A DNA stretch of 64,000 nt from NCBI GenBank assembly GCA_051294375.1, contig CM119269.1, forward strand, positions 5,467,609 through 5,531,608. Reading direction: 5' to 3'. The stretch is from Paraspadella gotoi. Taxonomy: Eukaryota; Animalia; Chaetognatha. Below are positions 1-64,000 of this stretch, piece by piece (the stretch's first letter is position 1; every line of letters starts with the position of its first letter). Under the pieces are notes generated by a model. That model had not been told where the DNA came from. It worked only from the letters and a program-made list of their open reading frames with translations, and did no database searches. Made by a program: the position numbers and the translations under genes.

Positions 1-5092
<5,092 letters not shown>

Positions 5093-5435
5093 GATGGCGA
5101 CTAAGGTTTAAGGACGACTCGGGAGATGGGCGACCCGCGACTATAAGGGAACGACTTTTTTTTTTCCAAAGTGTGCTACCGTTTTTGCCATCGTCTTTCC
5201 CGTCGACGCCTTGCCTCTCCCTTTCGCTCGGGCGCACTCATTTTTCGCAATTGTTTTTTTTTAAATTTTATTGCGAAAAACCCCAAACCTTAATTTGACA
5301 GAGTTTTAGAAATTTCGTAAAAAGACAACGAAAAAATGGAGACTTTTTTTACCGAACAGAGAATACGGTGTATAAGAAATTTGAGGAAAGTAGCTACAAT
5401 AATTGCTAGAACATTTTTTATAGTGGAAAAAAAAG

Positions 5436-5490
<55 letters not shown>

Positions 5491-5894
5491 AAGAGAGAGA
5501 GATTGAAATAAAATGAAAAAAGACGTCAGACGAGAATCGCTCAGCTCAAACCTGACATGAAACTCAAAGACAACCAAAAGTGGGAGTGAAAAAAAATAAT
5601 CAATCGATTATTTCGAGAGGCAAGATAAGTTTCGGGGAGAGTCGCGAGCGAATTAATCAAATCAACTTGCATTTACAAAGATAAACTACTGTAAAACATT
5701 GCAAACTAAACAAAAAAAAAGTAGAAAACCACGCGGGCATGAAACATTTTTCGTACAAGGGATTACGATAAATATATAGTCATGAAAGTGGGAACCACGT
5801 TCTAGGAATAGAAACAACAATCAAACCATCATCGGAAAAAAGGGCGAATCTTTGCCGATTCGATAAAAACGAAAGACGAGGAATTCATTTTCTA

Positions 5895-8800
5895 CTAATT
5901 ATTGTCAGGGTCGACGGCGTCCTTTTTTGGCGCCACCCCCTCGACGTTTGTCGGGGAAGGCGCCGATCCCGAGGAGACGAGAACTTCTACCAGCTTGTCC
6001 AAGTGTTTTACAACGCTGAGCAAAAGTTCCGGAGGAGGGCGCGGACTCTGGCTCAGCTGCTTCAGCGCTGGGCCTAGTGGGACGACGGCGGCGGCAGCAG
6101 CGGTGTCACCGTTGGATGCGCCAGCGCTGTCAGGTGTTTCGCCAAGTATCGTCGCTAATTCAGCGGCGAGTTGGCCAGCGTCGGCACGGGAAAGATCGAG
6201 GGGCGGTGAGTCAGTGTCGCGTGTCGAGGAGTGATGAAGGGGCAGTAGGGGTGGGGGAGAAGAGGCCACCGGATTGGATTCTTGAACCGGGTGAGAGGTT
6301 TCCGTCGAACTCCCGGCGCCAAGGGCATCGTCGGACTTCGACGTTGTGTCCGACGACGACATCGTCGCCGTCGGCTCGGGCGACATTCGCGTGACGTCAA
6401 CCTCTTCCGTTTCGTCCTTGGAGGAGGCAACGCCGCCGACGGCGGTCAACGCCGCCTTTTGAGAAAGGCACAGGGTGTAGCGGCAAATGAGACGCATCTT
6501 ACGCAGAGACTCGTCGAGTATCGGGTTGACGGCGGACGTCCACTGAGTCGAGAAAACGAGCAGGAGGGCGCGAAGGTCCCCGTTGATCTTTTTGGCGACG
6601 ACAAAGAGCTGCTCCATCGACGAGGCCGTAACCATTTCGCTGAGAGCCGCCGTCACCGACACCGCTACAATGTTGAGGACGTCGGCGGTGTCTCCGCGTA
6701 GTGCTCGACCAGGTGCTCGCTCCACGAAGACGCGAGCGAAATCAAATACATGCTTTTGGTTGAGAGCGTGACGTTCTTCATGGAAGAGGATCTCAAAGAA
6801 CTCGACAAAGAGCGGCGTCGACGTCAATTGGGACAGAGCGGCGTCGCGCCGGGGGATCTCCTTGGGGGAGGCGTTGTAAAAGTCGAGCCAGAACTTGGCG
6901 AAGTGTTCGGAGCCGATGCGGAGAGCTTCGATGCCCACGTAAGCGCTCAGTAGAACTACTTCCTCGTTGACAGCGTTGTTCTCGACGGCGGTTCGGCACA
7001 CCCGGTCGACCAGCTTGTGGTAGGGCTCAAAGTAAACGCGGAGGGCCTCTCGGTAAGCCTCGATGACGAGCGGGTCGTCGGTAGAAAGCAGGCGTGACGG
7101 CGGAATAACGAAAGTCTGGAACTGCGGCTTCGGAGGGCGAACGGTGACGCCTCCTCGGGCGCCGAATCCCGCGAAGGACCCGGAGAGAGAGAAGGCGGCC
7201 GATTGCTGTCCAGAACCCGAGGAGAGAAAGGCGGAGCCAGAGCGACGGGGATAGAACGGACCAAGCTGTTGATTAAGCTGGTGAGGGGAATACTGTGAGA
7301 TGGTGTTGTGAAAGTTGGAGTGATGATGGGCCAAATTGGTTGCGAGATAGAGCGAGGTCTCCCTCGGGTGAACTTGGAGTAAGGTGTTGAGTATGTCCAG
7401 TGACGCTTGGCGACATTCGGGACTCGCGTACGAGTTGAGGAGGCCGAGCAATTTGCGCATCACGTCGGGTATCTCTTTCCACTGAACAATGTAAGAGCGG
7501 ACCGTATCGGCACCGCTGGCTCGGGATTTTCCGGCGCGTTCCTTGTCCGTCTTGGCGACGCTGGCCGTTTGCAGCGCCAGGCTGCGCAGAGCCGTTAAGA
7601 GGGAATGCAGGATGCGCATGGCTTGAATAAGTTCCGACATGACGTGGCATGCCGTCGCTTCGTGATGCATGTCGTGTAAAAACGAAACGACTTGGCCGAC
7701 GCGGGAGAGGCCGTTGGCGGCGCATGCAGCCAACCTCTCTTCGTTGGTGTCGACGAGGAGACGGAAAACTGTGATCAGCGTTTGCCACTGACCCTTTTGG
7801 TAAGAGTTAAGAAAAGAGTTGAGGGTACGTTTGCGAAACTCGTTGACCTTCATCAGCTCCTCCTTATATGCATCGCTAGTAAAATTGGAGGAAGGGCGTT
7901 CGGCGAAGAGTTCCATCATGTGGAAGAGCTCCTCCGCGGCGTTGCTGTAAATGGAAGCGAAGGAGGCGATGTTCTTGAAGGCCCACTCGATGTTCTCGTG
8001 GGTGGAAAGGTGACGCAGGAAGCCGCGGTTTTGTTGGCAGGCCAATCGCAAGAGGCCGTAGTATGCCGGAAGCGTGAGTTTGTTGAACGAGATTAATTCT
8101 TGATCTTCGTTATCCACCATGATGTAATTGAATGGGAGTTTTTGCGCGACATCCTTGTTTTTAATGATGAGCTGTACGTTTTCCGGACAATCGATACAGG
8201 CGTGGTACCAGAACGACAACAATGCCTGCTTGTTCAAATGCTGCTGAATTTTCGACTGGCACATCTCCGGGTGGAACAAATTCCAAAACTCCTTAAAGTA
8301 ATCGTTAAATGCCAGCTTTTCCGTCCTCGACAGCATGCAAAACATAAGCATGCTGAAGTACTGCACCAATTTGTTTGCCGAATGAGTAGAGGGTTCGGAA
8401 AATTTTTTTACTTTGCTCATCAATCGGAGTAAACACTTAAAGATTTGATGAGCGACGACGAGCGACTCCGGGGACATGAGCTTGGCCAATTCTCGATTCG
8501 GCGGCTGGCCAACTCGCCAGGTCTTCCACGCCAAATGGAATTGACAAGAAGGGACCAGGTTAACGAGAAGACCGCAGGCGGCCGAACGGACCCGGTGATT
8601 TTCGTGTCCGACAAGAAAGGACTCGGTCCACATTGACATGGTGTTCATGACCCAACCGTGAACAATTTTGTGACGACCAACCAAATCTGTCAGCCACAAA
8701 AGGCACTGAAAAGGACTTAAGTCAGCAATTTCCCAAACGCTGTCTAAGATGTAGGGAAGGAAACCTAAAACGAAACAAAACAAGAAAAAGTTAAATTGTT

Positions 8801-11800
8801 GCAGAAATTTTCTTAAAAAGGTTAAAAAGCATCAGAAGATCACCGGTTGTGGTCCTGCCCTTAGTCCCGCCGGTTTCCACCATCATGGTAAGCGTCTTAA
8901 AAAAGGGCGTTTGTGCGTCGGGCGACCCCAGCTTCATGATTCCCTTGAAAATCATCTGGACGATCTGCTCGGAGAGTTCCTCGTTCCACTCAGCCAGGGC
9001 AGCGACGATGCTGACGGTGGCCTTCAGATTGAGATTGTCTTTGATCTGTTGGAAGAGGAAGGGAAAGCGCGTCTGTTTGCTGAGCTGCACTGCCCCGCTG
9101 GGCTCCGCCTTAGCGGCCGATAGGGCTTTGAGGTCGGCGTCCGAGAGAGCGAGGCCGTTTCCGTCGTCGGATCCGACAATTCGGGCGTGTTCGACAAGCA
9201 ACGCCACAAGTTGTATCATTTTCTCAAGCGCCGGCGGGCGGAGCTTGTCGTCGGTCAGAAGAATGACCTCCTCGGAATCGTTGGTCGAATCACGATCGTC
9301 GTCCGAATTCTGAAAAAAAAACCCGAATAATAATTAATATTAGTTATTACCAACAAAATCCCTTTTTAAAACAATTGACTTATTATTGTTTAAAGTGATT
9401 TCATTAAATTACCTGCACTGAAGACGAAGATCCTCGCATCGTATCCGACAAAGTATTTGATTTTTGTCCCAGGTAAAAGGCGGACATGACCGAGATGGTG
9501 TCCAGGCCGTTGAGGAAGCGTTTCTCATCGACGCCGAGATTGGCAAAATCTTGAAGCAACGAGAAAAATTCGGTCAAGTTTTTCGTGTAGCGACGTCCTG
9601 TCTTTTCCAAGAGTCGCAGCATCGCCGAGACGAAGTTGGCGATGCAGGAAGGGAGTCGCACCGAGGGCGACCCGTCCTTGCTCGTCGACGTTGATGGACG
9701 AGGCTCTTGCTGGTGCTGTTGTTCCTTTTTCTGTTGCTGCTGTTGGGCCTGTCCGCCGATAAGCGCGGGTTCGAGTGAGGAATTGGGAGCGGGGCTTTGT
9801 AGGCGAGAGTTGGCGCCGCACTGAACGAACTGAGAGTGATGAAGGGCGGGTGGAGTCTTCGGGCGAAGCTGATGAATCACGTGGATGACGATGCGCTTGA
9901 ACATGTCGCGAATCACCTGGCAGGAGAGAAACGGGATTGTAGTAGATTTTGCCCAACTTATGACGCCTTTAATATCAAAATTACTGGAAAAAATTATATA
10001 TCTAAAAAATAATGCTTTTTATGATTCGAATGATCTCTTGTTCAGTAAAATGCAATTAAAAATATAAGTGTGAGGTTTATCCGAAAAGGATATAAACGAA
10101 AATCAGGCCTTAAATTTTTATGACAATTTTACAAAAACAATCATTCATCACATTATGATAATATTTCTTTGACATATTATTATACCTATACTTAATATAA
10201 CCCCCGGGGGTTATGATATATGCATCATTTGATTTTAGTATTAAGCTATAAATGGAATAAAATGAGCAAAATAATGAGAAAAACAGCGCCATCTCTCATC
10301 ACTATGAAAGTCGAAAAATTATGTAGCAGATTAATTTGTGAATTATCTGAAATGAGATCGAGTTCCTCAATCTCATCCCTCTGTTAGAATTACTCGTTTC
10401 ACTATTTTTTTTTTTAGATTTAAAATAACTACATTATTATTTATTTGTTAAAATATTTTTGTGTAAAATATTTAAATATAATATCATTTATCTGTTTGGG
10501 ATCGGGACGTTAGTGTTATCTTCTGGAAATAGAGGATGCATCTTAGACACATTTGAATCCGACAATGTTTTAAATAAACAACCAGTCTCGGTCTTTCTGA
10601 TTTTCGTTTTCCAAGCTCTTTTTAACTAAAAAAGTTTTATTTAAAAAAAAAACTTTTTCGCCCGAGCCAGGGGTGTTAAAGAGCCAAAATATGGAATTTC
10701 ACCTTTTATGAGTATTTTTTAGCTTTTTTCAGTAATTTTTTTAATATATTTATCATTAATCAAGTTAATTACTAATGATAATGCTTTTAAATTATCATAT
10801 TTAACTATTTTTAACATTCATTAACAAAAAATATTAGTTTAAGGCTTAAGCCAGGAGTGTTAAAGAGCTAAAATTTCTAAATTGACTTTTGTGAATATTT
10901 TCAAATAATAAATTTATTATTTTTTTAAGGATTACATATTTTAATCATGATAATAAAAAATTTTGAAAATTTTAAATGGTTTTTTTAAGTTAATTAACAT
11001 AGTTAATTAATTTTTTTATAATTAAAAGCATTAAAAACTATTGACCTATTTCTAAAAAGTTTTTTTTAAAAGATTCATCTTAAAAAAAAGCAAATCATAT
11101 AATGAAATTGCTTACAACAAAGATATAATTATTCAAATGATATCCATATCCAGATTTTATGCGATATCGCATAGAAAATAATAATTTTGTTAATGAACTG
11201 AAACTAATGTTCTAGTTATGGCAATTTTAGCAAAATTAGGTTAATGGTTAGTGTTTATTTTTAACGTTTGAGGTAATTGTAATTCAGGTTGAATAAGTAA
11301 AAGTGAGCATTATGATCAACAAGGTGTTTGTAGTTATACCCAACTGGAAAGTTACAGATGGAAAAGTTTTTAGGGCGGATGATAGAGTTCAAGGTTCATG
11401 ATTGGCCTTGGACGCTAAGCAGAGATTAGGGCTAGGGGAGGGACTTACGTGGGATGCTAGGATAGAAATGATTTATATTTTAATTAAAAATTTTAATTTA
11501 GACTTTAGAAAAACTTTTTTTATTGAAAAAATGTTTGTTAACATATTCATTGTTTGATCCTTTCTTTTTTGTTGTTTTTAGAGATTACAAAGAAAATTTA
11601 ATGAATTTGTTAACAACGATAAAAATAAAATTGTTAACATATTCATTAAATTTTTTTGTTAACATAAATTTTTTTTATTAATCTAAAAATGCAATAAACA
11701 AGTTCAACACAATGTTTATAATTTAAACTTGTTAATAATTTGCGAATCAAGTAAATTAATTAACAATTAACAATATTATTATATAGTAAAATAGTATCTA

Positions 11801-12899
11801 AATGAATTTATGAATTAATTTAAATAATGAATCGGGCTATAAGAGGTAGTTATTTTTAATGAATCTTTTATAGATCATAACTTTCTTTTCCTTATGTTTT
11901 TAGATTTAGTGAGAAAAACAAAACTTCTTTGTTAAACAATTATTTAATAAAAAAAGTAAAAAACAATTATTTTTTAAAAATTAATTTATATTAAAGAAAA
12001 ATTATTTTATTTAATAACAAAATATTTGTAAATAGAGTTAAACCAAACTATTACTCTTATCCGTACAAAATTTATATTCAGATATCATTTTTTGAATTAT
12101 TTTTTAAATAAAATTATATTTATATTTATAATATAAACATAATTATATTTATATAGTATAAAGTAAACAATTTTTGTTTATAGTAATATCCGAATATTAT
12201 TTAAATAATTTTATCTTATAAGAATTATATTTTATGATTAAAAATTAAAATTAATTGCTTTGGATCATAGAAGTTTTTGGGGTTTTCAGATTTAAAAAAT
12301 ATTATTAAATTAATTGATTAACTTAAAGCTGTGGTAAGTCGCCTCAAAGCATTTAAAGATATCAAATATTTTCATTACCATAATTAAATTACGTTATCTT
12401 TAAAAAAATAATAAATTATAATTTATAAATATTAAAAAAAATATTTAAACATTTTAGCTCAACACCCGTGGCTTAAGCTAAAAACTAATATTTTTTTAAT
12501 GAATGGTTTTAAAAACAGTTAAATAGGGTAAATTAAAATCATTATCAGAAGTAATTAACTTGATTAAAGATTATTATATTAAAATAATTAACTGGAAAAA
12601 GCTAAAAAATACTAAAAAATGGTGAATTTCCATATTTTGACTCTTTAACACCCCTGGCTCGGGCGAAAAAGGTTTTTTTTTTTTAAATAAAACTTTTTTA
12701 GTTAAATAGAGCTTGGAAAAACGAACAGAATGACACCCAGACTGGTTATCAAATTAAAACTTTGTCGGATTCAAATGTGTCTAATTGCATCTATACAACA
12801 CATGGTTAGATTACTTTGTTCCAGTTTTCTAATAGATATCGGACATCATTCCTGTTGGAAAATCATTAATGAGAAACTCATAAATGATAAGAGAGAGGA

Positions 12900-12935
<36 letters not shown>

Positions 12936-13884
12936 GGCGACTTATTTATTTTCCAAGATAGTAAGAGTAAAGGCAGTGATTTTGATCCGAGAATGTCACG
13001 GAAAAAAACCACTTTTTGCAATATGCTAGAATATTACCTTCAAAATTGATTAATTTTGAATCCTAAGACAAAGTGAGCTCGATTACGGATTAATTGAAAT
13101 CATCTGCTGCATTTTCTAATCAAGAATAAATATCATTTTGCTACTTTTAATAAAAAAAATAATGTCCATTTTTGTCCATTTTCACTTTGTTCTTGAGATT
13201 TGAATGCCAAGATCATTGAAGAAAAATTTTTTACTCCGGCTTTCGGGTCCTTCTTATCTTCTTTACCTCTGAGTTGGTTCATTTTCAGTTGGTCATTTAT
13301 TGTTTACCTATGAATTAATTTTTAAATTGACTGGTCAAAAACTTACATTTTACATTTTATTACAATTTGTTAAAAAAAATACTTCAAAATGTTCACAATT
13401 CTAATAAAATATTCCTATGAACGGTGCTTCTGGTACCTAAAAATTAGAGCAAAATATTTAATACTTCTGCAAAAAAATTTTTAAGTCAACTTTTAATTTG
13501 TGAGGATTTGTGAGGTGCGTTTTATTTGAACTAAAACACGGTTTTTAACTCATTTTATAGTTTTAACAGATGATAACTACTCAAGGTTGACAAATTAAAA
13601 AAAACCGCCTTCTTTATTGAAAGGGGGAAGCGTCAGCAAATTAATTTCTCTCAATCGACAGCTTTTTACGGAAAAAATTTCCGCAAAAATCTGTCGATTT
13701 TTTAAATCTGCTTGGCAACCAAACTTTGAATAATCATACGCTACCGAAGTTTTCGCGAAATAAATTAGGAGAGAAAAAGTTTATTTTTGTTTACAAACAA
13801 CACTTTTATTTTTGAACGGACATGTTTCGATTCTTTTTCGAGTCTTCTAATTTTATAAGAAATTTTGTCAAACATTATGATGAA

Positions 13885-13936
<52 letters not shown>

Positions 13937-15464
13937 AGAGAGCGTCCACCAAAGAATTGAGTAATGGATAGTATTGAGAGGGAGGACAGCTGAAGGACAG
14001 AAGTTACTGACTATGTCGAAATAAAAAAAATTAACGCTTATTATGGGGGGGCAAGCATCAAAAATACTTAACACAGAGAGAAAGAGAAAAAGAGCAAAAG
14101 TTTCGAAAAAGAAAGAAATTAAAAAAATGAAAAACAAAAAAAAGTTTCATAACATAGTGTGCCGATTTTTTGCCTAAGTAGTAATATATCTAAAAAACGC
14201 AACAGTTTCTTACGAGCAATTTTATCTTAAAAGTTGTTCTTACCATGAAAAATCGTTTTTAGTTTCTTCTTAATTAAGGCTAATTGGAATGATTGACGAC
14301 GTGAAAGAAATAATGTCTTACCGTATTTTGAAAGCATAGAAAATTTACCCAGTGAGTTTTATGTTATAAGGAAAAGATAACTAATGCCAACCGTTTTTTT
14401 AATAAAGGGTGTTTCATATTTATCAGTGGGAAAAAAGAATTAATAGTTATTTTCAGTTTCCAATTCATTATTGAAAATACCCAAAGCAAAATCACTGCCT
14501 AAAATAAAAAAAAAAGAGAAAATTACCTGATTGGGACATTTGAAGAGAATTTGAGTGGGCCACCAGGGATCGTCACCCATGTGATGAAGGAACCACTCGC
14601 AGGCAGCGGGCGAGTTGGCGAAAGCCTTGAGAGTGCTTTCCATCCACTGGGCGATTGATGGCTTTTCCTTAGCATGAAGCATAGTCTCCAGGATGAAAGA
14701 AACCCCCAGTTTCGCCTTTAAACATAACAAGAGGTTAAATCAGTTTAAAGCTTTTTATTATTCATTACTTTTATTGTTTGTTAGATAGTCATGATTCTGG
14801 TAGGATTAGTGTCTAGTAATAGTTTTTAATTGATTCAGTCTTGCATACCAGATAGAAAATAATAAAACAAAATAGATTTAATAATTTATTCATTGTGAAA
14901 GAGCACTGTGCAAACATGTTTTTATTATTATTAGATGCTGTCATGTTTCGAGTGATGGAGGCCTTAAACCACCAAAGCCTGTCCAAAGTCAGGAGCAAGA
15001 TAGCTTATTTATTAAATGAATGGATAATTTTTATATTGGTTGTACATAGTATTGGTGATTAACATCGTTTTATGAGGAAAACGCATATTATTTTTATTTG
15101 AGCAATATATTTCAATATATTAACCGAAATAAAAATAAAAAAGAGTGGCGAGGTGGACCGATATAGAATCAATATTCCATAAAGGAATTAAAGATTGGTA
15201 ATATATTATTCCAATGTCAAGTCTAATTTTAGTATAGACCAATGTTTTCTTAAATATTCACAAATATGAGATGTTGACAGCCTCAGTGATTCCTCAAGAA
15301 TTTGAGTCCAACTAATTTATTACCTTTGCATTATTTTTCCTTTAACTTTTCAATTTCTTTTCCATCTTGTATTTCAATCTGACCTAAAACTTCAGCTATC
15401 CTCACCCTCTAATTGTTGACTTTCCCTTAACCCTTTATTGGAAGCTTTATCTCACCTATTCATT

Positions 15465-15515
<51 letters not shown>

Positions 15516-18500
15516 GAACTTTTGACTTGCTAAAGTTTAATACTTCAAAACTGTCAAATGCACTGATGAAGAACCAAATATTATTGTTCGAAACATGTCT
15601 GCATCTAATAATAATAAAATTTCGTTGTTTCTCATTTATAATCTTACAAAAAGTTATAGCGAGCAGCAGCTAATCACCTGCAAGTAGTAAATGTCGACTC
15701 CCTGTGCGTTGGCCTCAGCGTCTTCGATGGTGGACGGCACGTACCCGCAAACTTGCCACATGAAACCGAAGTAACTGTGGTCAAAGACGTTTTTATCCTG
15801 CAAAAACTGGCCATTGTCTTGGGCGATCCAATCCCCCAGTTCTTTGTTGAGTTGACGAAGACCAATTTCTTTGGTGAGTGGCGACGGTGAACCGAAAATC
15901 GGTTCTTCGTCGGGAACTTTGTCTACGAGCAAAAAAAGAAACAGTACGCAGATTATTCATGACCCGTTAAGAAATAAAGTAATCAGAACATGAACCGAAA
16001 TTGGCAGACACAAACCTGAAGCGGAAGCAACCTCTTCCGACTGCGAGTCCGCCCGGATGGAAGTCACGCGCTCATAAAAGAGCATGTAAGCGCTGTTGGT
16101 TTTTTCAAAAGAAAAGTCCATGAACTTGTCGGTGACTTGATCGTAGGTCTTGGAGGTAAGTTCACCACCGAAACACTCTGCCGGGATTTGATGAGGATCG
16201 AAGGGTTTCACCTCGGCGTCGTTAAACAAAAACCAACGGTCTTGATAGACGCCAGTCTCAAAGGATCCGCTGCTGCTTGGAAATATATGGGGAAGATGAT
16301 AAATAAGGGAGAATAAAAAAAATTCATATCTAAATTTCCACCTGCTGGACGTGTCCGACATAGATCTCCGGTCGCGAATAAAGGAATAATAATGTCCCCC
16401 GTCCGCCGTGCCCGTGTGGACCGTAACTCCGATGAGTTCGTACTCCGTCGTCCCCTCGATGCTGTCTTCCTCCGTCTCGTCCGCTTCACCAGGGATATTT
16501 TCATCTTTGGACTGAATCATAAAATAATGAACTTAATTTTAACGAATTATTGATTGTTATTGTCTTTCAACAACCTAACAGTAATTTAGTTAGAATCGAT
16601 AAATAATCTTTAGTTGCGCCGCGAGTACTCGCGGAGCATCTCATTAAAAAGGCTTATAACTGGGGTGATACTTCATTAATTTAATTAATTTTTTGTATGA
16701 AAGTAAGGTAACATAAGATCATATCATATCATATATCATACTAATGAAGTTAAGTGATCACTTTAAAAAATATCGCATGACCCAAAATTTAATGGGGTTT
16801 AAATTTTGTAAAAAATCGAATTGAGGTTAGTACCGAAGAGGAATCTTTTCTCGGACTTGCGGCCGGCGACTTGCTGCCAAGGAGTACTTTCTCCGTGTAG
16901 CCGCTCATGTCTAACGACATGGGAAAGGTAAAGTGGGTGTTGACTTTCTCCTTGGTCATCGTTAACATGTTGAAGGTATAACGCATGGTGTTGAAGCAGA
17001 GAATTCGCGGCAAGGTCTTGAAACAGGCCCGTTTTTCGGCGCGGACCTGAATGTGGAAAAGAAATAAGGAAAATAAGAAAAACACTTCCATTAGTAAAGG
17101 TACTACAATGTATAAATGTGATTGAAGAACTCAATCTCATTCGAAATAAATCGTAAGTTACTCTGCAACAGGTTCTCATTTTAGGCAATAATAAAAGGAA
17201 GAGAGAGAGAGAAATTTCCCTCTCCGTTCGCGAGTGACTCCAAAAAAATAAAAAAATTTTAAAAAATCTTTCTCATCTTAGAACAAAGTTCAAAACAGTA
17301 AATAAATAAAACACGAAATAAAACAAAACGAAATAATACTTATACACAAAAAAAGTCCAGCAGTTTTCAAACTAATGATATACTTATGAATTATTCTTAT
17401 TTTTAAAGCATAGTAAAAATTATTTTGGTGTTGGCAAATGGACACAGAGTATAAAGGTTTCCAACAAAGAATTGAGAAAAGGACTGGGGTAGACTGAGGA
17501 CAGGTGAAGAGTGAAGACAAATAGAATGAGGGAGAGTGAAAGATAAAAGACTAGTCAGATTATTGAGTTATTGACACAGTACATAAATTTAAAAATGAAA
17601 TATTGAAATTATTAAAAGTTTACAATCATTAACTTTGGACCCAAGTACTAACTGTGAGCTCACCTTTTTTTCACACTTGTCACAGGTGTACATGTTATCG
17701 CCTTCCAGCGTGTCCTTGACCGTGACCTCGTCCAGAGACTCGTAGAGGTTCTTCATGTCGGCGACCTGACATCTCACGGTGTAAAACTCCTCGGCGGTTT
17801 GGGAAACGTGGTCGCAGTCAAGGCTGACTACATTGTTTGTGATGACGCCCCCAAAGAGGTCCTTAACGAGGCTCTTAAGATCACCGCTCATCTCCTCCAT
17901 CTTTGAAATGAGGTCTGTGAAGAACTCAGTCATGTCCTTCTGCTCGCCCGTGTTTAAAGGCTGTTTGTCCATTGTGTAGACTTTGCAGAAGGACTTAGGG
18001 TTGAAGGATTTTCGTTCCGAGGCCGCCAGAAAGGCAAACATGCGCTGAAGCTCGGCCAGAATCTTTTTGTGCGGCGACGAATCGTTGGGTGAGGCCACCA
18101 GAATTCCTTTTCGTGCTGGCGGAATCATGAAAAGGTGCTGCATGCAGGACGCCATGTAGCAAGTCGCCCCAAGGTTGGTGAGACCGACGAAGCCGCAGCC
18201 CGATCTCGCCTCCTCCTCCGGCCAATAATCCCAGGGAAAAGAGCGATCGTGGGTCTCCTTGCAGTGCTGTCGCATCAGCTTGTCCACCAGCACGACGAAG
18301 TTGGAGAAACTACCCTTAACCAGCTCGATCATGACGTCGTAGCAAGCAGAGCGAATGGGCGAGGCGGACGAAGATCTTGAGTTGCACTTAGATTGACTCG
18401 CCTGACCAATGAGCGCCGAGTGTCGTCGAGATGACGCGTTGGGCGAAAGATAAGAAGGAACCGAAGAGAAAAGGGAATTGAAAATAAAGGAGAGAAAAGA

Positions 18501-21500
18501 GCGACCCTCGGCGCCGAACTTAAAGGAAGGATTGTGCTTGAGGCAAGCCGTGAGGAGAGAGATGGTTCCGTTGAGTCCGAGATCGTCATGCGCGCTCGGC
18601 GAGGCGAGGGAGAAAGTCTTGAGGGTGGGTACCATAGCGGTGGCGTCTTCACTCACGGGATCGTCGAGGTCGACGTCGTCACCCCCTCTCAAAGCCGCCT
18701 CGCTCCCTTCCTCCGCCTTTTCCCCCTTTATGCTTTTGGCGAGAGCGCGCGCGAGGCTGTCCACATCGACGACCTGCGCCGTTTCGTAGGCCTCCTTAGG
18801 CAGGTGGTCGATGAGGCGAGAAACGAGCCAGAAATAATCCTTGGAGCTCGGGCCGAAGGGATCTTTTCCGCCTGGACGGTCCTCGACCGGTTCCAACACG
18901 GAGGGCAATGTTATAGTCTGGGCAAAAGGGAGCGACCGTAGGAGGTCGCCGAGGAAGCGCGGGAGAAAGAGTTTCCCCGGGTTGGAGTTGACGGAAGCTG
19001 GGGACGAACCGGGCTCCGCCACGACGGTGCCCATGATCAACCGGTAAAGTCCAAAGCAGGCTTCTTTACGGATGTTGGGTTCCGGAGCGTCGACTAGGAT
19101 GGCCTTAAGCCAGGAGCGCAGACGCGGTCGCTCCATGAAGCGGAGATGAGCCTCTGGCACGGAAAAAGCGACCGCGACGAGTAGGGAGAGGGCGTGTCGC
19201 ACAACTTCCGCTTGACCCCAGAAGCCGACGCTGAGAACCGAGGGCGAGCGTAAGGACAGACAAGAGCAAGCGTCCATGAGAAGATCAATGATCTGGGAGC
19301 GAAATGAAACGAAATTAGCGTCTACTCGCGTAAATAATTACGTTCTTTTTATCTATGTTATCATTTTTCCTATCCCCTTCTTACCCTCGGAAGGTCAATG
19401 AGTGAAAAAAAAGAATGGTTTAGCCTTGGCACCATGAGACTTTCCGCGGCGTAACCTTTCCCTTTCTTAAGCTTTTTTGGTCTCAATCCTCCAAACCACC
19501 CTTCGTTGACGGGGGAAGAGTCGACGAATGGGAAGTCGCTTGCATCTGCTAATTCAAAGGAATTAAACAAAATGAATAAGTTAATCTGATTTGCGCATAT
19601 GTCTTATAAAAGAATTTCGGACAGTGATTACAATTTACAAACATACGTATTTGCTAACCCCTCACCTTTGTCGGGAGTCACGTTCCCTGGAGGAAGTCGG
19701 AAAGTGGCGAAATGAAAGAGCAGGCTAAGGAGGTAAGCGAGAGAGTCCTGCGTCCACTCGTTAGCGGTTTCCGCATGGTCGGGCAAAAGCTTACGCGAGT
19801 AAAGAATGTTGAGAAGATGTTCGAGCCCGCCGCTGCGAATGAATGACTGCGACCAGAGGCGATGGCAGTTGTCACCGACCACTGTAGACGAGACTCCCTC
19901 GATGGAGGAGGATCTAAATACATTAAATCGTTAAATTTCAATCCTTAAATTTATATATCAATGATTTAATTTAATGAGAAGAAACAAATTAGTCGTCTTA
20001 CCTCAGCGGCTTGGAAAGATATTCGATAATCTGCAGAGAGTACATGAGCTTGTGAGGATTTTCGGGCTGAAGCAAAGAGGAGAAGTCGACGCTCGTTCCG
20101 TCGGTCGTCGTCAAATTCTGAAAAGTCGCCAGCATTTTCGGCGAAGTCGGCAACATCATGAGGAGTTCCCAAACTTTGCGCGACATGAGCTGAACGCGAT
20201 GGTATTTGCTCAAGAAAATATCTTCTTTGTTGCAAGAGACCTGGGAAGAAAAACGATGCCGGATCGTGTTCGCAATGTTAAGGTTAAATCACACCATTCC
20301 ATTGCCAATTATCACACTAATACCTGAAGAGAGCAAAGTTGATGGAGTAAATGGAGAAGTTGATCGAAAAATGGTTCCTGCAACAACAACAGCATGGGCA
20401 ATTTGTCTATGGGAGGCGAAGGAAAGCACGAGGTCGGAACGCCACTGTTGTTGGTCGAACCGAGTAAAGAGAGGCCTGCTCTCAGATTTCGTTTTGCGCC
20501 TGCGAATAAGAAAATAAGGTAAGAATTGAAGCGGAATCAAGCTTCTACTTTATTTCTTTCTCACCTATGCGATTGGCCGGGTTGCAGATGCTCACGTAGA
20601 TCTTTTCCTGCACTTGACAAGAATCTTTGAAGCCGATTTCCCGTAGTGACTTCTCGTCGAGATCGTGACCTGAGAAAGAGGAAAATGGAATGCGTCGGGT
20701 TTGAAAGTAAAAATTGAGAGAAGAATTGGCGCGGAGCATTCACCGATTTCTTTCCCCTGAGCCAATAGTCTAAAGGGAGGAGCCTCGTCGAGGTGGAGAT
20801 GAATGGCCGCCCACCATTGCGCCACTTCTGCCCGCAACTCGGCCACCAAATCCGACGTCGCCATCTCCAGCGACTTTTTCTCGCTCCCGCCGGCCTGCTC
20901 CAGGGAGAAGCGGATCGTCGCCTTCTCTGACGAGGCGTTCGACGACAGCGAAACGGCTGAGAAAAAGAAAATACGAGAAGTATAAAGAAAATCGAAGGGA
21001 ACGATGTAAAGCAGAAGCTAAAAAGAAAAAAAAACGCAGGTGTTTGAAAAAAAAGAAGATTTTTTTATCAAAATGATAGATAACCTGTTGTTCCGTTTCC
21101 GATTAAGTACCCTTGGGGATAGGTTCCCGAGTGACTAGTTATACCGTTACCCTCCAAATGCCATTTGCGAAAATGAAAAGCGTAGCGTCTTCTGAAGGTT
21201 TCCAAGTGGGTCTAAAAAAAATTGATTTTAATTTAATCTAATTTTATTTAATTTAACAAACTATAAAACGGAAAAGAAAAAAAATTGCCGAAAATAAATT
21301 TTTTAAGGTTGATCGAGTGACGATTTGCTTTTGTTCTAAATCAGTTACCGAAAAAGAACTTACCTTCAGAAGCAGAAGACCTCGTTGAATGACTAGTAGG
21401 CTGGACTCTTGGTTCGAATCCAGCGAAGCCGACGCTTGGGTGAGGCTCTCCATGCATCGCGATACAAACTCGGATTCCCTCTCGAAATTTCCCAGGCTGA

Positions 21501-24500
21501 CTTTTAAGTAAAAGTCGTTGATGTACTGAATTGCCGTCATGGAAACCTTTTAGGGGGAAGGGGAAAATAAATCATTAAACTATATTTTATATACAACTGG
21601 CTTGTCAAAAAAAAAAAGAAAAAAATCTTCTTACTTCGGTGTCCAAAGCCTTAAGCGCGATCTCCCACAAAAACTCCATTCCGAACTGAGACTCGACTCG
21701 TTCTTCGTCTTCCTCCTCCTTTTCTCCGTTCCCCTTCGTCGCGTCGTCTTTCCCCGCAGTTTTCACTTCCGAGTGACTCTTTCGCGCCTGGAACAAATAT
21801 TTTTAAAAAATCACGATATTTGTACAATTTCTTACAAAATAATAGTGCATGACTTAAAATATAAGAGACGTTACCTGCCACAATCTGTGAGCTATGTGAT
21901 AAAGCTGTTGATACAGCTTGAGGCCAGTGATAGTCATTGAGGCGGGACTCAAGCTCGGAATTTTGTGGTAAAAGATGTGAGCGTAAGCTTCGGTAGTCAG
22001 GGCGTGCAAGTCCTTATCCGACACTTGGTGATGCAACCAGGCGAGCAGGTCGTTCGGACATTCTAATTCACCGGCCAAGCTCGTCCACAATTCGTCCACT
22101 TGATCTGAAAATTTTAGTTCAGTTTGACAATGATCGAAGTAAAAATATTCAATTATTAAAATTATCGAAAAGAAACCGCTCACCTAAAGAGAGATGAAAA
22201 TTTGACGGGGAACCGATAGACGAGAAGACGCAGTTGAGAAATTGTAACCTCACGTGAACGTGTTCCTGATGCGAGAAGACGGGCGAGCCCATCCGACGCC
22301 CGGCCCGCCTGGCCTCCGTGTAGGCGCGGAGATTGGCGAAAAAGTGGTGCATCATTCGCTTCTCGTTCACTGCCCACAGGACCAGGTGGTGCCCGTCAAC
22401 GAGTCCGCCGTGCGGCGAGCAGCAGGCGGGCGACCCCAGGACGGCGCCGGTGGCCGAAGCGGCGTTTTGTGCGACGCCGAAAAGCTTAGGCAAGAGGCGG
22501 AGAGCGACGACAGTTGACGAGTCGTTGGCGAGATTATCCACACACGCCTCGATAAATTTGATGCGGATGCGCTTCTCCGACGAGAAGCATATTATATTGC
22601 AGAGAGTGCGTTCGGCCTGAATTGCGAGTGCTTCGCCCAATTGGCCAACCTTGTCGTCCTGCAGTAAGTCCCAAAGGAGCGTCTTGCCCCGACGATAAAT
22701 CGTGTCCAGGCTAAATTCGGAGACTCCACCACCGCCGCCTCCCTCGCTAGCGCTCCGCTGATTCTCCAGCGTATGAAACGCGGTGTCGAGGTTGGGCATG
22801 CGGACGCCAAAAGGGTTGTTGTAGCGACAAGAGACGGAGGCGGGCTCGACGGAGTGACACTTGCCCAGGGCGGGTATGGGGCTCAACAGTGGACCCCGTC
22901 GAGAGCCAACCGACCCACGACCCGAACCGCCACCCGCGAACACATTGGAAAAACCCGCGGCCGAGGATGGGGGAGACGAAGGACGATAATGAATAGGTGA
23001 GGAGGTGGGCCCACCAGGCGAGGGACCAGCCTTTGGCGTGGCGTGCTTCTGACCCACGCTGACGGTGGTGATGCCCGCGGCAGCTGCGGCGGCGGCGTTC
23101 CTCGCCAGCGTCGCACCCATCGGCAGAGCGTTGCCTGGAAACCGGCCCGGCAAACGGCTGCCGAAATAACCGTGGGCGGCCATCTCGGCGCGGGCCGCTT
23201 GTAACTCGTCCTCGCTCATGTCCGCCTCATCGAGTTCGTCGCCGGCGATGACATCTTCGACGCCGGCGATTCTCTCCACCCCGTCTTCCTCGTCAAAGTC
23301 GGCCATATTCTTCTCACTCTTCGTGCTACCGTGGGAACTGCCGCAGGAAGCGTCATCGGTGCTCAGAGCCGCCGCGTCGTCGTCGTCCGCGTGATGGCGC
23401 GGCACGACGGTGGGGCGCGGCGGAAGTGCGTGGACATTAAACTGCTGGAGCCTCGATGCTGCGACGGACGCGGCTAGTGTCGCATCGGCGGAAGTCGCCG
23501 TCGTCGTCGTCGTGGACGAGACACAACCGTCCCGGCTCGAGGGCGGGCAGCAGGAGCACGGAGAGGACGGGGATTCGACGAGGGTCGTGCGAGCGACGGA
23601 CTTAACGACGGGCAGGGCGTCCGGACTAAGGGTCATCGAGGATCCGGAAGAAGTCTCGGCGATCCTATCCTCCGTCTTTTTCTTCTTCGTCCCCAATTGT
23701 TCGCCGTCGGTCGGGCCCCCAGCAACCCGCTTCCGCTTTCCAGAGTCCGTCGTCGTGCCTTCGAGTTCCGCCGACTCTAGCGGCAAGAATTGAGATTTAT
23801 TCGAGCCGGCCGAACGATCCTCGGCAGGTGCATCGGTGGCTGACTCTTGAATGCCCGGACCTTTTTCTTTTGACTCGCACCCAGCGGCGCCATCTTCGTT
23901 AGCAATCTTGACATTGTTTCTGGCTTCTTCGCCGCGGACAGCCTGCCCAGCCGATTCCTTAGTCTCCGGCTCCTTCAAGTCCATCGTTTTCGCCATCAGC
24001 ATATTGAGCATCTTTCTTTTCATGTCTCTTCTTAATCGTTCCTCTTTTTTGACAAGTAGAAGAGACTCCAGATGCTCCTCGTCCAAATCTTCACCGTGCT
24101 CCTCGTCTAAAGCCTCGTAGATGGCGTCGTCATCGTCTTCGTCGTCGTCCGCCATCTGACTCTCGACCTGCGCGCGCAAAGCCGTTTCCTAATAGGACAG
24201 AGAAATATTATAATAATAATCTAATACTTAAGGGAGTGGTCTTTTCATACAATTGAAACATTTTTTTAAATATTTTCCACTTCATTGATAGGGAAGCCAG
24301 GTACTCTGGGAGTGAATAAACGAGACTGTGAGAGAGTCTTGATTGAAAGCTTGCAGGGACCTGCTATGTCATTATCTTGTAAGAGTGATGGAGGCCTTAA
24401 ACCACCAAAGCCTGACCAAAGTCAAGGCAAGATAGCTTATTTATTAAATGAATGGATAATTTTTATATTGGTTGTACCAATTTCATAATATATTATATTT

Positions 24501-27500
24501 ACTATAAGTATAGTTGTATACAAACGATATCAATAAATGGCTAAAAATCTTAGTACGGTAAAATTTTATCTTAAAATGATTTAGTCAGGTATGTGTCTTG
24601 TTCGACCCGCGAATTTCATGTATCTCATGTATTTTGTTTGCTGCATCCCCGTATTTCACCGTGCAACAAATAAAAAAAAACCAAAACTACAGAACAAGCA
24701 TACAAATTTACTTGTTCTCCGCTTAGTCCGAGCGCATCCTTGAGCGTGTTGTAATTGTATTCGGAGCCGACGTCGTCGCTTCCGGTCGAGTCGAGTTCTC
24801 CGCCATGAAGGCGCATCATGAGCTCCAACTCCTCCTCGTCCAACTCCTCCTCTTCGTCATCCTCTTCCTCTTCATCGTCGTCCTCGGCATCGTCATCGTC
24901 CTCTTCCTCCAAAAACTCGTCTGAGTCGGACTCTAGCTGATCGATAAGTCTCGTGGGAATTTTGTCGACGGATCCGAATCGAAGGAGCAGCTCCTTCTTC
25001 CGCTCATTAAGCGCCCTCTTCCGCGCCTCGGCCGAGAGGGCGCGGCGCTGCGCCTCGAATGATTCGCCACGGCGAGGCGCCTTGCGACCGTGGATGGCGA
25101 CGCGGCGGACGGACCCGCCCGGTGATAGAGTTGTGACAACTTTGATCTCTCCGAGGGAAGAATCCGTCTCTTCGAGTCGACGAGTTTCGTCCTAAATTGA
25201 TCAAAAATTTCGTTTAAAGACAAAAATTCAATATATTTTACATATTAATGATTAAATCATTAATTCTCTGATTTATGCCTGAAATCGTAGATTAGTAGTT
25301 AAAGTAATTATATTTCTTCTTTATTAAATTTCACAATTTATATTATAGGTATTGTGTAAATATTTATGCCATGGTGATTGGAGAGGTTATTTGCTTAAAA
25401 TGATTTCCATATACAAAAATAAGAAACTGCAAGTACTAATATAAACTTTAACAGCCTTCACACTTAATTTCAACAGCCTGTCATTTCAACAGCCAGTCCA
25501 TCCCCTGGAAGAACTCACATCGCCCGATGAGGCGCCCTCAAAATTCCTCTTTGTCTTGACGCGTTCTTTTTTTCGTAGAAACTGACGCGCTCTCTCCGAT
25601 GCCTTCCTCGCCTTATTCCTGACAAAGGCCGAAGTTCGCGGCGAGAGTTCTATCTTCTTTGGCGGCGGCGGCGTCCGAGCGGACGACGCCGTTCGATTGG
25701 CGCCCCTACTGGCGCCAGAGGGGGAGGCGGCGACGCGTTTAGCGCCAAAGACGCGCGCCGTCATTTGCGGCGGGCATTTGATGAACTCGCTGTGGCGTCG
25801 CGAAGTCGCCTCCAAGGTTTCCGGATCTACGGAGGAATCGTCGCTCCCGTCCTCTTCCTCCTCCGTGGTGATTATCATGTCGTCGTCCTCATCATCTTCG
25901 TCATCATCTTCATCTTCATCATCTTCGTCCTCATCATCGGTAACTTGACGATGCAGTTGATGGTGGTGATGATGATTGCCTCTTATAGCGGACCTTCCTC
26001 GCACAACGGCGCCCTTGACGTTGGCGCCGCGACGCACCCGCCCGCTGAGATGTCCCCTCAAGCTGCCTCGAGCCGACGACTGCATTTGGGAGAGGACGGT
26101 GGGGCGGACAACGAGCGGTCGATTCTCCTCGTCATCGTCTCGGGTTTCTTCCTCGACACGATCGGCGGCGCGATTTTTGGTGCTCGTCTTTGATTCCACC
26201 AGCGGCGATGGTCGACGGGGTCCGATAAAAAGGGCGCCTGGCTTTGATCCCTCGTGGTGCTTTGACTCCTCGCTCCGACTATCGGCGAAGCGATTCTCCG
26301 TCTCCTCGTCCGATGAGCGTTCACCGCTCGCTGCGTCCTCGAGCGTCTTTTGTTTGGTGCCCATCAGGGGCGCTGTCCTGGTCCAAGATGGTGCGATACC
26401 GGAAGTGGCTCCCAGACCCATTATGGCCGGCAAATGGAGAGTGTGAGTGTCCCAGACAGACTTAATTAAATGAGAAGCCAGAAAAAGTGTCTGCTCCGTG
26501 TGAAGGCTCGGCTCCAGGGACGAGAGGATGGAGATAAAATGATAAACCGAGGACATTTCCAGATGCTTGCAAAGCGGAATCAAGATGTCATAAACTTGCT
26601 TGGTGCAGTGCTTGATTTGAGCGGCCGACCACATGCAATCAACGTGATCCTTGGTTATTCTTCCCTCGACGGCCAAAAAGACGAGAACGGTCTGACTTTG
26701 CTTTATCAACTCCACGTGGAGATTTGGGCCAAAAACGTGCTCGACCAGGCGATTGGCGACAAGCCAGTCAGCCAGGCGCGATGATGCGCAACCGCGACCA
26801 GAGTTGCCACCTGGGCCGCCGCCTTCCCCGCCGCCACGGTCGAAATGGGCGGCGGCGTGGAATTCGTGCTGGTTGCAGCAAAGGTCGTTGACGGAGGTGA
26901 TATAGGCGTTGATCTGCGCCAGGCCGCCGATGCGCAGTGTCAACGTGGAGCTAGTAAAATATTTAAGCGCCAGCTCGAGTCCCTCGGGATCGAAAGATTC
27001 CACGAAAACTCCGACGGCAGCGACGCCTCGATGCAGCTCCGGAGCCTCCTTGACGGTGTGCCAGACAAGGTCGGTCATGGCGCGGTTTCCGGCGACACGA
27101 AGTTCGTCGTCCGAGAGGCGACACATGTACCTTATGATAGGCACGCGCAGTGGCGCGATCACTGTCTGAGCTGTCGAGTAGTTGACGAGATTCTTAACAA
27201 AAGTCACTATCTGAACGAGAATGTGGGCGAAGGGGACGGGAAGGCGGGAGCCGGAAGCCTTAGTAGATGGTTCCGACGCAGACGAGGACGGTTCGAGCTT
27301 TCGCGCCTCGGTAGGCTCGACGAGGGCGTCCTGGAAGCACCGAAGGATGGCCTGCGGTCCCCGGGAGTCGATCCAAAAGCAAACATTGCGCATGAGAAAG
27401 ACTGGGAGGTCAGGGTCCGACAGCTCGCAATATGCACCCAGGGCCGCCGCCTCTTGCTGGGAAAGATCCTCCAGAGTGGAACAGTGCGAGACTCGTTTGT

Positions 27501-27906
27501 AGGCCAGGTAGAGAGGGAACCCCTGTTGGAAGATCTTGGCGACGAACTGCAGCAAGCGATGTCGCTCTTCCAGGGGCCACGCGTTTCTCTCGTCGTCTTC
27601 GCTCTCGTGTCTGCCGTCGTCGTCGTCGCCATCCTCGGCATCCTTCACCGCTTTGACGTCGTCGACGAGGGTTTCGAGAAACTCGATGGCTTTGGCGAGG
27701 ATCCGCTGCACGAGGGAGTTGTATTTCTCGAAATTTGAGGCGGCATTGAAGCAGCAGGTGCAGTAACGCGACGGCCAGGCTGACACCTGTTTGTCCACGG
27801 CGTTGAACTCAATCGGCGTCAAACGCCGAGTCTGAGTGGCGCCGGAAACGCCGAAGCCGGAGTTGAGGACCAACGCCAAATCGGCACAGGCGTCGCAAGC
27901 CGCCAT
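5895..27906 (-). CDS. USP34: Ubiquitin carboxyl-terminal hydrolase 34 (USP34), about 22 exons
   Basis: Cys box GLTNLGATCYMASCMQHL, His box GVTVHTGTADGGHYYSF, PLNTGEQKDMTEFF, DTLEGDNMYTC, KTNSAYMLFYER. N-terminal HVFGPNLHVELIKQ, SEKNMADFD, GKTLLWDLLQDD and DLVAELRAEV are typical of USP34. GT-AG exon chain traced by eye. Confidence 0.93.
10530..12794. mobile_element. Non-autonomous foldback/TIR DNA element (about 2.3 kb) in a USP34 intron
   Basis: Left arm about 10530-11050 is the imperfect reverse complement of right arm about 12260-12794, e.g. TTAGACACATTTGAATCCGACAA / TTGTCGGATTCAAATGTGTCTAA and TTTTTCGCCCGAGCCAGGGGTGTTAAAGAG / CTCTTTAACACCCCTGGCTCGGGCGAAAAA. No transposase ORF inside. Confidence 0.85.
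14937..15004 (+). ncRNA. Putative twister ribozyme, permuted type P5 variant (repeat family A, copy 1)
   Basis: P5 GCTGTCATGTT/AGCAAGATAGC; P2' GAGT; GA; TGGA; GGCCT; T^AA; P2 ACC; AC; C-AAA-G; P4 CCTG/CAGG with loop TCCA-AA-GT. TGGA pairs with TCCA and AC pairs with GT, giving both pseudoknots. Confidence 0.72.
14950..15046 (+). repeat. Dispersed repeat family A (twister motif plus AT-rich tail ending TATATTGGTTGTAC); second copy at 24383-24477, tail fragment inverted at about 58590-58612
   Basis: About 95 nt of near-identical sequence in two different USP34 introns. Confidence 0.88.
15558..15604 (+). ncRNA. Minimal type I hammerhead ribozyme (Penelope-like pLTR type)
   Basis: ATGCA-CTGATGA-A-GAAC-(11 nt loop)-GTTC-GAAA-CATG-TC^-TGCAT. 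Stem I 5 bp, stem II 4 bp, palindromic stem III, GUC triplet, AATAAA shortly downstream. Confidence 0.85.
24372..24435 (+). ncRNA. Putative twister ribozyme, permuted type P5 variant (repeat family A, copy 2; two destabilising substitutions)
   Basis: P5 TTATCTTGT/GCAAGATAG; AA; GAGT; GA; TGGA; GGCCT; T^AA; ACC; AC; CAAAG; P4 CCTG/CAAG with loop ACCA-AA-GT. Confidence 0.68.
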
Positions 27907-28259
27907 TGCACCTTTCAAAATCTCGTTACTAGTTATAGTTTAATTATAGTTAGTTTAGAAAACGACACCGCAAAACCATTAACGGTATTGACTGAGCGGC
28001 GCAAAACCCGCTCATTCCCGCTATTCCTGTAGTAGCTGTAAAAAAATATATAAATAATCAATAACAACGAAGCCCGCATTTTTAAAATTATTTTATGTTA
28101 AAATTATTTTTGAATTTAAAATGATCAAAAACTTTTTTTCGGAAACTCCAATCCGAAAATGAAAGTAAATTTAACCCTAATGAAACCAAAAATGCGAGCG
28201 CTATGAAAAACAATGTTAAAATCATAACAGACTAACAGACGAAAAACCCCGCTCATCAA

Positions 28260-30624
28260 TTAAACAAATTCTCTCGGCGGGGGACGCAAGGGGATTTTCA
28301 TAAGGTCGGTAAATTCATCGGCGGCAAATTGTTCTTTTTCCGCTGGCGTCAGTTCGGCGATGTCGGTGTAGGTCGTCGTCTGCGGAAGAAAGGCATCGAA
28401 GCCGTCGAGAATTGGAAAGGGGTTTGGCGTTTTCGAAACCAAAACGGCTGCTGCAGGGAGAACCTTGAAAATACAAAACCTCAAGATTTAGGAAATTAAT
28501 TGTAAGGATAAGTTTAAAATTACATTTTAGTTAACTTTGGACGTTTAAATTTATTAAATTTTTATTTGTTCCGTCCACAATGTACTACTTTAGGTTTAGA
28601 CGAAATAATATTTTCATTCGGTCCACTAATTGATGGGTATATTTGGATATTTCTTCACTCACTGAAGTAGTTGTAACGGAACTCCCTCCCCCCACGGCGG
28701 AGGAGACCGCGAAAGGCGTCGTCGTCGCCCCTGTCGTCGCGGTTTGAAACACCAAGGAACCAAATGTGGCGTTCGTCTGGGTGGCACCGAGAGATTGCGG
28801 CGCCGGCGCGCCAAAAGCGTTGCCGAACGCTGTCTGCGTCGTAGTGGAGGCGCCAAAAAGATTGGGAGTAGCGCCGGATTGTAACGTGGGTTGAGCGGTG
28901 GGCGCCGCTCCAAAAACATTGGCGGTAATAGGTTTGGCCGGAGATCCGAACAAATTAGGAGTGGCGGAATTTGCTGCGCCAAAAATACTAGAAGATCCGG
29001 GGGTGCCAAAAGTGCTGGGCGTGGCCGAACTAATCGTCGTCGAGACCATAGGAGAGCCGAAAACATTGGACGAGTGATTAGCGGCGGCGCTTCCGAAGAC
29101 GTGGGAAGACTTAGAAGTTGCGGCGCCAAAAACCTAGGAAAACGAAATTTCACGTAAGTAAAAGTTTCGGGATAATTCTCTTTAACCATCCAAATGTCTT
29201 ACTCCGCTCCCGAAGACCGGCGCGGCCCCGAAGGAGGACTGGGTGCCGGTTCCATAAGACGCCGGGGGCTGCGATCGCGACGCAGTACCAAACAAGCTGG
29301 GGACGCTGGCAGTAGTAGTAGCTGAGCCGAAGAGGCTCGTCGTTCCTAACGAAGAGCCGGATGCGACTGGGCCACCGAACAAATTAGTTCCGGGGGTCGC
29401 TGCGGCACCAAAAACAGTCGTCGATCCTATCGTAGATGCCGTTGTTGCGCCTAACATAGTCGCCGGCCTAAGGGTCGCTCCAAACGGGTTCGAGGCTGAC
29501 GTCGTGCTGACGGCGAAGACCTAGACAAAGGAGAGGGAGTGGGAAGATTATGACCGTGAATTCTCTCTCTGTTTACCTTTAGGGCTGATTAATACCTAAG
29601 GTCACAATTATGTTTCCTTTATAGCCAAAATATGTATTCGTTTCAGTGTCTAAAAATAATAATAATAATGAAATATAAATCGGTCACTTCAAGGGTAAAA
29701 AGATCTGCAAATGCTACGTAGTACGACTTAATTGTTAATATAGTTAGGAGTCAATCAATATATTACGTTCTTAGTAGTTGCGGCCGCCTGCCCTTGCGCC
29801 TGCGCTCCCAACCGATGAAGAACTTCCGTCTGGATAGACCTCACGCGTTCCAACAGCTGCTGCTTTAACTGTGGATTCGAGTGTCGCAGCGTCTGCAACT
29901 TCGCGCGGACCTCAGTCACTTTGTTCTTCCAGAAAACTTCGTAGTTCGCAATTGACCCTCGCGCTTTTTCTTCGTAAGCTTTCAAGCGCATCTCCTCCGG
30001 AGAAAAGTCATCGAAACTAAACGAAATGTGGTGGAGGATAAAGAAATTGAAACTAACAAAAAAGAATAAATAAAATTCATTGCCATTGAAAATATGTCTA
30101 ATTTTGAAAAGAAAATTTTTTTTGTCTTTTGCACTGTATCTCCATTCTCCATTATGAAGATAATAAACTTTCCTAATTTCATTGTAATCTTGCTAAGTTT
30201 CTTCCCGACTGTTAAAACAATATACCAGTTATTTTTTTAAATTAAATATTTTTTTTATGATTAAAGAAGTAAAAAAAAATAACTATGTATAATGTAGATG
30301 AAAAAAAAGATGAACAAACCCGGGCAAGCAGGGGACGTCTTTAGCGAATCCGAAACAAGAAAAGAGCCACATTCCAGACTTTTCCCAAATTTCCATCTCC
30401 TTAATGATTTCGTCGACGATGGAAGGCGCGTTGCCGTGATTGAGAAAAGGATTGTGGGCCAAGGCGAGCGCCTCCTTGGAGCCTCCCTCGTGTCCGGCCA
30501 AGGAGTTGAAGCGGTTCGTCGAATCGAAAGGAGTGGAGGGTTGAACGCCGGGCCGCGTGTGCTCGTTCCAGCATGAGTTGCCGTAGCGGCAATGTCCTTG
30601 CGCGAAAAACTTGCAGACAGTCAT
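28260..30624 (-). CDS. NUP42: Nucleoporin NUP42 (NUPL2/hCG1), 5 exons
   Basis: N-terminal CCCH finger MTVCKFFAQGHCRYGNSCWNEH, WLFSCFG, FSPEEMRL, FG-repeat exons, C-terminal GLE1-binding-like LTPAEKEQFAADEFTDLMKIPLRPPPREFV. Confidence 0.9.
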
Positions 30625-30807
30625 GGTGGGGACTTTTTTATATCGTTTCAACAGTCATGATTGAGTATCACGTTTCATCTTTAACTTTACTGCTCAAGAC
30701 AATGATTACTTTTAAAGAAATTAAATTTAACCTTTTTTTTTAACGAAACAAAAAGACAGTGCGCGAAAATTAAAAAAAATAAATCTTGAAATCCATTTTG
30801 AACGAGT

Positions 30808-31164
30808 TTACTTGAGTTCCTTCACCGCCAAGCCTAAAAAAATAATAAATAAAAAAATATTTATAACTCGGGCTTTAAACTTAATGGGAACTTTTCTCAT
30901 AAAAATATTAAAAAACCTGGAGGAAGAGACTGCTTCAGCTTCTCCGCCTTTTCGCGATCCTGGACAACTAGGGTGTAGAGATAGCGACTGCATCTCACCT
31001 TTAGAAAAAAAAATAATATCAGATTCAAATGATTTTTTTTTTACCTCAGTCAGACTTACCTTGAACTTAGTGTTAGACCGGTTCTTCTTGATCTTGACGG
31101 ACTTCGCGTCCTTTCTTCTCGCCGTCAACAGAAAGTCCTTAATTTCCTGAATTTGCTTCGGCAT
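30808..31164 (-). CDS. RPL38: 60S ribosomal protein L38 (eL38), 3 exons
   Basis: [28 protein letters not shown]...TKFK|[28 protein letters not shown]|LAVKELK. Exons 31164-31060, 30998-30917, 30833-30808. Confidence 0.97.
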
Positions 31165-31372
31165 CTTCGGCACTGGGAAAATTACTTTCGCTTTTTTCAA
31201 AAGAAAATCTGGGAGACAAGAGACGTTAAATTGGAATTAAAAGTTAAATAAATTTGATTTCGGTCTGGTTTTTAAAACATAATAGAAGAATACAGTTATT
31301 AAAAAAGGGGGCCTGATTAGTTCTAAAAGAAGAAAAAAAAATGAGAATAAAATCCCAATAAAATATCTCCAA

Positions 31373-33856
31373 TCATCCCCACTTGACTTGACTCCCCCCT
31401 AAATAAGCGTTGGGCGTGTTGGCGTTTCCGGTCACGTGACCGTAATTAGTTTTGAGTAGCGACTGTACTCCGGCCCGGTCGCCCTCCAACAAGTTCAGAT
31501 AAAACCAGGCCTGCATCAGAGGAGCGGGAGAGTTGGGCCCAAATAGCTCGTCGGCCTTGTCTAGGTTGTGTCTCGCCTTGTCCCCTTCCCCTCGAATCAT
31601 ATGCGCGACGGCAAGGTTGAGATGGACCACGCCCTTGGCGGTTCCCACATCGTTCGGCCACCAATTCCTATTGCTGCCCGAGGAGTCCTTGCGCGCCTCG
31701 ACTCCGTCTTCCGCGTCCGCGTTGGCTCCGGACGGAGAATTGGACGCTGGGCTGGAGGCGTTGGAGGAGCGAGCGACGGCGCCGTCAGTATTAGCTACCG
31801 TCACGTCGTCCACAAGGTCAGGGTTTAACAGCTGCACGGCGTCAGAGATGTTGTCCAAATTAAGCTGAGCCTCCGACATGTAAAGCCGCCCGAGAAACTT
31901 GTGTGCCCCAGAGAGTTTGGGTTGTGCAAGAAGGGCCTTGGCGTGGCGAAGAGCCATTACGCTGTCGTCGAGGACTAGGGCCACGTAGGCGGAGGCGGCA
32001 AGGATGGAACACCGCAACGACTGGATCTCCGACTGGGAGCGGATGGGGTTGCTCGGGGCCACGGGACAGAAGTGAGGTCCCTCGGTTCGGTAGGGGACGG
32101 CGTTGGAATCGGGTGCCTTTTGCGACTCGTCGCCCGACGCAGCTGACGACGATGTCGGAGTCGATTGGGCGGGCTCGTCGAGCGGAAGGAGGAGAAGGGC
32201 GTTCCGGAGGCAAAGAGCGGCGAACTCGAGCGTGGCGTTCGGAATCGCAGACGTTTTTAGGTCAGATGCGGATCCGTGATAGTAGTTGACAAAAAGGCCT
32301 CGCCCGAAGACGACCTTGCGGTGAAGACCCGAACCGACGCAACCCTCAACCACTTTGAGCTTCTCCGAGATTTCACAGGCCGCCTCGTTGCTCGTTCTGT
32401 GCGTTATCGGAAAATAGGTGTTGAGATTCAAAACGAGGAAAAAGATTAACTAAGAATAGGGAAAAAAAATAATTAGAAAAAATCAAAATATAAATAAACT
32501 GACGCACCTCGACGCCATGACGCACGCCTCGGCAAGCCGCAGCCAGAGTCTAGGGTTAAGGTGAAAGACTTGGACCACCTCCACCAAGCAATCGAAGGCC
32601 CCCGAGGGATTTCCGCTTTGCAGCAGTTGAACGCCGAGGTTGTAGAGGATCTCGTGCCGGTGGGAGAGGCCGAGGCAATAGACGGGGATTCCGTCGAAGG
32701 AGGTGGGCGGCGAAGCGCCCTTGGCCGAGGCCGCCATGTTCTTGCGCACCTCGTTGACCGCCTTCCGGTCCTCGTCGAGAGCCTTGCGAAAATAGTGCGC
32801 GGCTAAAGCGTGCTTCTCCATTCCGTGGTGCACGCAGCCCAGAGCCGTAAAGTACATGGATGAGAGAGATTCGCCGCAACTTATGGCCTTAGGCAAAGGG
32901 GCTCGGCCTTCCGAAGTGGAAACTCCGCCGCTGCCGATGACGCCGGTGGTCAACGCCGTGTTGAGGACCTTGAGAGCTTTACGCGGATTGTGCGCAGAAT
33001 AGGCAAAATAAGCTTTGAGATAGACGGCGGCCTGGGCGTTGGGACAGCTCGTCATCAAAACCTTCATCTCTCGCTTGCAGGGCTTCATAGAATGAAGCAT
33101 GATGAAGCCTCGCGCTTTATAGAGACTCAGTCGCGCTTTCCAAGTGTCCTCGTCAACGTCGGGCTTTTCGCTTTTCTCCTGCTGAGCCGCACCTCCGCCG
33201 CTCTTGGAGCCATTATTTCCGCCGGAACCGGCGCCGCTTCCGCCGCCCAAGATGAGTTTCTCGGCGACGGCGAGGAGGTTGAGCGCTTTCTCCGGTTGAA
33301 AGGTGCGGAGGTAGAGTTCGACCATGAGGAAGGCGAACTTCCGGGTGAGATTGTCCTCCATCGGCAGAATGAACTGGAGAAGTTTCTCGCCGATATCGAG
33401 GGCTGTTTGAAATTGGCACATGTGATAGTGAAGCAGGGTTTTGTTGTAGTAGTGCACACAGTGATCTAGATCTTCCAAGGCTTCTGGCTCGTCGATATTC
33501 TCACCGATCTAAAAAAATTTCGGGAAAGAGAGAGCGCAACGTTAGAAGTTCATCGAACACTTTCCAGTAGCCAACCCTTCAATCCTTACCGCGTTGAGAC
33601 TGCTCAAGTAAGTCTCGGTAAACTTGAGTCCGGTCCCATAGTAATCGGCCACGGTCTTGTTCTGCTTAACTTTGCTGTCGTTGGGTCTGAGTTGCGAGAG
33701 GCGACTTAGAGAAGACGACGAGTCTTTGAACTTTGCCGCCTCGAAGTCTTTGGCGGCTTTGGAGGCGAGATCCTTCTCCTCCTCGCTGATGGTGGATGAG
33801 AGGAGGTGTATCTCGAAGCCCGACTCCATACCCGCTCCCTCTTTCGAATCCGACAT
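31373..33856 (-). CDS. CNOT10: CCR4-NOT complex subunit 10, 3 exons
   Basis: ILYNLGVQLLQSG, AFDCLVEVVQVFHLNPRLWLRLAEAC, VGSGLHRKVV, TLEFAALCLRNALLLL, LRCSILAASAYVAL, KLSGAHKFLGRLYMSEA. Confidence 0.94.
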
Positions 33857-34322
33857 GATAATTCTTTTTTTTTTTTCTTAATGGGACTAATGCGTCTGAA
33901 GTAATGTTTTTATTGCTTCACAAAATGTTTAAGATACGGATCGGAACGCACGAAACACCAATCTACAATATTTTCATAGGTAATTTCAATTTATAATGGA
34001 AAAACTTTACTTATTAGAAAGAAAAAACTTAAATGAAATAAGAATATTTTTAATGATTCGAGAAGAAATTCTTCCTGGACGTTGACAAATGTTCTGGGCG
34101 AATCCACTTCCAAAATGAGATAGCGAGACCACCATCATTTGAGATTGAGGCGAAAACTATCACGATGTTCTTCCACTGTTAAATAAGAATTTGCAAACTT
34201 AAATTCTCCATCAAAATTATAGTAGTCTCGTAGACTAAAAAAAATTTAAATCATTTTGATAAAAACGACTGAAAACCTGGGAAATTTGGATGACGACGCC
34301 CGACAAAGGTCCATCGCTGGAT

Positions 34323-34400
34323 TCACTTGGATCTTTCTCTCATCTTTCTGCGTTTCCTTTTTAAGCGCCTGACACGCTTCTTATGCCACTTGGCCCGCAT
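34323..34400 (-). CDS. RPL41: Ribosomal protein L41 (eL41/eS32), copy b; below the ORF-track length cutoff
   Basis: ATG CGG GCC AAG TGG CAT...TCC AAG TGA = MRAKWHKKRVRRLKRKRRKMRERSK*. Confidence 0.95.
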   Translation of the reverse strand: MRAKWHKKRVRRLKRKRRKMRERSK

Positions 34401-34716
34401 ATTTTAAGTCAAGAAAAATCTGTCTGGAAGAAAGTCAATGAATACAATCGACAACAATCAATGTAATAGATGAACCATACAGATGAGTTCCATGTATTCA
34501 GCGTTCACATCAATAAGAAATGTATCTTCTGTGATCTGTTGAAAATCCAATATAAGAATATCAAGTCCCGTAATCTCTTTCTCGTTCCAGCTGCCAAAAA
34601 AAAAAGCAATTTATTCAATCTCATGGTCACTGCCATTTAATTGATTGTGGTATTTTGTAGACACTTACGTTAATGATCATTTTGGTTAAAATCCTCGTTC
34701 GATTTTGAGAATTCGA

Positions 34717-34794
34717 TTACTTAGATCGCTCTCTCATCTTTCTTCTTTTTCGTTTGAGACGCCGGACGCGCTTCTTGTGCCATTTAGCTCTCAT
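34717..34794 (-). CDS. RPL41: Ribosomal protein L41 (eL41/eS32), copy a
   Basis: ATG AGA GCT AAA TGG CAC...TCT AAG TAA = MRAKWHKKRVRRLKRKRRKMRERSK*. Confidence 0.95.
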   Translation of the reverse strand: MRAKWHKKRVRRLKRKRRKMRERSK

Positions 34795-34946
34795 GATTGT
34801 CTTTAGTTTGCTATTGACTATCAGTCAACAATATTCTGATCAAAACAAAAAAAATTAAATCACATTAAAAAAAATAATATTCCTATCACAGATTCAATAC
34901 CAAATACGAATTAAAAAGTAAAAAAGTTCATAAAATAATAAGACCA

Positions 34947-37372
34947 TTAGTCAAACGAGAGCCCCAAATGCAAAAAGAACCAATTGGCAATCAAAACGAA
35001 ACATTCCGCCTCCGTTTCGACTTTGTTGAGAGGATGACAATCCTCGGGAAAAGTCTTTAAGTCCACGGTTACCCCTCTCGCCTTAAGCGCCTTGTATAAC
35101 TGAATTCCCTGCGAAGGAGGAACCCTTAGGTCCTTCAGGCCGACAAGAATCAGGACGGGATTCTTGACCTTGTCAATGTGGAAGACCGGAGATCTCTCCA
35201 GTAGCTCGGCGTAGTCCTGGACGCTCGGAATGGCTCCGGGTCGGTAAGTAGAAGAACCCTTTCGTGACCCTTCTACGAACGCCCAATCGGGAATGTCGGT
35301 GAGGCTAAACATTGCAGCAATATTAACAACAGGGTTCCGACAAACGGCGGCGCGATAAAAATCCGGGAACTGGCTGATCAGATGGGCCGCTAAGAATCCA
35401 CCGTGGGAACCGCCAAAAACGACGACGCGCTCCGGATCCAGGACTAAATCTCCTGAGGCCGCATCTTCTTCTAACGCCTTCTGCGCCGCTGCGTGAACGT
35501 CCTTTACGTCCATGTCCCCTACCCTGCCAGGCAGAGCATCGATCGATGCTTGACCCTGACCCGCAGACCCTCGGTAATTCACTTTAAGAACGGCGAATCC
35601 CAGACGCAGCCATCCGGAGACGTAAGTCTGATATTCGTCGGGGAAAGCAGTATGCGGACCACCGTGGGGACAAACGATCATCGGCCGTTTTCCGGCTCCG
35701 GATGTCGGAAGATGAAGAATGGCGGTAAAATTGATCTTCGGTCCGCCGACGGGATCGAGAAAGAGAATTCGCGTGGATCCCGAGAATTCCGAAGGTAGGA
35801 AAAGACTAAAGATTGAAACCTTTTCTTCGCCGCGACGCAGGACGAGGGACGGTGGGTGATTCACGTCAGAATCTGTGAAGACGATGACGTCGCCGAGGAC
35901 GCCCAAAATGGAATGACTACGAGACGTGAGGCCACCGTCTACCACAGCGCAAGAGCCACTCTTAAAAACGTCGACGTAAAAGGCCCTGCGGTGACAATCG
36001 GCGAGGGAGTTGAACCAAATCTTTCCATCGTCGCTCCAGCAATAACGAGGAAGAGACTGAGCGAAAATTCCCGGAAACGATTCTCGATCCCGATTCCATT
36101 CGTGCACGACTTCGACGAGGGTTTCTGGTTCACTGAAATTCTCATCCTCGAAAGTCATGATTCTGAGTCGGGCGCACTGCCAGTGCGGACCACCGACCGG
36201 ATTTTCTAAAAAGGCAAGATGTCGGCCGCAAGGGGAAAAAGTCGGCGATTGAAGAGAGAAGCCAAGCGGGCCCACTTTTTTCGACTTGGGAACATCCTTG
36301 TCACTCTCTTAAAGAGAAATAAATTAAATTTCATAAGTCTTGCAAAAAAAACAACAAAAAAACAAAAAAAAAAATTAACTGACCAGCGCGAAGAAAATCG
36401 CCCAAGTTGACGAGGAAAAGATTGGAAGGTCGTATCGGGCAATACATAAGGCCAAGCTTCTCTTTTGAATGATCGAAACCTACAAAGACGATAGACAACG
36501 AGCCAAGCTTCGTCGCCCAAACTGCTTGAGCCGGTGAAACTCCTTCATCGGCGACGCCTTCCAGGACTCGAACCACGCCAGTTTCTATGGCGAGAACGCA
36601 GACGACTGGGCGGGCTTTTCCGACGAGTTGTTCGCCCCAATCTTCGACGAAATCGAACTGCGCGCCTCGGACGGGAACTTCTTTAGTGCCATCGCCCCTC
36701 TTTTCGCTCTCCATTTTGCCGAAAGGATCGAAGAACGAGGCGGTCTTTGGTTTCTTCCTTTCCGCGATGTAGAGAAGAAACTTCTCGCAAGGGGAAAACT
36801 GAATAGAAGTCGACAACGTATGTAAATAATAAATTGGTCATAATTATAAAAATACATCCAAATAAGCCAAATCTAAAAAGAAAATAAAGGGACTCGAATT
36901 AACAGCCTTCTCTAACCTCGAATGATCCAAACCATCCGTCGTTCCCGTACACTTTTCCATGCTTCTCCTGTGCGGCGACATTGACGGTTGCCACTCGCTT
37001 TTCCCTGTCCCAAACTTCGATCCATTGTTTTTCTTCCTTCTCCTTCTCGTCCAAGGATTGACGAAGCACAGCGAGGAGGCGACCTGACGTGGAGTGAACA
37101 CGCCACGCCTCCGAGGTCGCATCGACGGGAAATCCGATTTCGGCCGCGAGGAGGCTGCCATCCCCAGCCGAGTGGAGAACATGTTTGGTCACGAACTTTG
37201 TGATTACCTTACGTTCGAGATCGCGCTGTATCCAGACGGTTTCCAGTTCGAGAGCAAGGGGAATCGAGGAAGGGCGGACGAAGACATTCGCGGGGGTTGG
37301 AAATCCCGCCAGATGGCGAAAAGTCTCTACTATCCTTTTCGTCGTTAGCGACATTGTTTCGGAAGCGGACAT
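34947..37372 (-). CDS. APEH: Acylamino-acid-releasing enzyme (acylpeptide hydrolase, family S9C), 3 exons
   Basis: [16 protein letters not shown], nucleophile [43 protein letters not shown]. Confidence 0.95.
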
Positions 37373-37884
37373 GGCGCGATGAAGCTTTCAAGCCGAGCAA
37401 ATTCACCTGCGGAAAATAAGTTTTGGTGGGAGGGCATTCGAATGGAACATAAATATAAATTTTTCTTAAAGGTGTAAATGTAATAAATGAAAATTCGAAT
37501 ACAAAACAGGATAAACGAGTATAACAACAAATATTTCTACGTCGACGACTTTCGTTTCACTACAGAGTACCGTTGGACATAAGTTAATTAACGTATGGCA
37601 CGATAAAATAAACAGCAGAACTAAGTGGAATAATAGTTTCGCGTAAAAAATATAATCGAACAAAAGCCACAAGGACGAGGAGCCAGAGCAGTCTAAATAT
37701 GCAATGTAATACGGAATCGTTTAACACAGGTCGCTACGCTAAAAAGGCACATGGAATCCTGGAAAGTTTCGCAAATTAAAGAATTAATGAATGCTACCGA
37801 TGTAACCTTGTTCCTGCATGCACAAATAACTTTCTATCACAATTTCCCCTTTTTTTTTCAATTAAGATGTAAGAAAGAACGGAA

Positions 37885-39547
37885 TCATTTTTTGGTTGGT
37901 GTTCCGGAAGCGTTAGCCGCGTCAAAGCTTTTTTTGAGGCGGCGCTTAAGTTCAACGGGAAAGTGGTCGTAGCACTTTTTGCAGACGGGTTTCAGATCGA
38001 ACTCGTAGAATTTTGTCTTCTTGTTCATCTTCGAGTCACAGACGGAACAGGCGAAGTGGTTCACGCACCAAGACTTGTTTAGCGCGGAGAAGACGTCGCC
38101 AGAAATTACCATGTTGCATACAAAACACATGTTGCCAAACAACTGAGTAGAGGAGGCGATAAATTATTTTCTCAAATTTTTAGGTTTTTTTTTTTGTGAA
38201 ATCATTTTTTTTGTAGATTGAGAAAAAGTTTGAATTAGATTCAACAACGATTTATTTTTCAGATAGTGTATATGTTTCGACTTTAACTTCATCAGTACAC
38301 CACAATTGCTGATGATGACTTGAAATTAAAGTCGAAACATGTACTATCTGAAAAATAAATCGTTGTTGAATATAATTCAAACTTTATCTCCTGAGTTTTA
38401 TCCAAAATAAAAAAAACTAACCTGGTGATAATGCGTTTCACAATAAGCTAAGCCTTTCTTTTCGTAATGTCGAGTTCCCAGAAAGGGCTTCTCGCATTTG
38501 GCGCAAACAAAATGCTCCTAGTAAATACAAGAAGCAATAAATTTACAAGAAATACAAGTGACAGTTCCTCCACTCCCTTCTTCACTGACCACATGCCACT
38601 GTTTGCCGAGAGCGTTGACGACTCGGTCCTCGATAGGACGACGACACGCGCCGCAAATCGGCACGCCCATTTTGTCATGACAACGAAGGCAGTAGAGCTC
38701 TCCGTTTTTTTCTCGAGCTTCTGCGTTTAACTCAACCTTGCAGTTGTAACAATTGAAGTGGTAGGGGTGGTAGACCTCGCCTGCGTTCGGAGACGAAATG
38801 AGTTAAGGATTTAAACGAAAGAAATAATCCCTGCGCCGCCAACCTTTGTATTTTAGCGCGGGTTCGTCGATAATAGTGTGACACCGATGGCAGAGGCATC
38901 GGCCCAAACCCGACGCTTTTTCTCGCGCGTGACAATCGCGGCAGAGGGCGCGTCCCGCGTTTCGGACGAAGCCGGAGTCGGCGAGAACGGAGTCACAGGA
39001 GGCGCAACTGAGAAGAATAAAATACGTATAATGAAGTTCAAACTGTACGAAAAAAAAGAAGGGAATTCTGACGAAAATCTTTTTCACTTTCTACTAACCG
39101 AAAGCAGTCGGGATGCCAGGAATTGTTCATGGCTTTAATCACGCGACCGACAATGAAGGTCTTGCATTTGCCGCAACATGGAGCGAAGAGGACATTAAAA
39201 TCGTGCTCGCAATATTTTCGGTCTTCGAACTCGAAAAAGACGCCATCTTTAAATGGCTACAAAAGTGAAATTCGTTAATGGCATATAAAGCGGGAAAGGC
39301 AGAGTGATTCAAACTACCTGAAAACACTGAGCGCAGACAAAACACCGAGTGTGCCACGCCTCCTCGTTGCAATTGACTATTCGTTCGTCGGCCTGGAATC
39401 CCTCGCCGCATTGGGTGCAGCAATGCTCGTCTTTGGAAAATCCGTTCTGCTTGATGGCACTTAATGTTACTTAAATTTTTCTAAAATATTGAGCTTGGGC
39501 GAAAGCAAACTCACCTTCATGGTCGATGGTGGCTCCATATCGGGCAT
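37885..39547 (-). CDS. LIMS1: PINCH / LIM and senescent cell antigen-like protein (5 LIM domains), 7 exons
   Basis: [81 protein letters not shown]. Confidence 0.93.
38225..38385. mobile_element. Inverted duplication of a Penelope-like pLTR fragment carrying hammerhead cores (PINCH intron)
   Basis: Arms of about 70 bp are reverse-complementary. The + arm reads CTGATGA-T-GACTT...AAGTC-GAAA-CATG-TA (38309-38343). The - arm holds a partly deleted copy. Confidence 0.72.
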
Positions 39548-39936
39548 CGTTCGCCGAATCTCAATCCGTAAGGATTTTCTCGAATAAAGTTCAAAGAATC
39601 AAAGTTGAAGTCGCTTTACGGAAAATTCGAGAGAATTCCACGGCGCTTATCCATTTTTTTATACTTTCTATAAAATCATATAGGCGAGATACAAAAATGA
39701 AAGCGGATCGGCACTTGGGAGTTGGGAATAATTATAACTGAAGCAGAGTGTAACAAAGAAGATTATTACTCCTTAGTAATAAAAATAAATGCATGAGTAG
39801 AGTCTAACTGAGATAAGACTGAATGCAACGAACTCAATATAATCTAATTATTTTCAACAAAAGACTTTTTAAAATCCATCGGCGTCGCCCTAAAAGGCAA
39901 CGTCCTCCGAAGGATGAACTCACCGACGTTCGCCTC

Positions 39937-41380
39937 TCAATTCTTCAGAGGAAAAAAAGGAAACCTGAGCAGAAGTTCGTCGATGAAGCGAAATCGCTTC
40001 CTCTTGGGGGCGGAGTCGAGCTCATCGGTTGGGAAGGCGTGGCTTCCGCTGCCGCTGGACTTGGAAAAAATCACGCGGTTGTCGAGAGTTTTGACTCCGA
40101 GGGACGAAAGCAGCTCCACCGCCTCCTCCTCCGATCGAAACATCAGCACTTGGCAAAGGTGATCCAAAGGGTAACTCATGTTTTTTGAACTGAAATAAAA
40201 ATGTAATCATATTCACTGTTTGAGAGGAATAAGAAGAAAATAATCCTCCGGCTAACCTGTAAGCCACGCGCATGACAGTCAACGCCTTGACTTGGACAAA
40301 AACGCAGTGTTTCATCACCACGGCGAGCAAGAGCGGCGACTGAACGTCCCTAGCGAGGATCTTGAAGAACCGAAAATAATTTCCAGCCTGATAGGCGCGT
40401 CCGACGGCCACGGCCGTGCTGACGGGCGGCCGGTCGTGCAACGGCGTGGGCACACGGTTCAGGAGCTGATGAACGGCGTCGCCTCGATCGAGAGAGTTGA
40501 GCGCGTTCATGGAGTGGAATAGAGAAAAATTTCGCGCGAAACGACGCTGGTGCGAGGAGAGAGCCTGACCCTTGGCCGGTTGACGCAGCAAGGTAGAGGC
40601 GGAGCCGTCGTACAGGGAGAGGAGTTGGCCGAAGCATTCCGCGACGTGAGTCTCGTTGAATTTGACGACGAAGTTGGGTTCAGTGCAAAGGCGGTATCCG
40701 AATAATACTAGGAACGAGAGGGTGAGTTCATAGATCTGAACGGCGCCTTCACACGCGGCCCTCTGAACCACTAGATCCTGACGGACGGCGCGCAGCCGGT
40801 CGAAGATGAAGTCGTACGCATCGAGCGTAAAGGGACCTGTGATATAAAAAAATAGCGGAAGAAAAAAAAAAATATAGTTTTAAAGAAATGATTGATTATT
40901 TGTTTGTAAAACTTTCCCAAGTCTACCTTGCGGGCGTTGAGATAGTTCCCTCATTAAGTCGCCGAGCAAGTACTTTACAGTGCGAACGAGGACGTGAATC
41001 GGTCTCAACTCGTTCGTCCGTAAGCCTTTTCCAGCCGCCGGTCGTCTGAACTCTTTCACAACGCGCTTTCGGTCGGCCAGTGGCCTACGATAACTAATTG
41101 TAGAAAAATTAACTTGGTTTAATTAATTAATTCAAAAAATGTAAATTATATTTTATTGGCTGTAACAATTTCATTTTAAAATTTAAGTTTTAAAAATTAA
41201 TTCAAACCTTTCGGTTCCCTTTTGAATCTCGAAGGGGTGTAGTAGGCGAGCGTTTTCACGCTCCCGAAGCTCCTCGTCCGGACACATGAAGAGGCAGTTA
41301 CCGAGGATCGCGTCGCTGCGAGGGCCGTCCGAAGACGCGGAAAGCGACGAGGCTGCGTCGCTGGACGCATCACCCGTCAT
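39937..41380 (-). CDS. SAC3D1: SAC3 domain-containing protein 1, 4 exons
   Basis: GNCLFMCPDEELRERE...LHPFE, VKEFRRPAAG, ELRPIHVL, YDFIFDRLRAVRQDLVVQR, GNYFRFF. Confidence 0.88.
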
Positions 41381-41695
41381 AGTTTCTATCCTCTATTCTC
41401 GCGAGAGCCCGCTTAATCCATTGTCTGTTTTTACAAACGTCACTCGCGTCATTTTTACCGACTAATTATTAATTAATTATTAATCTATTTTAAACCTTAA
41501 GTTTCAAAAAATTAGTTGAACCATAAAAAGGAAAGCTCGAAATTTGTTTAATTTTTTTTTCAACAAAATCAAAAATTTGTTTCAACTGGTGGCGCTAAAA
41601 ACAATTCTCGAAAAAAAAAAACCAAAAAATTGGAAAGGGCGAATCGAAGCGGCGTTCCCTTCAGTCCCCGACCCAATATCGACCGTCTCCCCCGT

Positions 41696-42311
<616 letters not shown>

Positions 42312-42472
42312 TTCGTTAATTTTCTTTATCTTAACTTAAGAAAAAATCTAGAAAGGAAGGTCAAGCAGCTAGAAAAAAATTATTTCACTAAATTATAAAC
42401 TACATACTAAATACTAAAAGGGTGCAATGATTCATACATTAAATAGAATTAGATAAAGTAAATAAGTAACAG

Positions 42473-43963
42473 TCATTTAGAGCCAACCACAGCGTAACAT
42501 CTGGGAGATGCGACAGGATCAAACAAGCGCAATACGGAAGCGCTCGACACGTTTTCAGCCTCAAACAAAAACATGAGTCGGTCTAAAACTATGAGAGTCT
42601 CAACGACAGGAGCCAAACAGGTCCTCAATCGAAAGAAAGAAAACAACCGAGATTTGGCGCCTTCGTGTCTCGTCAAAACCTCTCTCAACTTTTCGTCGTC
42701 GGGGTGTTTTTCAGGCGGAAAGCCCAGTTTGACTAAAGCTTTCTTCAAATAGTCGAAATCGTCGGAACACTTGGGCCGGATCTTGCCGACGCGGTAGTCC
42801 GTGGAATCCTCGATTCCATATTGCTCGTGGAGCAAAACTTGGAGCACGGCCCGAAGGTGGAGAGAGATGTCGGGGGGGAGACGAAGATCGCGGGATCGAG
42901 CGGGCGGCTGATTGGCCAGCATTCTTGCGTTGCGGCCGATGCGAAATCCACGTGAGGCGAGGAAGGAGCTGAGAGGAAATTCACTGCTCTCGCCGCCAGA
43001 CGTCGCTTCTTCAAGCAAAAGGTGATAGCAGCAGCCGACGACACAGAGGCCGACGCAATCGGTTTCAGCAAAGCAACGCAGCACGACCGAAGCAAGGCCC
43101 CCGCACGTGTGAAGGCCGCACAAAATGGCAGGATCCTGGGGGAAAGGTGGAGCGTCAGCCGAGAATCCGTCGCATCGCAGCCGTTGAATTAAATCGGCGA
43201 GATGGGCGGACCCATCGATGGAAGTGGCAACGGATTTAAAGTGGCCCAAGGCAGACAAAAGCGGCGCATGGTTTTCACTCTTCAAAAGAGCTTGCCCCCT
43301 TTTCTTCATTTTCTCCTTTCGCTCCATGGCGCCGTGGGCCGTGACGCTGTTTCCCTCGATTCCGACCACTCGAAATACGGTCTTCGCCGATGTCGTCGTG
43401 CTGGAGAAGCTGGCGAGTTCCTGTCCCAAATAACCCTTACCGCTGCCGACATCGACCACCAGCCGGGCGCCGGCCTCTTCAGCGAGACGAGAGACGAAGA
43501 GCGCCATTCGCGGTATCTCGTGCTCTTTTTTTTCGGACATGAAGGTGTTGTTCTTTTTTTCCGAAATCCCAGAGTTGACCAGCTTGTCGGCGACGAAACG
43601 CGCCATCTTTGTGTGAGAGTCGGCGACGAGATCCTCACCGCAACGATCGAGCAGGTAAGGTAACGAGTTTCGTTCGGCAAAGGTGAGGAGTTGAACGAGT
43701 TCCGGCGCCGCGATCTCATCATCCTCGAGCGTCGACGGATCGAAAAAGACGCGATCGATAAAGTCGTCATCACATTGAAGATGAAGTCGTTCCAAGTCTC
43801 CTCGAAGACTGGGCCAAATCAGTTTGTTCCAATTATCCTTAACAAAAAAATCGACCATGTGGGCGTTTGCCAGCGGCAGCAGAGGTCGAATGAAATCCGC
43901 TACACTTCCAAGAATATTCTCCAATCGTCTCCGCCGATCGGCGTCTTTAGGGGTCACAGCCAT
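42473..43963 (-). CDS. METTL25: Methyltransferase-like protein 25 (intronless)
   Basis: ANAHMVDFF, MSEKKEHEI, VVDVGSGKGYL, GLHTCGGL, VGCCYHLL, LFDPVASPRCYAV. Confidence 0.9.
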   Translation of the reverse strand: MAVTPKDADRRRRLENILGSVADFIRPLLPLANAHMVDFFVKDNWNKLIWPSLRGDLERLHLQCDDDFIDRVFFDPSTLEDDEIAAPELVQLLTFAERNSLPYLLDRCGEDLVADSHTKMARFVADKLVNSGISEKKNNTFMSEKKEHEIPRMALFVSRLAEEAGARLVVDVGSGKGYLGQELASFSSTTTSAKTVFRVVGIEGNSVTAHGAMERKEKMKKRGQALLKSENHAPLLSALGHFKSVATSIDGSAHLADLIQRLRCDGFSADAPPFPQDPAILCGLHTCGGLASVVLRCFAETDCVGLCVVGCCYHLLLEEATSGGESSEFPLSSFLASRGFRIGRNARMLANQPPARSRDLRLPPDISLHLRAVLQVLLHEQYGIEDSTDYRVGKIRPKCSDDFDYLKKALVKLGFPPEKHPDDEKLREVLTRHEGAKSRLFSFFRLRTCLAPVVETLIVLDRLMFLFEAENVSSASVLRLFDPVASPRCYAVVGSK

Positions 43964-43989
43964 GTCGTAGATATTTTAGACGCGTTCGG

Positions 43990-45477
43990 TTATCGCACGC
44001 CCTCGTGCGAGAGTTTTAATATCAAGTCGCGTACGTGTTTCCTCTTATTGTTAATCAGTTCGGCGGGGAACCAGTTTCTAAGTCCCTCCTCGCCGGCGCG
44101 AGCGCGGAGAAAGTCGTCAGAGAAATCGCTGATCGGATGGGAGAAGAAAGACTCGGCGAACTGAAGGAGGAAGAGACCACAATCTACGTCGCCCTCTTGT
44201 AAGGGCACGACGGGCGATAGACACTTAAGGCGTTTACGAAAGTCGGGCACTTTGGCATCGGACAGGCCAGAGGCCTTTTTGTCGGCAAACTCCTCCTGAA
44301 GATAACCCACGACGACGTTGGAAGTGAACTGGGCCACAGCGGAGCCGCCGGACACCGAATCAAAAACGAGAACGCAGGGGCGCCTCGTGACGCGCGTCGC
44401 GGGAAGGATCGAGTCGGGCGGGGTGTAGGAGTCGTACTGGGCGGAGGAAATGGTAGGATAGCAGATGACAATAAGGAACCAGTGCTCTCCCTTGTAGTTG
44501 ACGGGGACGAAGAGAAAGTCTTTGTCAAAAACGTCCACGTTTTTGGTCCACTTGCTGACGCGTCTGTGGCGGCGCCGGTCAAGAGACTCTGTGCGGTCCT
44601 CGTCCTGCGCTAATGTTTTATCCGTGAGACGCTTGTAGAAATACGTTGAAAATATGTGGACTTTTGTGCGAAGTTGGTCGGGAACGAGAGTTTCGTAAAT
44701 ATAGCGCAGGTAAAAGTCAATGATTGTGTCGTTGAGCTCTTTTCCGGCGTCGAGAGAGAGGAGATCTTGCCGAGAAACGGTTATTCTGTTGACGCCGGAG
44801 ACTGGGAAGATTAGCAAAGTCGAGGAGTCGGCGTCGGAGGCGGTGTCCGCCCGCGAGGCCGATTTGTCAGCGTCGTCGTCTCCGCCATCATCAGACAGGA
44901 GCTCGATGACGGTCGCCCCGTCCCCCTCTTCCCAACGTACCGGAGCCGTTTTCAGCGCCGGTCTATTTAAGTCCGGCTTTGATTGGTTAAACGTCGGTGC
45001 CGATTTTCGGCGCTCGGACAGCGAGAGTTTTAAACGCGGCGCCGAGGGTGTGGAAGAGTCGCAACGCCTCGATTTAAATGAGGCAGGCGAGGTGGACGCG
45101 CCCGCGCGAACCTCGGTAAATTTGGGAACTTTTGCCGCAGAGGGGCCGATCGGGCAAAGGGGGTGGATTGGGGGACGGGGTTGTGGACGGGTGATAGTTA
45201 TTTTTGGCCGGGGAACACGAGAAGGGGATTTAGAAGGAACCAGACCGTTGGTTGAGACAGAAGACGCTGATTCGGGCAATGGAATCTTTTTCTTTTTCAC
45301 ATAATCGTCCTCGTTATTTTTGGCGTGGGTGAACCCCAATGAAAAACCGCTGAATTCCGACGCACGGGAAGCCGACTTGGAGGAAAACGACTCCAACCCG
45401 TTTCGAGTGGAAAATAGAAAAGATTTTTGGAGAGAAGCTTTGTTACTTTCCCCGAAATGATCGGATTTCGAAAACAT
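43990..45477 (-). CDS. Sentrin/SUMO-specific protease, SENP6/7 (Ulp2) type (intronless CDS)
   Basis: LNDTIIDFYLRY, HIFSTYFYKRL, RRVSKWTKNVDVFDKDFLFVPVN, catalytic H (HWFL), D (VFDS) and Q/C (QEGDVDCGLFLLQF). Confidence 0.92.
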   Translation of the reverse strand: MFSKSDHFGESNKASLQKSFLFSTRNGLESFSSKSASRASEFSGFSLGFTHAKNNEDDYVKKKKIPLPESASSVSTNGLVPSKSPSRVPRPKITITRPQPRPPIHPLCPIGPSAAKVPKFTEVRAGASTSPASFKSRRCDSSTPSAPRLKLSLSERRKSAPTFNQSKPDLNRPALKTAPVRWEEGDGATVIELLSDDGGDDDADKSASRADTASDADSSTLLIFPVSGVNRITVSRQDLLSLDAGKELNDTIIDFYLRYIYETLVPDQLRTKVHIFSTYFYKRLTDKTLAQDEDRTESLDRRRHRRVSKWTKNVDVFDKDFLFVPVNYKGEHWFLIVICYPTISSAQYDSYTPPDSILPATRVTRRPCVLVFDSVSGGSAVAQFTSNVVVGYLQEEFADKKASGLSDAKVPDFRKRLKCLSPVVPLQEGDVDCGLFLLQFAESFFSHPISDFSDDFLRARAGEEGLRNWFPAELINNKRKHVRDLILKLSHEGVR

Positions 45478-46633
45478 GATTCATTTCATTTTTTTTCGTA
45501 AGCAAAACGCTTTAACGAATGACTTTTCGATCTCAATTGCATCGATCGCATTCAGGCGCTGGTTGAAAGGAGGAAGTTACTTGTTCTCCTTTAGTAGTTT
45601 ATTCGTTTTATATTGAGCGAAGATCTGGTTTAAAGAAAAATTCAAACTTATACACTGTATTCGCTGATCATGACTTTGGGAACACCCTTAAAACTTGACG
45701 ACTAAATCTAAACACATAACACCAGTAGAGGAAAAAATATAAATGAATAAGATAACCCGGCATTAAGAAAATACCTGTGATATTTAATCCGAGAATACCT
45801 AGTTCTAAAACAACAAAAAGCAAATAAAATAGAGATCAAATCCGATTGGACTCTCGGCGAAAATACCAAGTACCAAGATATGAGTAATGTGTATGACAAT
45901 AAAAGTTATCAATTTAATTTTGATTTAATTTCATTATACCTCATTATGGTATGAAGGAAAGAAAGAAAGGAAGGAAAGAAAGAAACATAAGGTCTAGCAA
46001 CAATTAGCGAAAATGACAAAATTCCAAAGGCAAAGCATTACGTACGTTAACTGTTGAGTGTTGTATGACATGATTGACATCAATAAAACATAAGGGCCAG
46101 GTTAAGGCACAAAGACATGGGAATGAGACAACTACCGGCTCAAAAGAGCGCTTCTACTAATGACTAGGAATGGCTAAAAATATCAACAAAAAAAAAATAT
46201 TTAAAAACACCATAGAGTACACTTCAGTGACAATAAAATCAATGCGATGACAAAATGTACCGTATCTGGAACTATACCAAACCGGCCCAAACTTTCAAAA
46301 TATTTCGAAATAGTTTGAAAAGTCTCCACGACAATATATTAAACTTACAACTACTATATTTAAAATGTACGTATATGAAAGTAAAAACATTAAGTAACAA
46401 CGGTGGAGTATAAAAAATAAATAAAAATAAAAAATAGTAGTTTTTTTGTGGGAAACGTAAAGCGAGTAATGTTTAATGAATCGGTCGGTAGATTTTCTAC
46501 TAGTTCACATGGAAGATGAGACAAATTTGTTAATTAAATCAAGCCATAAGAATAAAGGTACCCATTACCCAACGTTATCAGACTGGCTTAAAAATGTTAT
46601 TTTTGTTGTTGAACTAAAATTTTTAATTAAAAG

Positions 46634-49600
46634 TTAATCCATAAGAAAGTAATCCTCAGAATCGTCGTCGGGTCTGTCAAAAAAAAAATAAAAAAAATAA
46701 AAAAATCAGAATTTGAAAAACATGAATATTTATTCCATTGACAAACCTGGAACGCTCTTGGCACGCCTTGCAAGAATTGGAGTGAGTCGAAAGTCCGCAC
46801 AATTTGAGTTCCTCCTCAGAAAAGGTGGTCGGACGAATATGGTCGGACATCCTCTCCACGACGCTTTTTTTGAAATCCTCCATCCACACTGAGTTACGTT
46901 TGGACACGAATTTGTGATCCACTGATAGTGGTAACGCGAAAACTTAAAAATTGCGCCGGAGAAATCGAAAAACAAAAATATAAAGAATCATTCACCCATA
47001 GGAAAAGGGTAATCTTTTCCGATCACACATCTGGCTTCTTCCTGAACGCGTAGAGGAGCTTTCCAAGGACTGAAGAGATAACGAAGCGGAATATCGCGAA
47101 CCTTGAAATTGGAAAAGTAACTCAAGTTTGAAGCGGAATATCGCGGAAATTAAAAAATCTTAAAAGCATAAGGATCGTCCCAATCGCATAAGAAAAATCT
47201 GGATTGACGACAAATTTTGATACTAAAAAAAAACAAAAAAACAGAAAACAAAAACAGAAAGAAACAGAAAGAAAAATTCTATTTTGTGATTGTCAATTAA
47301 AGAAAATAATAAAGTACCATGGAAAATTAAAGTTAGTTTCTGAAAAAAAAAAAAACTTTTTCATTATTAAAAAATAAACTGATCAGTAGACGCAGCCCCT
47401 GAAAAAAAAAATGAAATAAAAACACGATGTTGCGATAGCAAATCATAACATGCACAAATGCGATGCCTAATTTTACGAGTTCAATCCTAATCAATTTTTT
47501 TTTAATAAAAACGCAGAGAGAGAGAGAAAAAAAAAATCAAAAAGCAGCAACAGAAGCAGTAGGAGAAAAGAGAAAAAAAGAAAGAGCCCCTGCAGAGCCA
47601 GCTGCAGACTCGTTTTTTTCCGATGAATAAGCACTGGGGAAAAGAGAGAGAGAGAGCTACATATAATTAAAGGAGAAAAGAAGAGAGAAAAAAACATGAA
47701 AATAAAATAGAGGATATTTAATTTGTTTTGATAAAACGTAAACAAAATATATTAAATAACTGTCCTGACCCAATTTTAATGACATCGATGATGAGAAGCT
47801 GTATATACATTTTCAGCTTCATACACCCAAATTTAATCATCAAAAAGGCGATCTATAATTTGGAACACCGACGACAACGACGACGACGCCATATATGTGC
47901 AAAACCACAGCAAAAGTTCCAAATACCTCGGGAACGTATTTTTTGACGAATTCGCCTTCCGGGTCCATTCTCCGTCCAAAGTTAACGGGGCACATGCATT
48001 TGGAGCAGTCGAGGGCTTTCTCGAAAGCCGAGGAAGAAACCCACATCCAATTGCCGATACCGACGGCCCAGTCGCCGTCGATCTGGGAGCGAACGCATAA
48101 CACAAACGGAAATCAATCTCGGCCTAAGAGAAGTCGGAAGGATATCGCTGCTGTGAAGCTTGCCTGGTATTTAATGAAATGCAAAGCTCCTGGCACCCAA
48201 CTCAGCCAAAGATCGCCCCGGGTCAAAAAGCAGGCCACGGCGTGGCGTCCGACGTGGTGAGTCCACCCTTCGAGAATCAACTACACCAACAGTGAATTAG
48301 CAATTATTATTTGGATACAAAAATTAATCGTAAAATTCGTTTACATTTATTATTTATATTATTACAACTACTATTCTCACTTGTCTTTGAAGCGCATCGA
48401 TCCAAGGATATCCCGTCTTTCCTTCCTTCCATAATTTAAACTGCGCATCATCTTCAAGCCAAGGAATTGGAAGGCAAACGGGGTTGTCTTTTATCTCCGC
48501 AAAATGTGGATTATTAATCGACATTGTGTAAAAGTATTCCCGCCAAATTAATTGAGCTGCCAAAAAAATTTATCAAAGTTTACATGTAAAATGTGTAAAA
48601 AATGTAGAATATCGAAAAAATCAAACTGAAAAATTAAACCAAAGATAAAAACCTAATAAAAAAATACAATGTCAAAAAAATAAAAATAAGAGAAACCAAG
48701 CATAAAAAACATTTATTTTGGGTCGTCGTTAACTAACAAAACCTGATACGGCGGCGGGTTTGTTTGCGATGCTCTCGAGACTCTCTTCATTACGGCACAA
48801 CTCCATGATTCGATGATAAAACAATCGAACGGAGAGGCAACCAAATCGAAAATAAGGGGAAAGCGATCTATGAAAAAAAGGGGAGCGAGGAAACTGGCGA
48901 TTAAGATAGCAAAGCAAAAAAAGTTCATTGATGCCACTCACCTCGACGATCTGACCAAGTTGGGATTCAAAATGTGCGACTGGAATTGGCCTTTCACAAA
49001 GGCTTTCCTCTCCTCTTCTAATCTCACAGACATGTTCTCCAAGGCGTGAGTCTCGCCTGATTTAGATAAAGGTTCGAAGATGAGAAAACTTTATTCGGCT
49101 CCTTTCCAGAGATTAAAAACACCGACCTCCTTTCCAGACATAATTAAGCTTTTGTCCAGAGATGTCTTCATCCACACCCATCTCTTCTAAAGTGGGGACG
49201 TGGTTCCGCTCCCGAAACTCCTCTGGGACGTCGTCGTCGTCCTTTTTCAAGAGAACCGTATCGAAATCCGGATCGGAAACCGGAGTTTCTGGTTCGCCGA
49301 GAGTCGACGCCGTCAACATGAATAAACCTGATACAAGATATATTTCATGTTTAGAAGTCAGAGAAACAAAGTTTGGTCTAATAAGTACATAAGAAAAAAA
49401 AACGTTCTTGTGCGCTAAGATCATAAGTATATACACCTACCGAAAGTGAGCGGCGGGGATCCTCCATTGGCCCTTATTATCTCTCTCGGATCCCAAAGAG
49501 TGTAGCTGACCCTCTCGATGATCTCGACTCCGAGACCTTCCAATAGAGTTCTGACAAAGCAATCGCGCTCCTGCCAGATTGGTTCCAAATCGAGCTCATA

Positions 49601-50135
49601 GGACAAGTGAGTCACTCCCCAGTGAGGGACGAGGCGCTCAAATATTTCGCGGGGGTCTCCATGGAAGATCCAGAGGCGACCACCCACGCGGCGATACTGC
49701 TCGTCCAAATCCTTAGGAATTAGCGAAATGAAATGAGAAATTTGACTATAAAACCTAAAAAAGGAGGCTAATACAAATTAATATTTAAACGTCAGAAAAG
49801 TTTGTCTTTTCTAACCTTCAATGATTCAAGCAGGAAACGCCATCGGTTGTAACCACTGCAAGAGCGAGTTAGATTGAATAAAAAAAAAGGGTGGGTGGGT
49901 TAATGTTTATTAGGGACAAGTTTTTAAATTTTCAACCAGGCCAAAAATTTAGCTCCTATAGTAATGAAAAACGGTACCTGTGCCAAGTCCCGGCGACTCT
50001 CCCGTCAAAAATGAAGACTGGATAGATAGTCTTGGCGCGCTCCATTGAATCCAGCAGGGCGGGGCAGTCGTGGGTGCGGAGCCCGTGGCGATACCAATGG
50101 ATCGCCACGCATTCGTCCCTTTTTCCATTTGCCAT
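46634..50135 (-). CDS. Cryptochrome, Drosophila-type/L-CRY (light-sensitive type 1) clade, about 12 exons
   Basis: [103 protein letters not shown]. The [10 protein letters not shown] and MSxNNP motifs are dCRY-like. Confidence 0.9.
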
Positions 50136-50379
50136 GATATTTGATGCCAGGAAAAAGGTGTAGTGGGGACGCAAAAACTTTCAGAATACGAATGAATTGC
50201 GTCCACAGTAGTTTTTTTTGGTATTAGCTTGAAAAGAAACTTCTCAAAGTTCAAAAAATAATAAAAGCCTTTATCGAATAAACTAAACGATATCAAAATT
50301 TAACCCCCCCGAGAAAGATTAAATTTATTTTAAAAAATAAGAGGCCGTTCGAATTAACGTTTTTTTTTTATAGAGTCCT

Positions 50380-50947
50380 TTATTCATTCTCCTCGGATCT
50401 GAGCCTGGCGTTGGCGTTGGTCACGCGGATGTCCAACTGCTTGGCGCGCTCAACGATCGTCTTCCGCTTTTGCGACGACACGGTATGGGCAATCTCCGCG
50501 GCGTACACGCGGTTCTGCATGAGAAGAACTTCCAAGTCCGACACGTTGTGGACGAGAAATTTCTGGAGAAAAGAAAATTATCATATGGGCTCCATCATTG
50601 TCCAACTAAAAATCATTGATGGAGCATACTTTGAATCCATTGGGGCAAATGTGCTTGGTCTTTTTGTTGCTTCCGTAGCCGATGTTGGGCATTTTGTATT
50701 GGCCCTTAAAACGCCTTCGCACGCGGTTGTCAATACCCTTGGGAACGGAAAAAAGAAAAAAATATGTAGTATTTATGAGAATTGAGCAAACCATAAATAA
50801 CTTAAAACCGTTCACCAGAAACGGCATGTGATATACCTTGGGTTTTCTCCAATTGGGCTTGACGCGAAGAAAGTCAGCAGACTGATGTCTGATGAACTTC
50901 TTCGTCCGCTTCTTCACGATCTTCTTGTTATTCAACGGCCTCACCAT
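50380..50947 (-). CDS. RPL32: 60S ribosomal protein L32 (eL32), 3 exons
   Basis: [19 protein letters not shown]|[39 protein letters not shown]. The stop codon overlaps an AATAAA. Confidence 0.97.
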
Positions 50948-51230
50948 TTTAACGGTTTTATTTTTAAGTTTCTTCTTTAAAAAGAACCCAAATTTCTAAG
51001 AAAAAATGAAAACTGGAAACTTTTAAACCTTTCGAGCTAACAAATCATTTTCATTGAAGAAAACTCGATACATAGAAACCGAAAAATATGAACGAAATTA
51101 GGAAATATATAAAGAAAGGGATTATCCGAGGTTTCGCCGGTTTCTCCGTCACCGCCTTTATCTTCACCATCTTCGCCCAAAACACGGAGATCTTCACCGT
51201 CACCTCAGCACCATCTCTTATAGGTTCCAC

Positions 51231-51476
51231 TCAATCCATCTTCTTGAATCCAATGTCTTTGGCGTATTGATGGAAACACTGCCGACACAAATTGAGGCCG
51301 TATTTTCGGATGAGGCCGTGCCCGTTGCTGGCAGTTTTAAGTAAAGGTTAAGGTCCGTTTTAATCACATAAAACTACATTTAATTATTGTTGAGTCTGTT
51401 ACCTGCACGCCCGGCAGCAGCGGGATCCTTGTCCGTACTTCTTTGGATGAGCGTTCCAAATATTTCCAAATCCCAT
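51231..51476 (-). CDS. RPS29: 40S ribosomal protein S29 (uS14), 2 exons; not in ORF track
   Basis: [25 protein letters not shown]|[31 protein letters not shown]. Confidence 0.96.
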
Positions 51477-51694
51477 TTTTTATTTCGTTCGAACTTGTGT
51501 TTTTGAAAAAAACTGACAATTGAAACTAAAAGAAAGCTTAAATTTATTGATTGAAAATTCTTTTGAAAACGTCATTCAGAAACGGTGACGCGAAGTAACT
51601 TTCATTTAAGAAAAACAAACAGGAAATCGATATAGTTTCAAATTTTGAGACTTCGAGGCAAACTCGTCTTTCTTCCGAGACGAAGGTCGATCGT

Positions 51695-52346
<652 letters not shown>

Positions 52347-52703
52347 TCATTCTCGATCTTCTTGTCTCTCCTTAATGGCCTCTTTAAATCTTTCCTCGAG
52401 CAGCGAAACTTCGGATATCAAGTCAGTCAGGGCGTTAGTGACGGCGTCGGTGGGCGAGTAGTCCGATCCTGCGGTCTGCACGCGCAGCACGAACTTGTGT
52501 TCCAGCGGATGCGGACATTTGTAGCCGGCGAATATGACTTGCGGATCTTTGAGCAACTGGGCGCGGATCATGTTGCCGAGTGTGTGGTCCTCCTTGTTGA
52601 CGGTGAAGATGCAAGCGTTGGGGACTTTGGTGTCCTTTTGCAAAATGATCTTCTTTTCTCCCTCGAAGAGAAGAAAAGATTCGAAAGTTGGGGGAGCGTT
52701 CAT
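52347..52703 (-). CDS. POLR2J: RNA polymerase II subunit RPB11 (intronless)
   Basis: [43 protein letters not shown]. Confidence 0.97.
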
Positions 52704-53044
52704 GGCGCTGGATTCGAATGTTTTGTGTACTAACTACTAAGGTTTACGTTTTATTTCACTGTGAGGCAGTTATCGGAAAAACTGCTAAAACTAAAATATA
52801 GGAAATTTTTTGAAGCATCGAAGAAGATCACAGCGCAAAGAAAAAGACCCAGAAAAGATAACGGGGAGAGCAGAAGTGGACAATGTAAGAATCTTCAACT
52901 GCCAATTCGATCAATAATCATCGTAGGCGATTCTTGTAACAATCTATGGTTCCCATGTAATATCATTGTCGGTGGTTCCAAAAACGAACTACGGGCTGGA
53001 CACGTTTAAACAATTAAACATGTAAGACAAAAACGATACAAAAT

Positions 53045-54144
53045 TCAACCATGACCGGATTTCTTTAACATGAGCGCAACATTAAACTCGATCTCCTTAG
53101 CGTTAATGAAAGGCTGATTAGTCCAAGCAGAAACGTAAAGCATCATTTGGTTGCGGGATTTCACATGAGCCACGTTCTCGTAAATACTTTTTTTCAGCTA
53201 AATGTGAAAAAAATTTAAAATAAAGCGTCAAAATACACTAGTTTAACAATAGATTTTTAGAAAAATGTCGTAATTTCAGTTGTAAAAATAAAAATTTAAC
53301 TAACCTTTAGATCTTTAACAAATTCCGAATAAATAAATTCCGTGATATTGGCAAAGTTGCAATATCCAGGAAACTCGAACACCTAAAAACCGTCTTAAGT
53401 TTAATAATTAGTATAATGCCATCATCCATGTTATAGAGCTGAACGATGAAATTTTATCGCAGCTATTTTTTTATATTTTTCTACATTCATCATAAGCGTT
53501 AGCCTGGGAGTCAGGGTGTATTACCGTTGAAATGGAATGGAGACGATCAAGTGCGCAGAATTCTAAATTCAACGCCTCTAACTTAAAAACGATTTCTTCC
53601 AAATTTCCGATGACTTTTTCCAATAAACGCAAATCTTTTTCCAAGTAATCGGGAATTTCATCGTCGCCTTCCTGAAGATGACTGATATTATATTCCTTTA
53701 CAATTATGGTTAATTTGTAATTCAAATATAAAAAAAATTACATGCCTCTTTCGAAAAGATAAATTCGAGTTTTTTATTAGCAACGAGGACGACGAGCCGT
53801 CTCCCCTCGTCGTGCGCGGCCTTCCACTTGGCAACAGCGTTGTTAACTTCGGCCGCTTTGTCTTTACGCTGACGATCGATTCCGGTCAAATTCGTCCTTG
53901 ACAAATCTGAATTTAAATAATTAAAAATTCAAATTATAAATTTGTATGCACTTCTGGAAATTAAAATAATAATAATAACAAAAATAATAGTAAACAATCA
54001 TTCTCATTAATCAATTGTATTTCACTGAACAACCAAACCTTTAAAATGTTCGTAGTCGACGGCGACGTTTTGAAATGACGCATTGACGTCGTCGCAGAAA
54101 CCTTCCAAGTCGGTTTTGTTTTTTGATTTATTTTTGGACGTCAT
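53045..54144 (-). CDS. CINP: CDK2-interacting protein (CINP)-like, 5 exons
   Basis: NLTGIDRQRKDKAAEVNNAVAKW...HDEG...ANKKL and C-terminal LKKSIYENVAH...YVSAWTNQPFI...MLKKSGHG* resemble the conserved ends of CINP. Confidence 0.75.
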
Positions 54145-54229
54145 ATCTTAAATAATGAGCAAAGGAAGAAGCGTAAAATGCAAAACGAATAATCACATTC
54201 TCCAGTCCAAGATTTGTTTTTTCTGTTTA

Positions 54230-55414
54230 TCATTTGTCATCCTTAAAGTCTTCGCCTAATAACTTCTGCTTTTCTTTCTCCAGCTTCCTCCTCTCCCATT
54301 CCTTGTCGATATAGTCTACGTCGTACAATCTCTCAAACTTTTTTCGAAGTCTTTTCGAGTATTCTAGAGATGGTAAGATTTCATCGCGCATGAGGCTGTT
54401 ATAGTCCGGATTCAGTGGAATATCTCCCGCTGCGTCGGCCACTATTCGTTGGGTGATCTCGCCCGTTTTGACGGCCTTCATGTAGTCCTCGGCCAATTGG
54501 GCCTTGTGATGTAAATCAAGCTCGGTGAGAATCCGCTTCCCGTCCTCGTCCCATCGATCTTCCATGGCGGCGACCTCAGCTTCGGTGAGGGATTGAGTGT
54601 ATCGGATCTCTTTGGCCTCCATGACAGAAAGGGGTTTACCCATTTTGACCGACATGTCCACGTCTAGCAACATGTCTCCCCACCTGGGCCAATTTTTCGG
54701 GTGGGAAGGATCATCGGGGCTGGCGTCGTCAATTGTCGAGTTTAACGCCTCCATATCGAACGTGTCTTCGTCGACGAGCAGCTCCGGCGTAAAAAGAGTC
54801 AGATTCTCAGGAGGAATCAAGGCGGCGGCGACCATACGTTGCTCGCTGGAGAGAAAGTTATAGGTAGATATGGCTTGCTCCGTGCGGAGGATCTCGATCT
54901 GAAGGCCGACGCGGCGACAATACTCGAGGACGGGGCCTTTGTCCCAAAGGGTCGTCCCGTCGCCGTCCCCGAGGATTAAGACGTCGAGACGAGGCTCGAG
55001 AAGGCTAAAGAGGGACAGCGATTCCGGAGTGATGTCGGTGGGGCTGGAGACTCGCCAGCAAAAGGCGCCGCGGGGAAAGAGGACGCAGGGTCCCATGATC
55101 TGAAAGCCGTTGGAGAGACGGAATCCCATCGGGCCGAAGGAAACAACGAAGTAGACATCCCTGTCCTCAGCCTCGTTGAGAATTTCTATAGAATTACCGG
55201 GGGGAATGCCGTCGGCCTCATCGGAGTGGCAACGAACCGACTTGTGAAAGGGGAAAGGGCAGAAAGGCGGGTGGCGGGTGCCGCTTGTCGATAACGAAGA
55301 AAGAACGGCACGGAAATGGACGCCCGGTACGTAGGACGCTACTTCATAAGAGAGAAAAAAATTCTGCGTTGCCAGACGAAACAGCGATGAACGAAAAACA
55401 CGCCGGAGAACCAT
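54230..55414 (-). CDS. NDUFAF3: Complex I assembly factor NDUFAF3 (Mth938-like) with a long C-terminal extension (intronless)
   Basis: GFRLSNG, GPCVLFP, ITPESLSLFSLLEPRLDVLILG, TEQAISTYNFLSSEQRMVAAALIPP, plus a mitochondrial-presequence-like N-terminus. Confidence 0.9.
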   Translation of the reverse strand: MVLRRVFRSSLFRLATQNFFLSYEVASYVPGVHFRAVLSSLSTSGTRHPPFCPFPFHKSVRCHSDEADGIPPGNSIEILNEAEDRDVYFVVSFGPMGFRLSNGFQIMGPCVLFPRGAFCWRVSSPTDITPESLSLFSLLEPRLDVLILGDGDGTTLWDKGPVLEYCRRVGLQIEILRTEQAISTYNFLSSEQRMVAAALIPPENLTLFTPELLVDEDTFDMEALNSTIDDASPDDPSHPKNWPRWGDMLLDVDMSVKMGKPLSVMEAKEIRYTQSLTEAEVAAMEDRWDEDGKRILTELDLHHKAQLAEDYMKAVKTGEITQRIVADAAGDIPLNPDYNSLMRDEILPSLEYSKRLRKKFERLYDVDYIDKEWERRKLEKEKQKLLGEDFKDDK

Positions 55415-55845
55415 TTTCTGATTAGACCTTCAGTTCAGTCACAATTTTACTGAGTAATTATTAAGCAAGATATCTAATAAATAGTAATGAACGGCAAATT
55501 CTTTTTTCAACATAATTTTATATTGGCCGACTGGAGTTAGGGTTAAAGTTAAGGCAATTAAAAAATATTTTTATTATTTTTTTTTCAGTAATTAAATAAA
55601 TAAAATTTTACTTTTAATCACCAGGATTTTAACTTTTTTAAAAATAATAATATTAAAATTATTATCTTATGATTTCAACCTTAAACTCTTAAACCCAAAC
55701 TAACCCTAATCATAACCCCGCCTAACCCCAATCTGCGAAAAAAAATTATGCCATAAAACTTTTACACAATATTTGGCATAATTTTACTTTCGGGGAAGGG
55801 TTTGGTTTACGGTATGGTGGACTAAAATCCACCAACCGTTCATCA

Positions 55846-55918
55846 GCGGCCATTGGTGGCGGAGGCAAGTCATTCGCCTCCCAACCCAAAGGTCCGGGGT
55901 TCTAGCCCGGTGGCCGCC
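55846..55918 (+). ncRNA. tRNA-derived (SINE-head-like) sequence with Pol III A/B boxes; not a canonical tRNA
   Basis: Closing stem GCGGCCA/TGGCCGC; A-box-like TGGCGGAGGCA with TGGC/GTCA stem; anticodon-loop-like CTCCCAA without a good stem; AGGTC variable region; T-arm CCGGG-GTTCTAG-CCCGG (B box GGTTCTAGCCC). Confidence 0.75.
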
Positions 55919-55919
55919 T

Positions 55920-55995
55920 AGCAGTTAAGAGGGACGGGGCGCTTAACCCGCCTGTAACACGGTGTTACAGCCTGATCCGAAGCTCAGGGACTGCT
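55920..55995 (+). ncRNA. Putative twister ribozyme, permuted type P5 variant (family B), fused 3' of the tRNA-like head
   Basis: P5 AGCAGTT/GACTGCT; AA; P2' GAGG; GA; CGGG; GCGCT; T^AA (55944/55945); P2 CCC; GC; P3 CTGTAACAC/GTGTTACAG; P4 CCTGA/TCAGG with loop TCCG-AA-GC. CGGG:TCCG and GC:GC form the two pseudoknots. Confidence 0.8.
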
Positions 55996-56825
55996 TATAT
56001 TGAACGGTTCTGTCACTAACATATAACAATTATTACTGTCTCCTCAACGGGTTATTTAGTAGATTGATATGGAAATGATAAAATTTAAAAAAATTAAAAT
56101 TAAGCATATAAAATATAAAAATAAAAAAAAAAACATTAATAGATTCATTTTTTAATTTTATACATTAGTGGGTACCAGTGAGCTATATTTATATATAATA
56201 ATAAGTATATAATATGTTAAAATTTCAAAATACAAATATTAAAATTTCAAGATCGGATTTGGTTTCCTTGCAAAAAGTTAATATAATAATGTATAATTCT
56301 ATTTTAAAAATTCTTTCATTAAGTTGGTCAAAAATTTAAAAAACTTTATTTAAGACGCTAATTTTCACTTTCCAGTTCAAAAATTTATTTTTTTAAAATT
56401 TTAATCTATATAATTTTTAAAAAAGATTTATTTTATTTTATTTATTTTCTTTTATAAACGCTAATATGATAGTTTTTAAGATATAACTGCTAAATTTTGA
56501 TTCCAAACTTTCACTTCACCCTATTGTTTAGTGTTAAGGATGATTTAAGGGACCGGGGATTTGAATTTTTGTTTTTAAATTTAAAAAAATATTACTTAAC
56601 CTAAACCTAAACCCTTTTAAACCTAGTCAGTGAAAATAAAATTAACCCTAAAATTCTACCCAATGTTACTCTAAAGAAGCGAAAGTAAAAGATATCCTAA
56701 TTACAAAAACATTATAAATGAAACAAATAAAATTATTCAACCTTTGCTACGGCTGGTCAGTAGTTTGTTAATTCATTTAATTTTGTTTTCTCTCTAACAT
56801 CGAGACTGTTTGCGCAATATATATT

Positions 56826-57025
56826 TGGGTTACTTTTACTTTCATCGACCGGGGTTAGGGAGGGGTTAGGGAGGGTTTAGGGTTAAGTGTGGTTTAGGGT
56901 TAGGGTTAAAAAGGTTCCGAGTTAGGGTAATTAAGTAATAATTTTTTAATTTTTAAAAAAAATTTTTTTTGGGATAGTTTTTCAAAAGCCGCAAAAACCG
57001 CAGTCGGCGAAAGTAAAATTTAGCC
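56826..57025 (+). mobile_element. About 200-bp MITE-like element with short inverted ends and internal degenerate TTAGGG repeats
   Basis: Ends TTTTACTTTCATCGAC...GTCGGCGAAAGTAAAA; interior GGGTTAGGG/TTAGGGTTAGGG. Inverted copy at 58201-58401, fragments at about 55520-55790, 56500-56690 and 59400-59426. Confidence 0.7.
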
Positions 57026-57087
57026 ATATATTTTTTTTGGTGGTAATAAAAATTTTTATTAAGTTTTATTAGAAAATATAAATTTTA

Positions 57088-57127
57088 AATATGTTTCAGC
57101 TTTAATGTAAGCCTTCATCAGCGCAAA
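57088..57127 (-). mobile_element. Degenerate Penelope-type hammerhead/pLTR fragment; inverted partial copies at about 57805-57852 and 58120-58200
   Basis: Minus strand reads TTTTGCG-CTGATGA-AGGCT-TACATTAA-AGCT-GAAA-CATA-TT. The core is intact but the cleavage triplet and stem I have decayed. Confidence 0.6.
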
Positions 57128-58200
57128 AACGAATTGATTTATGAAACAAATATTTTTACAAACTCTCTTTCTTTCATTAAACTTCAAAGTTAGCGGTAGC
57201 CGACCAAATTCAAATTTTAATGGAAACAGCATTAAACTAATCCATTATTGGTATTAATTATTGTATTAAAATATTTTTTTGCAAAAATGTTCCGAACCAT
57301 GAATAATTCGTTAATATTATTATATTGCTATATAATATCAAAAATTTTTTTTGGACATTTTAAGTTTTTTTAATTGATTTAGATTTAGAGCTTAAAAAGT
57401 TAAGCAAAAAATATAATAACTTTTTAAAATTTTGATGTTTTATTACTTAAAATTAGTAAAAACTGTTAAAATAATCGGATGATGATGATGATTTTTTAAG
57501 GTTTTTCCCAGTTTTGACCCACTTATCATCAAAATATTGAAAAAAGAATTATACTTTGTGTAGACAACTTTTTATAAGCTATCTGAATCTGCTTTTAAAA
57601 ATACAAAATTTAAAAACAAATTTTTGACATATCCTATCTATAAATAAATATTAAAAAATTAATTACTAATGCTTCTAGCCATTTTAAAAAAATTTGGTCC
57701 ATTGAAAGTTTTTTAAGAAATGTATGAAGTTTCATTTGGAAATGTTCCCAAATCAAACTTCTGACCCACCCCATTGACAAAGTTTGGCTCTATCAAAGTC
57801 TGATATTTGTTTCATAAATCAATTTAATTTTGCGCTGATGAAAGATTACATTTAATTTTTTATTTTTTAATGAAACTTATTGTACGTAAATAAACAATTC
57901 GATGTCCGCAACCAACCTTAGTTACTAATGGTCGGTACTTTGTTAATCCATTTAATTTTGTTTTCCCTTTAGCGTCGAATCACAGTTTGCGCAATAATAT
58001 ATACTTTTTTTAACAGTAATACAAATTTTATCATTTAATAATAATAATTGTTTTAAATTTATTTTAATTATTATTTTTATGTTTGAAATAAAAAATGAAT
58101 TGTTTAAATTGTCTAAAAATATTTGTTTTACAAATCAATACGTTTTTGCCCAGATTGAAGCTGAAACATATCCAAAATTTATGTTTCTTAATAAAACTTA

Positions 58201-58401
58201 GGCTAAATTTTACTTTCGCTGACCACGGTTATGGCGGCTTTGAAAAAAAAAGTATTTATTTTTTTAAAAAATATTACCTAATTAACCTAACCCTAAACCC
58301 TAACCATCCCTAAACCACCCATAACCCTAAACAACCCCTTACACTAAACCACCCTTAAATTATCCTTAACCCTAACCCCGGTCGGCGAAAATAAAAACCC
58401 A
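58201..58401 (-). mobile_element. Second copy (inverted) of the TTAGGG-containing MITE-like element
   Basis: GGCTAAATTTTACTTTCGCTGAC...AACCCTAACCCCGGTCGGCGAAAATAAAA. Confidence 0.7.
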
Positions 58402-58689
58402 AAAAATTACCGGCATTCCTGGAGATCAATGCCCTCTGGAGGCCTAAGGGAAAACGAAGAGCAAGGTTTTTCTTAAAGAATTAACGGAAAAAAGAAGAAC
58501 GAAATAGAACGGAAGAGGATAACATTTTGGGAAAAAAAAGGAATTCAAATATCATATTTTTTCTTTTAATATTTTTTATTTTTGCTATATAAAATTGGTA
58601 CAACCAATATATATTTGGGTAAAAATTAAGATTACAATAAATTATGGTTAAGAATAAATTAAGAATAAATATAAGTTAACTAAAAAAAT

Positions 58690-58830
58690 AAGTTAAGGTT
58701 AAAAATAAGTTAGGGGTAAGTTAGGGTTAAGTTTATGAGTAAGTTAGGTATAAGTTAGGGGTAAAGGTAAGTTTGGGTTAGGGGTAAGTTTGGGTTAGGG
58801 GTAAGTTTGGGGTAAATTAGAGTTAAATTT
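58690..58830 (+). repeat. Telomere-like minisatellite (GTTAGGGGTAAG / GTTTGGGTTAGGGGTAA units)
   Basis: Visible tandem degenerate TTAGGG-based units. Confidence 0.8.
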
Positions 58831-60109
58831 AAAATTAAGTTTCGGCTTAAGCATACAATAACTTTTCAAAAAATAATATTTAAATATAAACAAATTTATA
58901 AAAAAATATAATAATAATATTTATAAAGTAACAGAGTTTTTGTTTATGATTACAATGATTATTTAATAATTCGGACAGAGAGATAAAGATATCAAGGTTA
59001 AAATTGCCTCTCTCTCTATAAGTTAGTATCCAAATATTATTATTTTATTATTAAAACTGGCTGATAAAGGTTCAAAAAACAATAACCAAAACATATCCAA
59101 ATTATTAAATGATCGTGGTTATCACAAATAAAAACTTATTTTATAAATATCTATTAAAAAAAATGAAAAAAAGAAATATTACAATTACTAATATTTAAAA
59201 AAAAAATTTTAAAGCATTAAAAAGAAATCCTTAGCTCGTGAAGCTTAAAAACGTTTTTAATATCATTGTTGTTACGGTTTTAAATTTTCTTTTCTGTAAA
59301 GAAACAAACTTTATTTTTTCCTCTTCTTTCTCTTCATTTTCCCATAAGCCTCCAGAGCGTATTCAACTCCGGGATCGCCAAATTACCAAGCGTAAAACAC
59401 CAGTCGGCGAATGTAAAATTTAGCCCAAAAATAATAATCACAAAACCGGTGATTATGCTCACAAAGATGCAATTAGATACAATACATATAATTTGATTGA
59501 AAACAATTCATATTATGCATATACTAAAATCCATAAGCCGACAAAAGCTGAACTTACAACGACGGGTAACGTGTTCGGCGGCCAGGTTCATTGCACGTAT
59601 TCTTCTCTTTTACGACAAAATGCTAATTTTCAAGTGAGAAACGACAAAGTAATACAAATCCCAAAAGGGATGATATTAAAAGAGACAAAATTGAAAGTCG
59701 AAGAGAGGATAGATACCACGCAGATGGAATTCGAAGTGAGAGCCTCCTCGCCAATACCTCGCGCGACTCGCGAGGCTTCCTCCGCGTCAACAAACAAAGC
59801 GGATCGGAAGCCATCGAGAGGAATCAAAGAAAATCCGAGTCGCTTCAGATGACAAATGAACAACGCGAGCAAGGAAGAAAGAACTTTTATACTTCAATAA
59901 TTGACAATATAAAGTTTTATTGACAATTAATGAGAAATTAATTAAGGTAGGTCACCAACTAAAGGCGAAAGAATTAACAGCGAAACCCAACTTTTAACCA
60001 TTCAGGGAAAGTGAAATTCATAGTCATAATGTAATTTATTTCGATTTCCTTATTGGTAAGTTTAACTTTTTCATTGTTTAAAAGCAACCGTAAAATTAAA
60101 ACAAAAATA

Positions 60110-60149
60110 ACGGACATGTTTCGGCTCTGATGAAAGCCTTCTTCAACGC
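60110..60149 (-). mobile_element. Penelope-type minimal hammerhead with a C3-to-T core mutation
   Basis: Minus strand reads GCG-TTGAAGA-A-GGCT-(8 nt)-AGCC-GAAA-CATG-TC^-CGT. Confidence 0.62.
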
Positions 60150-60191
60150 GAAAAATATTTAATTTTAGTGTCCCAATGAACTAAGAAACAA

Positions 60192-61188
60192 TTTTTAGTC
60201 GGATCTGCTTATGAGCAGATCCCGACTCTATAATCCACTTTGTCGGTCCGTCGGTCCCCTCAATCTTGTTAATCTTGTCGGGCATTAACTTATTTCATGT
60301 CAGAACATCGATTTATGATAAATTATGCATTATGATGTAATCCTGGGATGATAGTCATTCATCGTAAATAAAACAGACAAATGCGTGTATCAATGAGAGA
60401 GAGAGAAAAAGCTGGACAGCCGCTGCAGAGCAAACTCGTTTTTATTAATTCACTTTGTCGGTCCGTCGGTCCGCCCCCTCAATATTGTCGGGCACTCACT
60501 TATATCATGTCAGAACATCGAATTATGATAAATTATGCAAAAAAAAACAATGTCCGTCCGTCTGTCCCACCTTAAACACTAATTACTCGTGATTGGATGG
60601 ATGAATTGGAATGAAATCTTGTGTGTGGGTAGGGAAGTGTGTGATTGAGCTGTACATGAAGTTTCGATGGAATCGTCCGAGTGGAAATGAGTTTAAATGG
60701 AAAAAACAAAAAAATAGATTTCACTATTTGAACACCAATTACTCATGAGTGAATGGGGCGATTGACTTGAAATTTTGTATTTGGGTGATTAAACTGGAAA
60801 TCAAGTTTTGATGGAAACGTTTGAGTAGAAATTAGTTTAAATAGAAAAAAACAAAAAACCTGTTTTACTAATTGATTATGCTTCTTTTTTTTATATTTTT
60901 AATGTAAATGCAGGATGTATTAATAAATCAAATAATTAATCAATTAGTCAATTAATTAATCAATAATTAATTAATCAGTCAATCAATCAACTCAATTGTT
61001 ATCGACATTATTCTCATCGTCGTCATTGCTTTTATCGTGGTTAGTGACGAAAAGACCTAAAAACAAACATTTAGGATCAAATTAATAAATTGCCTAATTA
61101 ATTAATTAACTTGAATTATTTAATTTTTAATGAATTAATTACCGATAATGATCGTGGGCAGATCCGACATTGTTTGCTCAAACTTGTT
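60192..61188 (+). mobile_element. Helentron-associated non-autonomous element (HINE/DINE-1-like)
   Basis: T-rich 5' end; subterminal inverted repeat GTCGGATCTGC (60198) / GCAGATCCGAC (61158) with a local partial inverted copy; GTCC/GTCG microsatellite; internal duplication (about 60235-60330 vs 60450-60540); ends CTTGTT. Confidence 0.6.
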
Positions 61189-62582
61189 AGCCGAATAAGA
61201 AACTGCAACGGAAATGAGAAATTAAAACAGCGTGATGATAACGACGACTACAGTCAAAAAAAAGCATAAACGCCAAAGTTGGGCATTCGCCCGTCTGACG
61301 AGATAAAAATTATTTTATAAATAAAACAAACAATTGAGTGCAGGAATATGAAACATTTGAAACTAAAAGATCTTGCTGATTAGAAGCTCTAGCTAAATTT
61401 TTAATTTTCTATAGTTACACACTTTTACAATTTGCTATGGTAAAGAAGCGTGACGGCGACAACGGTTAAAAAGAAGCAGAGGCAAACCAAAATAACGCCA
61501 AGACGGGCTTAAGAAAAAAAAAAATCTTTCATATCTGAAGTGCTTATATTTACTACAGGGGAGTGATTCAAAACTTAGAATAGTATTTACCATCAGATTT
61601 TATAAACAATTGAATATCTTTTTCTCTTGCTCTTACAATACACTGCGCTCCTAAAAAGAATGCAACATTGGTTGTTCTTCATCTCGAGTCCCTCGATGTC
61701 CGCACGAATTTGTCTCCGACAATGCGTCAAGAAAAAAAGTGATACGGATTTTCTAGGTTCTGATTCACTACCCTGTAGTATTTAATGTTAAAATAATTAC
61801 TATTGAAATATTATTTAATCAACAAATAAATTTTACTTGTGAACGCTAAAATGTGGATTTATAAAACAATGATTAAAGAAGGTCCAAGCTTCGGCATCAA
61901 AAATTAAATTCTTGGTAAAGGTGGATATCCAGGATAACCGTTAAGATTCTTTCTTTATATCCTCCATAAACGATTTTAAGAACTAATATATTTTAATGTT
62001 TGATGATTAGTTACGAAATATATTATATGCTTTAATTTATATTTGCCTCAAACAACAAATTTAAATAAGCAAATTTTAATTCAATGAAAAAATAATAAAA
62101 TAAAAAATGCCAAGAACGACATTAACAAGTTTACATAACGATTAACGACATTAACAATTAGAGAGAAAAAGAGAAAAGCGTCTATCTAAAGTATGAACTC
62201 TAAAAAAGGTTTTAACTTTGCAAAAAATTAACAAACCACTTTTTGCCACGACAAGGAGTTCAAACATTTTATTTCAGCTTATCTCGTCATCGGTTTTCAA
62301 GAGTTGGCGTGAACTTTACTAATTAAATCATCTGTTCTTTTTCGGCTTCCCTTAAAATACAGGGTCTTCGAGCTATTTTAGGAATTTAATAAAATATTCA
62401 TTGAGGCAGTAAAAATTAATGTACTGTAATCTTTTAAAATTTGATATGATTATAAAAAATGTATGAAGAACATATACATTTTTATTATTATAAGCTTTGT
62501 CAATTACCACTTTAATTATACGGCTCCAAAAGGAAACAGACTTTTTCACCTGCGTTCAGCTGGCCGAGCCCGACTGTTCATC

Positions 62583-62678
62583 GAGCGTAGTGAAAGTTAC
62601 ATATAAAAATTCTAAATGTCAATTATGAACAACATACCATCAGTGAACATTAATTTGTAAAAAAAATTAATTTATGTT
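62583..62678 (+). repeat. Dispersed repeat, copy 2 (matches 1936-2031)
   Basis: Visible alignment over about 95 nt. Confidence 0.75.
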
Positions 62679-63906
62679 CTTCAATATAGCAGTAGGCTAT
62701 ATTTATATATAGTACTATCCTTTAATAAAATCAAAACATTTCAAAATATATATCATTTTTAAAACTTCTTTCATTGAGTTAAAAATTAAAAAAAAAAAAA
62801 TTTAGTATAACAAAATTTTAATTTTCAGCTTAAAATATAGGTTTTTTATTAGTTTTTGTTTTGAAACGAATTTTATTTATAGTTGCAAACAAAAACTTTG
62901 TCAATTCTCTAATTAATAGTAACAACGAAAAAGAAAGGATTATTTCAATAGGTTTTTTTATATATTTGATCAACTTAATGAAAGAATTTTTAAAAAAAGT
63001 TATATTTCTTTTTATCAACTTTTTATGACGAATCTGAATCTGTAAAATAATCTAACAAAAAACTATTTTGAAATTTTAACATTTATTGGATTAGTAGTAA
63101 AATTTATTATAAAATTTTGTACACATAAATGTTCATTATTATAATATTGTTCGTTCCTCAATTTTGGAATTTTAATTAAAGTTAAATTTAGAATTTTTAC
63201 TACCCTTTAGAGTGTTCAGTGTTCAAAAATCATTGACGTTGTATTAAGGTTTGTAAATACCTCTTAATAAATTTCGGCGCGAAATACAAACCAAATTATT
63301 CCAATAAATAATGTATTAGGAGGTGAATCTGGGTATCGTATTAAAGGCAAGACCAAACAGATTATAAATCTGTATACTTTTTGTTATATGATTTATTATA
63401 TTTTTAGTTAGGTTTATTTTGTCATATGCCAAAATTGTTTTTCAAAATAGCTCTAAAACCCAGTACATTGAAGGCATGATTTTTCCGATTCGTTTAAATT
63501 GAAAAAAAATAATAGAGATTTCGGGAATTATACGAAGCCACAAAAATTCTCAAGCAATTACGGATTAGGATAAAAAATTTACGCATGAATTATGTTGTGA
63601 AAAAAAGTATTAATATTAACATTTTTTTTAAACAACAAAGTAATTGTTTTTTAAATGACTTAACAAAACAACCCTCTTGGTTACGAAACAATGGGAAACA
63701 TTTCACCAACTCAAAATGCTATCGATTTTCTTTTTTTTTTCCCAAGAAATACCTAAAAGAATGTTAAACTATATATAAATAGATGCGAGACGGAATGTCT
63801 TTAGCCCTGATCAGAGCGATTTTGGAGTCGTACTTAAACAATGCTTTAAATACTTTCAGTTTTCCGACCATTTCAATTTAAATTTTAAAATTCGGCACAT
63901 AAAAAG

Positions 63907-64000
63907 ATGGATGCCAAAATATTCACGCTGTTCTTCTTTCTTATTGCCTCGGACGTTTCAGAAGGAGAACACAAATCCGGCACTGGATTTGGACCAAAAG
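63907..64000 (+). CDS. Possible first coding exon of a divergently transcribed secreted protein (runs off the window)
   Basis: MDAKIFTLFFFLIASDVSEGEHKSGTGFGPK... has a signal-peptide-like start, higher GC than its flanks and a TTTCAG acceptor-like site about 50 nt upstream. No homology recognised. Confidence 0.35.
   Translation, partial: MDAKIFTLFFFLIASDVSEGEHKSGTGFGPK

Follow-up and report, generated by a model that had tools for sequence, protein, structure and literature searches.

A likely solo LTR with a degenerate tRNA-like domain and a twister-like motif in Paraspadella gotoi

Helenus (TRIMp3) elements have short LTRs with a non-functional tRNA-like part and a GGTTC B box and are found also as solo LTRs. 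In animals, they generate 4-bp duplications and presumably depend on Gypsy elements for their mobility, their internal regions mostly start with a few bases followed by TGG and end in purine runs, and one published animal LTR begins with TA (Kojima 2024, PMC10886601). Plant LTR retrozymes, known by their circular RNAs, are likewise non-coding LTR elements, with a self-cleaving type III hammerhead ribozyme inside the LTR, a 4-bp duplication, a primer site, a polypurine tract, and solo LTRs (Cervera et al. 2016, PMC4918200). According to reviews, LTR retrozymes are plant elements, and animal retrozymes have no LTR, primer site, or purine tract (PMC7229834); a 2026 preprint assigns the LTR type “primarily” to plants (bioRxiv 10.64898/2026.07.22.740005). 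Schistosoma repeats combine a tRNA-like Pol III part with an adjacent ribozyme (PMC6765202), and animal non-LTR retrozymes follow a logic of cutting, circularisation, and reverse transcription (PMC7229834); both are tandem repeats with type I hammerheads and are devoid of LTRs, primer site, purine tract, and 4-bp duplications (PMC6765202, PMC7229834). Twisters are tied to RTE non-LTR elements in the literature, and the Schistosoma mansoni Perere-3 twister is located at the 5' end of a non-LTR element (PMC8501958).

We analysed a stretch of 64,000 nucleotides from Paraspadella gotoi (hereafter the window), in which a tRNA-like domain is followed, after one spacer base, by a twister-like fold, both read from the sequence of the plus strand (Table 1). 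The initial annotation had reported these two parts together with an inverted repeat and a hairpin, and each of the four is found where it had been placed. The description as a GC-rich island in AT-rich DNA also holds, with 53% GC in the unit against about 21% in the flanks, and the distance given as ~430 bp upstream of a divergent first gene was measured as 432 bp between the tRNA-like/twister feature and the ATG of the minus-strand ORF 54230-55414 (399 bp from the likely solo LTR delimited below). As for the extent of the unit, the parts named initially are present, but the true unit is larger: it spans 55813-56046 including the tail from 56010 onward, is multi-copy, and is flanked by a 4-bp duplication.

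Table 1. Features of the unit and of its twister-like motif, with positions in the window.
Feature	Position	Strand	Basis or remark
Left TSD copy ACGG	55809..55812	+	identical to 56047-56050
Whole unit, 234 nt, TA...CA termini	55813..56046	+	contig loose ends, 5/5 runs
7-bp hairpin, U3-like part, upstream of likely Pol III start	55815..55834	+	sequence, fold
5' arm of 9-bp inverted repeat closing tRNA + twister domain	55834..55842	+	pair probabilities 0.38-1.0 (unit ensemble)
Degenerate tRNA-like domain, likely internal Pol III promoter	55846..55918	+	ARAGORN lowered threshold; Rfam tRNA sub-cut-off
A-box-like	55854-55865	+	inside tRNA-like domain
B-box-like	55899-55907	+	inside tRNA-like domain
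Candidate P5-permuted twister-type ribozyme	55920..55995	+	pair check; model from Rfam-recognised twisters 29.6 bits; comparisons
P5	55920-25/55990-95	+	6 bp, Watson-Crick
P2	55929-32/55947-49	+	3 pairs, A55930 bulged
P1		+	single G-U pair; pair check
General-base position	G55933	+	pair check
T1 pseudoknot	55935-37/55977-79	+	3 bp, Watson-Crick
Predicted cleavage site U/A	55944..55945	+	alignment to twister UAA loop
T2 pseudoknot	55950-51/55982-83	+	2 bp, Watson-Crick
P3	55952-58/55964-70	+	7 bp, Watson-Crick
P4	55971-75/55984-88	+	5 bp, Watson-Crick
L4	55976-83	+	closing pair A-U
3' arm of 9-bp inverted repeat	56001..56009	+	sequence, pair probabilities
U5-like tail, belongs to repeat	56010..56046	+	high depth as far as 56046
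Right TSD copy ACGG	56047..56050	+	identical to 55809-55812

The region is contained in nine sequencing runs of one organism from three studies, five of which (X1, X3, X5, X6, and X9) were compared. The run that covers the region best may stem from the source of the window itself. Contig loose ends pile up at 55812/55813 and 56046/56047 in all five runs. Within X3, at least 63 + 167 (230) contigs break at the former and at least 109 + 75 (184) at the latter position, counted from the 24 of 595 loose-end rows listed, and beyond the unit ends the contigs of this run enter AT-rich flanks that mostly differ from one another (agreement 0.39-0.43), showing many insertion sites. From 55813 to 56046, the summed depth is raised by some four orders of magnitude, amounting to about 0.3-1.3 million in X1, where the flank contig has 35, and to 2.7-5.5 million in X3, where it has 211; summed depth is not equal to copy number, overlapping short contigs inflating it by an estimated factor of up to about 30, and for the copy number we claim hundreds to many thousands only. 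In each of the five runs, the tRNA-like and the twister part have a similar depth and share the same fixed ends; they thus travel together in one mobile unit, in line with the initial annotation. A second copy of the unit was not found inside the 64-kb window, and no empty-site contig was seen, the flanks being without coverage in X5, X6, and X9. The ACGG duplication was observed for the single copy with both flanks known (1/1), at which 3-, 5-, 6-, and 7-bp matches fail, the chance of any 4-mer match at the fixed ends being 1.2%. This copy differs from the majority at positions 55859 and 56022. CpG sites account for 20 of 36 variable places (from 40 of the 86 rows listed), as expected for methylated, decaying copies.

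The unit begins 33 nt upstream of its tRNA-like part and has a sharp end at 56046 without an A-tail; it thereby fits a division into U3 and U5 and not a SINE. Some copies are preceded at 55812 by purines as majority letters, GGAAAGGGGG, a run observed over 30 contigs in X1 and 42 in X3, i.e., in two of the four runs with a row listed at this position, both from one study, with the run being absent from the small rows of X6 and X9. Behind 56046, a C followed by TGGTGA was detected in X3 (11 contigs), in one of the six rows listed there. Purine run and TGG start are both majority readings drawn from mixed contigs (agreement 0.42-0.44), and repeated insertion next to some other repeat could produce them. 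Among the joints listed (15 of 68 and 15 of 50), none represented a contig joining two LTRs. We consider 55813-56046 likely to be a solo LTR whose parent was a small LTR retrotransposon without coding capacity, of the Helenus/TRIMp3 type. In common with Helenus, it is a short LTR (234 nt lies within the listed LTR sizes) with a non-functional tRNA-like part, a 4-bp duplication, and a GGTTC as in the B box, here at 55898-55902; furthermore, the few bases followed by TGG and the purine tract at the ends of Helenus internal regions resemble the sequences abutting some copies of the unit, and a tRNA-Trp primer site given in the same article begins with the same six letters, TGGTGA (PMC10886601). 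In contrast to Helenus, the 128 nt after the tRNA part hold the twister-like motif and no T-run, and the A box at 55854-55865 reads TGGTG/AGG instead of the TRGCY/YGG of “most” families (PMC10886601). The copy at this locus is likely a relic, originating from LTR-LTR recombination or from a short cDNA, and gives no sign of a host role. The local functions proposed initially, namely cutting of divergent transcripts and a TFIIIC boundary, are required by none of the findings.

tRNA-derived SINEs are characterised by a 5' end at the Pol III start, a simple-repeat or A tail, and variable duplications, hallmarks which the unit does not display. From the SINE/retrozyme-like RNA of the initial annotation, the mobile and retrozyme-like character was retained, while the SINE assignment is contradicted by the 33-nt lead, the fixed ends, the missing A-tail, and the 4-bp duplication. 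The same features, together with the purine tract and the TGG start, render it very unlikely that a tRNA-headed SINE or a tandem repeat of the Schistosoma type, equipped with a ribozyme and moved by a non-LTR element, is at hand, even though the succession of tRNA head and ribozyme corresponds to the Schistosoma repeats and the copy number is high; animal non-LTR retrozymes, moreover, are without LTR marks and show longer duplications (PMC7229834). A dispersed monomeric repeat cutting itself behind its own promoter would lose this promoter, as argued for the Schistosoma repeats (PMC6765202), which further makes a SINE unlikely. We regard it as highly improbable that the unit is a non-autonomous rolling-circle DNA element (Helentron/HINE-like) of the minus strand that has captured the RNA motifs. 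On this strand, an inverted-repeat arm does directly precede the terminal hairpin, so that the 9-bp repeat would presumably be the sub-terminal inverted repeat and 55815-55834 the 3' hairpin, but the copy at 55813-56046 lacks a TT target and is flanked by a 4-bp duplication, the purine tract and the TGG start are at odds with such an element, and both RNA motifs are read on the plus strand.

ARAGORN in default mode predicted no tRNA gene, and the Rfam tRNA score of the domain was 13.2 bits in comparison to a cut-off of 29. With a lowered threshold, ARAGORN returned the domain as one of 43 candidates in the 64-kb window, drawing a cloverleaf similar to tRNA-Gly(CCC) in which the anticodon stem is mispaired. 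CCC is found at the anticodon position, and the pair probabilities of the acceptor helix range from 0.89 to 1.0. The A-box-like and B-box-like stretches each deviate from the Pol III consensus in one position. Owing to the weak ARAGORN and Rfam scores, the mispaired stem, and the one-mismatch boxes, the domain is, judged by its sequence, a promoter-like tRNA relic and no tRNA gene. No TTT occurs on the plus strand of the unit, the first TTTT following at 56148; since TTTT is absent from 64% of shuffles as well, the lack of a T-run is to be understood as permissive only.

The part downstream of the spacer base had been described as a complete P5-type twister. All modules are present in the P5-permuted order, but P1, P2, and the pair closing L4 are non-canonical, and Rfam does not recognise the motif. 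Both pseudoknots are paired (five of five T1 and T2 pairs being Watson-Crick), and the conserved twister bases G55933, A55934, A55945, A55946, U55976, A55980-81, G55982, and C55983 are in place, while the canonical 4-bp P2 and G-C pair closing L4 are replaced by 3 bp plus a bulge and by an A-U pair. Rfam searches turned out negative for twisters at the gathering level as well as at E up to 10, with the 64-kb window, 401 nt, or 91 nt as query, and no hammerhead was matched by Rfam either. A strict twister descriptor (4-bp P2) fails at 55920-55995, whereas a relaxed descriptor has its one match in the window at this very site, compared with 24 matching sequences among 200,000 shuffles of the unit and 39 matches in 300 shuffled 64-kb windows. 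As the descriptor had been relaxed after the site was seen, an outside model was sought. It is built from two small-contig cores only, which Rfam scores as twister-P1 at 56.3 and 70.8 bits; their contigs were retrieved with a pattern partly based on 55920-55995, yet they match the Rfam consensus. Within the window, this model ranks 55944-55988 first with 29.6 bits (E 4e-6, a rough value), followed by a runner-up with 12.7. When the core of a known twister was used for a simple scan by sequence, the locus came out on top only narrowly (40 vs 36). The rarity of the relaxed descriptor in shuffles of the unit and the E-value of the outside model place the twister assignment above chance.

Twister-P1 (RF03160) and the S. 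mansoni Perere-3 twister and T-variants have the UAA loop, the GC pseudoknot strand, a near-identical P3, an 8-nt L4 ending in AAGC, and the GA + T1 strand in common with the unit (PMC8501958). Differences concern the P5-permuted order, the 3-nt P2 strand, the 5-bp P4, a T1 of CGG/CCG, and the position inside an LTR. With respect to the Rfam-recognised twisters, two P4 pairs and one T1 pair are changed on both sides with pairing kept. As to variation across copies, none of the 25 variant rows of at least 2% hits G55933, A55934, A55945, A55946, or 55980-55983, and the five non-CpG variable places within the twister fall on a helix end, linkers, and the P3 loop. CpG decay does reach T1 and T2, and G55979>A in T1 amounts to 4-13% of depth while its pairing partner shows no corresponding change. 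We considered a subfamily in which 55935 and 55979 compensate each other in T1 and rejected it, as the shares do not match. Scans of other sequence collections were carried out as well. A metagenome scan with a 15-base pattern, too short for the purpose, yielded 119 loci, none of them (0/119) with twister or tRNA context, and a viral scan gave one match without L4, P4, or an Rfam match. Among prokaryote genomes, two tiny contigs were found to have real twister-P1 motifs unrelated to the element and served solely for the outside model. These motifs, on contigs of <700 bp in bacterial records (L121:50-116 and L122:57-126), are nearly identical to that of S. mansoni, which suggests contamination of these assemblies by a eukaryotic repeat.

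Regarding cleavage, a review considers twister P1 dispensable, treats the G-C pair that closes L4 as essentially invariant, and states that a changed P2 length might disrupt the active site (PMC5408937). In a large screen of about 2600 P1-type twisters, cleavage was unrelated to P2 length and imperfections, P1 imperfections were tolerated too, and strong effects were confined to the pseudoknots, the catalytic bases, A2, and L4 A6 (PMC11662667). All of these sensitive positions are intact at 55920-55995. In a pseudoknot-free model, a competing hairpin of 55935-38 with 55947-50 has a probability of about 0.98, and the MFE fold reaches -29.0 kcal/mol vs -19.1 kcal/mol for the nested active scaffold. 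As modelled, this hairpin could block the twister; plant retrozyme hammerheads are likewise predicted in a blocked fold (PMC4918200). Folding z-scores of the whole unit do not pick a strand, being equally low on the minus strand (-3.94) and the plus strand (-3.50). We consider the twister to be probably active at the family level. If it were instead a dead or incidental twister-derived piece in an ordinary Helenus-type TRIM, with the ribozyme standing outside the cycle, the Rfam miss, the short P2, the A-U closing pair, the blocked nested fold, and the unpaired T1 variant at 4-13% would be accounted for. We rate this as unlikely in view of the three pair-keeping double changes relative to known twisters and the intact sensitive positions; besides, a P5 permutation, as we infer, cannot arise by simply breaking up the P1-type twister of an RTE element.

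Our full reading, to which we assign a probability of roughly 0.55, is that of a solo LTR from a tRNA-promoter TRIM, in which the twister would cut the RNA for circularisation in a manner resembling plant retrozymes. The full element would very probably consist of LTR, primer site, internal region, polypurine tract, and LTR. Transcription by Pol III would begin at the tRNA-like part in the 5' LTR and, the LTR being without a T-run, continue through both LTRs. Each LTR would be cut by its twister at 55944/55945, a step which we hold to be probable and by which the 99-nt tRNA-like head would be dropped; the remaining RNA would be of unit length, with a 5'-OH and a cyclic phosphate at its ends and without a terminal repeat. 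The promoter would survive, because its copy in the 3' LTR lies inside this RNA, and the 99-nt fragment would be a by-product rather than the purpose of cutting. P5 and the 9-bp inverted repeat may clamp the two cut ends together, upon which a host ligase of the RtcB type would close the circle, and RtcB does close animal retrozyme RNAs in vitro (PMC7229834). Finally, a Gypsy helper would reverse-transcribe the circle from a host tRNA primer and integrate the product with a 4-bp duplication. The circularisation step is argued from the fact that an RNA cut twice would be without terminal repeats, as in plant retrozymes, for which circularisation was argued to be necessary before reverse transcription (PMC4918200, Discussion). 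By analogy, the unit would work like an LTR retrozyme without being a member of this group as defined in plants: its host is an animal, a twister replaces the type III hammerhead, the promoter is tRNA-derived, and the LTR is shorter.

The same LTR element could also follow a linear route, in which the 5' twister stays mostly uncut, the 3' twister serves only as a terminator instead of a T-run, and strand transfer takes its ordinary course by means of a 99-nt terminal repeat retained in the RNA. The strong competing hairpin would suit such a route, as would an LTR without a T-run, considering that many Helenus LTRs are T- or pyrimidine-rich just after the tRNA part (by eye). We nevertheless judge it rather improbable, since the two LTRs are identical and nothing known favours cutting the 3' one alone, and since plant retrozymes of the same layout accumulate circles (PMC4918200).

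A ribozyme at the corresponding position was noticed by eye in the LTRs of two gall-wasp Helenus elements, Helenus-2_SyJa-LTR and Helenus-2_SyUm-LTR, where a full type III hammerhead directly follows the tRNA part. It comprises a GUC site, a 7-bp stem I, CUGAUGA, stem II, GAAAC, and a 6-bp stem III, with a 12-nt loop-loop complementarity, also read by eye, and neither LTR has a TTTT after the tRNA part. The article that published these LTRs leaves this hammerhead unmentioned, its text having zero matches for twister and naming hammerhead only in a reference (PMC10886601). Ten twister-like motifs looked for in the consensus file of the same article revealed no twister, although line breaks can hide some (PMC10886601). 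The wasp hammerheads suggest that the design of a ribozyme in a tRNA-promoter LTR arose more than once.

A full-text literature search retrieved neither a twister in an LTR nor a ribozyme in a tRNA-promoter TRIM in titles or abstracts, its scope not extending to Repbase, Dfam, articles under subscription, or the supplement of the first twister publication, so that the family may be catalogued there under another name. We tentatively propose, at somewhat less than even odds, that animals harbour unrecognised Pol III-driven LTR retrozymes, in which a ribozyme has independently replaced the T-run and replication proceeds via circular RNA. If true, this class would comprise the P5-type twister reported here and the type III hammerhead of the gall-wasp Helenus-2 elements, and the former would be the first twister in an LTR. 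It would join tRNA-promoter TRIMs and plant hammerhead retrozymes, groups that have been described separately, bring LTR retrozymes into the animals, add a second class of ribozyme to them, and demonstrate a twister variant missed by Rfam. To our knowledge, most genomic twisters are without a known job; here, a twister would be fixed in a high-copy element, and the layout predicts exact products, namely the 99-nt head, the unit-length RNA, and a circle joined at 55944/55945. Engineered expression of circles by Pol III, twister, and RtcB exists, and the element would be its natural counterpart.

The surroundings of the locus showed further features. Between 528 and 55414 of the window, all Pfam-supported coding ORFs are on the minus strand, closely packed and with short introns (NHE, USP9/24-like, acylpeptide hydrolase, SAC3, Ulp1, RPL32, RPL38, RPB11, and DUF498), an arrangement that suggests an operon-like cluster. 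A long imperfect inverted repeat at about 10543-12784, whose nested arms (70-110 nt, 81-90%) extend over about 2.2 kb, probably represents an element of the foldback or MITE-like kind. Small repeats that have degenerate TTAGGG-like arms and recurrently show an end motif of the CGAAAGTAAAA type form a family with members at 55690-55810, 56600-57020, 58200-58400, 58690-58820, and 59400, and the LTR at 55813-56046 sits in or beside one of these arms. Just downstream of the LTR, 56069-56104 represents a second, separate multi-copy sequence with a summed depth of 50000-78000 in X3. At 60200-60540, two similar blocks about 210 bp apart, with starts near 60238 and 60451, are possibly a local duplication or a repeat remnant.
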